Source: an archaeon (lineage in GTDB: Archaea; Aenigmatarchaeota; Aenigmatarchaeia; Aenigmatarchaeales; DATDXV01). Taken from it: a DNA stretch of 47,223 nucleotides. The DNA is taken from assembly GCA_035289205.1 (NCBI GenBank), contig DATDXV010000008.1, positions 1-47,223 on the forward strand, in the 5' to 3' direction. Position 1 is the first letter of the stretch, and each line of letters opens with the position of its first letter. Shown here in pieces: positions 1 to 47,223 of the stretch. The translations under genes were made by a program, and so were the position numbers. Below the pieces are notes generated by a model, which had not been told where the DNA came from, did not search any database, and was given only the letters and a program-made list of their open reading frames with translations.

Positions 1-447
1 GAATGCCATGTTTGCCCCCCATATGTTGTTATATCCGAACTTCGAAAGAAACCTTGGGAACAGATCTGCCCATATGCGGAAGTTCTTCCTCATCAGATAG
101 CTTCCATCATAGCAGCTAAGCGGGCCCGATATGGCATCATACCCTTCAATGTTCTTGATTATCTTCTCTGTCCAGTCCGATGGCGACCTGCTGTCTGCAT
201 CGCAGAATGCGATGATGTCGCCTTTGGCTATATCTAGTGCCATGTCTCTGGCCTTTCCTATTCCGCTCTTGTCATCGTAAACCACTCTGTCTGCATACTT
301 CTTTGCTATCTTTACTGTATTGTCTGTAGAATGGTTGTCTATTACTATTATTTCAGGTCTTATTTTCTGCTTGCTTAAGAGTATAAGGCATCCTTCTAGG
401 AAGTTCTCCTCGTTCTTTGCGCATACTACTACTGATATGCTGCTCAT
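1..447 (-). CDS. family-2 glycosyltransferase, N-terminal part (3' end runs off the window)
   Basis: Own translation from ATG at 447: MSSISVVVCAKNEENFLEGCLILLSKQKIRPEIIVIDNHSTDNTVKIAKKYADRVVYDD...GDIIAFCDADS. This is a GT-A/GT2 signature (NE.., DNxSTD, DAD). No stop before position 1. Not in the ORF track. Confidence 0.75.
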   Translation of the reverse strand, partial: MSSISVVVCAKNEENFLEGCLILLSKQKIRPEIIVIDNHSTDNTVKIAKKYADRVVYDDKSGIGKARDMALDIAKGDIIAFCDADSRSPSDWTEKIIKNIEGYDAISGPLSCYDGSYLMRKNFRIWADLFPRFLSKFGYNNIWGANMAF

Positions 448-467
448 AACATATTCCTTGTTTTTAT

Positions 468-584
468 TGGTGTCGCGGGTGAGATTTGAACTCACGACCC
501 CCAGATCTCTCATCGCACATGCGTGCTAGACACTCATATTTGTGAATATGAGTCTGGTGCTCTACCAGGCTGAGCCACCGCGAC
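468..584 (-). tRNA. tRNA-Met or Ile2 (anticodon CAT) with one 40-nt intron
   Basis: Cloverleaf GTCGCGG-TG-GCTC-AGCCTGGTA-GAGC-A-CCAGA-CTCATA[intron 507..546]A-TCTGG-GGGTC-GTGAG-TTCAAAT-CTCAC-CCGCGAC-A-CCA. The intron is at 37/38 with BHB central helix CTCA/TGAG and 3' bulge AG|A. CCA is encoded. G1-C72 argues against an initiator tRNA. Confidence 0.9.
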
Positions 585-661
585 GATTTCTTAGAATATG
601 AAGGAGAGCTAATTTAATAAAGATGCTAAAACTTATTTATATCCAGCGCTAGGATATCTGT

Positions 662-1291
662 ATGAGTTTTTTAAGAAGAAGCTATGATGAGTCATACTAC
701 GATGGCAGCTTATTGAGCAGGAACCCCTTTCTGAAGATTGACATAAGAAACAAGCTAGAGCTGATAAGCTCCTTTAAGCGGAGCGGAAGTTTGCTGGAGA
801 TAGGCTGCGGGGATGGGAAGCTGTTGACTAGCCTGAAAGGCAGATACGATGTCGCAGGCACAGATCTGTCAGAATACGCCATTCGAAAGGCCGCTGGATC
901 AATCGACAAGAACAAGCTGAAGGTTTCTGACATAGAAAGAGAAGCCATAAGGGGCAAGTACGATATAATAGTAGCATTTGACGTACTCGAACACCTAAGG
1001 AGTCCAAAAGCCGCAATTGCGAAAATCAGGAAGTCATTGAAACAAGGCGGGATTCTCATTTTTTCCGTGCCCAACAACTACGGAATATTTGGAAACATCA
1101 TGACAAGAATATTTAACTATTTAGACAGCACCCATGTGTCAACTCTTAAGAGAGAGGAGTGGATCCAGCTGGTTGAAGACTCCGGTATGACTATAGAAAA
1201 GACCATAAACCAAACCCCGTTCAGATTTTTTGAATCAGAAATAGCGAAGCATTTCTCATTCAACTTGGTGGTTGTCGCTAGAAGAGAATGA
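662..1291 (+). CDS. class I SAM-dependent methyltransferase
   Basis: 209-aa ORF with motif I LEIGCGDGK and post-I/II DIIVAFDVLEHL. TATA-like TTTATAT at 636..642 lies about 23 nt upstream of the ATG. Confidence 0.8.
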   Translation: MSFLRRSYDESYYDGSLLSRNPFLKIDIRNKLELISSFKRSGSLLEIGCGDGKLLTSLKGRYDVAGTDLSEYAIRKAAGSIDKNKLKVSDIEREAIRGKYDIIVAFDVLEHLRSPKAAIAKIRKSLKQGGILIFSVPNNYGIFGNIMTRIFNYLDSTHVSTLKREEWIQLVEDSGMTIEKTINQTPFRFFESEIAKHFSFNLVVVARRE

Positions 1292-1306
1292 CAACTAAAG
1301 GTGGTT

Positions 1307-1427
1307 TGGCGGGCCCAGTGGGATTCGAACCCACGGCTTGCAGCTGACTTCGCTCTCATAGCTTTCGCTCGATTCTTTTAAGACAAGCTTAAAAGGCTGC
1401 CACTCTACCAGGCTGAGTTATGGGCCC
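1307..1427 (-). tRNA. tRNA-Lys (anticodon TTT) with one 44-nt intron
   Basis: GGGCCCA-TA-ACTC-AGCCTGGTA-GAGT-G-GCAGC-CTTTTA[intron 1346..1389]A-GCTGC-AAGCC-GTGGG-TTCGAAT-CCCAC-TGGGCCC-G-CCA. BHB central helix CTTT/GAAG, 3' bulge TC|A. CCA is encoded. Confidence 0.9.
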
Positions 1428-1460
1428 ATGCCTATAGTTTGACAGCGGGGCTTTTAATGT

Positions 1461-1721
1461 TTATTCTTTAGAAAGAGCTTTCTGCAGCTTTTCCTTTAAC
1501 TTGCCTTCTGGAACAAACCAGATGCCAAACGTCCCGTTGACATCAGAAACTTCAACGAGTCCCTTTCTCCCTTCCCTCTGCCTCTCTATGAAAATCTCGC
1601 TTTCATCCACCTCCAGGGTCAGCTCCTCGCCCTTGATGTTCTTGAAACCGTCCGCCCTCACCTTCCCTATCTCCAGAAGCCTTTCAGCAACGCCTCTGTC
1701 AATTTTTATAATAACAGGCAT
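1461..1721 (-). CDS. hypothetical protein (86 aa)
   Basis: Clean ORF between two tRNA genes on the same strand. No family recognised. Confidence 0.5.
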   Translation of the reverse strand: MPVIIKIDRGVAERLLEIGKVRADGFKNIKGEELTLEVDESEIFIERQREGRKGLVEVSDVNGTFGIWFVPEGKLKEKLQKALSKE

Positions 1722-1752
1722 AGAAGCTATTGCATTCTGTGGATAAAAAGAA

Positions 1753-1923
1753 TGGCGGTCGGGCCGGGAAATTCGCTGCTTCAGCAGTTTCGAACCCGGG
1801 TGTGTTGAAGGTTAACAGTAGTTAACCCTTCTCAGCCTCTCTGCATTAGTATTCGACAGAGCCGAATACTAACCACTATTAGCTGAATAGAGGACTTACC
1901 TCACAATCAAATACTACCCGACC
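1753..1923 (-). tRNA. tRNA-Asp (anticodon GTC), 171-nt gene with four intervening sequences
   Basis: Exons give GGTCGGG-TA-GTAT-AGTGGTTA-GTAT-T-CGGCT-CTGTCGA-GGCTG-(variable)-CCGGG-TTCGAAT-CCCGG-CCCGACC-G-CCA. Intron 1 is 1878..1910 (33 nt, position 13/14; central helix TAGT/GCTA). Intron 2 is 1839..1853 (15 nt, 37/38; CTGT/GCAG). Intron 3 is about 1804..1828 (variable region, GGTTAAC/GTTAACC hairpin, TGAG/TTCA; boundaries uncertain). Intron 4 is 1770..1788 (19 nt, 59/60; perfect hBHBh': CCGGG-TTCG-[AAA]-CTGC..GCAG-CGAA-[TTT]-CCCGG). G73 and G15/C48 are present. Confidence 0.8.
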
Positions 1924-1946
1924 ATGTCTTAAATTTATGTTTATCA

Positions 1947-1952
1947 TTTAAA
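1947..1952 (-). promoter_or_regulatory. TATA box (TTTAAA) for tRNA-Asp
   Basis: Centre lies 26-27 nt upstream of the tRNA 5' end at 1923. The same spacing is seen at the 5S gene and at several leaderless CDS. Confidence 0.6.
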
Positions 1953-1974
1953 TAATAGCATTCTTAGCCGCATT

Positions 1975-2643
1975 TTATAGATCTAGTAGCTTTAATTTTT
2001 CATGTACACCTTCTCTAATTCTATTTTTCTTATGAACTATTCTTATATGGGGTAAGATGCAATTTTTAATAAAAAGCACGTTTTTTCTAGAAATACAGAA
2101 CTCTGTTTCATGCCATCTCCCTTCAACTATTCTTCCATCTCTGAAAACAGATATTCCATATCTTTTGGTAACAGATACACCACATTTCATGAATTTCTCA
2201 ATAATGCTTATTAATTTCTTATTTTTCTTGTCATCTGTTATCCTTATAACATATTGGGGAGATTGCATTCTTTTGATTCTTACATCTCCGTCTCCATCTA
2301 TTACTCCTGCTAGATAAGCGCCAAAATTTGCTTCATAATTAGATACCCAAGCAGGAATTCCTGTTTTTGCTATACCCTCTTTTCCAAACCTTTTAAGTAA
2401 CTTATTCACAGACGTATGTATGTCAATTGTTCCATCTCTTAGAGTATGTATGGTTAAATCTCTACCGTATACTTCCCTTAGTGTTTTTCGGAACTCTTTT
2501 AACATCGGTATTGATTTGATACCAACATGTACTCCTATGTCTGTTCTTTTATAGATTTTATTTCTTTTCATAGTATTGTAAGTAGTTAGCTTTCCGTCGG
2601 TTTGTAGCACGCCTAAGAAATATGCTAATCTTTGATAATCCAT
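1975..2643 (-). CDS. LAGLIDADG homing endonuclease, double-motif, free-standing
   Basis: 222 aa with two LAGLIDADG motifs: LAYFLGVLQTDGKL near the N-terminus and FGAYLAGVIDGDGDV mid-protein. Visibly more A+T-rich than its neighbours. Not embedded in a recognisable intron or intein. Confidence 0.8.
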   Translation of the reverse strand: MDYQRLAYFLGVLQTDGKLTTYNTMKRNKIYKRTDIGVHVGIKSIPMLKEFRKTLREVYGRDLTIHTLRDGTIDIHTSVNKLLKRFGKEGIAKTGIPAWVSNYEANFGAYLAGVIDGDGDVRIKRMQSPQYVIRITDDKKNKKLISIIEKFMKCGVSVTKRYGISVFRDGRIVEGRWHETEFCISRKNVLFIKNCILPHIRIVHKKNRIREGVHEKLKLLDL

Positions 2644-2776
2644 ATTTTAGAATGCCTTTTCCTTGGCTTATACCCAATTAACTCTCGGAAGTGAAAATAG
2701 GCAACCTCTGCTTCCTATGGAAATAATCCTAATAGAAGAGAGATGTATTAAAAGCTTTAAGAAACTGTTGGTGCGT

Positions 2777-3424
2777 TCATGATTTTTTCTCCTCTTCTAC
2801 AAGGAAGACTGAAACGAATATGCCGGCCGCATCCTCATACATGGGTCTGCCTGCAGACATGCCAAATGACTTAGCATCAGGGGCCCAGAAGGATCCGACG
2901 GAAGCTTCGCCATTGTCATCAAAATTGATGGGACCCTGGTAAAACTCTACATCGGGCCTTGCCATGAGACCGGGCTTGACAAGGGAGTCGACTGTCCTAA
3001 AACCAGTATTTGTATCGTGCCACTCTCCGTAAACATCCAACTTGCCTCCAGAAGCGTTTATCCTTAGCCTTGTAGCTACCTTGTCTTTCCTGAATAAAGC
3101 ATCTATGTCTATCCAATAGTGAGTCGCCACATCCGGCAACTCGCTTTTTCTGCAGAATATCCTGTCATGAGCAACCTGCGGCGGAACCAGCCCTACAGTC
3201 ATGCCAGACTCGATTGTGATTATCTCCGCCAGCTTCAGCCTGTTCCAGAAATCCAGTCTGGAGAAATAGCTCATGTCTCGTCTTGCCCTGAATCTTTGCG
3301 GTATATCCTTTTCGGAACGGGGAGCGTATAAGCCTGGCTTGGTTGGAGCGGGTATGGAACTGTTGTGTATCTTTTCCCCAATGCAATAGGCAGGCTCGAA
3401 ATGAGTCTCTACATCGCTTGCCAT
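2777..3424 (-). CDS. hypothetical protein (215 aa)
   Basis: Long ORF with coding-like composition. No recognisable motif. Confidence 0.55.
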   Translation of the reverse strand: MASDVETHFEPAYCIGEKIHNSSIPAPTKPGLYAPRSEKDIPQRFRARRDMSYFSRLDFWNRLKLAEIITIESGMTVGLVPPQVAHDRIFCRKSELPDVATHYWIDIDALFRKDKVATRLRINASGGKLDVYGEWHDTNTGFRTVDSLVKPGLMARPDVEFYQGPINFDDNGEASVGSFWAPDAKSFGMSAGRPMYEDAAGIFVSVFLVEEEKKS

Positions 3425-3570
3425 AAAAAACTTAGGCTTCCAATCTTTTTAAACGCTTACAGATTTTGGTGTTTCCTGTTAACCAAACCGCCCTGATACA
3501 GAGTCCACCCGGCTTTCTTATTTCTGAGAAATATCTTCTCCATGCCTCTGAACTCCCTTATGCTACCATG

Positions 3571-3933
3571 TCAGCTGTTGACATATTTCCATCCTGGCAT
3601 CTCTTTTGCAGAAAATGCTTTAGGTCCCCTCCAAGGAGCGCTTTTAGGAGGACTCTGCAAAGCCTTCTTGACAAAGCTTAGCATCTCCTTATAGTTCTTC
3701 GGGTTCCAGAAACCGCGATAAGACATAGACCACACAGGCAGTTTCTTGAACCATACAATTTCCAAGCCCTGGAACGGTTCCCCTCCAACATACTGATCAA
3801 CGTATGTCCAGTCTCCTTTGTTGATTACTATGGTCTTAAGCCCTGGTCTGGGAGCAGATTCTTTTGCATCCCTGTCTGCCCAGCCTTCAATAGAATTAAG
3901 AAACTTTAGCAAGTCCTTGACTGTAAAAGACAT
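3571..3933 (-). CDS. hypothetical protein, DUF5680-like (start corrected to MSFTVKD)
   Basis: The track ORF 3571..4029 runs into the 5S rRNA gene. The ATG at 3933 lies about 26 nt downstream of TTTTTAAT (3955..3962). The conserved-looking core DWTYVDQYVGGEPFQGLEIVWFKKLPVWSMSYRG resembles DUF5680 from memory. Confidence 0.5.
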   Translation of the reverse strand: MSFTVKDLLKFLNSIEGWADRDAKESAPRPGLKTIVINKGDWTYVDQYVGGEPFQGLEIVWFKKLPVWSMSYRGFWNPKNYKEMLSFVKKALQSPPKSAPWRGPKAFSAKEMPGWKYVNS

Positions 3934-3957
3934 AAGAAACATTGGTTTAGTATAATT

Positions 3958-3964
3958 AAAAAGG
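3958..3964 (-). terminator. oligo-T terminator after 5S rRNA
   Basis: The sense strand reads CC-TTTTT immediately after the 3' strand of 5S helix I. Confidence 0.55.
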
Positions 3965-4114
3965 TGTCTCCAGCGTCCTGATCTTCCCGTCTTTTCGACA
4001 GTACAAACCAGATCGATGCGCCGATTCACTTCCGTGTTCGTTCCACGTCAATAGCTATTAAAACCACAGACCGAATGGGAACGGGTCTTACCGAGCGCTC
4101 TTTGACCGGAGACA
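3965..4114 (-). rRNA. rrf: 5S rRNA gene (150 nt) containing a 32-nt BHB intron; mature about 118 nt
   Basis: The sense strand begins UGUCUCCGGUCAAAGAGCGCUCGGUAAGACCCGUUCCCAUUC, then the intron, then CGAACACGGAAGUGAAUCGGCGCAUCGAUCUGGUUUGUACUGUCGAAAAGACGGGAAGAUCAGGACGCUGGAGACA. Helix I is 9 bp (UGUCUCCGG/CUGGAGACA). After splicing, loop C reads CCCAUUCCGAAC followed by GGAAGUGAA. GUACUG and CGGGAAG elements are present. A TATA box sits at -26 and a T5 run follows the 3' end. Confidence 0.85.
4041..4072 (-). other. BHB intron inside 5S rRNA loop C (32 nt)
   Basis: Canonical hBHBh'. Outer helix GUUC/GAAC, central helix CCAU/GUGG, bulges UC|G and AA|C on opposite strands, inner helix GUC/GAC. Cleavage after the 2nd bulge nucleotide joins ...CCCAUUC to CGAAC.... 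Confidence 0.8.
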
Positions 4115-4137
4115 TTTATTATCATAACTGCAATCTA

Positions 4138-4143
4138 TTTAAA
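4138..4143 (-). promoter_or_regulatory. TATA box (TTTAAA) for 5S rRNA
   Basis: Centre lies 26-27 nt upstream of the first nucleotide of helix I (4114). It lies between the tRNA-Tyr 3' end and the 5S gene. Confidence 0.65.
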
Positions 4144-4149
4144 GATAAT

Positions 4150-4300
4150 TGGTCCCCGCTGGGTGATTTGAACACCCGACCTATCGGTGATTGCGGAGCG
4201 TTGCTAAATGATAAACACTAAGCGTGCTCATCTACAGCCGATCGCTCTACCAGTCTTTTAGCTACAGACTCCCACTAGAGTCTATAAGAGCTAAGCGGGG
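4150..4300 (-). tRNA. tRNA-Tyr (anticodon GTA) with two introns
   Basis: CCCCGCT-TA-GCTC[intron 4257..4287, 31 nt at 13/14]AGACTGGTA-GAGC-G-ATCGG-CTGTAG[intron 4189..4231, 43 nt at 37/38]A-CCGAT-AGGTC-GGGTG-TTCAAAT-CACCC-AGCGGGG-A-CCA. C1-G72 is typical of archaeal tRNA-Tyr. Intron 1 is a perfect BHB (central TAGC/GCTA, 9-bp inner helix). Intron 2 is relaxed. Confidence 0.9.
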
Positions 4301-4337
4301 TTGATAGAATTAGTCTAACAAACGTATATAAATCGTC

Positions 4338-5726
4338 TTACCTTGAGACCTTTACCCTTATGGTGTTCTCCCCCTGGGGTCCATAGAGAACAACAATGTT
4401 AGAATGCCTGGAAATAGCAAGCGTCCCCTCCCTTCCTCTTACCTCGCTCTTCGGCAAATGAAGATCTCCGACAATATCAGCAACAACCTTTACGTTGTAA
4501 TGCAGCACTCTTGTCTCGTGTTTGCCCATCTTTCCAACCCTCCATACGAGCTCAGTTCCATGATTCAGCTTTCTTATTGTAGGCTTGAGCGTTCCGAACT
4601 TCCCTGTCAGCGCAAACTGCGATGGTACAATGTCCTTGACAATGACAGAGTCCCTGTCCCTTGCCCTGTTTGCAACCGTTATTGACATTGACACCTCATC
4701 GCCCTTCCTCAGCTCGTGCTTGTTTGCATGCTTCGTTACAAGCAGCGCTGTATAGTTGAGATACCATACGATCCCCCCCGCGATTATTGCAATAAGCAAG
4801 AATGAATAGAGCAAATTCAGTTCGGAGTATCTGATTTCTGCAGCTTCTCCAGGTGAGAGACCCACGCTCCATACCGCTTCCCTTCCGCTAAGGCTTGTTG
4901 GATCAGGGCCGGAGTAAAGCACAAGCGGGTTCTTTGATATAATGGATTTCAGCTGCGCGTCTGCCTCAACATTACCTGTGTTCTTTGCGCTCAAAACAAC
5001 AAAATCAGCCAGTATTATGGAAGATACCTTTTTGTCATAATCAAACTCCTCTATCCTGGGTATCGTGAATAATTTCGTGTCCTCATATATTACCTTTCCG
5101 CTTGCATCCGCAACCTGCACAAGCAGGGAATAATCCGCGGGCTTGACGCCTGCCAGGTCAAAGCTCTGGGAGAACTCCTTCGTGTCAAAGGGCTGCATCT
5201 CGCCATATGCAAGAGTTTTCCCATCAATGCCTATGGAGAGCTTAAGGATTGTGTTTACATTTCTCGTCCCGACATTCTCCACAGTGCCGCCCACAGTGAT
5301 CTCGTTCAGGCATGTTATGCAGCTGACAGAAAGGTTTGTCACAATGACGGATGTGACCTGCAGGATGTTGGCAGCGAACTGCGTTTTGGCAACAGCGCCG
5401 TCGCTTGACCTTGTTATGGAGAAGTCATAATTATACACGCCGGGCCTGGCGTCCTTTCCAGGCAGGAAGGACACTTTGGGTGTTGCAATCTGCCCCTGCG
5501 CAACCTTTACAGCGCTTGAGTCTATTGTGATCCAGGCAGAGGGAACCCCAACCGCGGAGATGGAGAACCAGTCCTCCTTTCCTGCATTGGTTATCTTCAT
5601 ATCAAGCGTGTAGCTCCTTCCCGCAAGGAACTCCTTCGCCCCCTCAACGGAGATAGAAAAGTCTGCAGCAGCTACGGGCTGGATAACGAGCAAGAGCGGT
5701 ATTAGTAATAGCAGATACTTTTTCAT
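4338..5726 (-). CDS. secreted/membrane-anchored protein with beta-rich repeat (CARDB/DUF11-like) domains
   Basis: N-terminal signal peptide MKKYLLLLIPLLLVIQPVAAA. One TM segment (LLYSFLLIAIIAGGIVWYL) about 130 aa before the C-terminus. No enzymatic motif. Confidence 0.6.
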   Translation of the reverse strand: MKKYLLLLIPLLLVIQPVAAADFSISVEGAKEFLAGRSYTLDMKITNAGKEDWFSISAVGVPSAWITIDSSAVKVAQGQIATPKVSFLPGKDARPGVYNYDFSITRSSDGAVAKTQFAANILQVTSVIVTNLSVSCITCLNEITVGGTVENVGTRNVNTILKLSIGIDGKTLAYGEMQPFDTKEFSQSFDLAGVKPADYSLLVQVADASGKVIYEDTKLFTIPRIEEFDYDKKVSSIILADFVVLSAKNTGNVEADAQLKSIISKNPLVLYSGPDPTSLSGREAVWSVGLSPGEAAEIRYSELNLLYSFLLIAIIAGGIVWYLNYTALLVTKHANKHELRKGDEVSMSITVANRARDRDSVIVKDIVPSQFALTGKFGTLKPTIRKLNHGTELVWRVGKMGKHETRVLHYNVKVVADIVGDLHLPKSEVRGREGTLAISRHSNIVVLYGPQGENTIRVKVSR

Positions 5727-5768
5727 GTTATCTTCTTTATTTTAAGAAGAGCTGGCTTATATACTTTC

Positions 5769-6995
5769 CTATAAGACTTTGCCCCATCCGATAAGATGCC
5801 ATCTCTCCCCGTACTTCCTGGAAAGCACGATCTTCTCCCCTTTCCCTATGCATATGGGTATTCTTAGGTCAAACGAAACAACGCCCTTCTTAAAGCCTGT
5901 TGCTGTCCCGACAGTCTTCGCTATCCCTGCGTTCAAAAGAAGCAGTTCCCCGTTCTTGACGCTCTCTATTCTCTGCTCTCCAATCTTGTCAAAAAGAGTT
6001 ATTTGGGCGCTTAGGGAGTTCAAAACAGGCGGCAGTTCCCTTCCTGCAAGGTTTCCTCCTATGGAATCAGCTTTTGTGTTGGAGGGGTCCAGCGTTGTTT
6101 TGATGCCAAGCAGCCCTCCCGGTCCTGCTTCATCAAGATCCTTTCCAGCCTTCTGTATTCCAATAACCTTTGTTTTGAGGGGAACGGTCTTGCTTCCGAT
6201 CCTGATGCCGGGCCTTATTTCTATTTCATCATTGATCTTAAGCATGCCCTGGACAAGCGATCCGCCCAGGATCCCCCCGTTCATCCCCTCAGGCTCTGTC
6301 CCGGGCCTGTTTATGTCAAATGATCTTAGAACCATTAACCTGGCAGAAAGACTGGGATCCCTCTTTGGCGTTTTTATGATTTCTTCTATCGCCTCCAGCA
6401 GCTTGTCTATATTTACCCCCTGCTTTGATGACACAGGGACTATAGGAGCATTTTCAGCAACGCTTCCCTTAAGGAACTCTTTTATCTGCCTGTAATTATT
6501 CAATGCCTGCTCCTTTGCAACAAGGTCTACCTTTGTCTGCGCTATGACGATGTTCTTTATCCCGACTATGTCTAAAACCTTTAGGTGCTCCCTTGTCTGC
6601 GTCTGGGGGCATTCCTGGTTCGCAGCTATCACAAACAGGACCCCGTCCATCAGGGCTGCGCCGGAGATGACTGTTGCCATTAATGTTTCGTGCCCCGGGG
6701 CGTCAACAAACGAAACAGTTCTTACAGCTTCGCACTTCTCGAAGTCCTTCTTGCATTTCTCTGTCAAGGACAAACTAGAGCATTTTGTGCATTTGTAGAT
6801 AGTTGCGTCAGCATATCCTATCTTTATTGTAATGCCCCTCTTCAATTCTTCGGAGTGCTGCATCGGCATTTTTCCCGTTATTGCCTGGACTAAAGTGGAT
6901 TTTCCGTGGTCAACGTTTTCGGTCAGACAAAAAGAATTTGTCTAATGTCCGAGCGTCCCTATATTGACCTCTGGAATCAGTCTGGGGTCAGTCAT
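5769..6995 (-). CDS. eif2g: translation initiation factor aIF2 gamma, interrupted by a 30-nt intron (exons 6947..6995 and 5769..6916)
   Basis: Exon 1 encodes MTDPRLIPEVNIGTLG(H). Exon 2 continues (H)VDHGKSTLVQAITGKMPMQHSEELKRGITI...DAPGHE...TKVDL.... The spliced length is 1197 nt, or 398 aa. The track ORF 5769..6869 begins at an internal Met and lacks the P-loop. Confidence 0.85.
6917..6946 (-). other. 30-nt BHB intron in the aIF2-gamma coding sequence (contains an in-frame TAG)
   Basis: Sense AUUAGACAAAUUCUUUUUGUCUGACCGAAA. Central helix UCGG/CCGA (4 WC bp), bulges AC|A and AA|A, inner 9-bp helix UUAGACAAA/UUUGUCUGA with loop UUCUU, outer helix GACG/CGUU. Excision gives CUC GGA CAC GUU GAC CAC GGA AAA = LGHVDHGK. 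Confidence 0.75.
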
Positions 6996-7031
6996 ATCTC
7001 TATGAAGAACTGGGAATCTTATAAAGGCAAT

Positions 7032-7661
7032 CTATTCAACTTTTCTTATTGTTATTTTATTCCAGTTATCAAGTATGTGATGAGCATCGAATCCAATGCT
7101 TTCTAAATTAAAATCAGTAAACAACGGATCGGGTTCCCAATCTCCAGACCCCTTGTATTCCTCATAGCGCCTTTCACTTTCGTTATTATATTCTTCCTCC
7201 CAGGCTCTCTTCTCTTCCTCTTCAAATGTTTTGCACATCTCCCTTTCTCTGAAACTGATCCTTGAAATCTCGACTTTATTGTCTTGCATATCGAAAGATA
7301 CTAACGTAGCTGCTTCCACAGTTTCGTCATTCATAGTGTCTTTGACTCTTCCAAACAACCTTCCCTCATAGGAATCTGCAATCCTCCTCACCAAGAAGGT
7401 ATATTCTATTCCATTAAGGCGGTCTAGCTCGAATGACACAAGCGAAGGAGCCTGTCCCTCATTAACTATTCTCTTGGCTGCTTCTATGTAATTGCCTTGG
7501 TGAAGCAATTTTACAATTTCGCAGAAATCATCCGCCCCATAGATCCCTATTGCAGAATGGTTTATTTCGACATAGACTGGCATCTTATCTATGCATTCCC
7601 TTGTAAGTTCCCTGATCTTCTGCTTCTCGGTTTCAGAGAACGCATCCAGTTTCTGCTGCAT
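7032..7661 (-). CDS. hypothetical protein (209 aa), acidic C-terminal half
   Basis: Leaderless-type start: TTTAAA at 7685..7690 lies 26 nt upstream of the ATG. Shares a YEGRL...ATLVSF motif with the 127-aa protein at 7938..8321. Confidence 0.6.
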   Translation of the reverse strand: MQQKLDAFSETEKQKIRELTRECIDKMPVYVEINHSAIGIYGADDFCEIVKLLHQGNYIEAAKRIVNEGQAPSLVSFELDRLNGIEYTFLVRRIADSYEGRLFGRVKDTMNDETVEAATLVSFDMQDNKVEISRISFREREMCKTFEEEEKRAWEEEYNNESERRYEEYKGSGDWEPDPLFTDFNLESIGFDAHHILDNWNKITIRKVE

Positions 7662-7694
7662 AATTTGGATTACATACTAAAGGATTTAAACGTA

Positions 7695-7928
7695 TCAAGA
7701 AAAGCCATCTATGAATTCCCTTGCCTTTTCCAGATTCTTCAGGTGATACCGCCCTCTGGATTCTATTATCCCATCGCTCTCCAGTCTCCACATAGCATGT
7801 GCAAAGATCTCCCATCCCACTATCTTTGCTACGCCCTCTAGATCGCTTACGGAGTAGCCTCTTACTGGATTTCTGAGCATATAGGTCACTATAGTTTTGC
7901 TTGCATCTAATTCTCTTTTGTCTGTCAA
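7695..7928 (-). CDS. small winged-helix-like DNA-binding protein (77 aa)
   Basis: TTG start preceded by AAGGTGG. The size and the pattern ...YSVSDLEGVAKIVGWEIFAHAMWRLESDGIIESRGRYHL resemble a wHTH recognition helix plus wing. This is inference only. Confidence 0.5.
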   Translation of the reverse strand: MTDKRELDASKTIVTYMLRNPVRGYSVSDLEGVAKIVGWEIFAHAMWRLESDGIIESRGRYHLKNLEKAREFIDGFS

Positions 7929-7937
7929 ATCGCCACC

Positions 7938-8321
7938 TTATTTCACATAGAAAGAGAGCACTGTTGCCCTTCTGTCTGTGGGATCATGTTGCATGTCTTC
8001 CTCGGGTTTTTTAATGAGCCTGCCTTCATATCTGAACAGATCTGATGACATTCTCTGAAATGCAAGCAGATATGGTCTCTCCAAGGAGAACTCCATGAAA
8101 GATATGTCCGGGTTCCTTTCCATTGTATTGTGCGTCCTGTGGACTATGTCTCTCTCTTTCATTTCTTTAATGGCTCTGCGTATTCTCTCTATCTCCACTT
8201 CGCCATGCCCCTGTCCTGCATAAACCTTTATGTGCGAGATGCGGGAGCTTTCTGGCTCAAGTTCTCTTGTGGCAATCTTTAGAACAGCGTTCTCAAATCT
8301 AGCGGATCTGTATGCTGGCAT
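7938..8321 (-). CDS. hypothetical protein (127 aa)
   Basis: First gene of a co-directional triplet. The C-terminus RYEGRLIKK...RRATVLSFYVK parallels SYEGRLFGR...EAATLVSF in 7032..7661. Confidence 0.55.
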   Translation of the reverse strand: MPAYRSARFENAVLKIATRELEPESSRISHIKVYAGQGHGEVEIERIRRAIKEMKERDIVHRTHNTMERNPDISFMEFSLERPYLLAFQRMSSDLFRYEGRLIKKPEEDMQHDPTDRRATVLSFYVK

Positions 8322-8379
8322 GGAAGTTCTTTGTTTGTAAAGAATTTAAACAGATATGCATCTGCGTCAGATGACGAAT

Positions 8380-8775
8380 TTATTTATTGGCTTCCTCTTT
8401 CTTTTCCTTCGGCTGTATTCCCAAGATGGTTGCGATGTCCCCCTCCCCCTCAATGATCTTGCAGTTTATTTGTTTGGTTGTCGCAGAAACAGTATTGCCA
8501 GAGATGTTTTTCCTTTTTCTCATCCCTTTCTTTGTTGAATTGAATCCAGGCCCTTTAGATAGAAGTATTCTCCTTCTTGCTCCGCCAGGAAGGTCGAATC
8601 TCATCGGGAAACCTTCCTTGTCAGATCCCCCTGTGAGTTGAAGCTTGAAGCCTCCCAACCCGACAAGGTTCCCGTCAAACTGGTCGCCTATCTTCATTCC
8701 AACAAGGCTAGGCGCTTCCATATCCTTCTGGAAAGACTTTCGTGTCTTCGGCTCATTAATAACTATGTAAGTCAT
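8380..8775 (-). CDS. rps6e: 30S ribosomal protein eS6
   Basis: ...GGFKLQLTGGSDKEGFPMRFDLPGGARRRILLSKGPGF... is the S6e core. Confidence 0.9.
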   Translation of the reverse strand: MTYIVINEPKTRKSFQKDMEAPSLVGMKIGDQFDGNLVGLGGFKLQLTGGSDKEGFPMRFDLPGGARRRILLSKGPGFNSTKKGMRKRKNISGNTVSATTKQINCKIIEGEGDIATILGIQPKEKKEEANK

Positions 8776-8826
8776 AGCTTCTATTCAGAACCAATGTATT
8801 TAAAGTTTAGCTGGACATAATATCTT

Positions 8827-9093
8827 ATGGATCGTCTAGCGCGTATCCAGGGCATAATAGAGGGAATGAAAACCAGTCCATTCGGATTCCTCTACTTGCC
8901 TCCCGCAAATGGCGTTGATTCGCTTATAAAATATCTTGCCTGCGCAAATGGAGAATCCTGCAGAACAGTTGTTATAAAGAGATTCGATATAGAGAGGTTA
9001 GAGGCACGAGAATTCCTGGAAGAGTTCGCATGCATTGAGTGCACTTATCATGAGCTAAGAAAAGACGACTCTCAAAATATACAGAAAGGCTAG
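8827..9093 (+). CDS. hypothetical protein (88 aa)
   Basis: TTTAAA at 8799..8804 lies 25-26 nt upstream of the ATG. No family recognised. Confidence 0.5.
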   Translation: MDRLARIQGIIEGMKTSPFGFLYLPPANGVDSLIKYLACANGESCRTVVIKRFDIERLEAREFLEEFACIECTYHELRKDDSQNIQKG

Positions 9094-9768
9094 AAATAAA
9101 GGCTGGTGCAGGATATAGATTGTAAGGGAGTTCCTTCCGAGAAGTGAGATGCTCTTTACAAATGTTCTCTTTGACATATCCCTTATCTTGAATGCTCTTC
9201 TGCTGCCTTTGTAAAACTTCTCTCCGAATCCCATTCCCATGAGGAAGAATCCGAACCAGGGGAGCAGCGGCTCATAATCCAGAGAGCTCAAGTCCGCAGG
9301 TATGAAACCCAGCCAGAACAGCCATGGGAATTCAAATCTCATTGTATGGAGCATGGCTCCTGCTACGACTATTGCCAGTCCTATGATTATGTTTTTCCTG
9401 CCGAACCTGTAGAATATGTGCGACAGGATGATTGACAGGCCTATGAGATGGAGTATGCCGAACCAAACCGCATATTGCGGAATGAGGAAGAGCGTCGCCA
9501 GTGTTATGAGCATCCCCAGGGAGAATACGGTCAGCCCTCTTGCAAACACGCGCTTTGTGTCTTTCCTTCTTGTATGGCTTATGTAAAGCGACAGGCCCGC
9601 TATAAACACAAAACTCCCGGCAACCAGATGGGGGAACAGGAACCAGTAGAGCCATCCTCCCTGGAACTTGAAGATGTTGAGGAAGTGGAGTGTGAATGAC
9701 CAGTTGAAGATCAGCATCCCTATGACTGCAAGGCCTCTCCAAAAGTCAATCTCCCAGAATCTTTGCAT
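9055..9768 (-). CDS. DUF1624-type (heparan-alpha-glucosaminide N-acetyltransferase-like) membrane protein
   Basis: N-terminus RFWEIDFWRGLAVIGMLIFNW and multiple TM segments. Confidence 0.65.
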   Translation of the reverse strand: MQRFWEIDFWRGLAVIGMLIFNWSFTLHFLNIFKFQGGWLYWFLFPHLVAGSFVFIAGLSLYISHTRRKDTKRVFARGLTVFSLGMLITLATLFLIPQYAVWFGILHLIGLSIILSHIFYRFGRKNIIIGLAIVVAGAMLHTMRFEFPWLFWLGFIPADLSSLDYEPLLPWFGFFLMGMGFGEKFYKGSRRAFKIRDMSKRTFVKSISLLGRNSLTIYILHQPLFLAFLYILRVVFS

Positions 9769-9819
9769 TCAGATAGTAGTGTTAGTTTGATTTAAATCCT
9801 TTAATACAAATCTACATCT

Positions 9820-10113
9820 ATGCCGCCAACCGCAGAGATAACATTTTATCGGGGCTTTGACATGCCTGTGACAAGACTTGAGGAAACGCCCGATCCTGTT
9901 GAAGAAATTGCAAGGAACTTCCTGAAGTATCTGAAAGGAAGGGGCATAGATTATACTGTAGAAGAACGAGATCTGAAGGAGGGGAGGCTTGTTATAAAGG
10001 GTGAGAGTCTGAAGGAACTTGACGTAGAAGGTGCGATGAACTCTGCCAAGCGCATTTACGCTAATTTCTGGGGCAAGAATGTCGGGACGCAAATAGAATT
10101 CAAAAAAGACTAG
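9820..10113 (+). CDS. hypothetical protein (97 aa)
   Basis: ORF with an upstream TTTAAA-like box (GATTTAAATCC about 9788..9798). Confidence 0.5.
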   Translation: MPPTAEITFYRGFDMPVTRLEETPDPVEEIARNFLKYLKGRGIDYTVEERDLKEGRLVIKGESLKELDVEGAMNSAKRIYANFWGKNVGTQIEFKKD

Positions 10114-10604
10114 AATCTAGAACCTGTTTCAATCTCTTCTCTTATTCTTAAGAAGGATTCTGTATCTTGCATGGAATCTTCTTGATCTCTTTCCTGACAA
10201 ACTACTTCCTCTTTATCGGAGCATCTATCAAGAAACCTTTCATGCTCATCTTTTGCAGGACCAAACTCTATTATGGGCTCTGCATCTCTGAGGAAAACAT
10301 CTGGTTTCCTATCTTTAATATGTCTTGAGGATATTGCGTTTTTTACCGCATTTCTTAATCTGCTGTAAGATTTGAATTCATTAGATTCCCAGAGATCTCG
10401 ATAAGAAGTGAATTGCTTGCTCTTGTTTTCATCTGATTTGGCAGTCTTCACATCTTGAGGAGCATATGTTCCATATTTCTGAAGTTCCCTTACCAGTGGT
10501 CTAATAGCAGAGACGGCTTTTGGAGAAATTCCTTGTAAAGCTCTTAGAGAAGTCTCACCAGAAACTATCTGGTCTGCAATGTTAAGATAGCCAACATCCA
10601 TCAT
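10110..10604 (-). CDS. hypothetical protein (164 aa)
   Basis: A+T-rich ORF. No motif recognised. Confidence 0.45.
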   Translation of the reverse strand: MMDVGYLNIADQIVSGETSLRALQGISPKAVSAIRPLVRELQKYGTYAPQDVKTAKSDENKSKQFTSYRDLWESNEFKSYSRLRNAVKNAISSRHIKDRKPDVFLRDAEPIIEFGPAKDEHERFLDRCSDKEEVVCQERDQEDSMQDTESFLRIREEIETGSRF

Positions 10605-10644
10605 AATTATCTATCATTCGATGTGTAAATTATACATATAAAGT

Positions 10645-11976
10645 TTAGTAAAGATATCCCCACGTCTGCAGAAGGTCAGAATCCTTGAGCCATCTCTCCC
10701 CGATGTCGTCCCTGTAGAACAGATTCGGTATCATTATGTTCCTTACGCGGTTGTATGCCTGCTTCCTTGCCTCGCTCATCGTAGGACCGCTTCCCGTTAT
10801 AACAAGCACATAACCCACGGATCCCGCAACAACCCAGTCCTCTTCTACCATTTTTGTATCTCCAAGATGAATGCCTTCAAAGTTGGGTTTCTTGAAGAGA
10901 ATGGTTGCGCCCTCGGAGAATTTTCTGAATGTATCGGGATCGTTGAAGGGAAAGGGCGGCACGGCTATGACAACACATATTTGATATCCTTTCTTGACTT
11001 GAAGATCAAAACTCTCCCCCTTCGCCATAGCAATCAGGAGATCGCTCATTTTGCTTGTTATCCCTTCCATCTGGAGACTGATCGTTGGCACTCCAAATCT
11101 GCACGTCATTTCGAGTGGATAGATGCCACGAGCATTAACAATACAATTAATATCGAAATATCCTACGTAGCCTTCCTGAGCCAAGAATGGTTTCATTTTT
11201 TCTAATGTTGTCTTATAAAATGTATTTGGTTGGCAAAAATAGGCTGATGTCCCCATCTCGCCCGTTAATGCTCCTATGTCTCCTGGAAAAAGTCTTTTGT
11301 GTTCAAAATTAACGCAAACTGGTGTTATAAAATCCTTGCCATTGAAGAAAGCTCCGCATGCCACCTCGACCCCTGCAGCGTGCTTCTGCAACTGGAATTT
11401 CTTTATCTTAGATGCCCAGTTTTTCTTATAGTGCTGCAGGACCTGCAATACATCTTTACCATCGTCTTCCTGACCGACAAAGAGCAGCTCCTTTTCATTC
11501 GCAGCCTTGCCGCTTGGTTTCAGCACGTACCTACCAGAATTCTTCTCAACAAATTTTATTGCTTCATCAAAGTTATCAAAATCCCAGTGAGGAAGGATGT
11601 TCATCCCTGCCTTTTCCATCATCTCCTGCCCGAATTCCCTATCATCTTCCAACCTATCTGTATTGGCAGTCCCACCGACTACCAATTTGCCTTTCTTTCT
11701 TAGCTTGTCTGCCTCTGTCCCAAAACCTAAGCAGTCATCGAAGATAACAATGTCTGCCCAGTCAGCATCCTTCTTCCAGTCATCAGATTTCTCTATAAAT
11801 CCATCTCCCACATCGTTGTCATCCTTGGAAAGGATGTTCATCTTAACGTCATGTCCTTCCTTTTTTATCTGCCAAGCTAAGTCAATTGCCAAAGCTTCGT
11901 TTGACACAAAAAGAAATTTTATTTTTTTCCCGTTTGAATTTCCATTATCTTTAATCATTTTCACCATCAAAAACAA
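10645..11976 (-). CDS. PurD-like ATP-grasp enzyme (phosphoribosylamine-glycine ligase family)
   Basis: EHKRLFPGDIGALTGEMGT, NCRFGVP and YRDDIGERW are colinear with the PurD motifs DHKR..D.GPNTGGMG, NCRFGDP and R.DIG. No other pur genes lie nearby. Confidence 0.7.
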   Translation of the reverse strand: MFLMVKMIKDNGNSNGKKIKFLFVSNEALAIDLAWQIKKEGHDVKMNILSKDDNDVGDGFIEKSDDWKKDADWADIVIFDDCLGFGTEADKLRKKGKLVVGGTANTDRLEDDREFGQEMMEKAGMNILPHWDFDNFDEAIKFVEKNSGRYVLKPSGKAANEKELLFVGQEDDGKDVLQVLQHYKKNWASKIKKFQLQKHAAGVEVACGAFFNGKDFITPVCVNFEHKRLFPGDIGALTGEMGTSAYFCQPNTFYKTTLEKMKPFLAQEGYVGYFDINCIVNARGIYPLEMTCRFGVPTISLQMEGITSKMSDLLIAMAKGESFDLQVKKGYQICVVIAVPPFPFNDPDTFRKFSEGATILFKKPNFEGIHLGDTKMVEEDWVVAGSVGYVLVITGSGPTMSEARKQAYNRVRNIMIPNLFYRDDIGERWLKDSDLLQTWGYLY

Positions 11977-12041
11977 AAGTTTTCTATTACTAAGACTGAT
12001 TTAATGAAATAAATAGCTTTGCATGGAAGAATTTACAGAAT

Positions 12042-13769
12042 TTATTCCTCTCCGAGAATCTTTTTTGCGAGCTTTACTTCGTCCCATCTCTCTAGATCTT
12101 CCAGAACCTTCAGGTCATTTCTGCTTATGATTGTATAGAGCTCATCATCTTCAAAGATATGCCTGCCCACTGTAGGCCCTGAGATAGAAACCGCTACCTT
12201 CTCCCCTTTCTCTGCCTTCTCCTTCGTAACACCTTCTGTTTGTATCGCCTTCACCTCTCCGATTTCTTTTCCCCCCTTCTGCAGCATTGCTCCGGAAATT
12301 AGAATTCCGTCAAGGACTTCAACTCCAACTATTGCAGGATCATTGTTCCTGAAGACATTGCCTGGAATTATCACAATCTTCGCTGGCCTCTGTATGGAAT
12401 TGAGTTTTTCTACAATCAGCTTCTCCTTCTCCCCCTTCACATAAGAGTCATACTCTTCGAAAAGCCTGTAAATGATGTTGTTAGAAATAAGCTTGATTTT
12501 CTTGTCCTTGCACTCGTTCACAATGCCCTCCTCCACAGGAGAGTTGAAGACAATAAGAGCTCTGTTCAAAGAATCCGTGCTTGTTTCAGTTTCTGTCATG
12601 TCCCTTCTTGTTATTAAACCGACGCTTGCCTTTTTGATCGGGATGCTCCTTTCTTTCAGCATGCCTATTATTGCCTCCAGGCTTCCAAGCGTATCTGCCT
12701 TGACAACGACTCCCTCTCCGCCCTGCTCAATCTCTATGCTTTCCACCTCGCTCTGGACCTCTCTCTTTGCCCCTTCCACCTTTTCCTCCCTGTCAACCGT
12801 TATGATCGGGCTTCCTGCAACAGCCCCTTCAACATTGAGCGCGGATATCTTGACGCCAGCTGCAGCGGAAACAGCGTCAACGCTCTTGAACTGTTTTTCT
12901 ATCCTAAGCTCTTTGAGCGGAGGCGGTTTCAATAAAGCTTTGATTTTTGTAACAATAGGGTTTCTTCCTCCTATTATTAGCCAGTCCCCTTTCTTGACCT
13001 CTCCATCATAAAGAATCACATCAATTGTTGTTCCCAGCCCTCTCACATCCTTTACTTCCAGAATTGACCCTCTTCCCTCACCGGGCTTAATTTCCAGATC
13101 TTTCTTAAGAAACGACTGAGCAAGGCCAGTTAGCATGGCTAGAAGTTCCTGTATGCCCTCACCTGTTACAGAAGAGCAGGGAATGACAGCAATTGTGTTC
13201 TTGAAGTCAGAAACCCTGTCATATCTGTCTGCATTGAAGCCCCTCTCCGAGAGCTGCGCAACTATCGTGTAGAGTCTCTTGTCGAATTCGTCCTTGATCC
13301 TCTCCTGCTGTTTTTCATAAGACTCAATAGACAAGCCGTTCTCGTATGCCCTCCATCCTGCTATCCTGTCAATCTTTGTTGCTGCTACGACAAATGGGGT
13401 CTTGAACTCCCTCAGTATTCTTATTGATTCTTCGGTCTGTTCTTGTATGCCTTCGTTGATATCTATGACAAGGATCGCCAAGTCTGCGATAGAAGATCCT
13501 CGTTTTCTTATAGCTGTGAAAGCTGCATGGCCAGGCGTGTCAAGTATAAGCAGGCCAGGAACCTCAATCTTCAGGTTCATCTTCTTTATGATTGCATCGC
13601 ATGTTTTGCTTATTGTTTCAGCAGGAATCTCTGAGGCCCCAAAATGCTGGGTTATTGCTCCAGCTTCTTTGTCTGCCACAGTCGTGCCTCTGATCCTGTC
13701 TAGCAGAGAGGTCTTGCCAGCATCTATGTGACCAACTGTTACAATTATCGGCTGTCGTATCATATCCAT
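12042..13769 (-). CDS. infB: translation initiation factor aIF5B
   Basis: RQPIIVTVGHIDAGKTSLLDRIRGT, DTPGH, ATKIDR. 575 aa. Confidence 0.9.
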   Translation of the reverse strand: MDMIRQPIIVTVGHIDAGKTSLLDRIRGTTVADKEAGAITQHFGASEIPAETISKTCDAIIKKMNLKIEVPGLLILDTPGHAAFTAIRKRGSSIADLAILVIDINEGIQEQTEESIRILREFKTPFVVAATKIDRIAGWRAYENGLSIESYEKQQERIKDEFDKRLYTIVAQLSERGFNADRYDRVSDFKNTIAVIPCSSVTGEGIQELLAMLTGLAQSFLKKDLEIKPGEGRGSILEVKDVRGLGTTIDVILYDGEVKKGDWLIIGGRNPIVTKIKALLKPPPLKELRIEKQFKSVDAVSAAAGVKISALNVEGAVAGSPIITVDREEKVEGAKREVQSEVESIEIEQGGEGVVVKADTLGSLEAIIGMLKERSIPIKKASVGLITRRDMTETETSTDSLNRALIVFNSPVEEGIVNECKDKKIKLISNNIIYRLFEEYDSYVKGEKEKLIVEKLNSIQRPAKIVIIPGNVFRNNDPAIVGVEVLDGILISGAMLQKGGKEIGEVKAIQTEGVTKEKAEKGEKVAVSISGPTVGRHIFEDDELYTIISRNDLKVLEDLERWDEVKLAKKILGEE

Positions 13770-13820
13770 CGTGATAGATTCGGCGGGGGAGTTTAAAAAT
13801 CTGCGTAGCTTATTCTATGC

Positions 13821-14345
13821 ATGGAAGAGGAAATCATACTCGTGGATGAGCATGACAAACCTGTCGGGTTCATGGAGAAGATAGCTGCGCATAAGAACGG
13901 CGGAAAGCTCCATAGGGCGTTTTCAATATTTGTTTTCAACTCCAAAGGCCAGCTGCTCCTGCAGCTGAGGTCTGTCAAGAAGCACCATTTCGGCGGGTTA
14001 TGGACGAATACCTGCTGCAGTCATCCTAGGAAAGGAGAGAAGCTGGAGGAGGCTGTTCACAGGAAGCTCATGCAGGAGTGCGGATTTGACACGGAGCTCA
14101 AAGAGATCTTCAGTTTCATCTACAAGGCTCATGACAAGAAGAGCGGTCTGACAGAGCATGAGTTCGATCATGTTTTCATTGGAAAATTCGATGGAAAACC
14201 TAATCAGAACCCCGAAGAGATTGACGAGCTGAAGTGGGTTGATACGAAAGATCTTCAGAGTGATGTCAAGAAGAACCCAGGCAACTACACATTATGGTTC
14301 AGGCTTGCTCTTGATGCCGTTTTGGAGATACATCCAGCAATTTAA
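13821..14345 (+). CDS. idi: isopentenyl-diphosphate delta-isomerase, type 1 (Nudix)
   Basis: HRAFSIFVFNSKGQLLLQLRS..K..F.GLWTNTCCSHP...E. The TNxCCSHP motif is characteristic of type-1 IDI. Confidence 0.85.
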   Translation: MEEEIILVDEHDKPVGFMEKIAAHKNGGKLHRAFSIFVFNSKGQLLLQLRSVKKHHFGGLWTNTCCSHPRKGEKLEEAVHRKLMQECGFDTELKEIFSFIYKAHDKKSGLTEHEFDHVFIGKFDGKPNQNPEEIDELKWVDTKDLQSDVKKNPGNYTLWFRLALDAVLEIHPAI

Positions 14346-14526
14346 TACTCGACTTTAAACCTCTCACTATCTTGCATTTCCCATATATCTTGGTCAGCTC
14401 TTTGATTATTTCTCTGTTTGCTTTGTTTTTTTCTGGAGGAGATTTTGTGTGTATTTCTAGAATATCATCAACTTTATTGATAGAGAACTTTGATTGGTTT
14501 GTTTTTACCTTGGCTTTGATCAGCAT
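14299..14526 (-). CDS. DUF167 (YggU-like) small protein
   Basis: ...LEIHTKSPPEKNKANREIIKELTKIYGKCKIVRGLKSSIKLLDV matches the DUF167 pattern (..eGkAN..li.fL......v.iv.G..s..K). The 3' end overlaps idi convergently, so the exact stop context is uncertain. Confidence 0.6.
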   Translation of the reverse strand: MLIKAKVKTNQSKFSINKVDDILEIHTKSPPEKNKANREIIKELTKIYGKCKIVRGLKSSIKLLDVSPKRHQEQA

Positions 14527-14530
14527 ACAA

Positions 14531-14977
14531 TCAGAGTTTCTTTTGCATTCTAGGATTCATTTCAATATCGGAACTCGGTTCCCATATTTCTTCAAAACCC
14601 ATGTCTTCAAGTTTTTGTCTCCAGTTAGAATTTTCAACTCTTGTTGTTCTTACGGTTTTTACGCCTTGTGACCTCATACAAGCGACAGCATTTTCAACAA
14701 GTTGGGTAGCAATACATCTACCTCTATATTTCGGTCTTACGGCTATGTCTACAAGTGTACCAAAAGAATCATCTATAGAATAAACCTGAACACCGATAGT
14801 TCTATTACTTTCAACTGCTACAGTCCAGTGCTGTTTAGGCTTCTTTGTATTTAAGGCTCTGAAATACCATGTTGGCGTTAAATCATGATTTATACCATCA
14901 TTTCTATACACAGCAGCAACTAAAGTTGCTACTCTTAGTTTGTCTGATGGTTCATGGCTTCTGTAAGTGACGACCAT
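14531..14977 (-). CDS. GNAT family N-acetyltransferase
   Basis: VDIAVRPKYRGRCIATQLVENAVACMRSQG (motif A, R/Q-x-x-G-x-G/A-like). Confidence 0.75.
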   Translation of the reverse strand: MVVTYRSHEPSDKLRVATLVAAVYRNDGINHDLTPTWYFRALNTKKPKQHWTVAVESNRTIGVQVYSIDDSFGTLVDIAVRPKYRGRCIATQLVENAVACMRSQGVKTVRTTRVENSNWRQKLEDMGFEEIWEPSSDIEMNPRMQKKL

Positions 14978-15079
14978 AAGCTATCTTGTCTGCGACCCCT
15001 TTTAAGGCTTGCCTTAGAATACGTCAAAAGGCGAACTGATAATATCCTATAAATAAGTTTGCTATGTAGTATTGGTATT

Positions 15080-16156
15080 ATGAAGCATAACATTGAGCAG
15101 ATTCTAAAGGAGAAGGCTCCATTGATAGATAAGGCCATAGAAAAATACATACCCAGGAAATTTGACAAGGACAAAATGGTATTTGTATGTGGTAAACCTA
15201 GGTACGAATACACAGTTGAAGCTGCAACCAAAATGGTCTCCGAGCCTATTTGGGATCTCTTGGATAGGGGAGGTAAAAGATGGAGGCCAACTCTGTTTCT
15301 TCTAATTGTAGAGGCACTTAAGGGAGATGCAAATAAGGTTTTCGACTTCGTTGCAATACCCGAAGTTGTCCACAACGGCACGCTTATTATAGATGACATA
15401 GAGGACAGGAGCGAAGAGAGAAGGGGAAAGCCCTGTACTTATAAGATATTTGGACTCGATGTTGCTGTAAATGCAGGCAATGCTGCCTACTATCTGCCAC
15501 TGCTGCCTCTAATAAAAAGAAGAAAAGAGTTCGGAGACAAAGCTATAGCGGACGTTTATGAAGTCTACATTCAAGAAATGATAAATATATCTTTCGGCCA
15601 GGGTACGGACATAGCATGGCACAATGCTCTCTGCAATGCTAATAACATAAGTGAAAATGAATATTTGCAGATGACTGCTTACAAGACTGGGACGCTTGCC
15701 AGGATGTCTGCAAAGATAGCAGCAATACTCTCCGGAGCTTCCAAAGAACAAGTTGAGGCAATAGGAAAGTTGGCAGAGACCATAGGCGTGGCTTTCCAGA
15801 TACAGGATGACATATTGAATCTTATAGGAGAAGAATTTGTAGCAAGAAAAGGTGGCGCAGGGGAAGATATAACAGAAGGAAAGAGAACTTTAATGGTTAT
15901 ACACACTCTTAGAGAATGCAATCCAAATGATGCGAAGAGACTTATAGAAATTCTGGACATGCACACATTGGATCAGAAGCTAAGAGATGAAGCAATTGCA
16001 ATAATGAAAAAACATGGTGCAATGGATTACGGAAAAGAATTCGCAAGAAAGATACTGAAAGAAGCATGGAAAGAGGTTGATGAAACCTTCCCACTGAGCG
16101 AAGCAAAGGAAAAGATAAAGGCCTTTGCAGATTATCTTGTTGAAAGAGATATATAA
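15080..16156 (+). CDS. polyprenyl (geranylgeranyl) diphosphate synthase
   Basis: FARM LIIDDIEDRSEERRGKP and SARM FQIQDDILNL. The track ORF starts at TTG 15059. The ATG at 15080 lies about 27 nt after TATAAATA (15047..15054). Confidence 0.85.
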   Translation: MKHNIEQILKEKAPLIDKAIEKYIPRKFDKDKMVFVCGKPRYEYTVEAATKMVSEPIWDLLDRGGKRWRPTLFLLIVEALKGDANKVFDFVAIPEVVHNGTLIIDDIEDRSEERRGKPCTYKIFGLDVAVNAGNAAYYLPLLPLIKRRKEFGDKAIADVYEVYIQEMINISFGQGTDIAWHNALCNANNISENEYLQMTAYKTGTLARMSAKIAAILSGASKEQVEAIGKLAETIGVAFQIQDDILNLIGEEFVARKGGAGEDITEGKRTLMVIHTLRECNPNDAKRLIEILDMHTLDQKLRDEAIAIMKKHGAMDYGKEFARKILKEAWKEVDETFPLSEAKEKIKAFADYLVERDI

Positions 16157-16177
16157 TACTCTAGACAATCTCCTTCT

Positions 16178-17260
16178 ATGATAACCGAAGGAAAGATCAA
16201 GATCAACCTTTATGGAAAAAAATCTGTGTTCTACAACCCCGAAGCCGAGCTTGTAAGAGACATAGATATTGCTGCTCTGCAGGTCTTTCAGGGAATGTTT
16301 GAAGGCAAACTGCATGTTTTTGACGCAATGGCAGCGAGCGGTGTAAGAGGCATACGCTATTCAAAGGAGGTTGCGGGCCTGGGGAGGATTACGCTCTGCG
16401 ACAAGAATCCCGTTGCTGTTGGGGTTATAAAGAAAAATATAAAACTGAACAAGGCAACAAAGTGCAGGGTTCTGAAGTCCGACGCATCCGTTCTTATGCG
16501 CAATGAAATCTTCAGCTTTATAGACATAGATCCCTTCGGTTCTCCTGCCACCCTTATGGACAGCGCAGCACGTTCCATCTATCACCAAGGAGCTCTCTCT
16601 GTCTCTGCAACAGATGCGGGAACCCTGGGGGGTATTTTTCCGGATGCAACATTCAGGAAATATGGCATCAGGGCATACAGGACAGAGTTCTACCCCGAAG
16701 TGTCTGTAAGGACACTAATCAGCTTCATAATGCTTACTATGTCCCGCTATGACAGAGCTTTCTTCCCCCTGATGAGCTTCATCACAAAGCACTATGTTTC
16801 TGTTTTCGGAAAGGTAGAGCATGCCGGGAAGCTTGAAGATCTCCTAAGCAGCTTTGGATATGTCATGTACTGTCAGAAATGCGGCAACAGGCAGCTTGGC
16901 AGGCCAGTCCAAAGATGCAATTGCTCAAATGATTTTGAGATATCGGGGCCTTTGTATCTTGGAGCTATAGAAAACAGGAAATTCTGTGAAGATTTATTGG
17001 AGGAGCTCTCTAAGAGAGATTTCACAAAAATCAGGGAAGAGAGAAGACTTGTTATGCTTCTAAGAGACGAAACAGAACTGCCCCCCTTCTATTATCATAT
17101 GCATGACTCTCCTGCGTTTTTCGGGAAGAAACTGCCTAGCTTTGAAGATCTCCTAGATGTATTGAAGGAAAGCGGTTTCAAGGCAGGAAGAACTCATTTT
17201 TCCCCTTTGGGAATAAAGACAAATGCAACAGTAGAACAGATAGTTCGTATATTGGGATAA
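16178..17260 (+). CDS. trm1: tRNA (guanine26-N2)-dimethyltransferase Trm1
   Basis: FYNP..E..RDI, DAMAASGVRGIRY, IDIDPFGSP, and a C-terminal Cys cluster CQKCGN...C.C. Confidence 0.85.
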   Translation: MITEGKIKINLYGKKSVFYNPEAELVRDIDIAALQVFQGMFEGKLHVFDAMAASGVRGIRYSKEVAGLGRITLCDKNPVAVGVIKKNIKLNKATKCRVLKSDASVLMRNEIFSFIDIDPFGSPATLMDSAARSIYHQGALSVSATDAGTLGGIFPDATFRKYGIRAYRTEFYPEVSVRTLISFIMLTMSRYDRAFFPLMSFITKHYVSVFGKVEHAGKLEDLLSSFGYVMYCQKCGNRQLGRPVQRCNCSNDFEISGPLYLGAIENRKFCEDLLEELSKRDFTKIREERRLVMLLRDETELPPFYYHMHDSPAFFGKKLPSFEDLLDVLKESGFKAGRTHFSPLGIKTNATVEQIVRILG

Positions 17261-17265
17261 GATTT

Positions 17266-17484
17266 TCACTTGGCCTTTAGTTTCAGCAATCTCGTCTGCA
17301 CTCTGTTGTAAATAGGGCACTTCCCTACTTGGATCCAGAAGCAGCGGTTTCCCAAACAATCGTTCGTTCCCTCATAGTAATAGCATGTCTTGACCGTGTC
17401 CACTTTTCTGATAACAGTTGGTCTGAGTGGATATAATTTCCTGAATATCGGTTGCACGGGTTTCAGCATCTTTAGCGGCTTCAT
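17266..17484 (-). CDS. small Cys-rich hypothetical protein (72 aa)
   Basis: The ORF contains CYYYEGTNDCLGNRCFWIQVGKC. No family recognised. Confidence 0.4.
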   Translation of the reverse strand: MKPLKMLKPVQPIFRKLYPLRPTVIRKVDTVKTCYYYEGTNDCLGNRCFWIQVGKCPIYNRVQTRLLKLKAK

Positions 17485-17551
17485 CTAATCACTTGTAAGT
17501 AATAATCTTACTAGTCTAACCCTATTTAAAGTTTATTACTGTATGATAAAT

Positions 17552-17863
17552 CTAAAAGTGATAGCAATACTTCTCCATTTCTATCCTGGAATTGTGTATT
17601 TCTATACCATCCTTTCTGAGCCTTCTGATCTTCTCCCTCTCCCCCTTTGCATACCCTCCGATCCTTCCGCAATGCCCCACAACTTTATAGCAGGGATACT
17701 TGTTTGGATAGGGATTTTGATGAAGAAGAACACCAACAGCTCTTGGATGCATTTTGAGTTTCTTAGCAACGATCTTATATGATGTTATCTTCCCTCTTGG
17801 TATACTTGCCAGAAGCTTCTGCAGCTGTTTCATCTTATTGTTTTTCATGTTTCTCCCTTGCAA
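17552..17863 (-). CDS. MGMT-family DNA-binding domain protein (Ogt C-terminal domain only)
   Basis: IPRGKITSYKIVAKKL..PRAVG..L..NPYPNKYPCYKVVGHCGRIGGYA. The active-site region reads PCYKV instead of PCHRV. The likely real start is the ATG at 17833, 1 nt after the ksgA stop. Confidence 0.6.
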   Translation of the reverse strand: MQGRNMKNNKMKQLQKLLASIPRGKITSYKIVAKKLKMHPRAVGVLLHQNPYPNKYPCYKVVGHCGRIGGYAKGEREKIRRLRKDGIEIHNSRIEMEKYCYHF

Positions 17864-18566
17864 TATCTACTATGGTTTTGAAATCATAAATATCGCACTG
17901 GAAGACCCTTTTCTTGTCAAATCTCTCCGGCAATTCTATCTTTATCCTAGAATCCTTCAGGGCGGCCCTTAAGGTCTTCTTCTTGTGCTGGAACAGAGAG
18001 CTTATAATTCTCCAAAAGAATTCGTCTGTTTCAAACTCAGGTTTCTTCCTCTCGAGTTTCACAAGTGCACATGAAACCTTTGGTTTCGGAGAGAACAGAG
18101 AGGGCGGAAGCGTTTTCAGATAGGTTGGCTTCGCATGGTAGTTGATTGCCACAGTCAATCTGGAATAATCCCTGTTCCCAGCCTTCTGGAAGAACCTGTC
18201 AGCAAATTCCTTCTGATATATCAGGATAGCAGACTCCCAAGAGCTCTCAAACAGCTTGAATGTCAGCGGGCTTGAGATATGGAACGGTATGTTTGCAATC
18301 ATCTTGTTGAATTCGGGCCATTCCACCTTCAGGGCGTCTCCAGTGATTATCTGAACATTGTCCATGCTTAGTTCTGAGGCAAGCTTCCTGTCCGCCTCAA
18401 TTGCATAAACCTTCCCTGCATTCTTTGCAATCTTCTCTGTGATTATCCCCCTGCCGGGCCCTATTTCTAAGACCACATCTTCCATGCTTAGCTCTGCAGC
18501 AGAAACCATATCTTCTACAACTTTCTTGCTCTTAAGAAAGACCTGCGAGTTCTTCATCCTTACCAT
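17835..18566 (-). CDS. rsmA: 16S rRNA (adenine-N6,N6)-dimethyltransferase KsgA/Dim1
   Basis: QVFL.....V..MV..A.L...DVVLEIGPGRGIITEKI, NIPFHISSP. Confidence 0.9.
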   Translation of the reverse strand: MVRMKNSQVFLKSKKVVEDMVSAAELSMEDVVLEIGPGRGIITEKIAKNAGKVYAIEADRKLASELSMDNVQIITGDALKVEWPEFNKMIANIPFHISSPLTFKLFESSWESAILIYQKEFADRFFQKAGNRDYSRLTVAINYHAKPTYLKTLPPSLFSPKPKVSCALVKLERKKPEFETDEFFWRIISSLFQHKKKTLRAALKDSRIKIELPERFDKKRVFQCDIYDFKTIVDIAREKHEKQ

Positions 18567-19117
18567 TGCTTCATAGGCGGAGACATCAGGAACAACCTAT
18601 GCCTGTCCCTCTCCTCCAGTTCATCAAGCACCCTTTGGATCACAGCTTTTTTCATGTCAGGAAGGAACTTTACCCTTGTCTGCAGGTCTGCAAATGTTTT
18701 GAACTTCTCCTTCTTCCTCTCTTCAATTATGCTCCACAGGTGCTTCTTTCCTATTCCATGCATCATTTCCAGCTGGTGCAGCCTTGTTGAGATCGGCCTG
18801 GCGTTGTTGAAGAAATCCACGAATCTCTGCTCGTCCCCGTTTACAATCTTCTCAACCAGAAATGGCAGCTCGCTTCTGGCGAATGGCGTGAGGTCATTGG
18901 TAGCTATTCTTCTTTTGATATGATCAACCTTGTCCCTCTTATCATCTCCGATGTAAACCCTTTCTCCATTGGCTACAGTCGACTCCTTCTTCACAATAAT
19001 CTCTAGCAGTGAGAAATACTTGTCCCCAAGGACCTGCGCAATGGGCTCCGGCCTTCCTATGGCATGGCCTCTTGGAAGGAAATCTAATACTATGGCATAA
19101 TCGTCTTTGGGAAGCAT
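18560..19117 (-). CDS. DUF655 family protein (predicted RNA-binding, HhH)
   Basis: DDYAIVLDFLPRGH......PIAQVLGDKYFSLLE... and MHGIGKKHLWSIIEER. It sits between rpo4 and ksgA. Confidence 0.75.
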   Translation of the reverse strand: MLPKDDYAIVLDFLPRGHAIGRPEPIAQVLGDKYFSLLEIIVKKESTVANGERVYIGDDKRDKVDHIKRRIATNDLTPFARSELPFLVEKIVNGDEQRFVDFFNNARPISTRLHQLEMMHGIGKKHLWSIIEERKKEKFKTFADLQTRVKFLPDMKKAVIQRVLDELEERDRHRLFLMSPPMKQW

Positions 19118-19128
19118 ATGGATCCTCC

Positions 19129-19464
19129 TTAGCTGTACTTCTTAGTAAGCGCTATTATTTTTTCTATTTCCTCTTCCTTGAGGGAAAATCGCTCCCCGGT
19201 GAAAATAAGTCTTATTTCGTCAGGAGTCTTCGGCAGGAGATTGACTATCTGCACTGCGGTTTCAGGGGACATTCTGATGATAGAAAACAGCTCCTCTATA
19301 AACTTCTTTGCGTCTGATTCGCTGAGTTTGGTAAATCTTTTCAAATGCTCCAATGCCAGCTTCTGCTCGTATATGAGCTCGCCTTTCTTCTCTCTTTCTG
19401 ACATTATCTCTTTGGCTTCTGCCATCGAAACTGGTGTGGAATCTAGAACTTTCATGACTATCAA
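19129..19464 (-). CDS. rpo4: DNA-directed RNA polymerase subunit Rpo4 (RpoF)
   Basis: 111 aa. ...VSMAEAKEIMSEREKKGELIYEQKLALEHLKRF.... Context with DUF655/ksgA. Confidence 0.8.
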   Translation of the reverse strand: MIVMKVLDSTPVSMAEAKEIMSEREKKGELIYEQKLALEHLKRFTKLSESDAKKFIEELFSIIRMSPETAVQIVNLLPKTPDEIRLIFTGERFSLKEEEIEKIIALTKKYS

Positions 19465-19487
19465 TTCGCTTCCGCGGTTTTTAAAGC

Positions 19488-19772
19488 CTATCTATTAAGA
19501 TGCTTCTTTCCCACGGTTTTTCCGCGCTGGACTATCTTGTGGAATCTTGCGCAGCTTGGGCACACATATAATTTATGGCTCAGCATGTGCATCTGCGATC
19601 TGTCAACCTGCTGAAGAATCACAGGGTCAGTTATCCTGAACCCCTTGTATTTTATGAATGTCTTGTATCTTGGGACCTGCCTTCCGCAGTATCCGCATGT
19701 TACTGTGGTCTCATGCCCCCTTGTTTTTGTATGTGAATACTTCCTTGTATATGGCGCTTGAGAAACCGGCAT
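19488..19772 (-). CDS. rps26e: 30S ribosomal protein eS26
   Basis: GHETTVTCGYCGRQVPRYK...LYVCPSCARFHKIVQRG parallels eukaryotic S26 GHVQPIRCTNCARCVPKDK...HYCVSCAIHSKVVRNR. Confidence 0.75.
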   Translation of the reverse strand: MPVSQAPYTRKYSHTKTRGHETTVTCGYCGRQVPRYKTFIKYKGFRITDPVILQQVDRSQMHMLSHKLYVCPSCARFHKIVQRGKTVGKKHLNR

Positions 19773-19894
19773 ACTTATCAGTTAAGCAATTGCTGCTAAT
19801 CCTATTTAAACATGTTGGTAATCGCTTCTGAGATCTTAATGGTGACAATTGTCTAGAAACAACTTCACTTCTTTCTCTTGATTTTGATGCCCTT

Positions 19895-19973
19895 GATCTC
19901 AGTCTTTCTCAGTACTTCAAATCCAGCTTTCATTTCATCCATGTTTTCGTCTAACCAACCAATCATCATGATC
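19895..19973 (-). ncRNA. candidate C/D-box-like sRNA, or alternatively a 34-aa ORF (19865..19969)
   Basis: Sense GAUC-AUGAUGA-UUGGUUGGUUAG-ACGA...CUGA-GAAAGA-CUGA-GAUC. A C box and D box are flanked by a self-complementary GAUC/GAUC stem. The internal C'/D' boxes are poor and the length is above typical. The same ATGATG could start MMIGWLDENMDEMKAGFEVLRKTEIKGIKIKRKK. Confidence 0.2.
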
Positions 19974-20481
19974 ACGAATACTTGAGAAGCGACTGCAGCT
20001 TCTCCATTGAGGAATAGATATTGTTCAGGTTCACGCCTATTATCGGAACCTGGAAGTTCTTCTTCTTCATCTGCTCTTCAAGCTCTTCTATAAAAATCCC
20101 TTTTCCTGGTACAGCCCTGGTACCAGTATCAACCTGATAGACAGCAGAAGTAGGATCCATCTCAACGCCAAGAACGCCGACAATGCGGTAGTCACGGGTC
20201 ATGTATTTTTCGATCTGTTTTAGGATTTGAAGAGAAAGAGAGCGACAATGAACCCGATAACCCTTTGTCTTGTCCCACGATTCCTTTGGTTTGAACTTCC
20301 ATTCGGGAGAGCCGTTGAACTCGAATTCAGGGGATGGCATCTGAACGATCCCAACACCGGCTTCCGCAAGGAGCTCCACTATCTCTTTTACAACTCCAGG
20401 AAACTTCGCCTTGCCAATTGACATTGCATTCTGGTTCAGCAAGGCGTGTGAAACGAATATGATCTTTTTACTTCTTTCCAT
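19972..20481 (-). CDS. hypothetical conserved protein (169 aa from MERSKK)
   Basis: The track ORF begins at TTG 20583 and reads through TATA-rich sequence (TTTATATAC, ATATATAAATTATAC). The ATG at 20481 gives MERSKKIIFVSHALLNQNA.... Confidence 0.55.
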   Translation of the reverse strand: MERSKKIIFVSHALLNQNAMSIGKAKFPGVVKEIVELLAEAGVGIVQMPSPEFEFNGSPEWKFKPKESWDKTKGYRVHCRSLSLQILKQIEKYMTRDYRIVGVLGVEMDPTSAVYQVDTGTRAVPGKGIFIEELEEQMKKKNFQVPIIGVNLNNIYSSMEKLQSLLKYS

Positions 20482-20716
20482 AAACAACACGAGGGGTGAA
20501 GGGTAGTTGTATAATTTATATATCGTAGGATGTATATAAAGTTTACCCGTTCCTAGTGGTAAAGTGTATATGCCATACGTCAAAGGACGTACGGAAGGTT
20601 TTTATAGCTTCAAGCCAATATGGGCTGTTTATTAATTCCGGGGATAAAAAGTACTAAAGTAGAAAGACTTTTAAAGGGTAGACCTGTAAGACTTACTACC
20701 TTGAAGGTGTAGAAAA

Positions 20717-21751
20717 TTGTTGAGTTTTGTTGAATCGAATGGAGATAGTTTAGGTCCAATGGGATTTGGAAAGAAAGACATAAAGAAGATAGCCGAAGCT
20801 CCTTTTGAAGAATTGTCTGAAAGGCTCTTGGATAGAACATTTGCAGATTCGAATCAGAATGGAGAATATTTCAGAAGGGAGGATTCTTCTTTGAGGACTA
20901 GCAGGCAAGAAAGAAGTGATCCTGCTAAAGTGCCCCATTTGTTGGCAAATTTGCATTCTTACTGGGGAGATGAATTTGTAGATCTGATAAAGGCAATGGG
21001 AGGAAGCTTAGAGATATTCTCATTCGATTTTAGGAATGATATTGCTGCTGGAAATTTTCCCATGGATGTCTTGGAGAGGACAAATCTTGATGTCAAGAAG
21101 AACTTTAATCATGCTTTGGATGCTCACATAAGGAATGCCATATATTTTGCCCAGATATCGGAAGATTACGACATACTCTGTGACTTGCCAGCAGATTCAC
21201 CGTTGATTCCATTTGACAATAAAGAACTGATAAACGACTATCGTGCTATTGGTCAAAGAAGGCTGCAGGCCTTCCAGGAAGCAATCAAAAGAAACGGAGG
21301 CAAGGAATCTCCGAAAGACAACACAGTAATAGAACTTTTCTTAAGAGTTTTCAAGAAAGACGGAGTACCATACGCTCTAAAAAGTGCTTCAAAATTAACA
21401 AACAGCGGCATTGTAGTTAGGAATTATGATGAAGGCGAGAAACTGATTTACATAGAAAACCGCCCTTCACCAGAAGAGCCGGGTTTCTTGGATTTTGAAG
21501 GAAAGAAACAAAAAAGGATAGCTACAGACACAGCAACAGTGGGGACAATAAGAAGAACATACTACAGAGACGAAAGGACCACAACAGAAGTTCCGCAAAG
21601 GCACGCTGAATTCTCAGCTTATCTTATAACAGGATGGCGTTCTTTGAACCAGTATGTCTCTAATCATTTTAGAACCATAAGAGAGGCCAACGCTCCTTTA
21701 ACAAAGGAAAAAATTGATGAAGAATTAGGGAAATATTCTACTGCTGCTTGA
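20717..21751 (+). CDS. hypothetical protein (344 aa; start may be the ATG at 20759)
   Basis: Long ORF. TTTTAAAG at about 20669..20676 lies upstream. No family recognised. Confidence 0.55.
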   Translation: MLSFVESNGDSLGPMGFGKKDIKKIAEAPFEELSERLLDRTFADSNQNGEYFRREDSSLRTSRQERSDPAKVPHLLANLHSYWGDEFVDLIKAMGGSLEIFSFDFRNDIAAGNFPMDVLERTNLDVKKNFNHALDAHIRNAIYFAQISEDYDILCDLPADSPLIPFDNKELINDYRAIGQRRLQAFQEAIKRNGGKESPKDNTVIELFLRVFKKDGVPYALKSASKLTNSGIVVRNYDEGEKLIYIENRPSPEEPGFLDFEGKKQKRIATDTATVGTIRRTYYRDERTTTEVPQRHAEFSAYLITGWRSLNQYVSNHFRTIREANAPLTKEKIDEELGKYSTAA

Positions 21752-22565
21752 CTTTGTTCCACCAGAATTCGAAATTCTCTTTCAGAGGCCTTACGAGAAC
21801 AGGATTGTCTATAACAAGGAGCTCGTATTTGTAGGAGCTTTCATTCCCAGGAACTCCGGTTTCTGCACCCTTTCCAGAAATAGGGTTCTTCCTCACGATC
21901 GCAGCCGTTTTGTCATCAACAATATGGGCCCTGAGATCGCCTTCGTATCCTACCTTGACCTCAGCCCCGCACTTCTGCGCTTCTTTTATGTTTTTTATGA
22001 TCTGCTGGTTTTTCCCAGGACCCTTCACCAGAATCCTGCATCTTATGCCTCTTTTTGTAAGGCTTTTTATCACATTCTTTGCGTCATCAAGCCATGAAAG
22101 GTCCCCTGAAAATATAAGTATTTCTTTCTTAGCGCTAGATTTTATGTCATCAAACATCTTGTTTATCGCGCTCTTCCTTTCTATGGACCATATTTCCATG
22201 GTGTCTTCCGCAATAACCACACTTGTTTCTGTGGATGCGATTTCCTCTATTATGCCCTTTGCCTTGTCTCTGATCTCCTGAAGCTGGTTGTTTTTCAGGC
22301 TCTCCTGGTATTCTATGAAGTTTCCTATTGCCCTCTTTGCTTCGATAGGTTTGAATTTCTTTGGTCTGCTCTTGCCCACAAGAACAAGACCCTTCTTCCT
22401 CAATTCCATGATTGTGTCATAAACTCTAGGAAGAGGAATTCCACCTAATCTCGAAACCTTTTCAGCTGTAAGAACACCGTATTTGATCAAAGTCATGTAG
22501 GCCTTCGCTTCGTACTCTGTTAGACCTATTGACTTCAATAACATTTCTGTTTTTTGTTCAGTCAT
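21738..22565 (-). CDS. TrmB family transcriptional regulator
   Basis: LLKSIGLTEYEAKAYMTLIKYGVLTAEKVSRLGGIPLPRVYDTIMELRKKGLV (TrmB wHTH) plus a C-terminal PLD-like sensor-type domain. Confidence 0.8.
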   Translation of the reverse strand: MTEQKTEMLLKSIGLTEYEAKAYMTLIKYGVLTAEKVSRLGGIPLPRVYDTIMELRKKGLVLVGKSRPKKFKPIEAKRAIGNFIEYQESLKNNQLQEIRDKAKGIIEEIASTETSVVIAEDTMEIWSIERKSAINKMFDDIKSSAKKEILIFSGDLSWLDDAKNVIKSLTKRGIRCRILVKGPGKNQQIIKNIKEAQKCGAEVKVGYEGDLRAHIVDDKTAAIVRKNPISGKGAETGVPGNESSYKYELLVIDNPVLVRPLKENFEFWWNKVKQQ

Positions 22566-22678
22566 TTTTAACCCATTAATAATTTAACTCTCCTGTCCGG
22601 AAAACAATCAGAGTTTGTTGGCGGAGTATTTAAGCATTTAGGTATCAGAGCTCTAGATCAATTTTTATTGTTTAAAAA

Positions 22679-23803
22679 GTGTGGCTTCAAAATACCTTTA
22701 TGGATGAAGCTACGCCAACTATAGCTACCAGCATTAGGGAAGCTAAGGAATATCTAGATGGGATCGAAGGCAATGTCGCTGTCATATCGCACAGAGACCC
22801 TGATGGCCTCTCTTCTATGCGGATTGCAGATTCTATGCTAAGCCATAGGAATAACAGGCCAAAAATCTGCAAGGCAGTGGATTATGGGGAATTGGATGAT
22901 GTATATAGAGAGCTCTTAGGCGTTGCAGAGAAGGAGAAGATAGATTATTTTGTATTCCTGGATCTCAATATATACGACCAATTCTTCATGGGTCCTGACT
23001 ACCCTCTACTGCGTTTGCAGGAAACTTCTGACATTGTCATAATAGATCATCATACAAGACCGGCAATAGTCAGTCCTGAGGATCTTGGAGCCTTCATTAT
23101 AAATCCCTTTTTCTTTAAGGACAATGCTATAGTCGCTGGCAAATATCCGGCTTCTATGACAACATACAACATAGCCTTGGAATGCGATGGAAAGTTCAAA
23201 GATGAACTAGACTGGATTGCTGCTGTTGGCCTTGCTGGAGATGTTGGATTGACAAAAGCAAGTGAATCTGGCTGGGAGTCATTTGTAAAGGGCCTGAGAT
23301 ATCCCCTTTCTGAGATTGAGCTGATTGCACAGACAATAAAATTGACCCGAAACTACCCTCTTGCACAAGAAAGCATTATGACAGCAAGGAAGCCCCATGA
23401 TATTCTGAAGAATGATGTTCTGCGAAAGGCAAAGGAGGAGGCAGAGGACAAAATAATGAAAGTTGTTTCTGAGTTCGAAAAGGCTGAGAAGGTAGAGCCA
23501 GGTTTGAGAATATATCATTCTGGCGATATAGACTCCATGGCTGTCGCAGATGCTCTTTGGTCAGCTCACCCGGAGAAGACACTTCTTGTGTATTCCAATG
23601 AAGGACAAAGGCATAGATGGAGCGTCAGAAGCGGTGAAATAGACGCCGGACAGTGGATTACAAACAGCTTTGGCAAGCTAGCTTTCAGCGCGGGAGGACA
23701 CGGCCCCGCGGGTGGGGCTTCAACAAAGAAGGAAAACGAGAAACCATGCATTGAAAGTGCAACAAACCTCTACAGGATAATGATAGAGCAGTCGAAGAAA
23801 TAG
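22679..23803 (+). CDS. DHH/DHHA1 family phosphoesterase (RecJ-like)
   Basis: VAVISHRDPDGLSS, VIIDHH, GGHGPAGGA. The likely start is the ATG at 22700 (MDEATPT). Confidence 0.75.
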   Translation: MWLQNTFMDEATPTIATSIREAKEYLDGIEGNVAVISHRDPDGLSSMRIADSMLSHRNNRPKICKAVDYGELDDVYRELLGVAEKEKIDYFVFLDLNIYDQFFMGPDYPLLRLQETSDIVIIDHHTRPAIVSPEDLGAFIINPFFFKDNAIVAGKYPASMTTYNIALECDGKFKDELDWIAAVGLAGDVGLTKASESGWESFVKGLRYPLSEIELIAQTIKLTRNYPLAQESIMTARKPHDILKNDVLRKAKEEAEDKIMKVVSEFEKAEKVEPGLRIYHSGDIDSMAVADALWSAHPEKTLLVYSNEGQRHRWSVRSGEIDAGQWITNSFGKLAFSAGGHGPAGGASTKKENEKPCIESATNLYRIMIEQSKK

Positions 23804-24136
23804 CTACTCGTATTCTCTCCATACATGGCTGCACTTGGAGCATTTGTAGAATCTGGTTGCAGGCTCGTCCGCAGCCCTTGTCTGTTGCATCCACCAAAAC
23901 GCCTCGTTGTGCTCGCACTTCGGGCACTGGGCAATTGTCTTCGGAAGAATCTCAATGCTGGACTTCTTGTCAACAACAATAACCTCGCTTGCGGTCTTGT
24001 TCGTGGGAACAGTCATCTTGAAGGCCCCCCTGCTTTTCAGGCTCTTTCTCTTCCCGCATCTTCTGCACTCTAGAACGTTCTTGCTGCCAGCCTTCTTCGG
24101 CATCAGTGACCCGCCGCACTTGTCGCAGAACTCCAT
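23804..24136 (-). CDS. tfs: transcription factor S (TFS / RpoM family)
   Basis: N-terminal Zn ribbon CDKCGG...CRRCG and a C-terminal TFIIS-type ribbon CPKCEHNEAFWWMQQTRAADEPATRFYKCSKC. Confidence 0.9.
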   Translation of the reverse strand: MEFCDKCGGSLMPKKAGSKNVLECRRCGKRKSLKSRGAFKMTVPTNKTASEVIVVDKKSSIEILPKTIAQCPKCEHNEAFWWMQQTRAADEPATRFYKCSKCSHVWREYE

Positions 24137-24176
24137 AAGAATTACCTAATCTATAACACAGTGGCATTATTTAAGA

Positions 24177-24620
24177 TTATCCCACGGAGGTAAATTCCGT
24201 AAATATTATCTTTATCCAGCCGATCAGAGGCAGTCTCACTAAAGACTTGCCGTGTATGTCTTCCTTGCTTATTGTCCAAGGATCTGGACCAGGGTTGTTA
24301 TCCCCCTTTGTTTTGATTGTTGAATTCGTTATTTCATATATTCTGTGGATTATCGGGTATCTCCTTACAGGAACATCAAAAACAACTATGTCGCCCACTT
24401 TGTATTCAGGGAATCCAGCCACGACAACCATGTCGCCCTTGTACATGACAGGCTCCATGCTTTCGGAGAATACAGCAACAATTGGCGTGTCTGTATTCAA
24501 TGCATATCCCAAGAACCAATTTAATGCAATAGCAAGAATGAAGCCGAAGATTACATACAATATGCTACCTATCCACCCCATCTTTACCTTGTTCCAGTGC
24601 TCCCTTGCTTTGTCTATCAT
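24177..24620 (-). CDS. signal peptidase I (archaeal Sec11 type)
   Basis: N-terminal TM, then SESMEP (catalytic Ser box), IIHRI, KGDNN. Confidence 0.8.
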   Translation of the reverse strand: MIDKAREHWNKVKMGWIGSILYVIFGFILAIALNWFLGYALNTDTPIVAVFSESMEPVMYKGDMVVVAGFPEYKVGDIVVFDVPVRRYPIIHRIYEITNSTIKTKGDNNPGPDPWTISKEDIHGKSLVRLPLIGWIKIIFTEFTSVG

Positions 24621-24646
24621 TACAAAATCTCTCCATAAGATACTAT

Positions 24647-25234
24647 TTAAGCCCTTCCTACTGATTCGCCAAAGGTAATCCCTGTTGCAATGAGATGTGC
24701 AATTCTCAGGGGTTCAGGCACCATGCTTCTCGTTGAGCTTTTCTTTATGATTTCCGCTGCAGTTTCCTTGCTTATGCCTGAGCATTGATAGTAAACCTTT
24801 TTGCCTTTGATGCTGGTGTCATAGACACTTCCTGCATCAGCAACTGCTCTGAACTTCTCTTCTGCTTTTGGCAGTTTTTCTATTGCTCCTAGAAACAATT
24901 GCATGTCAGGACTCTTTCTCAGATAGACTATGACAGGAAGTTCGGTTTTTTCATGAATTGTCTTTATGTTAACTGTGTTGAAACCTCCGAATGTTATTCC
25001 ATCTAACATGATGACCCTTAGCTGATCTTTGTGCTTTGTTTTGTTTGTAATCTTGACTATTGTATCTTCTGCATCTTCTCCATCTATCTCTATCTCTGAC
25101 TTCAGAAGCCCATCCATGAATGAGCCCCCTCTGAATACCACGCCTATCAGAACAGTTTTGCCCTTCGACTTTGATTCAAATGGTCCGTCATCAAAAGCAA
25201 GAATGCGTATCTCATTCTTTATTGTTTTCAGCAT
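24647..25234 (-). CDS. DUF99 (UPF0215) family protein
   Basis: RILAFDDGPF....VLIGVVFRGGSFMDGLL...IEIDGEDAED..., LRVIMLDGITFGGFNTVNI. Confidence 0.7.
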   Translation of the reverse strand: MLKTIKNEIRILAFDDGPFESKSKGKTVLIGVVFRGGSFMDGLLKSEIEIDGEDAEDTIVKITNKTKHKDQLRVIMLDGITFGGFNTVNIKTIHEKTELPVIVYLRKSPDMQLFLGAIEKLPKAEEKFRAVADAGSVYDTSIKGKKVYYQCSGISKETAAEIIKKSSTRSMVPEPLRIAHLIATGITFGESVGRA

Positions 25235-25286
25235 AAGGTATTTGGAGCTCCAATCCGTTTAAATCCTTTAGCTTCCAAGCTCTTTT

Positions 25287-25883
25287 ATGGGAAATAGAAT
25301 TACGATGAGATTTGCTACAAACCATAGAGCCTTTGACTATGACTGGGAAGGCCTTCCTATAAAAGACAAGATGAACGCCAATATCTGGCTGACCAGATAT
25401 CATAATCATCTGAAAAACGGCGATGCTCTAGACGAATATAGAAGAAAAGAATTAATTGAAAGATACAAGAAAATGTTTGAAGGAGATTCCAAGAGACGGG
25501 AATGCTGTATGGATGTCAGATATGTAGATATGTCGGGATCAAATATACAATACAGCATTGTTCATGCTGAGGTAGAGTTTCCTGCACAACATGCAGGAGA
25601 AGCGCTTTCGGCTTTAGGCTTGTCTGGAGTTGAGATTGAAGAGCTGGCTGAAACTCACCACATTCAGGCAGAGGGATTCTTGGATGGCATCAGAAAAATC
25701 AAGCTAAGCCCAGATGACTTTACTGCAGCAGACTTCCCTTTTGCAACTGGCACTAAAGGCACTTTGGAGAAATTTGCTGTTTTGGTTTTGGATAATGCAA
25801 AGGGGTTTTTGGATGCCAGAGAAACGAGCTTTGGACTCTATCATGTAATAAATCAAAAGGCTACTTCTTCAAAGCCCGCTTGA
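25287..25883 (+). CDS. hypothetical protein (198 aa)
   Basis: ORF only. No motif recognised. Confidence 0.45.
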   Translation: MGNRITMRFATNHRAFDYDWEGLPIKDKMNANIWLTRYHNHLKNGDALDEYRRKELIERYKKMFEGDSKRRECCMDVRYVDMSGSNIQYSIVHAEVEFPAQHAGEALSALGLSGVEIEELAETHHIQAEGFLDGIRKIKLSPDDFTAADFPFATGTKGTLEKFAVLVLDNAKGFLDARETSFGLYHVINQKATSSKPA

Positions 25884-26127
25884 ACTCTTCCTGGAATTCG
25901 TCGCAGAACTCTTCTATCTTTATAGCAGCATTTTCCAAGGCTTTCTTCGGATTAGAGCCTGTGACAATAACCTTAGGATCTTCCATGAAGGGATGCTCCC
26001 TTATCATAGCTCCCTGAGCCCCCTCATCCCAAACGCTATCAGCGATCAATTGCGGGAATGTGTTTCCTATGCCTTTAACCTCTATCTTCAATTTACCTTT
26101 GTCTTTCTCGAGAACTTCAATATTCAT
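25861..26127 (-). CDS. rpo11: RNA polymerase subunit Rpo11 (RpoL)-like
   Basis: 88 aa. The layout MNIEVLEKDKGKLKIEVKG...REHPFMEDPKVIVTGSNPKKALENAAIKI matches RpoL (two-layer dimerisation fold). The usual EDHT motif is degenerate. Confidence 0.55.
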   Translation of the reverse strand: MNIEVLEKDKGKLKIEVKGIGNTFPQLIADSVWDEGAQGAMIREHPFMEDPKVIVTGSNPKKALENAAIKIEEFCDEFQEEFKRALKK

Positions 26128-26165
26128 AGGAAACAGTTGCTGGTTGGTGTTTATATTGCTTTGCG

Positions 26166-26471
26166 TTAAGAGATAGACTCCAGACCAAGCTGATCTAATC
26201 TGGCATCTAAAATCTGCTTTGCCAATTCCCCGCTCTCATTTGCTATCAAGTATGCTTCTTCTATGCTCCTTTTTACTGCTTCCGAATTCTCTTCTTTTGT
26301 GAATCGTATTGCTCTTTCAACATACTTGTCTATGGCTTCCATATTGTTATTATACAGTTCCAGTCTCTCCTGGGCGGAAAGAATAGGCATCTCTTCTTCA
26401 TGGTATTCTGTGTTTTCAGCTTCCATTTCAACCTGCATCTCTTCAAATCTTGTTGTGTTCATCATTATCAT
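26166..26471 (-). CDS. hypothetical acidic helical protein (101 aa)
   Basis: The start ATG lies 1 nt after the stop of the upstream ORF, suggesting coupling. Confidence 0.45.
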   Translation of the reverse strand: MIMMNTTRFEEMQVEMEAENTEYHEEEMPILSAQERLELYNNNMEAIDKYVERAIRFTKEENSEAVKRSIEEAYLIANESGELAKQILDARLDQLGLESIS

Positions 26472-26472
26472 C

Positions 26473-26754
26473 TCAAACGATTTCTATCCCAATGGGTCTG
26501 GCAATCATGTTTGCCTCTTCTATATACTCATCTGCTTTGCTGTGCTTCATTGCAGCATCAGACTCCCTTCCCTGTTCCTTTAGCCTGTCTCCCTCTTCAC
26601 GCACAGAGGTCGCAAGAGCGACATAGACATAGATATCGCTAAGCTCTGATCCGTATTTACCGAAGTCTCTGTCAAGCGCTCCTGTAGGTATTCTGCTTGC
26701 GAGCTGTCTTTCCGTAAGTTTCAGATGTCCATTGTTTTCTGGCATATTCATCAT
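26473..26754 (-). CDS. hypothetical protein (93 aa)
   Basis: ORF preceded by GTATTTAAATTTAAC (about 26775..26789). Confidence 0.45.
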   Translation of the reverse strand: MMNMPENNGHLKLTERQLASRIPTGALDRDFGKYGSELSDIYVYVALATSVREEGDRLKEQGRESDAAMKHSKADEYIEEANMIARPIGIEIV

Positions 26755-26819
26755 AGAAAGTAGAGTATGCGGGAGTATTTAAATTTAACTCTTTTAGCCG
26801 AGTTAAAAGTCCTAGAGAT

Positions 26820-27758
26820 TTAGCACTCTTTGGCCATGTCCTGCCATGTCTTCTGCTCGCTTCCCAGAGCTTCATTCATCTCGTCAATATTGATTATTGG
26901 CTTCTTGAAGCTTTCCCTATCTTCTATAGCAATCCGCGGGCAAGCTGTGTTAACATAGAGATCTATGGGGATTCCCTCTAGCTTGCTTGCAGTTATCTCA
27001 TCAAATGCAAGGATGTAGGCCTTCTTACCTGATTTAATCATTCTATCCCTGAGTTTTTCAGCAAAGGCTATGTTTTCTTGTCCTGGTTTAACGCTGACAA
27101 GTATTCCAACAACCTTTGCATCCTTTGCCAATGCTATAGCAGCATATCTCTGCCTAAGGAATTTGTCTCTTGAGTTTTTTATCTCATTCATAGATCCATA
27201 TTCCACATCAATCGCGAAGAACGGCTTGTCTGTCTTCAGCGCAAGTCCGAGAGGATGGAATATTCCTGAACCAATTGCCAGGAAACAGTCAATATTATTT
27301 TCTGTTTTTGTCGCGGCAACTGTATCGCACCCCAGAATCTGGCCTTCATGTGCAGTAAGAACGCCCTTATCCATGATAACTTTCTTCCCCTTAGATTCCA
27401 AAAACCTCTTTGCCAACTCCAAGCTATCCAAGAACTGGACGCTTGATACCAGTCCGAATGAATTGAATTTCTCTATCTTAGAGAAGTTTTTCTTAATTAT
27501 TGGAGTTGCATCTATCTTCTCCCTGTGTTCCCTGTACTCAACAGGCATCTTTGCTTTCAGTGTTTTTGGATGCATGTAAACGCTGTGTCCGTAATGGATT
27601 ATCTTATCGCATTTCAAAGCTTCCGCATCAGCAGGTCTTATGTCGCATGCTCCATAGCAGTTCTCCCCGGAGATAACAACGTCTCCGCCTATCTCATCTG
27701 CAAGCTTCAAAACATTTCTCTTTAATCCTCCAGGAACCTGAAGAAAAATTCTTGCCAT
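26820..27758 (-). CDS. dph2: diphthamide synthesis protein Dph2 (2-(3-amino-3-carboxypropyl)histidine synthase)
   Basis: CYGACD, ...GSGIFHPLGLAL..., VNTACPRIA. 312 aa. Confidence 0.8.
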   Translation of the reverse strand: MARIFLQVPGGLKRNVLKLADEIGGDVVISGENCYGACDIRPADAEALKCDKIIHYGHSVYMHPKTLKAKMPVEYREHREKIDATPIIKKNFSKIEKFNSFGLVSSVQFLDSLELAKRFLESKGKKVIMDKGVLTAHEGQILGCDTVAATKTENNIDCFLAIGSGIFHPLGLALKTDKPFFAIDVEYGSMNEIKNSRDKFLRQRYAAIALAKDAKVVGILVSVKPGQENIAFAEKLRDRMIKSGKKAYILAFDEITASKLEGIPIDLYVNTACPRIAIEDRESFKKPIINIDEMNEALGSEQKTWQDMAKEC

Positions 27759-27794
27759 GCCTATTCTTTTCGAATCGAACCTTTTAAAGCGCTA

Positions 27795-28562
27795 TTATTT
27801 TATGAATGTCTGTGTTATGGTAGTTAGCACATTGAGATAGTTTGTTGATTCTAAGTACTGCAGAGCTGCGAAAATAGAGGGGAGCGCAACAAGAATTATA
27901 ATGATGCCAAGTATCACAAAGATGCCCTTCTTTATTCCCTCCTGCCTGAACCCGAAATAAGCCCCTATGAGAAGCCCTCCTATATGCGCCACATAGGCTA
28001 TGTCGGTTTGCAGGCCTGTTGTTGCTGTTAGGAAAAACTGCACGAAATTTAAGAATGCATAGACAACAGCAACAGATATCAGCGGCACCGGAATAAGGTA
28101 GGGATAAAGCACAGGCTCAACTGGCTTGATGAACATTGCAGCCCCCATGATGCCAAATATGGCTGCAGATGCGCCTATCGTTGGTATGTCTACGGGCATT
28201 ATCCCCGTTGCGGCAGCGCCCATGACAAACAAGTTGCCAGCTATTCCAGATGCGATGAAGATCAATAAGACCTTCTTCCAGCCTATGTCTGGCTCTATTG
28301 CTTTTGAAAAGAAGAACAGCGCTATGAGATTAAGTATAAGATGCTCTGGCCCTGCATGCAGGAATATGGAAGTAAGGAGCGTCCACCACTTCCCTTCCAG
28401 CAGGTTATTTAGCGAAAACCCGTAGTCCCTGAAGAGGTCTTCTATGTAATCCGTTCCGTATCTGTAGTTGTAGTACGATTCAAGGAAAAAAACCGCTATC
28501 ATGACGGCTATAAGAAAATATGTCAGCTTTGCTTCCTTTTCATAATAAAAGGGAAGATTCAT
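27795..28562 (-). CDS. rhomboid family intramembrane serine protease
   Basis: FLHAGPEHLILNLIALFFF and GASAAIFGIMGA (GxSxxxxG), with HIGG downstream. Confidence 0.85.
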   Translation of the reverse strand: MNLPFYYEKEAKLTYFLIAVMIAVFFLESYYNYRYGTDYIEDLFRDYGFSLNNLLEGKWWTLLTSIFLHAGPEHLILNLIALFFFSKAIEPDIGWKKVLLIFIASGIAGNLFVMGAAATGIMPVDIPTIGASAAIFGIMGAAMFIKPVEPVLYPYLIPVPLISVAVVYAFLNFVQFFLTATTGLQTDIAYVAHIGGLLIGAYFGFRQEGIKKGIFVILGIIIILVALPSIFAALQYLESTNYLNVLTTITQTFIK

Positions 28563-28567
28563 TGTCT

Positions 28568-30835
28568 CTACCCAAAGCCTTCACGGGCGTTCTCAGTTTC
28601 AGCCACCCATTCCCTTACCTTTTCGATCGCATCCTTGTTTACTGACAATGACTTGATGCCTGCCTTAACAAGGAACTCCACAGCATCCCTCCTGTTGGAG
28701 GGCAGCTCGCCGCAGATTGAAGTTTCCACGCCATACTTGTTGCATGTTTCTATCACGTGCTTGAACTGGAATTTCATCCCAGGATGCATCTCATCATAAA
28801 GACTAATTAGCTTGTCATTCCCCCTGTCCACTCCTGTGGTCAGCTGCGTAAGGTCGTTGCTTCCAAAACTGACGAAGCTTATTCCCTCTTCGCAGAACTC
28901 TTCGATGGAAAGCGCGGCTGCAGGGGTTTCGCACATTATTCCAATCTTTACTTCTGACTGAAGCCCGAAGTTTCTTGCCAGCTCTTTGGCTTTCCTTAAT
29001 TCATCTGCCTTTATGATGAATGGAAGCATGAGCTCAACATTAGTCAGGCCTTCTGAATGGAGCTGCTTGAACGCCTCTATCTGCGCTTTGAAAAGATCAA
29101 TCTCTTCCAGATCCCTTCTTATTCCATGGAAGCCCAGCATTGGGTTCGCTTCTGTAGTCTCATTCTCCCCTCCCTGAAGATCTCTGAATTCGTCCGTTCT
29201 TATATCCAAAGTTCTCACCCACACAGGCTTGGGATAGAACGCCTTTGCAACCTGCCTGACGCCTTCAAAGATTATTTTGGTCAGCTCTTCTGGCTGCCCC
29301 TTCCTTATCCATTCCGCCGGATGTACGCCGCTCTTTGTTACCAAGTGTTCCAATCTCAAAAGACCCACGCCATCTGCCAATGGAGCAACTGATTCTGCGA
29401 TCTCCGGAAATGCGACGTTGGCCTTTACCTCTGTTCTTGTACGCTCTGCAGGAGCATGATGTATCTCTTCCTTCTGGACTTCCACCCCCCCGCTATAGAC
29501 AATCCCATGAGTCGCATCCACTGTGACATACATACCGTCTTCTAAAGTTTGTGTTGCGTTTCCTGTTCCCACAATGCAGGGTATGCCAAGTTCACGGCTT
29601 ACAATACTGGCGTGACTCGTGGCTCCGCCCTGGTCTGTTACGATAGCAGCAGCCTTCTCCATGCTTACCACCATGCCGGGCTCTGTCATCTTGGCAACAA
29701 GGATGTCCCCTTTGGCAACCTTGTCGATCTCGTTAATATCGCGAATAATCTTTACGTTGCCTCTGGCAACACCCGGACTGGCTCCATACCCCTTTAGGAT
29801 CTCCTTTCCGACCTCTCCTAGCTCCTCTTCCACCCTTTTCTCAAGTACTGTGACCGCCCTGGTCTGGACTATGTAGATTTTTTCGTTCTCTACAGCCCAT
29901 TCAATATCCTGCGGCCTGCCTTCGTAGAATTTCTCTATGTTTTTCGCATAGCTCGCAATCCCGAGTATTTCCATGTCAGTCAGTATCTGGATATCGCTTT
30001 TCTCTTCGGGCACATCGTCTATTACGGTCTTCCCAGTCTCAATGTCCCTTATCCTTCTTATCCTCTTCTTCCCGACTCTTTTGTCAAGAACTCTCCCTGT
30101 ATTCTTGTCAACCTCATAATGATCCGGATCATCCTCGCCCTGCACAATTGTCTCGCCCAATCCCCATACCGACTCTATAACAATCTTGTGCGCCCCATCC
30201 TGCGGGTCCGTAGGATCAATGGTGAATGTTACCCCGCTCTTCTCGCTGTTAATCATCCTCTGAACCACGACGCAGATTACTGTCTCCTGCGGCTGGTCAT
30301 GGGAATGCCTGTAGATTATGATCCTCTCGCTGTAGAGCGATGCCCAGCATTTCTTAACGGATTCCATAAGTTCTTTCTCCCCTCGTACATTCAGGAAGGT
30401 TTCATACTGCCCTGCTGCGGAGGCCTTGGCCATATCCTCCAGGACGCCCGAACTCCTGACGCTGACAAAGGGCTCCTCCATCTTTGTCACGCCGCTGATA
30501 AGGCGGATGGAATTGAATTTCATCTCATCATATGCATTCACTATTGCCTGCTTCACAGAGTTGGGTATCTCCCCCTTCACTATGAGATTCCTTATTTCAT
30601 TTGCAGCGTTCTTGACAGAGTTCGGGTCCTCATAAATTATCTGCCTCAGTATGGTGGATATCCTAGCTCTGATGTTGTTGAATTCCAAGAACCTTACGAA
30701 CGCGTCTGTTGTAATGAAGAAAGCTTCAGGAACAGGAAAGCCCCCCCGCATCATCTCTGCCAGATGCAATCCCTTTCCTCCCAGCAGCTTTACGTCTGGC
30801 CTGTCTATGTCACTGATCCTCATTACTATGGGCAT
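28568..30835 (-). CDS. ppsA: phosphoenolpyruvate synthase (pyruvate, water dikinase)
   Basis: 755 aa. VKLLGGKGLHLAEM, TDQGGATSHASIVSRELGIPCIVG, and C-terminal PEP-utilising TIM barrel motifs (FVSFGSNDLTQ). Confidence 0.9.
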   Translation of the reverse strand: MPIVMRISDIDRPDVKLLGGKGLHLAEMMRGGFPVPEAFFITTDAFVRFLEFNNIRARISTILRQIIYEDPNSVKNAANEIRNLIVKGEIPNSVKQAIVNAYDEMKFNSIRLISGVTKMEEPFVSVRSSGVLEDMAKASAAGQYETFLNVRGEKELMESVKKCWASLYSERIIIYRHSHDQPQETVICVVVQRMINSEKSGVTFTIDPTDPQDGAHKIVIESVWGLGETIVQGEDDPDHYEVDKNTGRVLDKRVGKKRIRRIRDIETGKTVIDDVPEEKSDIQILTDMEILGIASYAKNIEKFYEGRPQDIEWAVENEKIYIVQTRAVTVLEKRVEEELGEVGKEILKGYGASPGVARGNVKIIRDINEIDKVAKGDILVAKMTEPGMVVSMEKAAAIVTDQGGATSHASIVSRELGIPCIVGTGNATQTLEDGMYVTVDATHGIVYSGGVEVQKEEIHHAPAERTRTEVKANVAFPEIAESVAPLADGVGLLRLEHLVTKSGVHPAEWIRKGQPEELTKIIFEGVRQVAKAFYPKPVWVRTLDIRTDEFRDLQGGENETTEANPMLGFHGIRRDLEEIDLFKAQIEAFKQLHSEGLTNVELMLPFIIKADELRKAKELARNFGLQSEVKIGIMCETPAAALSIEEFCEEGISFVSFGSNDLTQLTTGVDRGNDKLISLYDEMHPGMKFQFKHVIETCNKYGVETSICGELPSNRRDAVEFLVKAGIKSLSVNKDAIEKVREWVAETENAREGFG

Positions 30836-30895
30836 GGAATTTATTAGATTGATTAAAGATAAAGCTTTTTATAGGTTGGTTTAGCTAGAAGTAGC

Positions 30896-31117
30896 ATGAT
30901 GCCAGATACAGAAAGAATGCCTGGTGGACAGCAAGAGTTTGATGTCCAGAGGGAGAGATATCATAACAGGACAATAGACTACATGGGTCCTGTAGACATG
31001 TTTTTCAGCTGGTGGATTGCGCATTCTCTGGCAAAGGAGTTGAAAATGGATGTTATACCAGAGCATGCCAGAGGGTTTGATGGCGGATATAGGATTGTTA
31101 AGAGGGATGAACGCTGA
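30896..31117 (+). CDS. hypothetical protein (73 aa)
   Basis: ORF only. Confidence 0.35.
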   Translation: MMPDTERMPGGQQEFDVQRERYHNRTIDYMGPVDMFFSWWIAHSLAKELKMDVIPEHARGFDGGYRIVKRDER

Positions 31118-31167
31118 GTGTCGAGTATGCTAAAATGCTTATATACATATCTGGTTAGGTTATACTG

Positions 31168-32169
31168 ATGAAAATTGGTAAGACCGAGCGGTACATGCTT
31201 GAGAAGATTGACAAGGAAGGCGCATTGTTGCTCGCCCTCATCGACCCAGACAAGCAGCCCTTTGAGAAGGGAGCCATGGTTGCGGAAGCTGCTTGCGAAG
31301 CTGGAGCGGACGTAATACTTGTAGGAGGGTCGATTGGGGCCCAGGGCTTGATTCTGGACAAGACCACAAAGATGATCAGGGAGAGGGTAAATATTCCAAT
31401 AGTACTCTTTCCGGGCAATGTAGGCACGATAACACCCTATGCAGACGCAACTTATTTCATGTATGTGATGAACTCAAGGGAGATCTATTGGATGTCCACT
31501 GTCCAGATCCAGGGAGCTCCTGTTGTCAAGAGGATGGGCATAGAGCCCATAGCGACAGGGTATATTGTAGTTGAGCCGGGCAGGGCAGTGGGTTGGATAT
31601 CCAATGCCAACCTGATCCCAAGGGAGAGGCCTGACCTTGCGGCTGCAACTGCATTAGCAGCGCAGTACATGGGCGCGAAGTTCGTTGTCACAGACTCTGG
31701 CTCAGGCGCGCCAACCCCTGTTTCTCCGGAATTTGTGGCTGCTGTCAAGTCCCAATTGGATGTTCCTTATTTCTATGCCGGCGGCTGCAGGACCGCTGAG
31801 CAGGCAAGGGGACTGATAAAGGCGGGCGCTGACGGAATCCAGATAGGAACAGCCTTTGAGATAGAAGACGAAACCAAGGTAAAGGAGAAGGTGTCTTCAA
31901 TGGTTAAGGCGATAAAGGATGCAGCAAAGGAGAGAAGGAAGACAACTCTGGACGCAGCAAGGGAGAGAATGAAATTTGCCATTCCTCAGTTCCAGATGCC
32001 CAAATTCGATTTCAGGAAGTGGAGAGAGATAAAGAACCTTATTGGGGAGAGGATAGAGGAGTATAAGCACAAAAAGGAAGAGCCGAAAAAAGAGGAGCCT
32101 AGGAAAGAAATGAAGAGGGAGATAAGGAAGGAAGCCCCTCCTATGAAGATCATGAAGAAGAGGCGCTAA
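31168..32169 (+). CDS. geranylgeranylglyceryl phosphate synthase (PcrB family) with a Lys/Glu-rich C-terminal extension
   Basis: LLLALIDPDK...AGADVILVGGS...LFPGN...GGG.R...A......GAD.IQIGTA. About 85 extra residues rich in K/E/R follow the barrel. Confidence 0.8.
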   Translation: MKIGKTERYMLEKIDKEGALLLALIDPDKQPFEKGAMVAEAACEAGADVILVGGSIGAQGLILDKTTKMIRERVNIPIVLFPGNVGTITPYADATYFMYVMNSREIYWMSTVQIQGAPVVKRMGIEPIATGYIVVEPGRAVGWISNANLIPRERPDLAAATALAAQYMGAKFVVTDSGSGAPTPVSPEFVAAVKSQLDVPYFYAGGCRTAEQARGLIKAGADGIQIGTAFEIEDETKVKEKVSSMVKAIKDAAKERRKTTLDAARERMKFAIPQFQMPKFDFRKWREIKNLIGERIEEYKHKKEEPKKEEPRKEMKREIRKEAPPMKIMKKRR

Positions 32170-33425
32170 ACCCTGTTTCTTTTGTAATTGTCCAGCCAGT
32201 TTATGAAATCATTCTTCTCTATGTTTAACGCAGCCCTTTCAAACTCGTCCGCCTTCACCATCCCGAAGAAGTACTTCTGCTTTATTTCTACATTGACAAC
32301 ATGGATTATTTCATTGTCCTTGAGCAGCTTCTTTCCATCCTCGTCCAGCTCCCCTATTATGGCCTTTGGACCCAGCGTAATCAGGTACCTTAGTATGGGC
32401 TTTGAAGGCCTGTACTTCTTTATCCATACTATTTTATCCCTCAGTCCAAACTCCTGATGCAGCTCTGATATTGTGTCTGTTTCAAACCTGTCAATGGATA
32501 CAACAGGCAAGAGGCCCTTCTGCGTTATTTCCCTCAATTCGTCTTCCTTCTGGCGTTCTTCTTTTGTGGCACTCTCATAGTGCTTGTATTTGCTCAGCTC
32601 CAGCTGCAGCCTGTGGATAAGAATATCCCTGTTCACCACCTCCTTTTCCTTCAGAACCCTCTTTCTTGCCTCGTCATTTTTCTGCATCTGTTCCCGCTGG
32701 TACACTGATTTCTGCTCTTCAAGGCTCTTCGCCTTCGCTTCCAATTTACTTGTATACATCTTTAGAATATCATAGCTTTTTTGCAGATCCGCCAGCTTGG
32801 CCCTGAGGACATCCGCTTCCGGATTAGTACTTGTCTCAGCCTTCTGCTCCTGTTTGTTTTCTTGCCTTTCTGTTTCCTTTGAGAATATCATTTCAATTGC
32901 TTCAGAAATGTTCTTCGCTTCTTTCTTCAGGAGCATCTCTTTTATCCTTTCCGTCTCGGTTTCCAAGCCCAGAGACTGCAGTGCAAGTTCTATTTTGTTG
33001 AATCTGGAAGCAAGGGATTTGTAGCAGACAAGCGCAGCCGCCAAGGAGTCTTTTTCATGGGTATTTTTCGGTTGCCTCTCAAGTTTGTATGACTTCAGGA
33101 CAGCTATCTTGTCCTTTACTGGAACATCCCTCTCTGGGGTAAAGAGCTTGCAATTAAATGCCGCAGCCATGTTCTTGCATGAGGAGGGGGCATTTGCTTT
33201 GTCTGTCGCGATAATCAGGGGCCTCCCTATTCTTATTATGGATTGTTTTATGCTTGATAAGCTAGCGTTCCTTTCGCTGAAAACACCTAAGACATTCCCC
33301 TGCAGGTCTATGACAGAATAAGCAGAATTCACTCCGGGATCAAAGCCGACTATGATAGGTTTTGCCATAACCTGAATTCTATGAGTAAGTATAAAACTCT
33401 TTAGATAACCTTTAATATCAGGCAT
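32166..33425 (-). CDS. DUF460 domain protein (RNase H-fold nuclease-like N-terminus plus long coiled coil)
   Basis: KPIIVGFDPGVNSAYSVIDLQGNVLGV...RPLIIATDKANAPSSCKNMAAAFNCKLFTP. The likely start is the ATG at 33368 (MAKPIIVGF). Confidence 0.65.
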   Translation of the reverse strand: MPDIKGYLKSFILTHRIQVMAKPIIVGFDPGVNSAYSVIDLQGNVLGVFSERNASLSSIKQSIIRIGRPLIIATDKANAPSSCKNMAAAFNCKLFTPERDVPVKDKIAVLKSYKLERQPKNTHEKDSLAAALVCYKSLASRFNKIELALQSLGLETETERIKEMLLKKEAKNISEAIEMIFSKETERQENKQEQKAETSTNPEADVLRAKLADLQKSYDILKMYTSKLEAKAKSLEEQKSVYQREQMQKNDEARKRVLKEKEVVNRDILIHRLQLELSKYKHYESATKEERQKEDELREITQKGLLPVVSIDRFETDTISELHQEFGLRDKIVWIKKYRPSKPILRYLITLGPKAIIGELDEDGKKLLKDNEIIHVVNVEIKQKYFFGMVKADEFERAALNIEKNDFINWLDNYKRNRV

Positions 33426-33439
33426 GCCAAAGATAAGGC

Positions 33440-34522
33440 ATGAAGGGCGTATCCGCAGTGATCGCGGCAGTGCTGCTGCTTATGATCACTGTTTCACTTG
33501 CCGCGGCAGCATATGTCTGGTTCAATTCCACGTTTGCTGCAACAACGGACATAGGGACAAAGCAGATCGAAAGGTCCTCCCAGGTATTTGGCACTGAGTT
33601 TAAGATAGAGTCTGTTTCCGCGGATTCCATATACATTCGGAACACGGGAACAGCCGACATTTCCAACATCACAGTCTTTGTAGAGGGAAAGCCTGCTAAC
33701 ACAACCTCTTCTGTTATAAAAGCGGGCGAGATAGGGAAAATAACAATAAGGAGCTTTGTGGATTACAACTCCTCGAAGACAATCAAGATTACCTCTGGAG
33801 TAGGTGTCGGTGCAGTCGCTTCCATAGGCCCTTCGCAGAACTATGACTCGCTTGTTGCACACTGGAGATTTGATGAAGGATCTGGAACAACTGCCGCAGA
33901 CAGCAGCTCAAACAAGAACGACGGCGCGGTTAACGGTGCTACATGGACTAGCGGACTAAAGAACTCTGCCCTTAATTTCGACGGCGTTAATGACTACGTT
34001 AACATAGGAACGGGCACTGCGGCTATGAACAATTTCAACAGTGTCGGCTTCACCGTAGAGGCTTGGGTTTACATGAGGCAATCGGGTGTGAGATATCCGT
34101 CTGTATTCGACAAGTCTGTAGGAGATTTTACGGATGCATGCCTCAATCAGAAGGGAATAATGTTCATTGTGCCCAATGACCCGTCCGACGCCGTTTTTAG
34201 GAAATTTGTCTTTGGTGCGGGGGACGGCACATGCTATAATGCTATAAGATATGACGCCGGAGCGGGAATTTTCGACAGGTGGGTTTTCCTTTCCGCTACC
34301 TTCGACTCAAGTCAGCTCTCCCTCTACATCGACGGCAGTCTTGTCAGCACTACGCCTAGAACTGTCACAGGCAGTATCGATAACACTGCAACCGATCTGA
34401 ATATGGGTAGATGGAGAACAGCCAACCTCTATTTCAATGGCATGATAGATGAGATGAGAGTCTGGAATAGGACTTTGAGCGCGAATGAGATAGCTGCGCA
34501 CTATCTCAATGAGAAGCCTTGA
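33440..34522 (+). CDS. archaeal type IV pilin-like protein with C-terminal LamG/ConA-like domain
   Basis: Class III signal peptide MKGVSAVIAAVLLLMITVSLAAAAYVWF. LamG pattern HWRFDEGSGTTAADSSSNKNDGAVNGATWTSGLKNSALNFDGVNDYVNIG...LYIDGSLV...IDEMRVWNRTLSANEI. Confidence 0.8.
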   Translation: MKGVSAVIAAVLLLMITVSLAAAAYVWFNSTFAATTDIGTKQIERSSQVFGTEFKIESVSADSIYIRNTGTADISNITVFVEGKPANTTSSVIKAGEIGKITIRSFVDYNSSKTIKITSGVGVGAVASIGPSQNYDSLVAHWRFDEGSGTTAADSSSNKNDGAVNGATWTSGLKNSALNFDGVNDYVNIGTGTAAMNNFNSVGFTVEAWVYMRQSGVRYPSVFDKSVGDFTDACLNQKGIMFIVPNDPSDAVFRKFVFGAGDGTCYNAIRYDAGAGIFDRWVFLSATFDSSQLSLYIDGSLVSTTPRTVTGSIDNTATDLNMGRWRTANLYFNGMIDEMRVWNRTLSANEIAAHYLNEKP

Positions 34523-35173
34523 TTATTTGGAAGAGTAGTCTGTTTCCAGCAGCTCCCTTATCCTCTTTGCAATCTTCGGTCCTATCCCTTCTACCTTTTT
34601 CAACTCCTCTTCAGTTGCTGCAAATATCCTGTCAGGTGTCTTGAATTTTTCCAGAAGTGCCCTTGCCCTGACGTTGGAAATGTCAGGCAAACCTGTAATA
34701 AGGAATTCCTGCTTGCCTTGCATAGTTTCAGTCCCGTTTTTCGCCCTTATTGCCAATTCTCTTCTGTCATCTATCTGTTCCCTTCTAGCAATCCAGTAGA
34801 CCAGACCGGCGGTGTCTGCAACATCCCTTGACCAGAGTATCGGCACGCCCGCATCTAGCGTTATGGAAGCAAGCGCGCCTCTGACTGTGTTGGGGTGGAG
34901 CCTTTCATACAGGTTCTCTCCGCCCTCTATGATAATGACCGGTTTCTCAAAATTTTCCTTCATGGCTTTTAACTGGGTGAAAAGCCTCTGGTCGATAATG
35001 CTCTGCGCGAAATCAGCGCCAGTCTTCTTCTCTATGACGATCCTGTCGGAGACAAGGAAGTCCCCTATGGGAAGCATCTTCTTCTGAACAGTGCAATCAT
35101 ACTGCCCGAAGTGCTCTATGATACCGCTCGGCACTTCTCTTGTGTCAACAAAAATAACGACTTTGGCAGGCAT
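34523..35173 (-). CDS. XPF/Hef-type ERCC4 nuclease with C-terminal HhH2 (stand-alone nuclease half)
   Basis: FVDTRE, PIGDFLVSDRIVIEKKTGADF (GDx(n)ERKxxxD variant), and HhH2 ITGLPDISNVRARALLEKF...VEGIGPKIAKRI. Confidence 0.85.
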   Translation of the reverse strand: MPAKVVIFVDTREVPSGIIEHFGQYDCTVQKKMLPIGDFLVSDRIVIEKKTGADFAQSIIDQRLFTQLKAMKENFEKPVIIIEGGENLYERLHPNTVRGALASITLDAGVPILWSRDVADTAGLVYWIARREQIDDRRELAIRAKNGTETMQGKQEFLITGLPDISNVRARALLEKFKTPDRIFAATEEELKKVEGIGPKIAKRIRELLETDYSSK

Positions 35174-35185
35174 TCAACCATCTAG

Positions 35186-35193
35186 TTTTAAGT
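35186..35193 (+). promoter_or_regulatory. TATA-like box (TTTTAAGT) for the structured RNA/leader starting about 35217
   Basis: Centre lies 26-27 nt upstream of the G35217 that opens the terminal stem. A second TTTAAA (35203..35208) fits the divergent nuclease gene (ATG 35173). Confidence 0.4.
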
Positions 35194-35216
35194 ACCAAGA
35201 GATTTAAAGTTTATTA

Positions 35217-35314
35217 GGCCCATGAGGTTTCTGCAGTGTCAGGATCAGTCCTTCGGGATTTGGTTCAGTACGCGCTTCGGCGTTGTTCAAAGATGCTCTG
35301 ACTTAGAATGGGCC
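35217..35314 (+). ncRNA. candidate structured RNA or 5' leader (98 nt) with two cUUCGg hairpins
   Basis: Terminal stem GGCCCAU(35217..35223)/AUGGGCC(35308..35314) and inner GUCAG/CUGAC. Hairpins are capped by C(UUCG)G at 35251..35256 and 35275..35280. Not assignable to a known family by eye. Confidence 0.4.
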
Positions 35315-35353
35315 GCTATGCAAACTTCTCTATGTTATTACTAGAATAAGAGC

Positions 35354-36268
35354 ATGTGGAAGCTTTTTATCCTTTGGCCTGCAATATATTTTATGCTGCC
35401 CTTTGCAGCGGTTGCCGGTGTGCTGATTGCGGGCTTAGGCGTCCTAGCTTCATCAGAGATAGCTCTTGGCGCTTCCCTTCTGCTTCTGGCTGGAAGCGCG
35501 TTTTATTTTGCCAATGCGTCAGGCGCTATGCCAAAAATAAAGTCAGCTCTTGGCGCGGGATGGAGAGCGCTGAGCAGCGTTCTTAATGCACTCTTTGCCA
35601 AGCATGTTTACGACACCTATGACAACGAGGGAGCGGGAAGAGCGGGGGAAGAATTGGCTTGGGGCGTTGTGCCGGGAGCTGTAGCGGGAAAGGCTCTGAA
35701 GACTGGAAGGCTCTCAAAATTTATTGACGACCTTGCGAAGGCAAGATTCAATCAGATAGCAAGGTTCTTTGGCGGCGACGCAAGGCTCGCAGGGAAATAT
35801 TTAGACGGTGTGGCGGCGGATGTGAAGCTCAACCAAGGCAGAGTTCTGTCGAGGGAAGAGGCTCTGGCTGAAGCTGCCAGCAGGATATCTAAGTCAAAGT
35901 GGTTTCTGGAGAAGGACGGGAAGCTCTTTGTAATGGAGCAGGGCGTTTATGTTAACGGCAAGGGCATGGGCTGGAAGAAGATCTGGGAAAGACGCGAAGC
36001 ACAATTCGCAAGCATGGGCCTCAACACAGAGGAAGAAGCTCAGCAATTTCTATACCAGAAATTCAAGGGGAGCAAGCTGTATATGCATACTGATGGAGAA
36101 ACTTCACTATTGAAAGACGGCAAGAAAACCGCTTACTATTATGCAGAAATCAATCCTCCGATAAATAAATATAAATATACGATATTCGTAACCAATCCAG
36201 ATACCGGACAATTTATAACAAGCTTCTCAGCCAATAATCTGAATGATATCGTAAATCAGCGTTGGTGA
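35354..36268 (+). CDS. membrane protein with soluble C-terminal domain (possible toxin-like module)
   Basis: Two N-terminal TM segments, then a Gly/Ala-rich linker. The C-terminus KTAYYYAEINPPINKYKYTIFVTNPDTGQFITSF loosely recalls small RNase-toxin folds (weak). Visibly GC-richer than its surroundings. Confidence 0.5.
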   Translation: MWKLFILWPAIYFMLPFAAVAGVLIAGLGVLASSEIALGASLLLLAGSAFYFANASGAMPKIKSALGAGWRALSSVLNALFAKHVYDTYDNEGAGRAGEELAWGVVPGAVAGKALKTGRLSKFIDDLAKARFNQIARFFGGDARLAGKYLDGVAADVKLNQGRVLSREEALAEAASRISKSKWFLEKDGKLFVMEQGVYVNGKGMGWKKIWERREAQFASMGLNTEEEAQQFLYQKFKGSKLYMHTDGETSLLKDGKKTAYYYAEINPPINKYKYTIFVTNPDTGQFITSFSANNLNDIVNQRW

Positions 36269-36272
36269 AACT

Positions 36273-36557
36273 ATGAAAGGTAAGAAAATGAATATGAAAA
36301 CTTGGATGAAAGAGAATAAAGGGAAGCTGTTTAAAGAAGAGGATGCAAAACTGGTAGAAGAAATACTGTCTAAAGGAACGACATTTCATTGTTCTGTAAT
36401 GCCAGAATGTTCCCATACATGGAAGGGCAAACCCAAAGAGGTTTATCTGACATGTCCCAAATGCGGGAAGAGTTTAATAAGTTTCCGTTTGAAGAGTATA
36501 GATAAAGATACGGTTGAAATTTGTGGAACAACAGATTGGGGTCAAGAAGACATGTAG
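36273..36557 (+). CDS. small zinc-ribbon protein (94 aa)
   Basis: C-x5-C-H ... C-P-K-C (CSVMPECSH...CPKCGKSL). Starts 4 nt after the preceding stop. Confidence 0.5.
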   Translation: MKGKKMNMKTWMKENKGKLFKEEDAKLVEEILSKGTTFHCSVMPECSHTWKGKPKEVYLTCPKCGKSLISFRLKSIDKDTVEICGTTDWGQEDM

Positions 36558-36562
36558 ATATT

Positions 36563-38107
36563 TTAAGGGCTATCTATAGTTTTTTGATTGCTAGAGTTTT
36601 GCATTTCTTTAAGGATAGCCTTCATTTTGTTTTCTTTTCTCTGCGCAGCATAATAGTAGCTCTCATCTCTTGTATCTTTAGTCTGTAGGAATATGATTTT
36701 GCCGACCTTGGCTCTTCCTACCCTACCTCTTCTCTGTATGCTTCTTATCTCGCTCGCTACAGATTCATAGAATATTGCCATATCGGCTGATGGTATGTGC
36801 AGGCCCTCTTCCCCGACCGGACTTGTTATCAGGCAGTTATGTATACCTGCATTGAAATCTCTTATTATCTCTACCTGTTCTTTCTGTGTTAGTCCCTTCT
36901 CTCCAGACTGGCCTATCAGAATAACAGGTCTGCATCCCTCTATCTTTGAGAGGATCTCATGCAGCTTCTCTATGTTGTCCCTGTAATGAGAGAAGAGTAT
37001 GATTGTGTAGTTTTTGCTCTGTTTCAAGTTTTCAGAGACTATTTCTGCGATCTTTTCTATCTTCGGATGCTCTCCTTCGTGTTTCTCAATATAGCCTATT
37101 CCCATCTTCACATAGGAGTCATGCAAAAGCCGCTTCTCTGAAGCCATCTTTCCTTCCCTTAGCTTATTGAGATAAGTCCTAACAGCCCTCATGCTCTGCG
37201 TCTCCAGAAGCTCTAGGAGATGCCATATCTTTATCGCCTCTGTTGCCGTCATCAGGATATGGAAAAGTATCGGCCTTCTCTCAGTCTTCAGCGATGATAT
37301 TGTTTTTCTCTGAAGCTCTATCATGTCCTTCTTCGTGCTTATGTGCACATCCCACTCCTTCAGCTTGTTGATCCTGTTCTTTATAGCAAGCTTGAAGCAT
37401 GACTGCGCTTCTTTCAGAAGGAAGGGCAGTTCAACCTTCACCCATTCCATGTTCAGTTCTTTTATGTAGGGCTTCACGTCCTCGTCCGAATCCGTTCTGA
37501 TCTCAACTGCCTCTATTCCAAGAGCTTTGCAGATATCATTTATCTTCGTTCTGTCGCTTCCAGGCGAAGCTGTGAGCCCTAGTATTCTGCTGTGCGGAAT
37601 GCCCTTGTATGCCTCAGCCACATAGGTGTATGCATAGTCTCCAACAGACCTATGAGTCTCATCGAATACAAGGAGAGAGAAGTCATTGAGGTCTATCAGA
37701 TGGTTCTTTATGTCGTTCTCTATCGTCTGCGGAGTAGCAACTATTATCTTGAATTTAGAGTATATCTCCCTTCTGTCCTGAGGCATCACCTGGCCTGTTA
37801 CAAGAAATATGTCTTTAGAGGGAATGTCAAAGGCATTCTGGAAACTTTTTTGATGCTGGGCGCACAATGGCTTCGTTGGGGCCATTACAAGGATCTTCTT
37901 CTCGGGATAATCTTCCATTCTATGGGCAGCAAGCATTATGGCTATGTTTGTCTTTCCCAGTCCTGTTGGCAAAACACATAGGGTGTTCTTTCTTACAGCT
38001 GTCTCAAGGATATTTCTCTGATATTCTCTCTCTTCTATCGCATCTGGCTTGAGAAACGGGTGGGAAACGTACATAGAAGAGCTCTCCTCTATGCATATAG
38101 GATGCAT
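36563..38107 (-). CDS. hef: Hef/FANCM-type DEAH-box helicase (stand-alone helicase half)
   Basis: LPTGLGKTNIA (motif I), FDETH (motif II), TASPG, QRRGRVGR (motif VI). 514 aa. Confidence 0.85.
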   Translation of the reverse strand: MHPICIEESSSMYVSHPFLKPDAIEEREYQRNILETAVRKNTLCVLPTGLGKTNIAIMLAAHRMEDYPEKKILVMAPTKPLCAQHQKSFQNAFDIPSKDIFLVTGQVMPQDRREIYSKFKIIVATPQTIENDIKNHLIDLNDFSLLVFDETHRSVGDYAYTYVAEAYKGIPHSRILGLTASPGSDRTKINDICKALGIEAVEIRTDSDEDVKPYIKELNMEWVKVELPFLLKEAQSCFKLAIKNRINKLKEWDVHISTKKDMIELQRKTISSLKTERRPILFHILMTATEAIKIWHLLELLETQSMRAVRTYLNKLREGKMASEKRLLHDSYVKMGIGYIEKHEGEHPKIEKIAEIVSENLKQSKNYTIILFSHYRDNIEKLHEILSKIEGCRPVILIGQSGEKGLTQKEQVEIIRDFNAGIHNCLITSPVGEEGLHIPSADMAIFYESVASEIRSIQRRGRVGRAKVGKIIFLQTKDTRDESYYYAAQRKENKMKAILKEMQNSSNQKTIDSP

Positions 38108-38151
38108 GATAACATTTATATTGAAGTTCGTTTAACTATAGTAGTGCTTAT

Positions 38152-38646
38152 ATGCAATGCCAAATATGCGAAGTCTGCCTGAATTCTGCGCTTCTTTGTC
38201 CGAGTTGCCAGAATAAGCTAAACTCCGGGAAGATAACAGAAAAGGAAATAGATGTTCTAAAATATCTGCATTCCTTGGAGGAGAACATAAAGAGTTTGAA
38301 GGATGTCAGAATATGCAAAGTTATCGAGGGAAATACTCTGACTATTGTCACGAATGTTGGCGATGCTCCGAGAGTGGTTGGAAAAGGCGGAGCTGTTGTC
38401 AAAATGATTTCGAAGAACTTCGGAAAGAACGTAAGGGTTCTGGAAGCGGTTGGTGACCTGAAGGATTTTGTCCAGAATCTCGTATCTCCCCATCCTGTCT
38501 CTGGCATCAACACGCGCTATTCTCTTTCGGGGCAGACATACAAGGTAAGAATACCAAACACCCCCAATACTCCAATAAGGCCCGACGAGTTCTCTAATAT
38601 CATCTCTTCAGTTTATGGACTGAAGGCTGAGCTTGTTTTTGAGTGA
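38152..38646 (+). CDS. KH-domain RNA-binding protein with N-terminal zinc ribbon (NusA-like)
   Basis: CQICEVC...CPSC, followed by a KH GXXG loop VVGKGGAVVKMIS. Confidence 0.6.
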   Translation: MQCQICEVCLNSALLCPSCQNKLNSGKITEKEIDVLKYLHSLEENIKSLKDVRICKVIEGNTLTIVTNVGDAPRVVGKGGAVVKMISKNFGKNVRVLEAVGDLKDFVQNLVSPHPVSGINTRYSLSGQTYKVRIPNTPNTPIRPDEFSNIISSVYGLKAELVFE

Positions 38647-39223
38647 ACTTGGCATACTTGTCCCAAGGAAACCTTAGCAGCAACGATCCCAATACAATGC
38701 CGTTTAGAGCTCCCACAATGACATCCAGCGCATAGTGCGCGCCGACAGCTATCCTGCTTATTCCTATCAAAACAGCAAATGCATAGAGCAGCATCCTGTC
38801 TCTTTTGAAATACTTGGAGAGTATGGTAGCTACAAGGAACGCCCTTTGCGCATGCCCTGAAGGAAAGCTGAGAGGTCCATTGGGTTCCAGCGACCAGATA
38901 CTGGCATCAAAATATGCGGGCCTTTCTCTGATGAATATGTTCTTCAGCAGGAAGTTAATAGCTAGGTCAATCCATAGGGAAACGAACAGGATGAGCCCTT
39001 CCTTCTTGTTTCCCCTATGTATAAGCCAGAGGGAGACTATCATGAAAACTACGATTGTTCCGAGGTTGGTTATGACATTGAATATGTAAATGGCTGGAAA
39101 CAGGGAGCTGAAAACGCTCTGCGACAGGGCCAGATCAAGTGCCATAAGGCCCTGTCCGTATAGCAAATATGTTGCCAGCAGCAGTATGTAAGCAACCATG
39201 GCGTAGGAAAATAGCTTCTCCAT
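38600..39223 (-). CDS. PAP2 family phosphatase (membrane)
   Basis: RERP, PSGHAQRA, SRIAVGAHYALDV (the three PAP2 motifs). The real start is MEKLFSYAM at 39223. The track ORF extension to 39574 overlaps the neighbouring gene start. Confidence 0.8.
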   Translation of the reverse strand: MEKLFSYAMVAYILLLATYLLYGQGLMALDLALSQSVFSSLFPAIYIFNVITNLGTIVVFMIVSLWLIHRGNKKEGLILFVSLWIDLAINFLLKNIFIRERPAYFDASIWSLEPNGPLSFPSGHAQRAFLVATILSKYFKRDRMLLYAFAVLIGISRIAVGAHYALDVIVGALNGIVLGSLLLRFPWDKYAKFTQKQAQPSVHKLKR

Positions 39224-39281
39224 AACCCTCTTTTTGTTTTTCCCAATATAAAGCTTATAAGTATAGTGGAATATTCTGTAT

Positions 39282-41948
39282 ATGCGTAAGCTCATCTTAG
39301 CGTCCCTTACGTTATTCCTCTTAATGGTACCCGGGGTTTTTGCAGCCAAGAGCATAGTTTTCATAACAGACAATGATCTGGTCACAACAGCATGTCCGGG
39401 TCTTGACTGGCCTGATGAGGTGGCGTTCTGCAACAGAATACAGTCTTTGGGATATGATGTCAAGGTAGTTACAGATAGCCTTGTTGAAGCCAATAGTCCG
39501 GAGTTCCAGTCAAGGATTAGCGGTGCAACGGCGATTGTTTTTGCAAATCTTAGCCAGAAATACATAGAGTACAATAGCGATTCAAATTCTCCTTATGGAA
39601 AATTCATGGCAAATTTGATTCCATATACTGATAGCAAAAAACAACTCTCAATATTAAGCAGCACAATAATGAACGTTCCCATTTTTATTCCTCCATTCTA
39701 CTATTTTGAGACTCCTTTGCCTTGGAAAACTACAGGTGAAAATGTCTGTTCCTCCGAATCAGATAGCTTCAGCACAAACAGAATTACATATATCTCCAAC
39801 AAGACTACGAATCCGGTGGTTATCTACAGCGGCGGAAACAAGCACCATGCGAGGGTTGTGGAGGCGGGAGGCGGTTCTGTGATAGCGCAGTGCGGTTCCG
39901 CATTCAACTCAGTCGTCAACGTAACGCCCCTGCAGCGGGGGGTTTTCTGGGGATTCAATGACACCCAGTACTTTACAGATTCTGCATGGGATCTTTTCGA
40001 CAGAGCTGTTTGGACTGTTATGGGGGATGCCGGATGGAAGGTATACCTTTCCGCGTTCCCGCAAACTGTAAATCCCGGAGACACAGGATTCATCATTATT
40101 GCCAACGTGACAGATGAGAGAGGACAGTATGTGAATACAGGACCTATCACCTTTGAAATGCAAGCAGGGAGCACAACAACCACCGGAGCTCTTTTCAAAC
40201 ATCCCTCTGGATTATGGATAAACAATACAACGATAACTCCAAGTCAAGACGCTGTTATAAGCATTAAGACCCCTGAAGCATTCACAACATCAAATTCTCA
40301 GAATGTTGACGTAGGGACTATGTCTGTAACGATAGACACAGAAACATACATCCCCAATTCCCCCTTTGAGCTAAAAATAACCACAGATGCTTCTCAACCA
40401 AGCGTGGGTGTTACAATTTTCGACTATAATACATTCAAAATACTTTTTGATAATTTCATAAGCTGTAGTTCAGGAATTTGCACTACAACAATTTCTAATT
40501 TCCCAGCAACAGGACCAGTTCTTATAAGTGCTGCGGCATCTGCTGGTGGAAAATTAAAGATGATTAGCCAGCCTACCTCTCTCAGCGGTACGGTCTTCTC
40601 AAACATAACTGTCTACAGACCGACGCAAACAGCGATACTAAATCTCACAACTACATGGCCTGCGGATTGGGCAAATCTTACAATAACAAAACCCGATAAA
40701 ACAGTCATACCTTTGGGCAGCATGACAAAGATGAGCTCCACAAAGTTCAACACAACTTACGCATTTGCGGCAGGGGATCCGAACGGAACCTACAACCTGA
40801 GCGCGATGATAGGTTTCCAAGGATATGTTGCAAATATTACGGGTTCTATTCAAATGATAGCATGGGAGGCTGCAACATCTCTCAGTAAGTCATCTTTCTT
40901 GAAGAACGAAACAGTTAATGTAACGCTTGAAACATTCAACGCATGGTCAAGCATAGCATTCAACTACACTCTTGACATAATCAATCCGGAATCGAATAAC
41001 ATGCTCTCAACCAAGGGGAACATGACTGGGAATGCAACTCTCAAAACAACCTGGGCAATACCAAGCGGTGCAAAGGCCGGCACTTACAAGCTCAAAGCAT
41101 TCATCAACGATACATATAACAGAACTTTCTACAAGGAAGTCTCATTCAGCGTCGATGAACTTCCAAATGTCACAAGCCCCAAGTTTGTGCTCTCCCCGAC
41201 CTCCCTGAACTTTGTCACGCCGCTCACAAAGAAGATAGAGAAGGTATTGACAATAGAAAACAGCGGTGGAGGAACAATAGGGAGCATCATCATTACACCC
41301 TCGTCAGGAATAGCAACAATTATCTTCGTGAAGACAACTCTCACTTCTCTCACGGCGGGGCAGAAGAAGGATGTCAGTCTGGAGGTAAATGGGGCGAACG
41401 CGAAGGAGGGGAGCTATACAGGAACGCTAACTATAAGCAGCGATGCGGGAAACAAGACTGTTGACATAAGGATAGAGCTTATAGGGGACATAAGCGCGCT
41501 TGCTGACGAGAAGCTGGCAGAAGTTTCCAGTGTAAGGGACAGCGTGGCGGCTCTTGAAGAGTTGGGGAAGGACACATCTGATGTAAAGAACTCTCTGGAC
41601 CAGGCAGAGAAGCTGTTTAAAGATGCAAAGACCTCTTATGCGGCAGGTGATTATGAGAATGCCAAATCCAATTATGAACAAGCTCTTGCTTCCTTGCAGG
41701 CTGCCAACGACAAGCTTTCAGAGCTTGAGCAGGCTGATGAACTAGAAGAAAAGCCGCAGGATACCGCTTCTCTGGTTTGGATAATGGCAGGCATTGTCAT
41801 ACTGGCGATCATAGCTGTGACAGCCTACAAATACAAGGACAGGATAATGGAGATGCTTGGAAAGAGGGGTGGCAGCGAGGAAGGCAAAGAGGAGTATTAC
41901 TACCCCCCAGAAGAGGGCGGGGAAGAGTACAGAGTTGAGTATTACTAA
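39282..41948 (+). CDS. large cell-surface (S-layer-like) glycoprotein, C-terminally anchored
   Basis: Signal peptide MRKLILASLTLFLLMVPGVFAA. About 20 or more N-x-S/T sequons. A coiled-coil segment, one C-terminal TM (LVWIMAGIVILAIIAVTAY) and an acidic tail. Confidence 0.7.
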   Translation: MRKLILASLTLFLLMVPGVFAAKSIVFITDNDLVTTACPGLDWPDEVAFCNRIQSLGYDVKVVTDSLVEANSPEFQSRISGATAIVFANLSQKYIEYNSDSNSPYGKFMANLIPYTDSKKQLSILSSTIMNVPIFIPPFYYFETPLPWKTTGENVCSSESDSFSTNRITYISNKTTNPVVIYSGGNKHHARVVEAGGGSVIAQCGSAFNSVVNVTPLQRGVFWGFNDTQYFTDSAWDLFDRAVWTVMGDAGWKVYLSAFPQTVNPGDTGFIIIANVTDERGQYVNTGPITFEMQAGSTTTTGALFKHPSGLWINNTTITPSQDAVISIKTPEAFTTSNSQNVDVGTMSVTIDTETYIPNSPFELKITTDASQPSVGVTIFDYNTFKILFDNFISCSSGICTTTISNFPATGPVLISAAASAGGKLKMISQPTSLSGTVFSNITVYRPTQTAILNLTTTWPADWANLTITKPDKTVIPLGSMTKMSSTKFNTTYAFAAGDPNGTYNLSAMIGFQGYVANITGSIQMIAWEAATSLSKSSFLKNETVNVTLETFNAWSSIAFNYTLDIINPESNNMLSTKGNMTGNATLKTTWAIPSGAKAGTYKLKAFINDTYNRTFYKEVSFSVDELPNVTSPKFVLSPTSLNFVTPLTKKIEKVLTIENSGGGTIGSIIITPSSGIATIIFVKTTLTSLTAGQKKDVSLEVNGANAKEGSYTGTLTISSDAGNKTVDIRIELIGDISALADEKLAEVSSVRDSVAALEELGKDTSDVKNSLDQAEKLFKDAKTSYAAGDYENAKSNYEQALASLQAANDKLSELEQADELEEKPQDTASLVWIMAGIVILAIIAVTAYKYKDRIMEMLGKRGGSEEGKEEYYYPPEEGGEEYRVEYY

Positions 41949-41957
41949 GGGATATGC

Positions 41958-42761
41958 TTGCCGATAAATGCGAGTGCTGAATTCTTCATAGCTCAGGACA
42001 AATATAACAAAGCCAGGACAAGGGAGGAAAGGATTGAAGCTCTGGAGGAGATGATAAGGTTTGCTCCCAGACATAAAGGAGGAGAAGCACTTCGGGCTCA
42101 ACTGAATTCTAGATTAGCAAAGTTAAAGGAGTCGAAGGGAGGAAAGGCTGCCTTCAAGAAAACCTCCATTTCAAAGGAAGGAGATGTTCAGGTTTGCATA
42201 GTAGGCTTGACGCAATCCGGAAAATCTACCCTTCTCTCCGAACTTACCAATGCAAAGCCAAATATATCTGACAGGCCTTTCACAACAACGAAACCGGAGG
42301 TTGGCATAGCAGAATGGGAGGGCGTAAAGTTCCAAGCAATAGAGATTCCTTCCATGTTTCGCAGCATAGACTTTTCCATTATGAGATCTTCTGATATAAT
42401 AATAATTGTTGCAAGAAACAAAGCTGACAAGGAACAGGTTCTGCAGTTGCTGGATGCTAACAGAGTAAAGAAGCCATCAGTTGTCTACGGGGAGGGGAAA
42501 CTTTTTGACAATATCTGGAAGGAACTTAGCCTGATAAGGGTTTATACAAAGGAGCCAGGAAAGACTGTGGAGAAGAGAGCTTTGGTTCTGAAAGACAATG
42601 CTACAGTAAGGGTCGCAGCGGAGAAGATACATAAGGATTTCTTGAAGTTCTTCAAATTCGCGCGTGTGTGGGGGAAGTCTGTTTCACATCGAGGGGAGAA
42701 GGTAGGACTGGGTCACAGACTGGATGATAAGGATGTAGTAGAGTTTCACTTGAGCAGCTAA
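41958..42761 (+). CDS. DRG/Obg-like GTP-binding protein with TGS domain, shortened G domain
   Basis: TTG start. G1 VGLTQSGKSTLL, G2 FTT, and TGS IRVYTKEPGK...FKFARVWGKSV...GEKVGLGHRLDDKDVVEFH. The G3 DxxG position reads IEIPSMF. 267 aa versus about 360 for typical archaeal DRG. Confidence 0.65.
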   Translation: MPINASAEFFIAQDKYNKARTREERIEALEEMIRFAPRHKGGEALRAQLNSRLAKLKESKGGKAAFKKTSISKEGDVQVCIVGLTQSGKSTLLSELTNAKPNISDRPFTTTKPEVGIAEWEGVKFQAIEIPSMFRSIDFSIMRSSDIIIIVARNKADKEQVLQLLDANRVKKPSVVYGEGKLFDNIWKELSLIRVYTKEPGKTVEKRALVLKDNATVRVAAEKIHKDFLKFFKFARVWGKSVSHRGEKVGLGHRLDDKDVVEFHLSS

Positions 42762-43969
42762 ATCTTCGGCTTCTCTATCCTTATTACATCCAGCTCTATG
42801 CATTTGCATTTCTTATTCAAAAGAGAACTTACAGCGGGATTTGTCCTTCCTTCATCACCGCTTACAACCTCTTTCACATAAAGCCCCCCTTCGCATTCCA
42901 GAACCAATTCAAATGTCTTGCTGTTTTTGTATTTCCATTTGACACTCTTGATAGTCCTCCTTCTCACAATGTCCGCCCTTCTATGAGCTACTCTGTTGGG
43001 TGTTCTTTGTTCTATTATTCTCTTGAGGCTTCTTAGAACCGAGAGTTCTTTCTTTGAGATAGGCTTATCGCATCTTACAAGCATTCTGTATGTTTTGTCA
43101 AGTTTCAGCTCCTTGACTCTTTTTACGTAGCTGCTGTCTACAATCCTTAGTCCCTTTACCTTTACCCTCTTATCTTTGTTTATCAGTTTCTCCGCGCTCT
43201 TCAGGTCAATCTTTCTCTTCAGTGGATCCTTTATCTCCAGAACGAATGGTCTGGAGGCTAGACACAATGCATCTTTGTCTTCTCTCCCTCCCCCATGAAA
43301 TGTATGTCCAATTCCATGGGATGCTTTCATTACAGGCTTTGCAATTATCTCCTCTACAGATGTTTTGTGATATCTTCTCCATTTCGCTTGTGGCATATTT
43401 CTTGCAAGCTTGCTGTAATAGCCGAAGATGAACAGCGGGGTTATTTTCAAGCCAACCTTCTTTGCGTCCAGATCGAGGAACATGACAACATCCGGCCTTT
43501 TGAAGTCTGCCCTGATATTGAGCTTTGCTTCAACCAGCTTTCCCACTTCCCTGTTTATTTCGCCCTTTATAGGTTCGCAATACTCTATTCCTGTTCTCTC
43601 CCATAGCTTCTCCTCGTTTTCAAGGATCTTCTTTGGAGGCTTTGTGCCTACAAGAAATGTCGAGAAGTGAATCCCCTTCGCGCTTTTTACCGCCATTTCC
43701 GCAAACTTGTCTAATTTCTCCAGAGCGCCTTCGCATACCCAGCATCCAGATCTCTTTCCCTCCATCTTGATCTTTCTGAACTTGAAATCATGGAAGTTGG
43801 AGGGGTCAACATCAAGCTTCTCGCCTGAATCCAGGGCGAACGCAACAGCGCTCCTAAGCAAAGCGCCGCGCTCTTTGTTTGTGTAGCCAGAGAGGAGTTT
43901 TGAGAACTGGCGTCCTAAACATCTATCGCACACAGGTTTCTCCAGAACCCTTGCAACTTTGTCAAGCAT
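42758..43969 (-). CDS. pus10: tRNA pseudouridine synthase Pus10
   Basis: VCDRCLGRQF, CWVCEG (THUMP/Zn module), RTPNRVAHRRADIVRRR, GGLYVKEVVSGDEGRTNP. The real start is MLDKVARV at 43969. The track ORF extension overlaps the upstream gene. Confidence 0.85.
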   Translation of the reverse strand: MLDKVARVLEKPVCDRCLGRQFSKLLSGYTNKERGALLRSAVAFALDSGEKLDVDPSNFHDFKFRKIKMEGKRSGCWVCEGALEKLDKFAEMAVKSAKGIHFSTFLVGTKPPKKILENEEKLWERTGIEYCEPIKGEINREVGKLVEAKLNIRADFKRPDVVMFLDLDAKKVGLKITPLFIFGYYSKLARNMPQAKWRRYHKTSVEEIIAKPVMKASHGIGHTFHGGGREDKDALCLASRPFVLEIKDPLKRKIDLKSAEKLINKDKRVKVKGLRIVDSSYVKRVKELKLDKTYRMLVRCDKPISKKELSVLRSLKRIIEQRTPNRVAHRRADIVRRRTIKSVKWKYKNSKTFELVLECEGGLYVKEVVSGDEGRTNPAVSSLLNKKCKCIELDVIRIEKPKI

Positions 43970-44004
43970 TAGAAGACTATGCTTATTGTAGTATTTTAAT
44001 GCGC

Positions 44005-45873
44005 CTAAACGCCCATCATGACCCTCATCACAATGAGCGCTAGCGTAAAGAGAATCGTGGCGCCTGCTGTGGACTTTGCTATCTCCATCCCGAGCTGGAC
44101 ACTGTCTGAGCCATAGGCCAGTATTGATATGTATCTTATCAGAACAAACGACAGCCCGATCATGTACACTCCAAGTATAAGCTGAAGGACAGGCGCGGGA
44201 AGATCTGGCTGCTGCACTGGCGTGTTCAATCCAAGCCCTGCCCCCGAGAATGCGCTGCTTGATTCTGTCGTGGAAATCACCCCCTTCACTATAAGCAGGA
44301 ATAAAACAACAACAACCGCCGCCACAACTGGCGCAAATAGCACAGCTGTCAATTTCATCATGGAAAGGTTCCTCTGCAGCATATTCATCATGTTCCGCTC
44401 TATCCTCTTCAGCCTTGTCACATATTTTATCAGGACCGTGCATGTTGCGGCGGTGAATTTGACACCTCTTTTCATTGAGCTTGCAATAAGGGAAAGGACA
44501 GATCTTAACAGTGACGAGCTCTTCTCAAAGGGGCTTTCATCTCCTAGGAGGACGTCATCAAGCGAGAGGTTTCTCCTTCTTATCAGTATGGAGGCCTTCT
44601 CAAAGCTCTCTGACAGGGACTTGTTGGAGCGCATCTTCGCTATTTTCTCAAAGGTCTCCTCCACAGGTTTTCCTTCCATAAGGCCGCTGCGAAGGTAATA
44701 GAGGGCGTCAGGCACGGAGTTCTCCATGTTTGAGATTCTGTCCCTTTCGGATTTCTTGAACCATGTGGTGCCGTAATAATAGATGAATATGGCAGCTCCA
44801 AATCCCCAGATCATCGGCAGCGTGTTCAGCGTTTCCAGTATTATGCTGAATGTCTCGTTGTTTGAGACAAGGACATTGCTCAGGTTGATCAGATAGAAGA
44901 TAGAAGGGATGGAGAGCAGGATCAGCGCTATCAGTGCTGTCGGAATCGCGGGCAGCATCACGCCGTTTGCAAGGTATATGTAACCCGAGGGAACGCTGCT
45001 CTTCACCTCGATCAATGAAAGCGTCGGGGGCCTCTTCCTCAGGACCCTTTGCGAATAAACATATACTGCCGCCAGGGATGCGAAAAGCGCCAGTGCAATG
45101 TGCTGTGTTGACGTCTGGTATCCGAAGAAGCTCATAAGGGGGAAGAGCGACACAATGATCAGGGGTATCATCACTCCGAAGCTGAATATGACAAGCGTAG
45201 GGGTATGTAGGCTGAATGCGTAATCTCTCATCTTGTCCACGAAGTCATTTAATGTGACAGAGACAGCCATGTCAAGCGTCTCGCGCTTTCTCACGGGGTC
45301 TTTCTCATGGAAGCTGGAGAGGATCAGGTATATTGACCTCTTCAGCCCCTCCGACCAGACGCCCCATTTCTCCGCGATCTCCTCCATGGATTTGGATATG
45401 CTAGAGCTCTTGCCAGACCATGTGTCTCTTAGCGCTCCTTTGAAATCATCAGCCAGAGCGCCCTCATTATACTGAGTTACAAACTCAACAGCCCTTTCAA
45501 TATTTGGGTTTTGTTTTAAGATTGTTGACAGCTGCGCAATAAGCTGCGGTGCCGCCCCAAGGGCGGAGACAGCTCTGTCCCTTGCAGCGCTCTTCGGATA
45601 CTCGCCTATCAGGTGGTTTGAAAGAAGCGATACAACAACGCCTATTATTATCAGGAGCATTATGTCCCATCCTATGAAAGCTCCGATCATGACAAAGATC
45701 AGGGATATTATTGTTGCAAGAACTGTTGCTCCCCTGGCAGCCCTCAAAACAGCCTGCGGTTCTATGTCCCACTTCAAGAAGTCAAGGGCTTCGACAAGCT
45801 CCTGGCTTGGCGCTGCCTTTTCTCCCAGGTTGAATCTCTCCAGGAACCTGCAAAGTTTCAGGTAGAAGCCCAT
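44005..45873 (-). CDS. type IV pilus/archaellum-type platform membrane protein (FlaJ/TadC family)
   Basis: 622 aa with many TM segments and two cytoplasmic domains. It lies immediately downstream of the secretion ATPase. Confidence 0.7.
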   Translation of the reverse strand: MGFYLKLCRFLERFNLGEKAAPSQELVEALDFLKWDIEPQAVLRAARGATVLATIISLIFVMIGAFIGWDIMLLIIIGVVVSLLSNHLIGEYPKSAARDRAVSALGAAPQLIAQLSTILKQNPNIERAVEFVTQYNEGALADDFKGALRDTWSGKSSSISKSMEEIAEKWGVWSEGLKRSIYLILSSFHEKDPVRKRETLDMAVSVTLNDFVDKMRDYAFSLHTPTLVIFSFGVMIPLIIVSLFPLMSFFGYQTSTQHIALALFASLAAVYVYSQRVLRKRPPTLSLIEVKSSVPSGYIYLANGVMLPAIPTALIALILLSIPSIFYLINLSNVLVSNNETFSIILETLNTLPMIWGFGAAIFIYYYGTTWFKKSERDRISNMENSVPDALYYLRSGLMEGKPVEETFEKIAKMRSNKSLSESFEKASILIRRRNLSLDDVLLGDESPFEKSSSLLRSVLSLIASSMKRGVKFTAATCTVLIKYVTRLKRIERNMMNMLQRNLSMMKLTAVLFAPVVAAVVVVLFLLIVKGVISTTESSSAFSGAGLGLNTPVQQPDLPAPVLQLILGVYMIGLSFVLIRYISILAYGSDSVQLGMEIAKSTAGATILFTLALIVMRVMMGV

Positions 45874-45877
45874 CCGA

Positions 45878-47223
45878 TCACGATCTGTTCCTTATGCTTT
45901 TCATTGCTTCCGCAAATCTCTTCTCCCCGCTCTTGCCTTTCTGGGACATGGCTTTTGTGAAGATGGAGTTTGCAGATATGATGCTGCTTGCGCCAAGCAG
46001 CTTTGGATTCCTTTTAGCAAGTCTCAGGAGTTCCTTCTTCAGCTTGATCCTGTATTTTATGTTCTTCTTTACCTCGCCTATCGTATAACCTTTAGTCTTT
46101 GCAGCCTTCTTTATAGCCTCTGACCTGGAAAGGTCTCCCATCACAAGCTTGTCTCTTCTCCTGTCGTATTTCATCAGTGTGTAGAATTTTGGCTCGTCCT
46201 TCCAGTCCTTCCTGACCTCTGTTATGTCAAGGACCCTCCTGTTCCTCTTTATAGCATCCCCCTCCCTGATGACCCCTGTGGTAACGATAATGACAGTTGC
46301 CTTGAAGCTTGTGCTCGGGACTCCTAAATCATTTGTGATTCTGTCCCAGACATCATATGGGCTCGATCCATGGATCGTTCCCAATACAACGTTCCCTACT
46401 GCTCCTACCCGCATTGCTTCAAAGAGAGTCTTTGCTTCTTGCCCTCTTACCTCGCCTAGCACAAGTATGCTTTCTCCCAGACGCAGAGAAGTTCTCAAAG
46501 CATCTTCAGCAGAAAGCTCATACCCCTTTGCGAACGCCTCTGTCCTCAAGTGCTCTATCTTGTATCCCATTGTCCTCAGCTGGTCAATGGGAACTTCTGG
46601 CGTGTCTTCTATGATTATTATCCTGTTGTTCTGATTTATCTCCAGAAGAAGGGAGGTCAGCATTGATGTCTTTCCAGATCCTCTCGGGCCCACGATCAGT
46701 ATGGAGCTGTTTCCGTCCAGCAGGAAGCTCAATAGGCCCGCAGCTTCCGCATTAAGCATGTTGAACTTGATGAACTCAGGCAATGTCCATGGCTCGTTCT
46801 TCCTTCTTCTGAACGCGAATCCTATTCCGCTGTATGTTGCAGGCTCAGCTATCGCAGCTATTCTGACGCCCAGGTCTTCTAGCTCAGTGTGAAGGACGGG
46901 GCTTGACGCGTCAAAGGGCCTTCCGGAAAGCGTTCTGATTCTTGTGGAGAGCCTTTCTATATCCTCCTTGCTCATGAAGATATTCGTGATGCATTCCCCG
47001 AACCTGCTGTGGACAACGTGCACAAGCTTGGATCCGGAGTCAACATAGATATCCTGCAGCTCCTCATCCTGCAATAGCGGTTCTATTATGCCGTATCCTA
47101 TTGTATGCCTTGTCAATACGCTTGCGAGCCGCTGCTTGTTCTTGTTGCCCTTGAGCAGCTCATTGATTGCCTGGTTTATCTCATTTCTTATCTCCATATG
47201 CGAGGTCCTGCTGAGATCTGTCT
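45878..47223 (-). CDS. type II/IV secretion system ATPase (FlaI/PilB-like); the 5' end probably lies beyond the window
   Basis: Walker A GPRGSGKTS, Walker B IIIIEDTPE, His box GTIHG. The frame stays open upstream of the Met at 47197 to the window edge. Confidence 0.8.
   Translation of the reverse strand, partial: TDLSRTSHMEIRNEINQAINELLKGNKNKQRLASVLTRHTIGYGIIEPLLQDEELQDIYVDSGSKLVHVVHSRFGECITNIFMSKEDIERLSTRIRTLSGRPFDASSPVLHTELEDLGVRIAAIAEPATYSGIGFAFRRRKNEPWTLPEFIKFNMLNAEAAGLLSFLLDGNSSILIVGPRGSGKTSMLTSLLLEINQNNRIIIIEDTPEVPIDQLRTMGYKIEHLRTEAFAKGYELSAEDALRTSLRLGESILVLGEVRGQEAKTLFEAMRVGAVGNVVLGTIHGSSPYDVWDRITNDLGVPSTSFKATVIIVTTGVIREGDAIKRNRRVLDITEVRKDWKDEPKFYTLMKYDRRRDKLVMGDLSRSEAIKKAAKTKGYTIGEVKKNIKYRIKLKKELLRLAKRNPKLLGASSIISANSIFTKAMSQKGKSGEKRFAEAMKSIRNRS

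Follow-up and report, generated by a model that had tools for sequence, protein, structure and literature searches.

Results

A tRNA-Asp gene in five exons

The window, a whole metagenomic contig of 47,223 nt with ~44% G+C and 49 ORFs, carries a tRNA-Asp gene on its minus strand at 1753..1923. As read from the sequence, the gene is composed of five colinear exons and four intervening segments within 171 nt (Table 1). A preliminary description of the locus had proposed this four-intron arrangement, and our analysis confirms it. The identity given there also stands, as the spliced product contains the anticodon GUC, G73 and the CCA end and is called as tRNA-Asp by ARAGORN. The TATA-like box upstream of the gene is found at a similar upstream distance in intronless orthologues.

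Table 1. Parts of the tRNA-Asp locus, with coordinates in the window. A caret marks a spliced junction; models A and B are the two registers considered for intron 3.
Feature	Coordinates	Strand	Description
TATA-like promoter box ATTTAAAT	1946..1953	-	Putative; centre ~26 nt upstream of tRNA position 1
Exon 1 GGTCGGGTAGTAT	1911..1923	-	Positions 1-13: 5' acceptor strand, U8, A9, 5' D-stem strand
Intron 1, 33 nt, 13/14	1878..1910	-	Relaxed HBh'
Exon 2 AGTGGTTAGTATTCGGCTCTGTCG	1854..1877	-	Positions 14-37: D loop, 3' D-stem strand, 5' anticodon-stem strand, GUC
Intron 2, 15 nt, canonical 37/38	1839..1853	-	hBH/BHL type
Exon 3 AGGCTGAG	1831..1838 (model B); 1829..1838 (model A)	-	Positions 38-45 in model B
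Intron 3, model B, 29 nt, 45/46	1802..1830	-	Favoured register
Intron 3, model A, 25 nt	1804..1828	-	Alternative register, from the preliminary description
Exon 4 ACCCGGGTTCGAA	1789..1801	-	Positions 46-59: variable-loop end, 5' T-stem strand, most of T loop
Intron 4, 19 nt, 59/60	1770..1788	-	Strict hBHBh'
Exon 5 TCCCGGCCCGACCGCCA	1753..1769	-	Positions 60-73 and encoded CCA
T-rich tract TTCTTTTT	1745..1752	-	Immediately 3' of CCA; likely transcription stop, judged from sequence
Predicted spliced junctions		-	GTAT^AGTGG, CTGTCG^AGGCTG, GGCTGAG^ACCCGGG (model B), TTCGAA^TCCCGG

Joining the five exons, with the boundaries of intron 3 revised as described below, gives a 75-nt tRNA-Asp(GUC) with G73, CCA and a G10·U25 pair. 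The mature tRNA would read GGUCGGGUAGUAUAGUGGUUAGUAUUCGGCUCUGUCGAGGCUGAGACCCGGGUUCGAAUCCCGGCCCGACCGCCA. It retains U8, A14, G18G19, U33 and GUUCGAAUC in addition to G73 and G10·U25, and the conserved class I positions GUUC and A58 are likewise present in the spliced sequence. The cloverleaf is that of a class I tRNA, with an acceptor stem of 7 bp, a D stem of 4 bp and anticodon and T stems of 5 bp each. All 21 cloverleaf pairs form and all 72 exon positions are intact. Exons and introns differ in composition, the former having 61% G+C and the latter 33-47%.

The unspliced locus is invisible to standard tools. ARAGORN makes no tRNA call there, or anywhere else in the window, and the Rfam tRNA model gives no match even at E<=10. 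Both misses are expected, because four inserts interrupt the gene. An ARAGORN run with a non-canonical intron search had been among the checks suggested in the preliminary description; with the four segments described there removed, the program returns tRNA-Asp(gtc) of 79 nt, and with the revised intron 3 removed it returns tRNA-Asp of 75 nt. In a partial-splicing test, each of the 16 combinations of kept and removed segments was run in ARAGORN. Two of the 16 gave a tRNA-Asp call: the sequence with every segment removed and the one in which just intron 2 was kept, where ARAGORN itself reports a 15-nt intron at position 38, i(38,15). All four removals are therefore needed, and the four intervening sequences of the preliminary description stand.

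Covariation supports the assembled cloverleaf. The window sequence and 10 orthologous mature sequences, some of them spliced by hand, form a gap-free alignment of 11, in which 99.1% of cells are paired and two-sided changes occur at 11 pairs; the inclusion of hand-spliced sequences makes this alignment lean towards the structure. The covariation score is 0.531; sliding the 3' partners by 1-3 columns lowers it to 0.09 or less, and pairing in these slid controls falls to 28-47%. Most of the covariation signal comes from nine intronless sequences in the alignment. G10·U25 and GUC are invariant across all 11.

Several other structural readings of the locus were rejected. A 7-bp hairpin, GUAUUCG/CGAAUAC, could be taken as an alternative anticodon arm, but its loop, GCUCUGU, would put C at position 33. 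A split or permuted tRNA gene does not fit five exons that are colinear and contiguous within 171 nt. Group I and group II introns have a catalytic RNA core and span hundreds of nucleotides; the inserts are 15-33 nt, and no Rfam intron family matches in the window.

Host and orthologous loci

Ten other contigs, drawn from at least seven independent assemblies or samples, match the 290 nt around the tRNA-Asp gene with 100% identity, which rules out an assembly artefact. Samples with this contig include ERZ28563803, JGI 3300002502 and SRR3989344. The neighbouring methyltransferase gene occurs as a 96% identical variant on contigs of the same population that carry the identical tRNA-Asp; its next matches are at most 55% identical and lie in unrelated gene contexts.

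Archaeal genes on the contig include those for aIF2-gamma, aIF5B, S6e, Trm1, Pus10, RpoF, GGGP synthase and TFS. The aIF2-gamma is ~60-64% identical to that of its best named relatives, Candidatus Aenigmatarchaeota MAGs, and 88% identical to that of the closest relative, L042 (GCA_053536835.1). The host belongs to the DPANN archaea, outside Thermoproteales, and is an uncultured relative of Aenigmatarchaeota.

When species-representative genomes were scanned with an exon 2 pattern, tRNA-Asp genes turned up in several MAGs of archaea, two of which are named Aenigmatarchaeota. Further loci came from a metagenome scan with a small-ORF family and from contigs fetched through aIF2-gamma homologues. 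A small ORF with 37-39% identity to the 86-aa ORF of the window comes after tRNA-Asp in L015 and L028. A homologue search with the 86-aa ORF returned only itself; the homologues were recovered from the flanks of the DNA-pattern matches. The relatives share the order tRNA-Tyr, 5S rRNA, tRNA-Asp, small ORF and an intron-bearing tRNA-Lys, of which 5S rRNA–tRNA-Asp–small ORF–tRNA-Lys is common to the window and L015, L028, L032-L034, L043, L044 and L048. Because this gene order is conserved, the window locus is the positional orthologue of the tRNA-Asp genes of its relatives. The LAGLIDADG ORF upstream of the window's tRNA-Asp was compared with CPR-bacterial LAGLIDADG ORFs that follow tRNA-Asp-like 5' halves, and no significant similarity was found between them.

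The orthologues differ in intron number. Ten loci have no tRNA-Asp intron (L015, L019, L023, L028, L032-L034, L044, L047 and L048), L011 has one, at 37/38, and L043 has two, at 25/26 and 37/38. Lineage-specific gain is thus already visible within the group, since orthologues carry zero, one or two introns, and by comparison of these sequences the four inserts of the window are lineage-specific gains as well. No intermediate with three or four introns was present among the loci compared; the comparison covers contigs that extend into the tRNA-Asp slot, and L042, which ends inside the 5S rRNA, and L045 and L046, which end before the slot, fall outside it. The intronless Aenigmatarchaeota orthologues share with the window gene the genomic slot, the D arm (GUAU/GUAU with G10·U25), G73, a variable loop of 4 nt and CUGUCGA as anticodon loop. 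They differ in having no introns and, in the genes seen, no encoded CCA, whereas the window gene has both. In addition, ~2 kb with three ORFs separate 5S rRNA from tRNA-Asp in the window, a stretch that is absent from the intronless Aenigmatarchaeota loci.

BHB motifs at introns 1, 2 and 4

The BHB rule applied here consists of a 4-bp central helix (H) with a 3-nt bulge on each side and a cut after the second bulge nucleotide. It was calibrated on the 37/38 introns of tRNA-Met (H = CUCA/UGAG) and tRNA-Lys (H = CUUU/GAAG) in the same window, where it reproduces the junctions that give 7-nt anticodon loops. A loose scan for BHB-like motifs over the whole window, with ~600 matches compared to ~430 in shuffled sequences, was too unspecific to be used.

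Introns 1, 2 and 4 had been described as obeying this rule, and each indeed has a fully paired H (4/4) in exactly the register that the cloverleaf demands. For intron 1, H is UAGU/GCUA with bulges AU^U and AU^A (carets here mark cuts); a UGA/UCA inner helix and a GAGG/CCUC hairpin follow, and there is no outer helix. Intron 2 has H = CUGU/GCAG with bulges CG^A and AG^A. Its outer helix is the anticodon stem, it lacks an inner helix, and its 5' cut falls in an 11-nt loop. Intron 4 has H = UUCG/CGAA with bulges AA^A and UU^U, framed by the 5-bp T stem as outer helix and the inner hairpin CUGC-UGAA-GCAG. It is the only intron with a strict hBHBh' motif, introns 1 and 3 being of the HBh' type with no or almost no outer helix.

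Shuffled introns produce a 4/4 helix in the required register in 3-5% of trials for each of introns 1, 2 and 4, so the joint chance for the three is ~1 in 10,000. In the minimum free energy (MFE) fold of the 171-nt precursor, the 7-bp acceptor stem forms, as does intron 4's complete hBHBh' motif. The fold has a z-score of -5.7, and none of 200 shuffles folds as well.

Other interrupted genes on the contig

All four tRNA genes on the contig bear BHB introns, eight in total. The tRNA-Tyr gene (4150..4300) has two, at 13/14 and 37/38, and its 13/14 intron, with H = UAGC/GCUA, occupies the same position as intron 1 of tRNA-Asp. In L042, tRNA-Tyr is interrupted at the same two positions; the exons are conserved and the 37/38 intron largely so, while the 13/14 intron has diverged.

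Interruptions extend beyond tRNA. The 5S rRNA gene contains a 32-nt insert that follows the BHB rule (4041..4072); once this is taken out, the gene again aligns without gaps to those of relatives. In aIF2-gamma, a 30-nt insert that obeys the BHB rule and carries a stop codon (6917..6946) lies inside the P-loop codons, between GTLGH and VDHGKS. Its H is UCGG/CCGA (4/4) with a 9-bp inner helix, and removal restores GTLGHVDHGKS. Inserts in the closest relatives are located 4-7 nt away from those of the window and are unrelated in sequence.

Splicing must work in this organism, because tRNA-Tyr, 5S rRNA and the aIF2-gamma P-loop are also interrupted. An essential GTPase whose P-loop is broken in the DNA is a strong argument for active, broad BHB splicing in this organism. 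With eight tRNA introns, the 5S rRNA insert and the aIF2-gamma insert all within ~6.5 kb, the lineage may have undergone a recent burst of BHB-intron gain reaching beyond tRNA, a reading that we hold at slightly less than even confidence.

The register of intron 3

The boundaries of intron 3 had been flagged as ambiguous in the preliminary description, and this caution was justified. The region reads GGCUG-AG-A-AG-GGUUAAC-UACU-GUUAACC-UU-CAAC-AC-AC-CCGGG, in which AG-A-AG is slippery and either AG pairs with UU. Two registers of nearly equal energy result. In model A, H is UGAG/UUCA (4/4) and the inner helix has 7 bp; the variable loop that remains, AGAAACAC, is 8 nt long. Model B has H = GCUG/CAAC (3/4, with one C·A mismatch), bulges AG^A and AC^A, almost no outer helix and a 9-bp inner helix, AGGGUUAAC/GUUAACCUU; its variable loop is 4 nt, AGAC. 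The predicted junction is GGCUGAG^ACCCGGG in model B and GGCUGAGAA^ACACCCGGG in model A. Model A folds at -9.2 kcal/mol and model B at -8.6 to -8.9 kcal/mol, a gap of 0.3-0.6 kcal/mol.

The orthologues bear on this choice. The variable loop is 4 nt in 10 of 10, mostly UGAC, and the model B product aligns with them gap-free. In an exhaustive search of cut pairs, 1802..1830 alone gives a 4-5-nt loop together with at least 3/4 pairs in H. A mismatch in H appears to be tolerated in the group, because 3/4 helices also occur at junctions that are fixed independently by the anticodon loop, in tRNA-Tyr of the window, tRNA-Tyr of L042 and tRNA-Asp of L043. From these comparisons, the 29-nt model B intron at 45/46 is most likely the correct one.

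Proposed splicing of the precursor

From established knowledge of archaeal tRNA splicing, we infer the following course. A precursor of ~171 nt would be transcribed from the TATA-box promoter ATTTAAAT, and each exon-intron pair would fold into a BHB or relaxed BHB motif. EndA would cut after the second nucleotide of every bulge, at eight sites, and an RtcB-type ligase would join the five exons. In Pfam scans, EndA and RtcB genes are absent among the 49 ORFs of this 47-kb contig, which is one contig of the genome.

Only endonucleases of broad specificity cut relaxed motifs (PMC3239211), and introns 1 and 3, whose motifs are relaxed, would thus need such an enzyme. An association with increased disruption of tRNA genes has been described for DPANN alpha4 endonucleases bearing an extra L3 loop (PMC5829648).

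Two features of the precursor bear on the order of removal. The H of intron 3 uses nucleotides 40-43 in model B or 42-45 in model A and so overlaps the anticodon stem. Since the anticodon stem is the outer helix of intron 2, the motifs of introns 2 and 3 are mutually exclusive, and removal would probably be ordered. A perfect 10-bp helix also forms between exon 2 (U20-G28) and C36, G37 and the first 8 nt of intron 2. This helix dominates the MFE fold of the precursor, competes with the intron 2 BHB and the D stem, and may itself impose a splicing order.

Alternative explanations

Two alternatives concern the variable region. If intron 3 were cut at 1804..1828 through UGAG/UUCA, as in the preliminary description, the gene would still have four introns but would yield a 79-nt tRNA with the 8-nt loop AGAAACAC. 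In no other register do a 4/4 H, a 7-bp inner helix and a pair of clean 3-nt bulges come together; this register is slightly the more stable of the two, and ARAGORN still calls its product tRNA-Asp. However, compared to all 10 orthologues, the variable loop would have to contain an insertion of 4 nt. Class I tRNAs almost always have a variable loop of 4-5 nt, against the 8 nt left here, and the flanking AG...AC that recreates the consensus NGAC loop would have to be a coincidence. The four-segment reading of the preliminary description holds, and we consider its coordinates for this segment no mistake but a legitimate alternative, though an unlikely one. A stable hairpin of 7-9 bp located where class II tRNAs have their extra arm also raises the idea that only three introns are removed, the hairpin being retained as a class-II-like long arm in a tRNA-Asp of ~104 nt. 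Class II extra arms, found in Leu, Ser or Tyr-type tRNAs, are roughly 10-24 nt long and ~24 nt at most, whereas the retained region would be 33 nt, beyond known extra arms. Moreover, every orthologue is a class I tRNA whose variable loop is 4 nt, the hairpin lies next to a helix and bulges that follow BHB geometry, and with the segment kept ARAGORN makes no tRNA-Asp call, only a forced tRNA-Leu(gag) with an 8-nt 'intron'. A retained arm is thus very hard to credit.

A different possibility is that the gene is silent or decaying, that its insertions are not all removed and that another gene elsewhere supplies tRNA-Asp. Just 47 kb of the genome is seen, which leaves room for a second, intron-poor copy, and the gene escapes standard tools. 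The weak or relaxed motifs of introns 1 and 3 and the strong competing helix in the precursor would also fit a gene that is no longer processed. Against decay, exon positions (72/72), cloverleaf pairs (21/21) and identity elements are all kept, and every insertion lies in the register that restores a canonical tRNA under the BHB rule. The gene sits in the conserved tRNA-Asp slot between a putative promoter box and a putative terminator tract. Its sequence is invariant in ten contigs while the neighbouring methyltransferase varies (96% identity), and interruptions of the same sort are found in 5S rRNA, aIF2-gamma and the three further tRNA genes of the contig. We regard a silent gene as improbable. 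The locus is instead probably a functional tRNA-Asp(GUC) gene with four BHB introns, at 13/14, 37/38, 45/46 and 59/60.

Discussion

The highest number of introns documented for one tRNA gene is three, in 2011 (PMC3239211), in 2014 (PMC4033280) and again with tRNAscan-SE 2.0 in 2021 (PMC8450103). The suggestion in the preliminary description that four introns would reach or pass the known extreme is borne out by these sources, all of which give three, and searches of the full-text literature found no report of a four-intron tRNA gene.

Multi-intron tRNA genes are known from Thermoproteales, for example Pyrobaculum calidifontis (Sugahara et al. 2007/2008, as cited in PMC4033280 and PMC8450103). 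Their introns are removed by the splicing endonuclease, and adjacent motifs may require sequential removal (PMC8450103). The window gene resembles them in placing short introns with BHB or relaxed BHB motifs at 37/38 and at non-canonical sites within one colinear gene. It differs in having four introns rather than three, and in its host, a DPANN archaeon from environmental metagenomes and not a hyperthermophilic crenarchaeon. A DPANN host is shared with ARMAN-2 (Micrarchaeota), as is a T-loop intron at 59/60, of which ARMAN-2 includes strict hBHBh' examples; however, at most two introns per gene are described there, compared to four here (PMC3239211). The ARMAN-2 epsilon2 endonuclease system has been associated with relaxed hBH motifs that are cleaved in vitro (PMC3239211). 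Nuclear tRNA genes of Cyanidioschyzon merolae carry up to three BHB-type introns, located in the D arm, at 37/38, in the variable arm and in the T loop, and their ordered removal has been followed by RT-PCR (PMC3728597). Unlike the window gene, they belong to a eukaryotic nucleus, reach a maximum of three and are in some cases permuted. The mechanism at the window locus is of a known kind, while the intron count and the host lineage are new.

If the four-intron reading is true, the ceiling of tRNA gene fragmentation rises from three introns to four, and extreme intron loads occur in DPANN too, beyond Thermoproteales. A recent burst of intron gain, if it took place, would mean that the splicing endonuclease and ligase act very broadly, and perhaps that introns are actively spreading. 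The tRNA-Asp locus, together with the 5S rRNA and aIF2-gamma inserts, would provide a compact natural set of substrates for the study of endonuclease specificity and intron spread, covering strict and relaxed motifs, ambiguous registers and mutually exclusive motifs.

The tRNA sets of DPANN archaea are routinely reported as incomplete. Because the gene described here is invisible to ARAGORN and to the Rfam model, 'missing' tRNAs in these organisms may reflect a failure of detection and not loss.

Inserts in the aIF2-gamma and 5S rRNA genes

The P-loop codons of aIF2-gamma (GTLGH|VDHGKS, with the bar marking the break) are split by a 30-nt insert that breaks the reading frame and contains a stop codon; once the insert is taken out, the P-loop motif is regained. 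The insert matches the bulge-helix-bulge (BHB) rule exactly, under which cleavage falls after the second nucleotide of each 3-nt bulge flanking a 4-bp central helix, H (H = UCGG/CCGA, bulges AC|A and AA|A, 9-bp inner helix). In the locus of the closest relative, L042, whose aIF2-gamma is 88% identical, the gene carries a different 30-nt insert (9932..9961), located 7 nt downstream of the site in the window. Six relatives at ~64% identity have an aIF2-gamma gene without interruption. On this sequence evidence, aIF2-gamma of this DPANN archaeon is a protein-coding gene with a candidate BHB intron; for such introns, cbf5 of Crenarchaeota is the known precedent (PMC2738675).

The 5S rRNA gene is interrupted by a 32-nt insert that likewise matches the BHB rule (H = CCAU/GUGG). 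With the insert removed, the gene aligns at this place without gaps to the 116-nt 5S genes of relatives. A 37-nt insert (H = UCCG/CGGA) is present in the 5S rRNA gene of L047 (3801..3953), a locus from another Aenigmatarchaeota-type MAG, at a site 4 nt further on than that of the window. The phrase "5S rRNA intron" was not found in the literature searched by phrase.

Coordinates of features in the window
Feature	Position	Strand	Remark
tRNA gene	471..584		CCA encoded
tRNA gene	1310..1427		CCA encoded
tRNA-Asp gene	1753..1923	minus	CCA encoded
Exon 2/intron 2 helix of tRNA-Asp	1846..1872	minus	
Spacer, 5S rRNA to tRNA-Asp	1975..3933	minus	ORFs: DUF5680, 215-aa, two-motif LAGLIDADG endonuclease
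LAGLIDADG endonuclease ORF	1975..2643	minus	
5S rRNA gene	3965..4113	minus	insert 4041..4072
tRNA-Tyr(GUA) gene	4150..4300	minus	two introns; CCA encoded
tRNA-Tyr intron at 37/38	4189..4231	minus	43 nt
tRNA-Tyr intron at 13/14	4257..4287	minus	31 nt
aIF2-gamma gene	5769..~6995	minus	insert 6917..6946
Pus10 ORF region	42758..45873	minus	

tRNA-Tyr, the spacer and its ORFs

The Rfam alignment of tRNA-Tyr was limited to positions 8-63, with a score below threshold. In L042 the orthologous gene is likewise interrupted by introns at 13/14 and 37/38, and the sequence of the former has diverged. The 3' CCA is encoded in all four tRNA genes of the contig; it is missing from the tRNA-Asp genes without introns in the relatives examined.

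The spacer between 5S rRNA and tRNA-Asp spans ~2 kb, compared with ~50-70 nt in relatives. Its LAGLIDADG ORF ends 52 nt ahead of tRNA-Asp. L042 has a different LAGLIDADG ORF (12702..13409) between tRNA-Tyr and 5S.

The exon-2 pattern of tRNA-Asp also matched tRNA-Asp-like 5' halves in MAGs of CPR bacteria (Saccharibacteria, Paceibacterota, Minisyncoccia and Nomurabacteria; loci L025, L027, L029 and L031), each directly followed by a LAGLIDADG-type ORF. This layout looks as if an endonuclease-bearing intron had been placed 3' of the anticodon. Similarity between the CPR ORFs and the LAGLIDADG ORF of the window was not significant.

Elsewhere on the contig, the Pus10 ORF has an unusual length of 561 aa, with Pus10 domains from residue 247 on only, and a 622-aa ORF without a Pfam match overlaps it.

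A helix between exon 2 and intron 2 of tRNA-Asp

Exon 2 of tRNA-Asp and the start of intron 2 share a perfect 10-bp complementarity (UUAGUAUUCG/CGAAUACUAA), pairing positions 20-28 with positions 36-37 and the first 8 nt of the intron. By a rough estimate, such a helix has a ~1-3% probability of arising by chance. In the minimum-free-energy fold the helix reaches 13 bp. It competes with both the D stem and the BHB motif of intron 2 and may order the splicing steps of tRNA-Asp.

Follow-up and report, generated by a model that had tools for sequence, protein, structure and literature searches.

BHB introns are known in archaea from tRNA, from 16S and 23S rRNA and from a few mRNAs. Those of archaeal tRNA adopt an hBHBh' structure, in which two 3-nt bulges flank a 4-bp central helix formed by exon 1 and the 3' end of the intron, with a further hairpin inside the intron; they measure tens of nucleotides and are without an ORF. 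[quoted passage not shown] These introns interrupt highly conserved functional regions of the large rRNAs, where cutting by EndA is expected, are usually hundreds of nucleotides long and often carry homing-endonuclease ORFs. The archaeal cbf5 pre-mRNA of Crenarchaeota also contains a BHB intron, and EndA-type splicing thus acts on non-tRNA substrates. As for 5S rRNA itself, that of Halococcus morrhuae bears a 108-nt insertion which is retained in the mature rRNA.

The locus described here lies in the window (the whole stretch of DNA that was analysed, 47,223 nt) and comprises a 5S rRNA gene whose loop C is split by 32 nucleotides. It shares with archaeal tRNA introns the hBHBh' geometry, the short length and the lack of an ORF, and canonical tRNA examples occur in the same window (tRNA-Met and tRNA-Lys); the host, however, is loop C of 5S rRNA rather than an anticodon loop or another tRNA position. 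With the 16S and 23S introns it has in common a BHB in an rRNA precursor, an expected cut by EndA and a highly conserved functional site, but the 5S introns reported below span only 19-76 nt and contain no ORF. As in H. morrhuae, an archaeal 5S gene is lengthened by an internal insertion; that insertion, in contrast, lies elsewhere in the molecule, stays in the ribosome and has no BHB frame, whereas the one in the window splits loop C and carries a conserved splice motif. The cbf5 intron finds its parallel in a second insert of the window, in the gene for aIF2-gamma, although cbf5 is a different host gene from a different lineage and is not a structural RNA. The predicted mechanism is that of the known archaeal BHB introns and it is the host RNA that is new.

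The first-pass annotation, made from the sequence alone, was aware of no described intron in 5S rRNA, and our literature searches likewise found none. No paper among approximately 8.3 million full texts (an incomplete coverage of the literature) contained "intron in 5S" or "5S rRNA intron" in any phrasing, and combining 5S rRNA with BHB, splicing endonuclease, DPANN or the phyla concerned returned nothing relevant. A 2021 review of archaeal ribosome biogenesis leaves 5S introns unmentioned (PMC8339473), the archaeal rRNA introns described by Nawrocki et al. 2018 are confined to LSU and SSU genes (PMC6125680), and a survey of the insertion-rich CPR bacteria reported no 5S gene with an insertion of at least 100 bp (PMC11270868).

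A cmscan of the whole window identified 3965..4113 of the minus strand as 5S rRNA (Rfam RF00001), with an alignment spanning model positions 1-120 of 120 at 47.9 bits (E 5.3e-07), above the gathering threshold of 38. This alignment was anomalous in one place only: 33 nucleotides that separate CCCAUUC from GAAC in loop C were left unaligned. In the gene, the continuous 7-nt loop C (CCCAUNCCGAAC context, closed by helix III) is broken by 32-33 extra nucleotides and is obtained only after the predicted excision. The fold of the RNA, in which position i corresponds to 4115 minus the window coordinate, preserves helices I, II and IV/V, and the terminal helix runs from U1-A150 to G9-C142 (10 bp in the MFE fold). 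The TATA-like box is centred approximately 25-26 nt upstream of the 5' end of the gene (4114), A/T boxes of a similar kind precede related 5S genes, and CC followed by TTTTT (3958..3964) abuts the 3' end. A 150-nt minus-strand 5S gene with a 9-bp terminal helix, a TATA-like box and a trailing CC-TTTTT had been proposed in the first-pass annotation, and each of these elements was recovered. It had also dismissed roughly the first 30 codons of an ORF that overlaps the gene (152 aa, GTG start). The independent gene call of a 99.7% identical contig begins the same CDS at an ATG equivalent to 3933 (120 aa, DUF5680); hence the first 32 codons of the ORF are spurious. The window derives from a Rifle-aquifer population: contigs 99.6-99.8% identical to it are present in ENA and JGI samples, those of ANAN16/SAMN03842431 and JGI 3300002502 being 99.7-99.8% identical, and the sequence of the 5S gene is identical in an independent assembly.

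Table 1. Positions of the 5S rRNA gene, its predicted intron and other features of the window.
Feature	Coordinates	Strand	Basis
5S rRNA gene; 150-nt precursor, predicted mature RNA 118 nt	3965..4114	-	RF00001 and fold
Exon 1, RNA 1-42, ends ...CCCGUUCCCAUUC	4073..4114	-	BHB scan
Predicted BHB intron, RNA 43-74, 32 nt, GGUCUGUGGUUUUAAUAGCUAUUGACGUGGAA, no ORF	4041..4072	-	Rfam insert, strict hBHBh', best profile score on excision
Exon 2, RNA 75-150, begins CGAACACGGAAGUGAA...	3965..4040	-	Rfam alignment and BHB scan
hBHBh' motif, RNA 33-79	4036..4082	-	Strict scanner and BHB-enforced fold
TATA-like box TTTAAATA	4136..4143	-	Read from sequence, consensus match only
T5 run straight after the gene, likely archaeal terminator	3958..3962	-	Read from sequence
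ORF overlapping the 5S gene	3571..4029		
tRNA-Met(CAU); canonical hBHBh' intron 507..546, 40 nt, position 37/38	471..584	-	BHB scan
tRNA-Lys(UUU); canonical hBHBh' intron 1346..1389, 44 nt, position 37/38	1310..1427	-	BHB scan
tRNA-Tyr(GUA); introns 4258..4286 (29 nt, D-loop) and 4189..4231 (43 nt, anticodon loop)	4150..4300	-	Hand analysis
Free-standing 222-aa ORF	1975..2643	-	
aIF2-gamma gene (approximate)	5769..6995	-	
In-frame insert in the aIF2-gamma gene, 30 nt	6917..6946	-	

The extra nucleotides of loop C were searched with a strict BHB scanner demanding a 4-bp central helix, two 3-nt bulges and outer and inner helices of at least 2 bp each. A full hBHBh' motif was found, with its two 3-nt bulges on opposite strands, the 4-bp helix between them and helices on either flank. 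The outer helix is G33UUC36/G76AAC79 (4 bp), the central helix C37CAU40/G69UGG72 (4 bp, one of them G-U) and the inner helix G44UC46/G66AC68 (3 bp), beyond which a further stem of 6 bp follows; the 5' bulge reads U41 C42|G43 and the 3' bulge A73 A74|C75. This is exactly the structure that had been worked out from the letters in the first pass (GUUC/GAAC, CCAU/GUGG, UC|G, AA|C and GUC/GAC). If each bulge is cut behind its second nucleotide, RNA 43-74 is removed and CCCAUUC|CGAAC is joined in an RNA of 118 nt, in agreement with the earlier expectation of a normal loop C and a product of about that length. The predicted spliced loop C has 7 nt and fits the consensus CCCAUCCCGAAC. Two other candidates in helix III and loop C passed the scanner, one of them weaker (63 nt) and one situated inside the intron. 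Inspection of the 32 nt by eye revealed neither a C/D box nor any other known motif.

The unconstrained MFE fold (-55.1 kcal/mol) uses a rival 6-bp register, while the fold with the BHB enforced lies 3 kcal/mol above it (-52.1 kcal/mol) and retains the three-way junction of 5S rRNA. When the 32 nt were shuffled 100,000 times, a strict BHB of any kind excising exactly 32 nt arose in 1.1% of the shuffles, and one that equals the observed motif in quality in 0.2%. At this single locus the shuffle test is suggestive rather than decisive; overall, the motif is far beyond chance because it recurs in 24 further distinct sequences.

The first-pass annotation had suggested scoring the gene with and without its insert. 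For this purpose a profile HMM built from 35 distinct intron-less relatives was used in place of RF00001 on the spliced RNA. The BHB-spliced RNA of the window scored 69.8 bits and the unspliced RNA 51.9 bits, a gain of 18 bits. Sixteen other 32-nt excisions, shifted by -8 to +8, scored between 43.6 and 67.6 bits. Excision in the predicted register thus restores an uninterrupted host RNA of 118 nt, and does so best of the 17 registers.

Natural alleles exhibit the same behaviour in Rfam, where intron-less genes score 9-16 bits above their intron-bearing near-twins: 69.6 bits for L063 against 60.3 bits for L090, 56.4 and 54.5 bits for L057 and L078 against 40.1 bits for L068 and L081, and 52.6 bits for L099 against 39.3 bits for L059. 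Intron-bearing 5S genes reach 39-60 bits with the cut-off at 38, and the gene of L116, with an insert of 62 nt, is unreported by Rfam at E <= 0.01.

Relatives were sought in 185,579 species genomes using a pattern that demands 20-50 nt between CCCGNNCYCAT and CGAACNCGGAAGNNAA. The scan returned 48 loci, 17 of which are archaeal 5S genes and about 31 of which are not archaeal 5S introns. The 17 archaeal species genomes contain loop-C inserts of 19-48 nt (21-50 nt between the pattern anchors) and are, going by the titles of their records, Nanoarchaeia, Nanoarchaeota, Woesearchaeota, Aenigmatarchaeota, Hadarchaeota and several unclassified or oddly binned MAGs. The hBHBh' is strictly canonical in nine and departs from the canonical form in the others by one mismatched flanking pair or one unpaired position of the central helix; in all 17, excision restores C[CU]CAU|NNCGAAC. 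The comparison with 5S genes of related genomes that had been proposed at the outset hence reveals the same motif in loop C across several phyla.

The remaining loci of the genome scan were rejected as archaeal 5S introns. Approximately 22 are 5S loci of the Thermus/Deinococcota type, which matched the pattern because their helix I contains CCCGTGCCCAT. Three from Firmicutes/Clostridiales (L018, L024 and L031) are duplicated or N-containing stretches, and the sequence surrounding L010, L030 and L049 is unlike a 5S gene, L050 being similar. Real loop-C inserts of 40-41 nt were seen in three bacterial 5S loci, from Sporotomaculum syntrophicum (L005) and an Aminicenantes MAG (L015/L020). These genes apparently have further insertions downstream, no BHB is present, and the inserts are probably a different kind of intervening sequence.

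A metagenome scan was performed with exon-2 sequence only and was consequently blind to the insert. It returned 66 loci: 51 with normal spacing, 12 with an insert and three that could not be classed, such that 12 of the 63 classed genes are interrupted. All 12 inserts follow the 5' strand of helix III and precede the GAAC of exon 2, ten of them at a common loop-C site. Together, the two scans provided 24 distinct loop-C inserts of 19-76 nt from Nanoarchaeota/Woesearchaeota, Aenigmatarchaeota, Hadarchaeota and unclassified archaea. Both boundaries of the window's predicted intron are displaced 2 nt downstream relative to the common site. Neither scan revealed a second intron at the exact site of the window (+2 nt) among the relatives, and no 5S closely related to that of the window was recovered, whether interrupted there or not. 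A third site is occupied in L116 (Ga0180433_10000383; L116:2589-2622 region), where a BHB frames the 62-nt insert (..UUUUCGAA|CACGG; also given as ..CCCUUUUCGAA|CACGG) and the excision product equals the sequence of the intron-less relatives L057 and L078. We conclude from these sequence comparisons that introns in loop C of 5S rRNA form a widespread class, to which the intron predicted in the window belongs as a variant shifted in position by +2 nt.

Other departures from the usual 5S structure were also observed. The gene at L103:3221-3359 (53.3 bits) has a 17-nt insert in the 5' strand of helix III (CCCGUAC[AGGCUAACGCCGCGGAG]CCAUUCC), around which no convincing BHB was found. The loop-D tetraloop is replaced by extra hairpins of approximately 52 nt in L059, L099 and L110 (after GGUACUGGC) and approximately 36 nt in L070 (after GUACUGAGA), independently of the loop-C intron. 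No conserved BHB surrounds these loop-D insertions: L099 offers a single weak candidate and L070 none, and they are not called introns here.

At the common site, the strands of the central helix are fixed by exon homology alone, as the 4 nt after CCCGN and positions -9 to -6 before GAAC, and a structure-guided alignment was therefore unnecessary. In the 24 distinct sequences (inserts of 19-76 nt), 93 of 96 central-helix positions are paired, as are 93 of 96 in the first four pairs of the inner helix. When the 3' partner was slid by 1-3 nt as a control, pairing dropped to between 22 and 79 of 96. The third central pair displays compensatory changes (C-G in 18 sequences, U-A in five and U-G in one), pairs of the inner helix vary among A-U, U-A, C-G, G-C and G-U, and the first outer pair is A-U in five and G-C in five while being mismatched in CCCGU lineages. 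Conservation of the inserts is limited to the ends that form the motif; their length and interior are free. Judged on these sequences, conserved ends around a free interior are what is predicted of an intron, and not of a functional expansion segment. The motif is thus kept among homologues of the class, with the window's own site 2 nt away.

Presence and absence of the insert follow the predicted splice sites. L099 differs from L059 and L110 by a clean 47-nt indel exactly at these sites (CCCAU|...|UUCGAAC versus CCCAUCUCGAAC), in flanks that are nearly identical: the upstream sequence is the same, including the promoter region, and the downstream sequence contains a few substitutions. Genes of L057/L078 and L068/L081 likewise differ by presence and absence at the common site. 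All of the presence/absence and covariation evidence comes from this common site, 2 nt from that of the window.

BHB introns are abundant in the surroundings of the 5S gene. All three tRNA genes of the window are interrupted: tRNA-Met and tRNA-Lys by canonical introns and tRNA-Tyr by two, which indicates a host that uses BHB splicing. ARAGORN returned no tRNAs from the unspliced window because all three genes bear introns, but called tRNA-Tyr(gta) on the doubly spliced product of 79 nt; this gene was also missed by Rfam at the gathering score. The introns of tRNA-Met and tRNA-Lys are unusually long, and tRNA matches spanning 133-184 nt in L099:366-549, L057:412-565 and L068:3202-3334 point to long tRNA introns throughout the group of the related contigs.

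The gene encoding aIF2-gamma contains an in-frame insert of 30 nt with a TAG stop inside, which splits the P-loop GH|VDHGK. It folds as a relaxed BHB-like structure with a central UCGG/CCGA helix, a 3' bulge AA|A and an inner hairpin of 7 bp. The strict scanner found neither this insert nor the tRNA-Tyr introns, and their relaxed motifs were worked out by hand. Orthologues in L044, L075 and L068 are without the 30 nt, and the protein minus the insert aligns free of gaps to solved structures of aIF2-gamma, including that of Pyrococcus abyssi (1kk0, E 5e-136). On this comparison, an essential protein-coding gene is probably interrupted here by a BHB-type intron, whose removal would leave the mRNA junction CUCGGAC|ACGUUGAC. 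As aIF2-gamma works only if the insert is removed, it constitutes independent evidence for BHB-type splicing of non-tRNA substrates in this organism.

The window is archaeal, and its Pfam content includes aIF5B, Trm1, KsgA, diphthamide synthase, GGGP synthase and ribosomal protein S6e. The order of 5S rRNA, a 462-aa secreted or membrane (surface) protein and aIF2-gamma (window 4338..6995) is common to the Aenigmatarchaeota-like contigs L017, L044, L065, L068, L075 and L108, and aIF2-gamma is about 53-58% identical to that of Aenigmatarchaeota-like loci (L017, L044, L068 and L075). The shared gene order and identity place the organism near an Aenigmatarchaeota-like DPANN lineage. No EndA or RtcB gene was present among the 20 window ORFs scanned against Pfam. 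Close to the intron-bearing RNA genes, the 222-aa ORF contains a LAGLIDADG-like motif (LAGVIDGDGDV) with no Pfam match and may represent a degenerate homing endonuclease.

We consider splicing of a BHB intron from pre-5S rRNA by EndA and an RtcB-type ligase to be the best explanation of the locus, with a probability of roughly 0.8. A 150-nt pre-5S rRNA would be transcribed on its own from the TATA-like box and end at the T-run. In this precursor, CCAU on the 5' side of loop C would pair with GUGG at the 3' end of the insert, forming the 4-bp central helix, and loop C would stay masked by this pairing until excision. The two 3-nt bulges are the predicted targets of EndA, the archaeal tRNA-splicing endonuclease, which would cut each of them behind its second nucleotide (UC|G and AA|C). 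The ligase would then join the exons at CCCAUUC|CGAACACGG to yield a 118-nt 5S rRNA with a normal loop C (CCCAUUCCGAAC), and would also close the 32-nt intron into a circle with the expected junction ..ACGUGGAA|GGUCUGUGG.. (..GUGGAA|GGUCUG..). Cleavage, ligation and the circular intron are modelled on established knowledge of BHB splicing. The central proposal of the first-pass annotation, that a BHB intron interrupts loop C of a 5S rRNA which is normal in other respects, is supported by the profile score, the recurrence of the motif across phyla, covariation, presence and absence at the common site and the wealth of BHB introns in this genome. Weighing on the other side are the 3 kcal/mol by which the MFE fold favours the 6-bp register, a shuffle test of no more than moderate strength for this locus, the lack of a relative with an intron at the exact site, the absence of EndA and RtcB genes from the window, and the occurrence of stable insertions in mature 5S rRNA elsewhere, as in H. 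morrhuae.

An alternative would be that the 32 nt form a stable expansion hairpin which is kept in the mature 5S rRNA, comparable with the insertion of H. morrhuae, and that the BHB-like geometry is incidental. Indeed, the unspliced gene scores above the Rfam threshold with the insert handled as a loop insertion, and the insert folds as a hairpin protruding from loop C. Related 5S genes additionally tolerate loop-D insertions without a conserved BHB (L059, L099 and L110) or without any (L070), and loop-C insertions do occur in bacterial 5S genes (L005 and L015). An expansion segment, however, would not require a pair of 3-nt bulges spaced by exactly 4 bp, and this geometry is maintained, with compensatory changes, in 24 sequences of freely varying interior and length; moreover, it is the most conserved loop of 5S rRNA that the insert interrupts and engages in base pairing, and precise excision of the insert restores the consensus in every case. 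We therefore regard a retained expansion as unlikely.

Two further explanations fare less well than the expansion. EndA might cut the precursor while the exons remain unligated, leaving a fragmented 5S rRNA of two pieces (42 + 76 nt). The motif evidence is the same as for splicing, and exons 1 and 2 would stay paired via helices I, II and III; conversely, the exact consensus length and sequence of the loop after excision would matter little in an open loop and, to our knowledge, all archaeal BHB systems described so far couple the cut to ligation by RtcB. This makes a two-piece 5S very improbable. Least credible of all is a pseudogene, a 5S copy in decay or without function whose BHB-like fold arose by chance, with the working gene elsewhere in the genome. 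Such a second copy could lie beyond the 47 kb of genome that are visible, and the single-locus shuffle test leaves 0.2-1.1% to chance. The gene nevertheless has its full length and every helix, lies between a promoter-like box and a terminator, and is identical in an independent assembly; its exons fit the profile of its relatives at 69.8 bits, the motif recurs across phyla, and a single rRNA set is the rule in 203 of 208 complete Nanobdellota genomes (bioRxiv 10.64898/2026.05.13.725050).

Splicing of pre-5S rRNA, as favoured here, has consequences for annotation. Since intron-bearing 5S genes score near or below the Rfam threshold (that of L116 going unfound), such genes are missed or called as ORFs, as occurred in the window. 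DPANN and Hadarchaeota MAGs would then fail the "5S present" criterion for high-quality drafts. A 2026 preprint noted complete Nanobdellota genomes without a 5S detectable by cmsearch (bioRxiv 10.64898/2026.05.13.725050), a deficit that introns of the kind described here could explain.

If the reading is correct, the third ribosomal RNA joins the hosts of archaeal introns and, as far as the literature was searched, this would be the first intron reported in the 5S rRNA gene of any organism. We lean, by a narrow margin of confidence, towards a broader view: that 5S rRNA, to which no domain of life has so far been considered to add introns, hosts widespread short BHB introns at no fewer than three nearby sites in loop C across DPANN and Hadarchaeota; that EndA-type splicing also reaches essential protein genes (the P-loop of aIF2-gamma) and is hence obligatory for both the ribosome and a core initiation factor; and that standard annotation and MAG criteria undercount 5S. 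Pairing with the intron would keep the universally conserved loop C masked up to the moment of excision, so that maturation of 5S rRNA, and with it the assembly of the large subunit, would depend on the tRNA-splicing machinery in these lineages.

Follow-up and report, generated by a model that had tools for sequence, protein, structure and literature searches.

How can an archaeon make translation factor aIF2-gamma from a gene whose reading frame is closed by a stop codon within the GHVDHGKS codons of the GTP-binding motif? The question was raised by a 47,223-nt stretch of archaeal DNA, hereafter the window, for which an earlier note had read the interruption as a bulge-helix-bulge (BHB) intron that must be spliced from the mRNA. 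The comparative evidence assembled here supports that reading over a decaying pseudogene or an artefact. We put the probability at about 0.87 that the aIF2-gamma gene of this DPANN-type archaeon holds a 30-nt BHB pre-mRNA intron in its GHVDHGKS codons, removed by the splicing endonuclease EndA and the ligase RtcB. The reading is built on the insertion itself, its fold, the predicted in-frame junction, the compensatory conservation in a relative and the purifying selection on both exons.

On the minus strand, the ATG at 6995..6993 starts 17 codons, MTDPRLIPEVNIGTLGH, which end in a TAG at 6944..6942. In the unchanged frame the sequence downstream of this stop reads TNSFCLTEN-VDHGKSTLVQAITGKMPM, and ten codons past the TAG the aIF2-gamma frame resumes as VDHGKSTLVQAITGKMPMQHSEELKRG (VDHGKST) and runs to its stop at 5769. 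The translated strand thus matches the start, stop and resumption that had been described, as does the longest ATG ORF at the locus, 5769..6869, which was said to start at an internal Met and to lack the G1 motif and does so, beginning with MPMQ. Removal of the 30 nt 6917..6946, ATTAGACAAATTCTTTTTGTCTGACCGAAA, leaves a 1197-nt ORF reading ...IGTLGHVDHGKST, and the claim that this restores GHVDHGKS holds: the product is a full-length protein of 398 aa that covers profile positions 3-406, with the G1 motif GHVDHGK[ST] present. It scores 520.1 bits against the NCBIfam equivalog TIGR03680 (cut-off 514.5) and 536.6 bits against PRK04000 (cut-off 315), whereas unspliced gene calls reach 500.8 and 472.2 bits, both below the TIGR03680 cut-off. 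Truncation by gene callers had also been foreseen, and the public calls at this locus and in its relatives are indeed of 385, 364 and 366 aa, each without G1 or starting within the insert.

The resulting gene model, all on the minus strand, has an exon 1 (6947..6995), MTDPRLIPEVNIGTLG-H, that runs from the ATG over 16 codons into His17, of which it holds the first base, and that can be aligned with the N-terminal ends of intact aIF2-gamma proteins. The candidate intron, AUUAGACAAAUUCUUUUUGUCUGACCGAAA, occupies the 30 nt 6917..6946, holds the in-frame UAG (6944..6942) and is proposed from sequence and fold. Exon 2 (5769..6916) supplies the last two bases of His17 (AC) and continues as VDHGKS through the stop codon. 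Upstream, at 7019..7025 on the same strand, a TATA-box-like TTTATAA, recognized by position and conservation, stands at -30..-24 from the exon-1 ATG, at the distance expected of an archaeal promoter for a leaderless mRNA, a placement that suggests a leaderless or near-leaderless transcript beginning at exon 1.

An error of assembly or sequencing would be the simplest account of an interrupted frame, but 11 other assemblies from ENA, JGI and Logan, made from different samples and with different pipelines, have the same 170 nt across the insert letter for letter, and a diverged version is present in the genome of a relative (L001, GCA_053536835.1). These two observations rule an artefact out, and we consider it refuted. 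Comparison of orthologous loci, which the earlier note had proposed, was informative: alignment with intact aIF2-gamma homologues revealed a clean 10-codon insertion within GHV|DHGK, and the same relative carries a homologous 30-nt insert that the intact homologues do not have.

No other homologue exceeds 66% identity to the spliced protein, and since nearly all of these homologues are full length, with 98-100% of the query matched, they are without the insert; those with names belong to the Aenigmatarchaeota or Micrarchaeota, the nearest named relatives being Aenigmatarchaeota. The genome and metagenome contigs searched with the spliced protein contained only distant relatives, at 45-54% identity, and no further member of the intron-bearing clade. 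The tBLASTn matches of these distant relatives begin at query residue 5-8, one of them (L012) being to the C-terminus only, and four that were translated and aligned (L003, L004, L007 and L008) all proved to be without the insert. An exact look-up of both spliced proteins, from the window and the relative, in a collection of 15 billion proteins found neither of them, and hence neither an allele free of the intron nor an assembled cDNA.

The insert and its flanks had been described as a textbook BHB. The helices, bulges and loop given for it are those of the minimum free energy (MFE) structure, and the complete motif (6912..6957, minus strand) was also recovered by a strict motif scan. A 4-bp outer helix (GACG 6957..6954 / CGUU 6915..6912) is followed by a 4-bp central helix (UCGG 6952..6949 / CCGA 6922..6919), by bulges of 3 nt each on opposite strands (5' ACA 6948..6946; 3' AAA 6918..6916), and by a 9-bp inner helix (6945..6937 / 6931..6923) with the loop UUCUU (6936..6932). 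The word textbook does not stand, because the outer helix is offset by the unpaired C 6953; the 3' 'bulge' is thus actually a 1x3 internal loop, and the predicted BHB is slightly relaxed on its 3' side. Folding of the segment 6900..6965 of the minus strand gives the BHB as MFE structure, with -17.2 kcal/mol and z = -3.4, a stability that none of 200 shuffles attained. When flanking sequence was added, to 146-396 nt, the MFE structure retained 16 of the 17 pairs, the central and inner helices having pair probabilities of about 0.9 and the outer helix one of about 0.46.

A cut between nucleotides 2 and 3 of each bulge, the rule documented for the intron of cbf5 (PMC2738675), is predicted to join GGAC to ACGUU, yielding GGA CAC GUU GAC CAC GGA AAA, or GHVDHGK. 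The in-frame junction claimed from the bulge rule is therefore reproduced. Two other junctions do as well at the protein level, since C|A..A|A, CA|U..A|C and CAU|..C|G all encode GHVD; the exact cut is thus not fixed by the protein alone, and 6917..6946 is singled out as the predicted intron by the BHB rule only. A compact BHB hairpin by itself is neither rare nor informative, with 8 occurrences of the strict motif in the window where dinucleotide shuffles predict 7.8. The significance of the predicted cuts lies in their coincidence with the 10-codon insertion defined by the homologues, together with the conservation in the relative.

Other classes of removable element were considered and set aside. 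An intein, which would be an open in-frame insert bounded by an N-terminal Cys/Ser and a C-terminal HN, with Ser/Thr/Cys at +1, does not fit an insert of 10 codons with one stop (two in the relative) and no intein motifs, nor does a self-splicing group I or group II intron fit 30 nt, a ribozyme core taking hundreds; Rfam gave zero matches for the insert region even at E <= 1. A scan for further coding sequences broken by hairpins had been suggested as well. Run on the window with a loose BHB motif and an ORF-joining test, it produced 1323 candidates, most of which simply linked adjacent genes, and no second split coding sequence; likewise, Pfam scans of the 50 window ORFs detected no neighbouring ORFs matching consecutive parts of one family.

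The most informative comparison is with the diverged relative, which is syntenic with the window and 88% identical in the protein. It reads GGC CAC GTC GAT [TGATAGGTAGCTTTGTTGCCTCTCCGAAAA] CAT GGC AAG, with a homologous insert of 30 nt at 9932..9961 that contains the in-frame stops UGA UAG and separates Asp19 from His20, at a site 6-8 nt farther downstream than in the window. A BHB-compatible fold of this insert has -21.6 kcal/mol, 0.7 kcal/mol above the MFE of -22.3. In this fold the central helix, (G.A)UCG/CGA(A), has 3 bp and a G.A mismatch, the bulges are AUU and AAC, the inner helix counts 9 pairs and a single mismatch, and a 2x5 loop holds the 3' cut site. The 4-bp spacing rule leads to the sole in-frame junction. 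The modelled motif of the relative is clearly relaxed, and its cut is chosen by reading frame, not by structure alone. An alternative BHB that uses the sequence-homologous CCGA as central strand was rejected, as it would either excise 28 nt out of frame or lose Val-Asp.

When the two introns are compared in structural register, 8 of 14 pair positions are changed on both sides with the pairing kept. In sequence register, the two agree at 18 of 30 bases (p = 6e-5 by shuffling) and share the 3' end CCGAAAA. The paired changes and the sequence identity indicate that the inserts are homologous, structurally constrained and differently placed. In these two lineages, the extent of the comparison, the pattern is best explained by a change of the intron's position by 6-8 nt after the lineages split, with length and 3' end unchanged. 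The shifted position had not been mentioned in the earlier note.

The relative also speaks to the idea that the stop is read through or recoded, so that a protein with 10 extra P-loop residues is made. The insert lengths, divisible by three in each of the two lineages, are what this would call for. However, the ribosome would have to pass two different consecutive stops in the relative, the ten inserted codons are unrelated between the lineages (TNSFCLTEN in the window, VALLPLRK in the relative), and the invariant GHVDHGK loop would be split. We regard read-through as extremely improbable.

If the interruption had killed the gene, selection on it should have lapsed. Such a pseudogene, with a second intact aIF2-gamma at work elsewhere in the genome, is suggested by the in-frame stop in the insert, and the search for another copy was confined to the window ORFs, among which Pfam scans found no second aIF2-gamma. 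Between the window and the relative, however, the whole gene has dN 0.061 and dS 1.34, for a dN/dS of 0.046, so the insert has persisted over a long divergence under constraint. Exon 1, which lies upstream of the stop, differs over its 17 codons by 8 synonymous changes and 1 non-synonymous change. Judged by these substitutions, the gene is under strong purifying selection in both exons. The promoter region is conserved too: in the 44 nt compared upstream, the last 32 before the ATG, including the TTTATAA, differ at one position, a near-identity that stands beside nearly saturated synonymous sites (dS about 1.3). Both lineages retain an insert of exactly 30 nt with a compensatorily changed hairpin, and besides the intron-bearing clade the protein collection holds no protein above 66% identity that could be the working copy. 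A pseudogene is thus very unlikely.

Translational bypassing of the kind found in gene 60 of phage T4, in which the ribosome would skip the hairpin on an unspliced RNA, takes up the stop followed by a stable hairpin close to a Gly codon, and the codons of Gly16 and Gly21 do match, as GGA/GGA in the window and GGC/GGC in the relative. A hop between these two, the only matched pair, would nevertheless remove HVDH and wreck GxxxxGK[ST], while for the productive hop, from CAU to the codon preceding GUU, the take-off and landing codons do not match. The locus accordingly could not be placed among programmed bypasses, for want of matched take-off and landing sites that give a functional protein. In addition, the stop and the Gly codon do not lie next to each other, and the BHB geometry, the in-frame cuts and the BHB introns of neighbouring RNA genes would be left unexplained. 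We hold bypassing to be highly improbable.

These neighbouring RNA genes, which all lie in the initial 4.3 kb of the window, provide an internal control for the cutting rule. The genes for tRNA-Met (471..584) and tRNA-Lys (1310..1427) have canonical 37/38 introns of 40 and 44 nt, and cuts by the rule yield 74-nt tRNAs, which ARAGORN identifies as Met(CAT) and Lys(TTT). Besides a 37/38 intron, tRNA-Tyr (4150..4300) has a second one in the D-loop (4257..4287), and the inserts of tRNA-Asp (1753..1923) number three or four, one of them forming a perfect BHB in the T-loop (1770..1788); both are recognizable only once the BHB inserts at non-canonical positions are removed. The 5S rRNA gene (3965..4113) contains a 32-nt insert (4041..4072) with a perfect BHB (outer helix GUUC/GAAC, central helix CCAU/GUGG, bulges UCG and AAC). 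Applied to it, the rule restores loop C of the Rfam consensus, and the insert is apparently a BHB intron.

With four intron-bearing tRNA genes and the 5S insert, the organism is intron-rich, and it must possess an endonuclease able to handle many BHBs, relaxed ones among them. The non-canonical and relaxed introns imply an enzyme of broad specificity, of the kind discussed for DPANN lineages (PMC5829648). Pfam scans of the 50 window ORFs found neither EndA nor RtcB; the presence of both in the host is implied by the intron-bearing tRNA genes. The abundance of BHB introns around the locus is a further feature that the earlier note had left out. A derivation of the aIF2-gamma intron from the tRNA and 5S introns of the window was considered and rejected, as the similarity is not significant, the sole significant pair being the two aIF2-gamma introns themselves.

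In the pathway that we infer, from transcription start through excision to the enzymes and their cleavage chemistry, transcription would begin at or beside the exon-1 ATG, as the conserved TATA box suggests. In the pre-mRNA, the exon sequence UCGG (Leu15-Gly16) would pair with the intron sequence CCGA, and the 9-bp hairpin of the intron would stack onto this helix, exposing the two 3-nt bulges. EndA would then cut between the second and third nucleotides of both bulges, presumably leaving 2',3'-cyclic phosphate and 5'-OH ends, and an RtcB-type ligase would probably join GGAC to ACGUU, producing GGA CAC GUU GAC CAC GGA AAA UCC (GHVDHGKS). GTP-binding aIF2-gamma would be made from spliced mRNA only; unspliced mRNA would stop after 17 codons.

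The removal might instead be the work of some activity other than EndA and RtcB, or splicing might be partial and mainly regulatory, the intron serving as a gate that ties aIF2 supply to RNA-processing capacity. The relaxed motif of the relative is compatible with this, and the cbf5 intron has been suggested to act as a negative regulator (PMC2738675). The data, however, call for no second machinery: the motif in the window is near canonical and the organism clearly processes many BHBs. Both variants appear unlikely to us, and EndA-RtcB splicing remains the preferred account.

Work on the intron of cbf5, the gene with which the present case is best compared, includes that of Watanabe in 2002, of Yoshinari in 2006 and of Yokobori in 2009 (PMC2738675). 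In the literature found, the cbf5 intron of Desulfurococcales and Sulfolobales is the only confirmed archaeal pre-mRNA BHB intron; it is 16-44 nt long, sometimes a multiple of three, often has a relaxed BHB, and breaks the codon of a catalytic residue (PMC2738675). The claim that cbf5 is essentially the sole precedent therefore agrees with the literature (PMC2738675; PMC7714728). From 2009 to 2025 that literature names one protein gene split by an EndA intron, cbf5 in some Thermoproteota (PMC2738675, PMC7714728, PMC12397907), the Haloferax study (PMC7714728) and the 2025 EndA structure paper (PMC12397907) both citing cbf5 alone. Our search of the literature on archaeal mRNA BHB introns, DPANN mRNA introns and 5S rRNA introns returned only cbf5, predicted viral 12-bp inserts and a Haloferax mRNA site.

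Like the cbf5 intron, that of aIF2-gamma would be a short non-coding element (30 nt here) in an archaeal protein gene, with exon-intron borders that form a BHB, predicted cuts between bulge residues 2 and 3, conserved borders around a variable interior, and a history of mis-annotation by gene callers. As in cbf5, an essential catalytic motif is interrupted, and precise removal is therefore required. The host gene is aIF2-gamma, not cbf5, and the two introns are thus not homologous; accordingly, the new intron falls outside the cbf5 family, which is defined by the cbf5 gene and its catalytic-residue codon. Unlike cbf5 introns, it is found in a DPANN-type archaeon rather than in Thermoproteota, and it lies 6-8 nt apart in sister lineages, whereas cbf5 introns occupy corresponding positions. 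For cbf5, experiments have demonstrated the splicing, while the aIF2-gamma case is known from sequence and fold.

The motif and cutting rule are shared with the archaeal tRNA and rRNA introns removed by EndA and RtcB, but here the substrate would be an mRNA coding region, so that the reading frame adds a constraint. Another archaeal mRNA that is a substrate of the splicing endonuclease, like the proposed aIF2-gamma pre-mRNA, is HVO_1309 of Haloferax volcanii, where a BHB site in the 5' part is cleaved, according to the part of that study consulted (PMC7714728).

In other lineages, inteins occupy the P-loop of aIF2-gamma, and in both cases a removable element sits in the same motif and its imprecise loss would be lethal. 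One of these (P0129) reads GHVDHGK|CLS...CHN|TT. In several further representatives the match to aIF2-gamma starts only at the residue that follows GK and is preceded by 170-670 additional residues. An intein is translated with its host and then excised from the protein, whereas the present insert has stop codons and only 10 codons. An exhaustive HMMER search of 50%-identity representatives for N-terminally truncated aIF2-gamma gave five candidates, of which two were inspected. Neither is an intron case: one (P0130/L022) has a frameshift (HS-TTCT-EELKRG), and in the other (P0132/L023) the P-loop is intact and the start was called late.

If the intron is real, aIF2-gamma would be the second kind of archaeal protein gene to need RNA splicing, after cbf5. 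Since this second case is a core translation factor in a different superphylum, the splicing of mRNA by the tRNA machinery would be no one-off, and essential genes could be interrupted in the very motif that is most conserved. In DPANN genomes annotated automatically, such genes will be truncated or marked as pseudogenes without warning, as the three different wrong calls here illustrate, and inferences on completeness and metabolism can be biased as a consequence. The difference of 6-8 nt between sister lineages would offer a concrete case for the movement of BHB introns.

A bolder reading, which we advance tentatively and consider doubtful, is that the aIF2-gamma intron may be mobile and retargetable, its conserved 3' CCGA(AAA) picking an exon partner of the form UCG(G/A). 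Such retargeting would account for one 30-nt intron standing after CUCGGAC in the window and, 8 nt downstream, after GUCGAU in the relative, and if true it would directly demonstrate that a BHB intron can slide or transpose within a protein-coding gene. As all four of the nearby tRNA genes and the 5S rRNA gene carry introns, the lineage may also hold many more BHB introns in coding sequences, and endonuclease-dependent mRNA splicing might then be routine in this prokaryote and possibly regulate translation initiation. With its 5S insert and multi-intron tRNA genes, the lineage should be a good place for finding more.

The 149-nt 5S rRNA gene in the window (3965..4113, minus strand) carries a 32-nt insert at 4041..4072, located in loop C and flanked by a perfect bulge-helix-bulge (BHB) motif, with outer helix GUUC/GAAC, central helix CCAU/GUGG, inner helix GUC/GAC, and the bulges UCG and AAC. 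Cutting after the second nucleotide of each bulge removes the insert and generates the junction CCCAUUC|CGAACACGG, which is the consensus loop C. In a second locus, L002, the Rfam alignment of the 5S gene is identical. A literature search on the words "5S rRNA intron" returned no paper, and the insert may represent a previously undescribed 5S rRNA intron.

Four tRNA genes on the same strand are also interrupted. Two of them are tRNA-Met(CAU) (471..584), with a 40-nt intron at 507..546, and tRNA-Lys(UUU) (1310..1427), with a 44-nt intron at 1346..1389; in both the intron has a canonical BHB at 37/38, and both genes were detected by Rfam but overlooked by ARAGORN at default settings. The tRNA-Tyr(GUA) gene (4150..4300), which scored 22.6 bits in Rfam, under threshold, has two introns: one of 43 nt at 37/38 and one of 31 nt in the D-loop (4257..4287), whose central helix is UAGC/GCUA and whose inner helix is 9 bp long. 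Deletion of the D-loop intron allowed ARAGORN to recognise the gene. The fourth is tRNA-Asp(GUC) (1753..1923), with three or four BHB inserts, which neither Rfam nor ARAGORN detected in its genomic form and which ARAGORN called once the inserts were taken out. One follows position 13 (1878..1910), another is at 37/38 (1839..1853), and the variable region is interrupted at about 1804..1828, with approximate borders; the T-loop insert at 59/60 (1770..1788) has a perfect hBHBh' form. Position 13/14 is the common site of the first intron in tRNA-Asp and tRNA-Tyr.

Directly upstream of the multi-intron tRNA-Asp gene is a free-standing ORF with weak matches to LAGLIDADG homing endonucleases (1975..2643, minus strand). 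Also, a LAGLIDADG_3 ORF is found in the related locus L001 (GCA_053536835.1; 12702..13409, minus strand), near the aIF2-gamma gene and on the opposite strand to it. No intron was found enclosing either ORF.

Seven aIF2-gamma representative proteins from other archaeal lineages (P0125, P0127, P0129, P0135, P0136, P0143 and P0146) have 170-670 extra residues directly after GHVDHGK, with an intein signature, GHVDHGK|CLS...CHN|TT, in P0129. This makes the aIF2-gamma P-loop a hotspot of elements removed from the protein as well. An unrelated aIF2-gamma gene (L022 150..200; GCA_027026275.1, JALVOS010000535.1) is broken by a frameshift, CAC TCA TTCT GAA GAG = HS/EELKRG, and not by a BHB insert; the frameshift is either real or due to an error in sequencing.

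Two stretches of the window, 26128..26819 (about 0.7 kb) and 42762..44004 (about 1.2 kb), gave no convincing ORF, Pfam match or Rfam match; with the genome being so intron-rich, disrupted RNA genes could be hidden in them. Additionally, a DUF460 gene with the likely start MAKPIIVGFDP has, immediately 5' of that ATG, a second compact BHB-like hairpin with a 33-nt "intron" and a 9-bp inner helix (33367..33406, minus strand). An ATG would remain if it were removed, and the hairpin probably belongs to the 5'-UTR or matches the motif by chance.
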